DNA of 11,554 bases from a virus (lineage: Duplodnaviria; Heunggongvirae; Uroviricota; Caudoviricetes), in the IMG/VR virus record IMGVR_UViG_3300035701_000012; one strand, given 5' to 3'. Both the position numbers and the translations under genes were made by a program. Numbering within the stretch: the stretch's first letter is position 1; the number at the start of each line of letters is the position of its first letter. Positions 1 to 11,554 of the stretch are shown here, in pieces. Under the pieces are notes generated by a model that did no database searches, was not told where the DNA came from, and worked only from the letters and a program-made list of their open reading frames with translations.

Positions 1-2
1 TC

Positions 3-188
3 GTAAAATTGATTCCAAAATTTAAAAATAGTGGTTATCCTGAGACAACAGTGCATCCTCATAAAGGCGAAGTTTCGTGGAGTAAAACAAGAGCAATAAA
101 AGAAGCTAAATTTGCGTTAAAGGGAAGGATGTGGACAGGCATTACAGTGGGAGAAGCTTATAATTATCGAATAGTGAGAAGGAGATGA
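3..188 (+). CDS. Hypothetical protein, 5'-truncated (..VKLIPKFKNSGYPETTVHPHKGEVSWSKTRAIKEAKFALKGRMWTGITVGEAYNYRIVRRR*)
   Basis: Frame open from the window start to TGA at 186-188; same strand and style as the downstream genes. Confidence 0.65.
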   Translation, partial: VKLIPKFKNSGYPETTVHPHKGEVSWSKTRAIKEAKFALKGRMWTGITVGEAYNYRIVRRR

Positions 189-276
189 AAATGGCTTGGA
201 AAAAGATTGCACCCGGTGATGGTGATTTGAAATGGTAAAAGAAATCAGAAGGCGATGAGACAGTAGGTGAGATGAT

Positions 277-432
277 ATGAACAAAGTTGTAAAAAATGTA
301 AAGGTATTGAGATGGACTGTCTATGTTGACATCAGAGGGCAGTTATATCTCCAAGACACTAACCGAAAAATATGGAGAGCAAGAGTGTCCCCATTAGCAG
401 ACCGATTCATGTTAACAACGACAGATGTTTGA
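277..432 (+). CDS. Hypothetical protein, 51 aa (MNKVVKNVKVLRWTVYVDIRGQLYLQDTNRKIWRARVSPLADRFMLTTTDV)
   Basis: Manual translation (below ORF-track cutoff); preceded by TAGGTGAGATGAT SD. Confidence 0.6.
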   Translation: MNKVVKNVKVLRWTVYVDIRGQLYLQDTNRKIWRARVSPLADRFMLTTTDV

Positions 433-434
433 TA

Positions 435-666
435 GTTCATCCGAAATTCATGAAGGCTGGTTTTGGTTCGTTAACCAGAATCATATATCCTCTGCCATCA
501 TGAACGGAAAGTGACCACACCCATAGAACGGTTTGGCTTGGAAACGAGTGCAACTCTCGTTCCGAGTCTTCGGGTGTAAACAAAATGGAAGTTGTGTTGT
601 GTGCAGTCTTTTAGAATGAGATGCAGATAAGTCTCAGAAAGAAGTGAAATATCTTCTTCTGAGCAT
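435..666 (+). ncRNA. Candidate structured non-coding RNA (multi-hairpin, includes T-loop-capped helix at 535-568)
   Basis: Longest non-coding gap in the left block. Stems seen: CTGGTT/AACCAG (457-478), ACACCC/GGGTGT (517-522/572-577), GGCTTGGA-A-ACGAG[TGCAACT]CTCGT-TCCGAGTC (535-568), CTCAGAAAGAAG/CTTCTTCTGAG (633-662). No family recognised. Confidence 0.35.
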
Positions 667-677
667 CGGTGATAAAT

Positions 678-956
678 ATGCCAGTTGAAATTCGTGGGAA
701 TCAATTGCGAATAAGAGTGAGAAATCCGAGGCAATTCACTAAATTCAGGACTCATGACCCCGGTCAAGAAGGTCGCTTTCAGAGACTTGCAGGTTATTCA
801 AAAAGAACAGGTTGGAAAACACAATCAGTTCGTTATACCCTAAAAGATTACAGTGGTTACAGTGATTTCTTGCGTGACTTGATGGATACAAGAGAACTGA
901 CGGTTTCACAGAGAAACAGTGCGATGAGAATTGCAAAAAGATTTTATGCGTCATAA
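678..956 (+). CDS. Hypothetical basic protein, 92 aa (MPVEIRGNQLRIRVRNPRQFTKFRTHDPG...)
   Basis: ORF-track ORF 669..956; ATG 678 preferred because the GGTGA SD lies 5 nt upstream. Confidence 0.75.
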   Translation: MPVEIRGNQLRIRVRNPRQFTKFRTHDPGQEGRFQRLAGYSKRTGWKTQSVRYTLKDYSGYSDFLRDLMDTRELTVSQRNSAMRIAKRFYAS

Positions 957-982
957 AATAAAAATAATTGGAGGTGAATGGA

Positions 983-1135
983 ATGGCAGATATACAGATT
1001 GGAATAGGAACTAAGACGATTGGCAAGAAGAAATTCCTTGTTGGAAGTGCAACAATCGGAGAATCCAAAATAGATATTCTCCTTGACAAGGGCGATGTCG
1101 AGAGACACATGAAGAAACACAAACGATTGTTTTAA
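983..1135 (+). CDS. Hypothetical protein, 50 aa (MADIQIGIGTKTIGKKKFLVGSATIGESKIDILLDKGDVERHMKKHKRLF)
   Basis: Manual translation; strong GGAGGTGA SD upstream. Confidence 0.7.
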   Translation: MADIQIGIGTKTIGKKKFLVGSATIGESKIDILLDKGDVERHMKKHKRLF

Positions 1136-1152
1136 AAAAGAGAAGTGATTTT

Positions 1153-1305
1153 ATGGCGATAAAGAAACTCACGCCAACAAAGTTAAGAGAATTTATCAAA
1201 GACGAAGCTAAAGCAGTGAGAGAATACGAAGATTACGGTCTCTATGAACTTGCTAAAGATGAGAGAGAACATTTCATTTGGTTAAAGAATTTGAGGTTGG
1301 ATTAA
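1153..1305 (+). CDS. Small protein, 50 aa, with ferritin/rubrerythrin-like half-bundle motif (MAIKKLTPTKLREFIKDEAKAVREYEDYGLYELAKDEREHFIWLKNLRLD)
   Basis: Manual translation; AAGTGA SD-like sequence upstream; DExxA..Y and DExxH motifs; stop lies 1 nt before the next ATG. Confidence 0.65.
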   Translation: MAIKKLTPTKLREFIKDEAKAVREYEDYGLYELAKDEREHFIWLKNLRLD

Positions 1306-1306
1306 T

Positions 1307-1519
1307 ATGACAGAAATATCCGTTTCGGAATTAAAACGAGGAATTGAAGTAGACTTTCCATCACGAAATGGTGTAATAAAAGCAATACGTTTTAAAAACG
1401 AATATTTCGAGCTTTACAATATCAAAACAGGTGTGGTTGATTACAGATATCGAGATTTAAAACGTTTGGTTATGCACACAAATAGAATATTTAGAATAAA
1501 GGACAAAGCGGTTGAGTGA
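1307..1519 (+). CDS. Hypothetical protein, 70 aa
   Basis: ORF track; GAGGTTGG SD-like sequence; tight coupling with neighbours. Confidence 0.7.
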   Translation: MTEISVSELKRGIEVDFPSRNGVIKAIRFKNEYFELYNIKTGVVDYRYRDLKRLVMHTNRIFRIKDKAVE

Positions 1520-1748
1520 TTGATATGGTAATGAAAAAAATAAAAAGGTCTTTCAGAGACAAAAAGGGTTTATGGATTCTTTGGTCTGTCGAAAATTCTT
1601 TGATAGATGCAAAGAATGTATCAAAAGGATATCAAGAAGATTTTAAAGGACTTGTTAAAATAGTTCGGAGTTATGGCGATAAGGGAACAACTATAAAGTT
1701 CGGAGTTTATCACAATATCGGAAGAAAACATTTGAGTGATTGATATGG
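1512..1748 (+). repeat. 17-bp direct repeat TTGAGTGATTGATATGG at 1512-1528 and 1732-1748 (partial ATTGATATGG at 1971-1980), spanning gene junctions
   Basis: Exact 17-nt identity read from the sequence; each copy holds the stop of one gene, the SD and the ATG of the next. Confidence 0.85.
1525..1743 (+). CDS. Hypothetical protein, ~72 aa
   Basis: ORF track 1516..1743; ATG 1525 preferred after the GAGTGATTGAT junction. Confidence 0.7.
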   Translation: MVMKKIKRSFRDKKGLWILWSVENSLIDAKNVSKGYQEDFKGLVKIVRSYGDKGTTIKFGVYHNIGRKHLSD

Positions 1749-1975
1749 CATTAAGAAATTGGCAACAAACAACTGGTTTCCGTAATGAATTATATAAAAT
1801 ATATTTGCGAAAATCAGAACCGTATGGAGAGTTAGTAATAAAACCAATTTTGGAAGGAACTTCAGATTATGGTTTTCGTGTTGAAGTAAAGATGAAAGGA
1901 AAATATTGGCAATGGATTGTTACGACACAAAAAGAAGCAATACTACAAGCAAATAAATTCATGAGGAGGCATTGA
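1745..1975 (+). CDS. Hypothetical protein, ~76 aa
   Basis: ORF track 1736..1975; ATG 1745 preferred after the identical GAGTGATTGAT junction. Confidence 0.7.
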   Translation: MALRNWQQTTGFRNELYKIYLRKSEPYGELVIKPILEGTSDYGFRVEVKMKGKYWQWIVTTQKEAILQANKFMRRH

Positions 1976-1976
1976 T

Positions 1977-2144
1977 ATGGAAAAATATTTTATAATCCCG
2001 ACAAATGAGGGACAGGATTTAAATTATATGGAAGATTTTCAAGGAACTATGGTCGAAGCTCGTAAGAGAGCCTATGTGATGAGAAGAGCTTTGAGGAGAA
2101 TCCTGAAGCAGGGAACGATTGATGTTCGGATTGAGATGGGTTAG
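1977..2144 (+). CDS. Hypothetical protein, 55 aa (MEKYFIIPTNEGQDLNYMEDFQGTMVEARKRAYVMRRALRRILKQGTIDVRIEMG)
   Basis: Manual translation; GAGGAGG SD; fills the gap between annotated ORFs exactly. Confidence 0.7.
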   Translation: MEKYFIIPTNEGQDLNYMEDFQGTMVEARKRAYVMRRALRRILKQGTIDVRIEMG

Positions 2145-2152
2145 GTGAAGAA

Positions 2153-2401
2153 ATGGTAAATGAAAATAAGCTTCGACAAATTTTTAGTAGATATCAAAGT
2201 TTAGAAGATTGGAAAAATCCAGTTGATGCTATAGTTTACACCAAAAAAGATGCATTGCTGCTTAAAAAAGCAATTGAATTTTATCAAGGCGATGTTGCAA
2301 AAATTAAGAAAGTTATAGTTCCGACAAGGCATAAAGAAGGATTGGTTTGGATGCAAGGTTCAGCTTTTCATGTTACATCCAAAGGTTATCAAGCATATTA
2401 A
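2153..2401 (+). CDS. Hypothetical protein, 82 aa
   Basis: ORF track; AGGTGA SD. Confidence 0.75.
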   Translation: MVNENKLRQIFSRYQSLEDWKNPVDAIVYTKKDALLLKKAIEFYQGDVAKIKKVIVPTRHKEGLVWMQGSAFHVTSKGYQAY

Positions 2402-2414
2402 CAGGTGAAAGTGT

Positions 2415-2729
2415 GTGGTTACAAACAAACAAATTGGAAAAGGATTCATGATTACAGGAGTGATTTTTCTATTGATAGGATTGTTTCAAGTTTATGTTTA
2501 TATGACCGCTTTCTTCATGGATGGTTATTGTTACAATACTGTTGTAAATGAAACAATTGTTTCTCATTGTCCTCCGCCAAGAACCGCTTGGGGAGATTTT
2601 ATTATTGGTGTTGGGTCGAACTCTTTTTATTTCATTGTAGCTATAGTATTGCTATTGGTCGGGATTATAATTTATAAGACAGAGAAAGGTAGAAAATCCG
2701 TTTGGAAAAAGATATACGATTCAGTGTGA
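2415..2729 (+). CDS. Membrane protein, 104 aa, two predicted TM helices flanking a loop with a Cys pair
   Basis: Hydrophobic segments FMITGVIFLLIGLFQVYVYMTAFF and FYFIVAIVLLLVGIIIY; loop CYNTVVNETIVSHC; AGGTGA SD; GTG start. Confidence 0.75.
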   Translation: MVTNKQIGKGFMITGVIFLLIGLFQVYVYMTAFFMDGYCYNTVVNETIVSHCPPPRTAWGDFIIGVGSNSFYFIVAIVLLLVGIIIYKTEKGRKSVWKKIYDSV

Positions 2730-2733
2730 TGAT

Positions 2734-3252
2734 ATGGCTAAAAGAAGAATTAAGCTTAAACACATAAAAATAGTATTCTTAGTTGCATCTATGTTTTGGA
2801 TTCTATTGTGGGCTGTAGGTTTTCTTCCAATTTGGCAAACATATTTGAATAGTAATCCGAATACGCCTATTTGGGTAGCTTACTTGATTCATGAAATACC
2901 TTTCTTTGCATCATTTTTTGCAGTGGCATGGATAGTTACGACAGAATTAAAATTCACTCTTAGATTTGCTTTAGCTGAATTTTTTATATTCAGTGCTGCG
3001 GTAGGAATTGCTATGCCTCCTTTATGTGTTGGATTAGATGGAGTTCTTCTTGTATCGACACAAAATCATTCTTGTCTTGCAGGAACAGATTCGTTAGTAG
3101 CTTCATTTTGGTCGCCTATAGTTCCATTCGGAAATCCATTATTATTTTATCTGACTTACGTTGGAGGATTTTTGATATTTCTCGCAATCGGGGTCTGGCT
3201 GATTAAAAGCAAAGATTTGAAAGAAGACTTGAGAAGAGGGATTCCTTTGTAG
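2734..3252 (+). CDS. Multi-pass membrane protein, 172 aa (~4 TM)
   Basis: Four long hydrophobic stretches, basic N-terminus, a Cys pair in one loop. Confidence 0.8.
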   Translation: MAKRRIKLKHIKIVFLVASMFWILLWAVGFLPIWQTYLNSNPNTPIWVAYLIHEIPFFASFFAVAWIVTTELKFTLRFALAEFFIFSAAVGIAMPPLCVGLDGVLLVSTQNHSCLAGTDSLVASFWSPIVPFGNPLLFYLTYVGGFLIFLAIGVWLIKSKDLKEDLRRGIPL

Positions 3253-3260
3253 GTGATAAT

Positions 3261-3677
3261 ATGGTAGAAATCGAAGAGATGTCAATGAGTGCTTTCAGAA
3301 ATTCAACCATAGAACACATAAGCGTAGATAAAAATAATTGGGTAAGTGTTACATTGAGAGAAGGCACTCTTCCACGAAGACGTTTGCTCATAAAAGAACA
3401 AATGTCAGGTGTAGCTGATTGGTCAAGAAAATATGCTACTATGAGGGTTGAAGATGAAGTTATTGTCGAACCTAAATTTTATTTGAAACTGTTAATTGCA
3501 CATGAAGCCATTGAAGCTCATATAACAAAAACTTTCGGTGTAAGATGGCAAGAAGCTCATTTGATAGCACAGAAACTTGAGAAAAAATATTGCGTGAAAC
3601 ATCATGGTCTTAAACAATGGAAACTTTATACGCAATGGGTAAACTATATTAGTGAGAAGGAACAATTAGGATATTGA
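3261..3677 (+). CDS. Hypothetical protein, 138 aa, with HExxE...H putative metal-binding motif
   Basis: AGGTGA SD; LLIAHEAIEAHI...WQEAHLIAQKLE resembles a zincin-like HExxE/H site. Function not established. Confidence 0.7.
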   Translation: MVEIEEMSMSAFRNSTIEHISVDKNNWVSVTLREGTLPRRRLLIKEQMSGVADWSRKYATMRVEDEVIVEPKFYLKLLIAHEAIEAHITKTFGVRWQEAHLIAQKLEKKYCVKHHGLKQWKLYTQWVNYISEKEQLGY

Positions 3678-3690
3678 GAGGTGAAACAAA

Positions 3691-3909
3691 ATGGAAGAAT
3701 ATATAAAAATAAAAACTATTGGTGGAAGAAGATATTTTCTTAGGTCGTGGTCTGATGAAAAGAGAACAGCAGACAGAATAGCTATGGAAACTCGGTCAAA
3801 ATTTCGTGGTAGCAGCGTGAGAGTAGAAAAAGCAAAATCAAAAAACGACATCAGAGTCTATGGAAAATATCTTGTTTGGCAGGATATCATGCACCGTGAT
3901 GTAGAATGA
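3691..3909 (+). CDS. Hypothetical basic protein, 72 aa
   Basis: ORF track; GAGGTGA SD; ATGA overlap with the next gene. Confidence 0.75.
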   Translation: MEEYIKIKTIGGRRYFLRSWSDEKRTADRIAMETRSKFRGSSVRVEKAKSKNDIRVYGKYLVWQDIMHRDVE

Positions 3910-5978
3910 GAAAAGATAAACGGAACAAATTAATAGCGATAGGAATTCTATTCGTTTTGATACTCATAGCTTTCGTTAGCGTTGGCGGATTATTCAAATT
4001 TCAGACTGTAGCTACCGGTCAACCATTCTTCTGGCAGATTTGCGGAAATCCAAGCGAAACTTGGTCGAGAGATTTGCTTCAATCATGTAGTTCAATAGTT
4101 AGTGGTTACACGATTAATGTTGATAAATTTGACCGAGTAACTTCTGTTTCTTGCAATGCTAATACTTGCAATGGTCAACCAGCAGGGAAGGATTCCTATG
4201 GTTGTGATAGTTTTTTGACAACAACTGTAACATTACAATATCCTGTATCAGCTTATTATGTAACACCAACATCAGGTGGAGGATATTGCCCAGCAGGGAG
4301 TTGGTGTGAAGTAACTACAGGAGGGAAAAAAGGTTCAGGAGATTATGAAATAAAACAATCTTATTTAGGAGGTTGTAATTGTGCCAGTTGGGTTTATCAT
4401 TCAGCGACTCCACCGCCTTGCCAACCAAATTCTTGCGGAGGAACGCAGAACGGTGTAGATAAATATAATTGTCCGATTTATGAAATAACAAATACAGTTT
4501 GTGGAAATACACCTGATTATGGAAACTGTAGGTGTTGTGAACGTTTGACAGCAAAACCTACATCTGTTATGAATGAATGTATGAATATTCTTGGTTCTGG
4601 AACAGGTTTGCGGACTTGTGATTATGCAAGAGCCTATAATGGTTGGACTTCTACTTGGGATGCTTGTCATTGCACAAGACAGACATTAACCTGTGGAACT
4701 GCTGGAACACAATGTGGCGGTTCTACTGTAACAGACAATTGGGGAGTTGCTTACAATTATAGAATATCTTTGAATGGAGAAATTGTTTCGGAAGACCAAA
4801 CAAGAACTCTCGGCTCGGAAAAAACAGTAGACTTTACAGATTTGTCAGTTCAATTAGATACTGAAAATAAATTTCAATATTATTCTACTTATTACATAGG
4901 CAGTCATATTTATCTGAAATTCCCTGCAAACGCTATTGATGTTGAAATAATACCGAGCAAATCAAGTTTTATTCAGGGAGAAGACGCTTCGATTCAAGTA
5001 AAAGTCGCAAATACTTACAAATCTGTGAAAGGAGTAATAACTTTGACAGCAACTCAGCCAACATTATTTGGAACACAATCAGGAATTGTTTATAGTGAAA
5101 CAAAAGATATTCCATTAGGAAATTCTTTGTTCACGCTTACTATACCTACATCAAAGATAGCCGAGAAAGTTGATTTAGTTCCGACATTAGAAATATCAGG
5201 AACACCATCACAATTAGGTCTTCAAGGAGTGAATGTGAATAAACCTTACTGTAATCCTAACGGTAATTATAGGTCGGATACTCCTGCTGATTTTGTTCCT
5301 GTAACATGGTGTGATTCAATAAAAATAGGAACATTTACAGGCGATACAAAGACAATTCAGGTAGTTCCGAAGCCTTTAGTTTTGGATGTTAATTGCCCGA
5401 CAGAATCTTGTCCAACCGGATATACTTGTAAACCATTTACAACAGGTGCAAAGTGTTTGAGTAATGATGTTTTAAATGTTCAATTGACTTGCCAACAGTT
5501 AGGTTGCCCTGCGGAAACGAATACACTTCATTATTACTGCACATCATCGGGAATCTGTGCTGAACAAGTTTTCATAGCGAGAGATTGCAGAGTTGCTGGA
5601 AGTGAATGTCCTGAAGGTTTATCATGCCAAGTTTCTGCTGATGGAACATTTTCGTATTGCATGAAAACTGAATTTATAACTCAGGTAACTCAATGTCTAA
5701 GCACCGCAAATTGCACAAAACCATGTAATGGAGTAACAACTACTTGTAGAAATGGACTATGTGATTATTCAGGTTCTTGCACACCGACAACTATCTCAAA
5801 ACAAATTGGATGCAAAGAGCTTGGTTGTTCATCGGGATATGTTTGCGATTTAGATAGAAATGTTTGCAATAGAAGTGGCGGTATTGCCGGAGGAGTTAAT
5901 CCGCTTTATTTGATTTTTGTTTTTATCGTTTTCATAATTATTATATTAGGAATAGTTTATTTCAAAAAGTTCAGGTGA
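3906..5978 (+). CDS. Large Cys-rich membrane-anchored surface/virion protein, 690 aa
   Basis: N-terminal signal peptide/anchor (MRKDKRNK + hydrophobic LIAIGILFVLILIAFVSVGGLF), 22 Cys in the N-terminal region, a Cys-free beta-rich (Ig-like-looking) middle, repeated small Cys modules, and a C-terminal TM (LYLIFVFIVFIIIILGIVYF) plus KKFR tail. 46 Cys counted in total. Confidence 0.85.
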   Translation: MRKDKRNKLIAIGILFVLILIAFVSVGGLFKFQTVATGQPFFWQICGNPSETWSRDLLQSCSSIVSGYTINVDKFDRVTSVSCNANTCNGQPAGKDSYGCDSFLTTTVTLQYPVSAYYVTPTSGGGYCPAGSWCEVTTGGKKGSGDYEIKQSYLGGCNCASWVYHSATPPPCQPNSCGGTQNGVDKYNCPIYEITNTVCGNTPDYGNCRCCERLTAKPTSVMNECMNILGSGTGLRTCDYARAYNGWTSTWDACHCTRQTLTCGTAGTQCGGSTVTDNWGVAYNYRISLNGEIVSEDQTRTLGSEKTVDFTDLSVQLDTENKFQYYSTYYIGSHIYLKFPANAIDVEIIPSKSSFIQGEDASIQVKVANTYKSVKGVITLTATQPTLFGTQSGIVYSETKDIPLGNSLFTLTIPTSKIAEKVDLVPTLEISGTPSQLGLQGVNVNKPYCNPNGNYRSDTPADFVPVTWCDSIKIGTFTGDTKTIQVVPKPLVLDVNCPTESCPTGYTCKPFTTGAKCLSNDVLNVQLTCQQLGCPAETNTLHYYCTSSGICAEQVFIARDCRVAGSECPEGLSCQVSADGTFSYCMKTEFITQVTQCLSTANCTKPCNGVTTTCRNGLCDYSGSCTPTTISKQIGCKELGCSSGYVCDLDRNVCNRSGGIAGGVNPLYLIFVFIVFIIIILGIVYFKKFR

Positions 5979-5982
5979 TACT

Positions 5983-6276
5983 TTGTTTTTTTCTCGAACT
6001 ATGGATTTGGAAGCGAAAGTTTTTCTTTATATTTATTCCAGTCCCGGCACATCAATTGAAAATATTTTCAAGCAGATGAAGGAATTTTTTCCAAAGGATA
6101 AAGATGAAAAAACTCGAAAAAAAGTTGTCGTTGCTGTGAAAAGTCTCGAAAAAAAGCAATATATTTTTCCGCAAATCAATAGAGATTGGCAGATGCAGGA
6201 AACGAGTATTTGGTTCGTGGCTTCGACAGGAGAAGCGAATGATTATTATGTGAGTTTGCTTGAGAAATATGGTTGA
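5983..6276 (+). CDS. Probable winged helix-turn-helix DNA-binding protein, 97 aa
   Basis: Pattern LEAKVFLYIY..PG.SIENIF (helices 1-2), TRKKVVVAVKSLEKKQYI (recognition helix + strand), W.V..TG..YY (wing and final helix) resembles MarR/PadR/ArsR-like wHTH. TTG start follows AGGTGA SD (alternative ATG 6001). Confidence 0.6.
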   Translation: MFFSRTMDLEAKVFLYIYSSPGTSIENIFKQMKEFFPKDKDEKTRKKVVVAVKSLEKKQYIFPQINRDWQMQETSIWFVASTGEANDYYVSLLEKYG

Positions 6277-6308
6277 TTATTAAGTTAATGAATCATTAAC
6301 TTAATAAT
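6276..6308. repeat. 33-bp palindrome: perfect 16-bp arms ATTATTAAGTTAATGA / TCATTAACTTAATAAT around a single A
   Basis: Arms 6276-6291 and 6293-6308 checked base by base as exact reverse complements. Confidence 0.95.
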
Positions 6309-6333
6309 GAGGTGGCAATCTAAGATAGAGAAA

Positions 6334-6383
6334 AGTAACGTATATTCTGTAGTATATAGAAGAGATGGTTTAAATACGTTACT
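6334..6383 (+). promoter_or_regulatory. Promoter P1 (TATA-like TTTAAATA 6369-6376) overlapped by a 10-bp inverted repeat AGTAACGTAT (6334-6343) / ATACGTTACT (6374-6383)
   Basis: Archaeal TATA-like box ~30-40 nt upstream of ATG 6408; exact inverted repeat; near-identical motif recurs at 8035-8051. Confidence 0.55.
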
Positions 6384-6407
6384 GGTAAGTAGTTTTAGGT
6401 GAGTTTG

Positions 6408-6650
6408 ATGAGAATTTCAGGTTCGGTGTCAACATCACGAAGTTCAAACGGAACTTATAGAACGGATTCTGATGTAAGGACAGAACATAATGATGTTTCT
6501 GAATATGTTCGTGCAGCTGGAGACCAAGCGGCTGCTCACATGATTTCTGGGGTAGCTGAAGCACATTCAAGGGCTTTAGCGATTGAAACAGCATCAAGAC
6601 AGGGTAACGGTGCTTATACTGAAAGCGAGAGAAGGGAACAAAGGCGATAA
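6408..6650 (+). CDS. Hypothetical hydrophilic protein, 80 aa, no Lys
   Basis: ORF track 6399..6650; ATG 6408 preferred (AGGTGA SD 5 nt upstream). Confidence 0.7.
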   Translation: MRISGSVSTSRSSNGTYRTDSDVRTEHNDVSEYVRAAGDQAAAHMISGVAEAHSRALAIETASRQGNGAYTESERREQRR

Positions 6651-6652
6651 TT

Positions 6653-6907
6653 ATGTCAAGAATACGAAGACAGATGGTTTATACGAGAGGTCAAAGAGGC
6701 GTTTCTCCTATACGAGACTCTATGATTTATGAAACTGAGGGTCATAGGTTTCTCGTCAATAATCTTGAAAGCGATTTTCAAAGCGAACAACGAGCAGTTA
6801 ATCAATTAACTGATAGACCTGAAGAATATCAGAGCTATTTTGCAAAAATGATTCAAGCGTTGAAAGATATTTGTCGAGGATGGTATTATGCCAAACGGAC
6901 AGCCTGA
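6653..6907 (+). CDS. Hypothetical protein, 84 aa
   Basis: ORF track; starts 2 nt after the previous stop. Confidence 0.65.
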   Translation: MSRIRRQMVYTRGQRGVSPIRDSMIYETEGHRFLVNNLESDFQSEQRAVNQLTDRPEEYQSYFAKMIQALKDICRGWYYAKRTA

Positions 6908-7115
6908 TGGTCGTGGAAGATTAGATTATCAAGGAACTCAATCAGGAAGCGGTTCAAGTAAAAGATTGGATTTTTCTATAGATATTCAAGCAAGTAATCA
7001 ACAGTTAGAGGGATATATTGCAATAAATGATGCACCTACTGTCACAAAAGTCGGTGCTTTAGAAAAGTGGCAACTGAGGGAAAAATATATTCATGGAGAT
7101 AGAATTCCTGAATAG
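6888..7115 (+). CDS. Hypothetical protein, 75 aa
   Basis: ORF track; GAGGATGG SD-like sequence; 20-nt overlap with the upstream gene. Confidence 0.65.
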   Translation: MPNGQPDGRGRLDYQGTQSGSGSSKRLDFSIDIQASNQQLEGYIAINDAPTVTKVGALEKWQLREKYIHGDRIPE

Positions 7116-7124
7116 GTGAATAAA

Positions 7125-7196
7125 ATGAACGATGAAGAAAGTGAGAAAAGAAAAAATATTTCTAAGAAACGAGGTATCAATTATGGCAGACGATAA
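7125..7196 (+). CDS. Possible 23-aa peptide (MNDEESEKRKNISKKRGINYGRR)
   Basis: Manual translation; AGGTGA SD 5 nt upstream, as for neighbouring genes. Very short. Confidence 0.35.
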   Translation: MNDEESEKRKNISKKRGINYGRR

Positions 7197-7560
7197 TATC
7201 CGAATCCGATATGAGAACGGTAGAAAAATCGTAGAAATCACAGCAAGAGGCGGAGATTTAGATACTACTATCATGAAAGCAATGGAAACGGCACAAAGAG
7301 TTGGTGGAACATATCGTAGCTCGGAAGTTGCTGAAAGATGGACAGGAGACGTAATGGTGGGGAGTAACAGAGAACAAGTTAATATGTGGACTCGAAACGA
7401 AGCATATTGGCGAGATATTTTAAATCGAGAACCTGATAATTCTCAAGCAAAAAGAGAGATAGAAAGAAGCCGAGACGGTCAAGCTTTTTATGGGGAACAA
7501 CAGCGAAGACATCAACGAATGGCTAATGGCGGAAGCTATTTGGAAGATGATGAAAAGTAG
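7183..7560 (+). CDS. Hypothetical hydrophilic Arg-rich protein, ~125 aa
   Basis: ORF track 7132..7560; ATG 7183 preferred (GAGGT SD upstream). Confidence 0.75.
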   Translation: MADDNIRIRYENGRKIVEITARGGDLDTTIMKAMETAQRVGGTYRSSEVAERWTGDVMVGSNREQVNMWTRNEAYWRDILNREPDNSQAKREIERSRDGQAFYGEQQRRHQRMANGGSYLEDDEK

Positions 7561-7567
7561 TTCCTTT

Positions 7568-7961
7568 AATCTAAGATGGGAACTTCTCAATAATGTGAAT
7601 TGGTATTTTAATCTTAGATAGACGAGCTTGAAAAAAGAAAATTATTATGATGAATTTATTTCTCTAACGTATTTTTGGTGTTTTCATAATGAATATTTTC
7701 TTCCATTTGAGCTAATCTAAGATGCACCTATGGAGGGAGAAAGTTACCGGCTGGTGCAATCTTAGATGGTCGTGGTTCACAAGACAAATTTGCACACGAT
7801 ATGTAAGGGAGTGGCAGACGGATTTGGCATACAATGTGGAGCTCAATCTGAGATTGCTGAACAAATAGTTATAGTAATTTCATAAAAAACATTTCTTTCT
7901 AACGTAAAAACAGTGAATTTTTTATGGATATTCAATCTTTGTTACTGCAATCTCAGATTGA
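7568..7961. repeat. Cluster of six AATCT-N-AGAT boxes (7568, 7610, 7714, 7758, 7845, 7949) enclosing two ~115-bp fold-back modules with central TCTAACGTA
   Basis: All boxes read directly; central bases run A,T,A,T,G,C; perfect 15-bp inverted repeat 7843-7857/7947-7961; TCTAACGTA at 7663-7671 and 7898-7906. Confidence 0.9.
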
Positions 7962-7997
7962 TTTGCAAGTCATTGGTTGATAATTTCATGTTTTTAC

Positions 7998-8051
7998 TAT
8001 ATTCTGTGAAGTATATTTAGCAGTATATACAACAGGTTTAAATGCTTTACT
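7998..8051 (+). promoter_or_regulatory. Promoter P2 (TATA-like TTTAAAT at 8037-8043), homologous to P1
   Basis: GGTTTAAATGCTTTACT (8035-8051) matches 6367-6383 at 15/17; shared upstream TATATTCTGT and AGTATATA blocks; lies ahead of the right-hand operon. Confidence 0.55.
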
Positions 8052-8094
8052 ATCAATGATAATCAGTGATGATATAAGATAGGAGGCGGTTGAG

Positions 8095-8172
8095 ATGAAA
8101 ACGTTTGAACAAATAAAGAGTGAGAGCAAAATGAAAGTTTTTGCTGAAAGAAGTATAGGAGGCAACATTTAG
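8095..8172 (+). CDS. Possible 25-aa leader peptide (MKTFEQIKSESKMKVFAERSIGGNI)
   Basis: Same 12-nt RBS and spacing as three bona fide downstream genes; short. Confidence 0.45.
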   Translation: MKTFEQIKSESKMKVFAERSIGGNI

Positions 8173-8185
8173 TTTTTTCTTTTTT
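8173..8185 (+). terminator. Oligo-T tract TTTTTTCTTTTTT, possible archaeal-type terminator
   Basis: Directly follows the TAG of the 25-aa ORF. Archaeal intrinsic termination uses oligo-U tracts, but T-runs are common in AT-rich DNA. Confidence 0.35.
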
Positions 8186-8210
8186 ATTCATATTCAAATT
8201 TGGTGATACT

Positions 8211-8552
8211 ATGAAACGAATCCCAAGATTGGCAGATGAAAAATATGAGTTTGGCAAAATAAATTTTGGTCAAACTGGATGGGCAAACTTACATGGGATT
8301 GTTGAATCTCTCGAATTACACAGGACTTCTATGCCGTTCAGATGTGAAAAATGCAAAAAAGAATTTCCTGTGGGAACTCATTATATTGGGTCTGGTGGAT
8401 ATGATAAAACTTGTCCTGATTGTGCTGAATATAGATTTGAAAAAGTCAAAGAATATATCAAGGCTCTCAAGGTCATCGGGAAGTTTCATAAACAGATTTT
8501 GAAAAAATTTCAAAAGGAGATTGCAACAGCTAATATTAGTGCAAAATTATAG
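8211..8552 (+). CDS. Zinc-finger protein (CxxC...CxxC), 113 aa
   Basis: CEKC-x19-CPDC; GGTGA SD. Confidence 0.75.
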   Translation: MKRIPRLADEKYEFGKINFGQTGWANLHGIVESLELHRTSMPFRCEKCKKEFPVGTHYIGSGGYDKTCPDCAEYRFEKVKEYIKALKVIGKFHKQILKKFQKEIATANISAKL

Positions 8553-8564
8553 GAGGCGGTGAAT

Positions 8565-8840
8565 ATGACAAGAACAGGTGGAATCGGTTCGGTTGTGGTT
8601 TCAAGCAAAGTAGTTTATGAAGATAGAGAACACTGCAATCAAACTATAATAAAGACACATGGTGGAGAAATGGTGATAAATTTTTTCCCAGATGGTAGAG
8701 CTAAAATTGTTTGTGATGGAATTGTGAAAATCTTGGGTTTTCAGACAGAACAGATGGATTTGAATGCACAAGATTTGATAAATATAAAAATCGTTGGCAT
8801 GAGCAAAATAACTGATATTGCTAATGCAAAAAAGATATAG
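8565..8840 (+). CDS. Hypothetical protein, ~91 aa
   Basis: ORF track 8559..8840; ATG 8565 sits at the fixed N4 spacing from ATAGGAGGCGGT. Confidence 0.75.
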   Translation: MTRTGGIGSVVVSSKVVYEDREHCNQTIIKTHGGEMVINFFPDGRAKIVCDGIVKILGFQTEQMDLNAQDLINIKIVGMSKITDIANAKKI

Positions 8841-8852
8841 GAGGCGGTTGAA

Positions 8853-9914
8853 ATGAAACAAGTAAATCACATAGAAATGGAAAAGTTGATAGAAATTTGT
8901 TATAACAAGAAAATACCTCTTTTTGTTTGGGGAAGCGTAGGAATCGGCAAGTCTGATACAGTCAGGTTGTCAGCCAAGAATCTCGCAAAGAAATCAGGTA
9001 TTGAGTTCTCAGAAGATGATATAGAAAACGGTAAATTTGGGTTCGTGGATATACGAATATCACAGTTAGACCCAAGCGATTTGAGAGGTTTGCCAAGCTT
9101 TGACAAAGGAAAAACAAAATGGATGCCACCGAGTTGGTTGCCGACCAATCCGACAGGTAAAGGAATTTTGTTTTTCGATGAACTGAATTTGTCTGCTCCA
9201 AGTGTTCAGGCAGCGTGTTTCCAATTGATTTTAGATAGGCGATTGGGAGATTATAAACTGCCTAATGGTTGGTTCATCGTAGCAGCCGGTAATCGTGTCG
9301 AAGATAATCCGAGAGTTTTCGATATGCCTTCACCACTATTGAATAGATTCGTTCATTGTGAGTTGAAGATACCTTCAAGCGAAGAATGGACAGATTGGGC
9401 TTTGAAAAATCAAGTGGATACGAGAATCATATCTTTCTTGAACTTTAAGCCGAGCTTGTTGTTCAAGTATGATGCAAAGATGAAGGACAAATCTTTTCCG
9501 ACACCAAGAAGCTGGGTATTCGTCAGCACTTTGGTTAGTGGAGAGACCGATGAAGAGATTATTTACACATTAGTAAGTTGTGGTGTTGGCGAAGGTTGTG
9601 CAGTTGAATTCGGAGCATTCAACAAATTGCAGAGAAAGATAGATTTGGATGCAATCCTGAAAAACCCGGAGTCTACTACCAAGATAAAGGATATAGATTT
9701 GAAGTATTCTTTGGTCAGCTTTATCGCAGAAAAATACAGAAGTGATAGAAAACTTCTCGGAAAGATTCTGAATGTCTGTGATTACTTAGACCCTGAGTTC
9801 GCAATATTGATGTTGCGATTCACGAAATCGGCAAATCCTAAGTGGTTGGATGACATTCTGAAAGAGAAAAAATGGGAGGATATTTCCAAGAAGTATGGAA
9901 AATATCTGGTTTGA
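8853..9914 (+). CDS. MoxR-like (AAA_5/dynein-related) AAA+ ATPase, 353 aa
   Basis: Walker A GSVGIGKS, DIRISQLDPSDLRGLP helix-2 region, Walker B ILFFDELN, sensor-1 AAGN, Arg-finger LLNRF, and the TPRSW motif typical of this subfamily; adjacent VWA gene. Confidence 0.92.
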   Translation: MKQVNHIEMEKLIEICYNKKIPLFVWGSVGIGKSDTVRLSAKNLAKKSGIEFSEDDIENGKFGFVDIRISQLDPSDLRGLPSFDKGKTKWMPPSWLPTNPTGKGILFFDELNLSAPSVQAACFQLILDRRLGDYKLPNGWFIVAAGNRVEDNPRVFDMPSPLLNRFVHCELKIPSSEEWTDWALKNQVDTRIISFLNFKPSLLFKYDAKMKDKSFPTPRSWVFVSTLVSGETDEEIIYTLVSCGVGEGCAVEFGAFNKLQRKIDLDAILKNPESTTKIKDIDLKYSLVSFIAEKYRSDRKLLGKILNVCDYLDPEFAILMLRFTKSANPKWLDDILKEKKWEDISKKYGKYLV

Positions 9915-9928
9915 GATAGGTGAAAAAG

Positions 9929-11278
9929 ATGTCAGAACTCAAAGAAGCAAGAGATAAGATGATTGGCGCAAGAATATCTTTGCAAAAACAGTCGCCTTTC
10001 TTTTCTTATTTAGCTATGCACTTGAAGTTTGTGGAAAGAGATGAAATCTGCTCCGCAGGAGTGGATGGAGAGGGACATCTTTATTACAACAAAAAGTGGA
10101 TAGAACAATTTCCTATAGACCAAGTTAAAGCGGTTCTTTGTCATGAAGTTATGCATTTGGTTCTTGAGCATAATATAAGATGTGCAAAACGAATACACAG
10201 ACTTTACAATGTAGCTGCTGATTTGGTCATAAATGATATTCTTGTAAACAATAATTTTGATTTGCCGAAAACTTGCTTAATTCCAAGAGAAGACTGTCAT
10301 GAAATAACTTTGAAAGATTTTGGTATGAAAATAAAGAATCTCGACAAGAAGACGGCAGAAGAAGTTTATGATGAACTTTTCAAGCGAACAAAGAAAGAAA
10401 GAAAGGAGATGGAACAGCTAATCATAGAAATAGACTTTTCTGACGATTCAGAGAAAAGCAAAAATAAGGATGGTGGTCAGAGTGGGCAGGATTCTGGTGA
10501 TGGAAAGGATACGGCGCCTTCTCAATCTAAGATTGGTTCAGACGAACAAAAGGTAGGCAAGAAACTCTCTAAGGCAAAAAATCAGGATGGTATATCATCT
10601 CCAAGTCAATCTAAGATAGATGGACATGATAGTGGTGGCGAAAAGAAAGTCAACTGGAAGAAAGTTCTTGTTGAAGCCGGATTGTTCGCAAGAATGCGAG
10701 GTCAGATACCTTTGGGTATGGAGAGATATTTTGATAGAATATTTGGCGAGAAATTGAATTGGAGAGAGTTATTGCAGAGACATATAGTTAATCATATTCC
10801 TTATGATTATTCTTACATGAGACCTGCGAAGAAGTCGGTTTCAAGTGGATATTATATACCATCTATACGCAGGGAAAATATAGAAATCATTGTTTCGATA
10901 GATACAAGCGGTAGCATCAGCAAAGAAAATATAACCGAATTCCTCAGCGAAGTTTATGGAATACTGAAATCTTTCAATAACATAAGAATAATTTTGCTTT
11001 CTCATGATGTTGAAGTTCATGATGAATATGAACTTCAATCAATCTCAGATTTGGATGGCATCAAGATACGAGGTGGCGGTGGGACTTCTCATGTTCCATT
11101 ATTCAAATTCATCAGGAATAAATATCCAAATGCTGAACTCTTGATTTCAATCACAGATGGATACACGGAATATCCGAAGCAGGAGACTGTGAATACGATT
11201 TTTGTCATTAATAATAACCATCAGACCCCACCTTTTGGTGAGGTCATTAGATTAATAGGAGGCGGTGAAGATGAGTAA
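9929..11278 (+). CDS. HExxH metallopeptidase-like + VWA-domain protein (DUF2201-like), ~449 aa
   Basis: N-terminal VLCHEVMHLVLEH and N.A.D..IN motifs; low-complexity G/S/D/K linker; MIDAS DTSGS, GGGTSH and ITDG. ORF track start 9920; ATG 9929 preferred (AGGTGA SD). Confidence 0.9.
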   Translation: MSELKEARDKMIGARISLQKQSPFFSYLAMHLKFVERDEICSAGVDGEGHLYYNKKWIEQFPIDQVKAVLCHEVMHLVLEHNIRCAKRIHRLYNVAADLVINDILVNNNFDLPKTCLIPREDCHEITLKDFGMKIKNLDKKTAEEVYDELFKRTKKERKEMEQLIIEIDFSDDSEKSKNKDGGQSGQDSGDGKDTAPSQSKIGSDEQKVGKKLSKAKNQDGISSPSQSKIDGHDSGGEKKVNWKKVLVEAGLFARMRGQIPLGMERYFDRIFGEKLNWRELLQRHIVNHIPYDYSYMRPAKKSVSSGYYIPSIRRENIEIIVSIDTSGSISKENITEFLSEVYGILKSFNNIRIILLSHDVEVHDEYELQSISDLDGIKIRGGGGTSHVPLFKFIRNKYPNAELLISITDGYTEYPKQETVNTIFVINNNHQTPPFGEVIRLIGGGEDE

Positions 11279-11554
11279 ATATAACATAAAGATGGTCGGT
11301 AAGGATGACCTTTTAGATGATGTCTCGAATCTTCCTGAATTCGAGCTGAAGAAAATATATTTCAGGAACAATGGAGATTTAGTAAAGACCGAGAGATTCT
11401 TGGCAGTCGTGAATGAGAAGGAAGTTTTTGCCTGTGTTTCAAAGAGGTATATTCTCGTTCAGTTCAGGGACTTATTCAGGAATCTTTTATCAAAATTTGA
11501 TAACTATATAGGAGAAGTTATCTATTGGCGAGGAAGGGCATCACTGATTGTTTT
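11271..11554 (+). CDS. DUF932/DUF945-like protein, 3'-truncated (MSKYNIKMVGKDDLLDD...AVVNEKEVFACVSKRYILVQFRDLF...)
   Basis: Manual translation, open to the window end; ATAGGAGGCGGT RBS; AVV...VSKRY..VQ..D.F resembles the DUF932 N-terminal signature (recognised from memory, unverified). Confidence 0.55.
   Translation, partial: MSKYNIKMVGKDDLLDDVSNLPEFELKKIYFRNNGDLVKTERFLAVVNEKEVFACVSKRYILVQFRDLFRNLLSKFDNYIGEVIYWRGRASLIV

Follow-up and report, generated by a model that had tools for sequence, protein, structure and literature searches.

Two parallel modules of paired boxes around a central nonamer, candidate looped operator pairs in a large virus-like element

Genomic Context of the Modules

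The window analyzed here is a stretch of 11,554 nucleotides from a viral record (IMG/VR record IMGVR_UViG_3300035701_000012), part of an element of roughly 95 kb, 45 kb of which was analyzed. To judge by its relatives, the element is archaeal, and its host probably belongs to the DPANN, uncultivated sediment archaea. The modules described below lie in a 650-bp gap (7561–8210) between the P1 operon and the MoxR-VWA operon, with the following genes and promoter-like segments around them:

6001..6276, + strand: winged-helix gene (91 aa), PadR/MarR-like fold, candidate binder of the boxes
6333..6383, + strand: P1, promoter-like segment; a 10-bp inverted pair (6333–6342 / 6373–6382) bears the TAACGTA core
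7183..7560, + strand: upstream gene, last of the P1 operon (125 aa; 142 aa if started at the ATG at 7132)
7998..8051, + strand: P2, promoter-like segment with TTTAAAT, a putative promoter between module B and the downstream operon
8211..8552, + strand: zinc-ribbon gene (113 aa), downstream of the gap and first long gene of the MoxR-VWA operon

The homologue search with the 91-aa winged-helix protein was empty; its Atlas model (pLDDT 0.86) reached TM scores by query of 0.69–0.78 against ten listed clusters, including PadR, MarR, and HTH_20, and an AlphaFold2 model of the protein alone (pLDDT 45) was unusable. The 125-aa product of the upstream gene matched no family, and its model (pLDDT 68) returned no PDB fold match or Atlas hit; a 74% identical homologue begins at residue 18. 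The zinc-ribbon protein had no homologue among 5.8 billion proteins and displayed a weak, sub-threshold match to the origin-associated protein OapC (E 0.0037).

The P1 and P2 segments are homologous (local alignment z about 6) and share the words TATATTCTGT and GGTTTAAAT, which are found nowhere else in the 45 kb. At P1, the inverted pair flanks and overlaps a TATA-like element, TTTAAATA (6369–6376), and P2 starts 37 nt past module B. Five copies of the TAACGTA core were counted on the two strands of the 45 kb, four of them in the two gaps that bear boxes. Box and core are also found together at P1, beside the winged-helix gene. A matrix made from the guide-RNA promoters of the element placed its best hit in the modules 47th of about 57,700 positions; this matrix failed to generalize to gene promoters. 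Given that it leaves the modules unmarked, promoters inside them are unsupported.

Two Modules with a Shared Geometry

The gap contains two modules, each with a nonamer at its center:

7610..7723, + strand: module A, with boxes 2 (7610–7619) and 3 (7714–7723); interior 74% A+T
7663..7671, + strand: nonamer TCTAACGTA of module A, center 7667
7843..7961, + strand: module B; boxes 5 and 6, each a full palindrome of 13 bp, lie in its 15-bp repeat ends; interior 75% A+T
7898..7906, + strand: nonamer TCTAACGTA of module B, center 7902

The first-pass annotation, made from the sequence alone, described this arrangement accurately. The segments 7610–7723 and 7845–7958 align without gaps at an offset of 235, with 62 of 114 positions identical; the AATCTNAGAT boxes start 104 bp apart in both modules, the central bases of the two boxes of a module are complementary (T/A in one and G/C in the other), and GTG and ATGRATATT stand at the same offsets. 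For module A, this central base is the sole position at which the two boxes are inverted. The placement of TCTAACGTA at the exact center of symmetry also holds, as the nonamer centers (7667 and 7902) are the midpoints of the box centers (7615/7719 and 7850/7954). Module B does carry the perfect 15-bp inverted repeat (7843–7857 / 7947–7961), and all of the hairpin arms that had been listed exist; inward of this terminal repeat, one mismatch and one bulge are followed by seven more pairs.

Away from the boxes, the module interiors match at 44 of 93 positions, compared with 29.0 ± 4.2 in composition-matched shuffles (P = 4e-4), and at 35 of 84 once the nonamer is removed (P = 0.026); all other registers within ±6 gave 36 matches or fewer. 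The interiors are thus only 47% identical, yet the 104-bp spacing and the nonamer at its midpoint have been kept exactly. Both interiors are richer in A+T (74–75%) than the window as a whole (64%), and both modules have T-runs downstream of the center. A third, diverged module was considered at 7758–7854 and rejected, given that its alignment to modules A and B was at chance level.

Distribution and Phasing of the Boxes

The box, ATCTNAGAT, occurs 12 times in 45.2 kb of the element, where 1.4 copies would be expected, and 11 of the 12 fall within 5.5 kb (6318–11817). Six are packed into 391 bp of non-coding DNA inside the 650-bp gap, four of them belonging to the modules, and no similar cluster was found in the other large gaps of the element. 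In addition to a copy at about 11816, beyond the end of the window, the boxes outside the modules are as follows:

6317..6326, + strand: solitary box upstream of P1, 41 nt past the stop of the winged-helix gene
7568..7577, + strand: box 1, AATCTAAGAT, an exact match, 8 nt past the stop codon of the upstream gene
7758..7767, + strand: box 4, AATCTTAGAT, 44 bp past box 3; spacer 51% A+T
10524..10617, + strand: two in-gene boxes (10524 and 10608), 84 bp apart, in the variable linker of a DUF2201 protein gene
11041..11050, + strand: third in-gene box, in a different reading phase and a variable protein stretch

The box is directional, since on the + strand an A precedes ATCT in all 11 boxes and a T follows AGAT in only 4 of the 11. 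The centers of the six gap boxes are spaced by 42, 104, 44, 87, and 104 bp, corresponding to 4.0, 9.9, 4.2, 8.3, and 9.9 helical turns (at 10.5 bp per turn), and the in-gene pair at 10524 and 10608 by 8.0 turns. The central bases of the gap boxes run A, T, A, T, G, C, such that four of the five adjacent pairs are complementary; the in-gene pair has A at both centers, leaving two 4-bp helices.

The in-gene boxes at 10524 and 10608 both encode Q-S-K-I inside a PSQSKI peptide, and the box itself is exact in each, with a difference in the preceding Ser codon (TCT vs. AGT). The DUF2201 linker that they encode is mostly deleted in one homologue and unconserved in the other. Exact boxes in protein stretches this variable fit sites at the DNA level and not the feet of hairpins. 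Together with a distribution across 5.5 kb that takes in coding DNA and the recurrence with the TAACGTA core at a second promoter-like site, this would point to the boxes being protein-binding sites on duplex DNA.

Candidate Looped Operator Pairs

Our tentative reading, to which we give somewhat less than even credence, is that the modules are operator pairs separated by ten turns, whose DNA a box-binding protein would loop or wrap, with a second factor at the apex, and that they control the MoxR-VWA operon. Each module would be one unit on duplex DNA in a control region between two co-directional operons. A sequence-specific protein, probably a dimer, would bind YAATCTNAGAT, with the winged-helix product of 6001–6276 as the nearest candidate. 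As 104 bp is 9.9 turns, proteins bound to the two boxes of a module would sit on the same face of the helix; they may touch, with the A+T-rich 94-bp interior looping or wrapping between them. A second factor may bind the TAACGTA core at the exact apex, where an inner inverted repeat (described below) would give symmetric contacts, and boxes 1 and 4, lying 42 and 44 bp (about four turns) from their neighbors, may join to form a higher-order complex. The complex would set transcription from P2 into the MoxR-VWA operon and would stop or isolate read-through from the P1 operon; with a single box and a paired TAACGTA at P1, both operons may be under the same two factors.

Regarding what such a loop needs, two sites an integral number of turns apart are found in both modules (104 bp), and the nonamer occupies the apex, where it is a candidate architectural site. 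Other features are less readily explained by operator pairs. The inner arms differ between modules A and B yet stay complementary, for which a hairpin is a simpler explanation than a sequence-specific protein, and nothing about a homodimer on a palindrome would call for the complementary central bases of neighboring boxes. Simple palindromic operators seldom show the single sense-strand polarity that all boxes have here, and the distance from box to TATA-like element is not fixed (50 bp at P1 and 87 bp at P2).

Folding and the Inner Inverted Repeat

The first-pass annotation considered each module an imperfect long hairpin, a structure that did not rise above chance here. Whole modules fold better than dinucleotide shuffles (z −5.2 to −6.1 for module B and −1.6 to −2.3 for module A), whereas interiors without the boxes fold no better (z −1.0 to −1.5 for A and about 0 for B; range over both −1.5 to +0.4). 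Any two boxes can pair, as each is itself a palindrome. A test for a centered dyad gave P = 0.19 for module A and 0.015–0.07 for module B, and the reading of the modules as long hairpins is weak. What the two modules do share is a shorter inner repeat:

7645..7692, + strand: inner inverted repeat A, arms 7645–7654 / 7683–7692; 28-nt center with the nonamer and GTG
7880..7927, + strand: inner inverted repeat B, arms 7880–7889 / 7918–7927; 28-nt center

The repeat lies in the same register in both modules and comprises nine pairs, two of which are changed on both sides and two of which are G-T; the G-T pairs extend the shared helix from seven to nine pairs, on the + strand only. With alignment columns permuted within each half, P was 0.0013 (G-T allowed) or 0.0003 (Watson–Crick only), for a statistic picked after the helix had been seen. 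Since a shared, in-register repeat around a conserved 28-nt center is unlikely by chance, symmetry appears to have been kept while the sequence drifted. The earlier suggestion of selection on a fold is supported to this extent, but not by the interior energies, which are at shuffle level. The case for a putative folded single strand is thin, resting on two compensatory pairs between two sequences.

The inner repeat also speaks for an alternative that we consider unlikely, namely that an A+T-rich dyad, with proteins bound to the boxes on either side of it, melts or is extruded as a hairpin (9-bp inner stem, 28-nt loop) and acts as a single strand or cruciform. Replication or priming would start at TCTAACGTA and GTG, displayed in the loop, broadly as happens at herpesvirus oriS and at the single-strand origins of plasmids. 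Such an element would make sense of the two compensatory pairs, the equal 28-nt centers, the 15-bp perfect terminal repeat of module B with its seven further pairs, the A+T-rich interiors, the complementary centers of neighboring boxes, and perhaps the sub-threshold OapC match of the zinc-ribbon protein. It leaves the in-gene boxes and the combination of box and TAACGTA at P1 unexplained, however, and nine A-T-rich pairs with large internal loops are unlikely to extrude easily, nor do the interiors fold beyond shuffle level. In a more specific form, which we regard as rather unlikely, the dyad clamped by proteins would extrude a hairpin whose 28-nt loop (TCTAACGTA ... GTG) starts or primes replication of the element. 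If true, the loop would be a kind of origin so far undescribed for archaeal viruses or plasmids, and more generally, a dyad acting as a hairpin would amount to a new origin or RNA element.

Among the precomputed Pfam hits for genes in the 45 kb, there was no Rep/HUH gene (our own scans covered 17 proteins), no primase, and no Orc1/Cdc6 or MCM that would accompany an archaeal ORB/DUE origin, for which 74–75% A+T is also modest. An inflection of GC skew, raised earlier as a feature to check, was not seen, given that cumulative skew climbs steadily through the 45 kb and passes the modules without turning; its minimum coincides with a strand switch some 20 kb from them. The nicking origin of HUH Rep proteins (geminivirus, circovirus, rolling-circle plasmid), one of the roles first proposed, is similar in having a nonamer central in an inverted repeat and repeated protein-binding sites nearby. 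It differs in that the stem here consists of nine A-T-rich pairs (two of them G-T) around a 28-nt center and not a short loop, the flanking sequences are palindromes and not direct iterons, and a Rep gene is absent from the hits above.

The two other proposed roles fared no better. The imperfect palindromes of attC sites (about 60–140 bp), in which structure would matter more than sequence, are reminiscent of the modules, but the GTTRRRY and RYYYAAC core sites are absent from 7561–8000. There is also no adjacent integrase (many genes and about 13 kb separate the modules from the nearest tyrosine recombinase, encoded downstream) and no cassette array, with the modules lying side by side and not behind successive cassettes. 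The Frpo single-stranded DNA promoter is a bacterial sigma-70 device; in this archaeal element, sigma-70-like sites numbered 5, compared with 4.0 ± 1.7 in shuffles. Overall, regulatory DNA that is looped and bound by protein seems a better match for the modules than a fold-back site for replication or recombination.

Possible Transcribed Hairpins

The modules could instead act in RNA, with two long hairpins forming either in read-through transcripts from the P1 operon or in an extended leader of the P2 operon. Such hairpins would terminate, shield, or process the transcript, or hide the starts of short frames at 7689 and 7924. The + strand RNA folds at −24.5 and −34 kcal/mol, the shared helix gains its G-T pairs on that strand alone, and the common sense-strand polarity of the boxes and the T-runs past both centers are in keeping with such an element. 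The conserved GTG, 8 nt, and ATG also recall the GGTGA ribosome-binding pattern of the element, with the right arm covering the ATG. We nevertheless doubt this explanation, as the interior z-scores are at chance, Rfam returned nothing above noise (a single chance microRNA match, and no tRNA), and the A/A centers of the in-gene pair leave just the two short helices noted above. The box at 6317 is moreover upstream of the TATA-like element of P1, and the short frames have just 8 and 18 residues, sharing only M-(N/D)-I. A C/D-box RNA was considered separately and rejected, with the C-box-like ATGATGA found in module A only.

A Possible Role in Partition or Silencing

Returning to duplex DNA and the operator pairs that we prefer, the boxes might alternatively have no role in transcription and form a centromere-like or silencing nucleation cluster that loads a partition or chromatin-like protein. 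The layout of six dense and five scattered sites over 5.5 kb, some in genes, is indeed similar to parS-type centromeres, which have a dense core and scattered sites. We find this quite improbable, given that the precomputed Pfam hits for the 45 kb include no ParA/ParB-type proteins, and it would leave the fixed 104-bp pairs, the central nonamer, and the tie to P1 and P2 unexplained.

Search for Relatives

A blastn search of 7000–9000 against 50,697 phage records gave no match, and a search for related loci in viral contigs gave nothing. Two boxes 94 nt apart were matched twice in the viral scan (one coding, one in a 26-bp iteron array) and 71 times in a scan of 241 million metagenome records, many of the latter in simple tandem repeats; none of the 71 had the central nonamer, and none was related to the element by blastn or tblastx. 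A box pair with TAACGTA between its members was found in 0 contigs from 185,579 genomes and in 0 viral contigs. The module pattern by which the first-pass annotation had hoped to recognize related contigs was therefore without a match bearing the central nonamer in the viral, metagenome, and genome collections. Relatives reached through the ATPase (58–65% identity) carry no boxes or comparable repeats upstream. For the upstream gene, the single relative obtained (74% identity) comes from a 961-bp contig in which a 36-nt gap replaces the 650-bp region. Across six loci from six assemblies the gap of the element is identical, with no variation; its assemblies derive from runs SRR11719878, SRR11721626, and SRR11721627 and from JGI samples 3300035659, 3300035688, and 3300036760. 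The regulatory region, though clear, is so far confined to a single lineage, with no relative bearing the modules in the collections searched.

The replacement by a 36-nt gap at a matching junction could suggest two decayed miniature inverted-repeat mobile elements, or recombinase sites, with solitary boxes as leftover ends, as could the form of module B (about 119 bp, ending in perfect inverted repeats of 15 bp) and the distant tyrosine recombinase gene. We consider this highly improbable, as neither module has a target-site duplication, the two adjacent copies are the only ones in 45 kb with none in the metagenome records, viral contigs, or genomes above, the ends are palindromes with a 1-bp center (recombinase core sites have spacers of 6–8 bp), and the center is better conserved than the flanks, where decay would give the reverse.

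Comparison with Known Systems

Gene control in large virus-like elements of uncultivated sediment archaea is almost unknown, and the modules present a compact cis-regulatory layout, comprising an 11-base box, a second motif of 7–9 bases, an exact 104-bp geometry, and a candidate binder of 91 aa. Among known arrangements, the RIP/RIB (BIME-1) elements of enterobacteria consist of two inverted REP palindromes around an IHF site, about 100 bp in all, and are found in intergenic DNA after operons. The similarity, palindromes at both ends and a site for an architectural protein in the middle, is one of resemblance only; RIP/RIB elements are bacterial, with many dispersed copies per genome, and their REP units are hairpins of about 35 bp, unlike the modules.

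Candidate operator pairs of this kind are comparable to the E. coli gal repressosome, in which GalR binds OE and OI, operators 113 bp apart, with HU at the apex of the loop (PMC4693257). Both have palindromic operators (11 turns apart in gal, about 10 between the putative ones here) and a central site, architectural in gal and a candidate for that role here. The gal system is bacterial, has its promoters within the loop, and relies on GalR instead of a sequence motif to position HU, whereas the modules have a conserved apex sequence, form a tandem-duplicated unit, and lack support for a promoter in the loop. If looping with an apex factor is true, they would be an archaeal counterpart of this bacterial repressosome.

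In archaea, Ss-LrpB of Sulfolobus solfataricus wraps about 100 bp of operator, and sites of the archaeal Lrp family are set by helical periodicity (PMC2995911). Several palindromic boxes in helical phase are common to that operator and the modules. The box consensus differs, as do the spacings (two or three turns there, four and ten here); no central second motif has been described for Ss-LrpB, and the 91-aa winged-helix protein that may bind the boxes here lacks a RAM domain. It may be compared with Stf76, which is encoded by the archaeal mobile element pSSVx; this winged-helix protein, likewise very small, binds specific sites in a promoter region (PMC4027180). Stf76 has two sites in its own promoter, whereas here there are eleven boxes, which start downstream of the candidate gene.

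Architecture of the modules and the box family

The two modules (A, 7610-7723; B, 7845-7958) lie in a non-coding gap (7561-8210), each framed by two copies of a short palindrome, ATCTNAGAT (the box), and align without gaps at an offset of 235, with 62 of 114 positions identical. Every feature listed in the first-pass annotation is present where it had been placed: the shared nonamer (a nine-base motif with a TAACGTA core) is centred at 7667 and 7902, the exact midpoints of the box centres at 7615/7719 and 7850/7954, respectively; GTG and ATGRATATT fall at equal offsets in both modules; and the two ends of module B form a perfect inverted repeat of 15 bp. The interiors match at 44 of 93 positions, compared to 29.0 ± 4.2 in composition-matched shuffles (P = 4e-4), and no other register within ±6 exceeded 36 matches. 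Leaving out the nonamer, the match was 35/84 (P = 0.026).

The box occurs 12 times in the 45.2 kb read (window coordinates -12845 to 32380, via assemblies identical to the window), against 1.4 copies expected from base composition. All but one fall in the stretch from 6318 to 11817, six of them packed into 391 bp of the gap with centre-to-centre spacings of 42, 104, 44, 87, and 104 bp (4.0, 9.9, 4.2, 8.3, and 9.9 turns). Genes contain four of the copies. Two of these, 84 bp apart, each read Q-S-K-I inside a PSQSKI peptide, within a linker that one homologue has largely lost and the other does not conserve. The Ser codon preceding these two boxes varies (TCT vs AGT), and the box itself is exact. 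The box is directional, since on the + strand A precedes ATCT in 11/11 clustered copies and T follows AGAT in only four; by our own estimate, the two-sided probability of the seven asymmetric boxes sharing one polarity is ~0.016. In module A, the inversion between its two boxes is confined to the central base. The central bases of the gap boxes are A, T, A, T, G, and C, with neighbours complementary in four of five pairs (chance put between roughly 0.005 and 0.03).

Folding and the inner inverted repeat

As to the long hairpin proposed in the first-pass annotation, whole modules folded better than dinucleotide shuffles (z of -5.2 to -6.1 for B and -1.6 to -2.3 for A; both strands, DNA or RNA parameters), but the interiors without boxes stayed at shuffle level (z of -1.0 to -1.5 for A and ~0 for B). 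Good whole-module folding largely follows from the palindromic box itself, any copy of which can pair with any other. When the two halves were shuffled independently, a test of symmetry about the true dyad centre gave P = 0.19 (A) and 0.015-0.07 (B).

Within the interiors, an inverted repeat lies at the same alignment columns in both modules, the 28 nt between its arms holding the nonamer and GTG.

Inner inverted repeats of the modules
Module A: arms 7645-7654 and 7683-7692
Module B: arms 7880-7889 and 7918-7927

Its nine shared pairs comprise five that are invariant, two with one-sided changes to G-T, and two changed on both sides. When alignment columns were permuted within each half, preserving the likeness of A to B, the shared run had P = 0.0013 (G-T allowed) or 0.0003 (Watson-Crick only), although the statistic was picked after the helix was seen and the true significance is lower. 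Even so, the shared in-register repeat is unlikely to have arisen by chance, and the dyad around the nonamer is therefore kept. The proposal that symmetry persisted while the stems diverged thus stands for the dyad; for a folded strand, the argument comes down to two compensatory pairs.

The conserved GTG and, after 8 nt, ATGRATATT are also readable as a ribosome-binding site and frame start, giving frames of 8 codons (7689-7715) and 18 codons (7924-7980), each with its ATG under the right arm of the inner repeat.

Promoter-like segments

Counting both strands, the 45 kb contain five TAACGTA cores, four of them inside the two box-bearing gaps. Each module has one copy, and two form a perfect 10-bp inverted pair (6333-6342/6373-6382) in the gap of 131 bp that precedes the gene at 6408. 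The arms of this pair lie around, and overlap, a TATA-like TTTAAATA (6369-6376), and 17 nt ahead of the first arm is a solitary box. The segment P1 (6334-6383), ahead of the upstream operon, is homologous to P2 (8005-8051), which directly follows module B (local alignment z ~6), and the words TATATTCTGT and GGTTTAAAT occur in 45 kb only in these two segments. In genes that follow gaps, GGTGA is found 5-8 nt ahead of the start codon. From sequence, we infer that P1 and P2 act as promoters.

Just ahead of the 8211 start codon, 8179-8204 shares 80% identity over 25 nt with the right half of module B (7917-7942; TTTTTTAT..ATATTCAA) and resembles the guide-RNA promoter consensus of the element. The guide-RNA genes lie beyond the window (L082 ~6670-9860; window 22800-26010), and their highly regular upstream consensus, near GGGAAATTATTTTCATATTT and then GGTATGG, outscores by far all else in the 28.9 kb scanned. 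Between the module region and this array are tyrosine recombinase (Phage_integrase) and UbiA prenyltransferase genes (L082:4500-5456 and L082:3657-4196; window ~19810-21609).

Possible function

The modules are most likely a looped operator array, not a fold-back origin, a reading open to in vitro testing. That they form a nucleoprotein complex on duplex DNA, looped or wrapped with a second factor at the apex, is our tentative preference, somewhat short of an even chance; it fits best because the boxes are spread over 5.5 kb, permissive coding stretches included, and are helically phased, because the exact 104-bp pairs hold a second motif at their midpoint, and because both motifs are reused at a second promoter-like site. 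Proteins on boxes ten turns apart would touch, the A+T-rich interior would be looped or wrapped, and the second factor would bind the apex. Precedents are the bacterial gal repressosome, with operators 113 bp apart and HU at the apex (PMC4693257), and the archaeal Ss-LrpB, which wraps ~100 bp of operator DNA (PMC2995911).

However, a protein-only model leaves the complementary neighbouring box centres unexplained. These centres, the common polarity of the boxes, and the conserved inner repeat with its diverged arms would suit modules acting as single-strand DNA, which we consider improbable, or at the RNA level, which we rate just as low. An origin at the modules is made less likely by a cumulative GC skew that runs monotonically through the site, where an inflection had been sought, and by the lack of an initiator match among precomputed Pfam hits across 45 kb. 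The three roles suggested in the first-pass annotation each fall short on a defining point: an HUH nicking origin has neither a small nick loop nor a Rep gene among those hits, attC core sites are absent, and the sigma-70 single-strand promoters of the Frpo type are irrelevant in an archaeal element. A better place to seek a replication origin is L084:456-985 (window ~-12390 to -11860), since, within the 45 kb, it is where cumulative GC skew is lowest and where the sole strand switch lies.

Distribution and neighbouring genes

The window is low in G+C (~36%), with every gene on the + strand, and few of its products match known families, the exceptions being the MoxR-VWA pair.

Genes named in the text
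6001-6276, +, 91-aa protein, candidate box binder; gene end 41 nt before the first box
8853-9914, +, MoxR-type AAA ATPase
9920-11278, +, DUF2201 metallopeptidase/VWA protein

The gap is identical in all fetched assemblies of the element (95,314 bp being the longest contig with the window's own ATPase), and the modules are absent from every relative compared. The nearest ATPase relatives (55-65% identity) are metagenomic, the few named ones being from Nanoarchaeia, Woesearchaeota, and Nitrososphaeraceae plus one bacterial record; their upstream regions differ and lack boxes. For the upstream gene, a single relative came to light, in which a junction of 36 nt takes the place of the 650-bp gap. 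Viral, metagenome, and genome collections scanned for the pattern yielded either nothing or unrelated matches, many of these being tandem repeats. The cis-element architecture is real and statistically solid, in a single lineage. One unrelated viral contig (IMGVR_UViG_3300037041_000856; L002:11700-12333) carries a long terminal array of 26-bp iterons containing AATCTTAGAT, which fits the two-box pattern because of its periodicity (4 x 26 = 104). The closest ATPase relative (65% identity, 11-kb contig) adjoins a tyrosine recombinase gene (L008:41-655), so the MoxR-VWA pair travels on several different mobile elements.

The 91-aa protein is a candidate to bind the box: its model, Atlas's own (pLDDT 0.86), resembles PadR, MarR, and HTH_20 winged-helix regulators (TM 0.69-0.78 by query), and no sequence relatives were found. 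From the last stop-codon base of its gene runs a perfect 33-bp palindrome (6276-6308; 16-bp arms around one A), 8 bp ahead of the first box, which may form a hairpin of the terminator type or serve as a further binding site. The remaining neighbouring proteins were uninformative; the 113-aa zinc-ribbon protein (8211-8552) has no homologue among 5.8 billion proteins and a weak, sub-threshold Pfam match to the origin-associated protein OapC (E 0.0037). Between P2 and its gene lies a 25-codon frame (8095-8172), preceded at 9 nt by a strong GGAGG ribosome-binding site; the MoxR-VWA operon may in fact begin with this cistron. A 39-codon frame (7766-7885) starts inside box 4 with GGTG upstream and extends into module B; it lies in the one part of the gap that is richer in G+C (7724-7844, 49% G+C) and may be a small protein gene.
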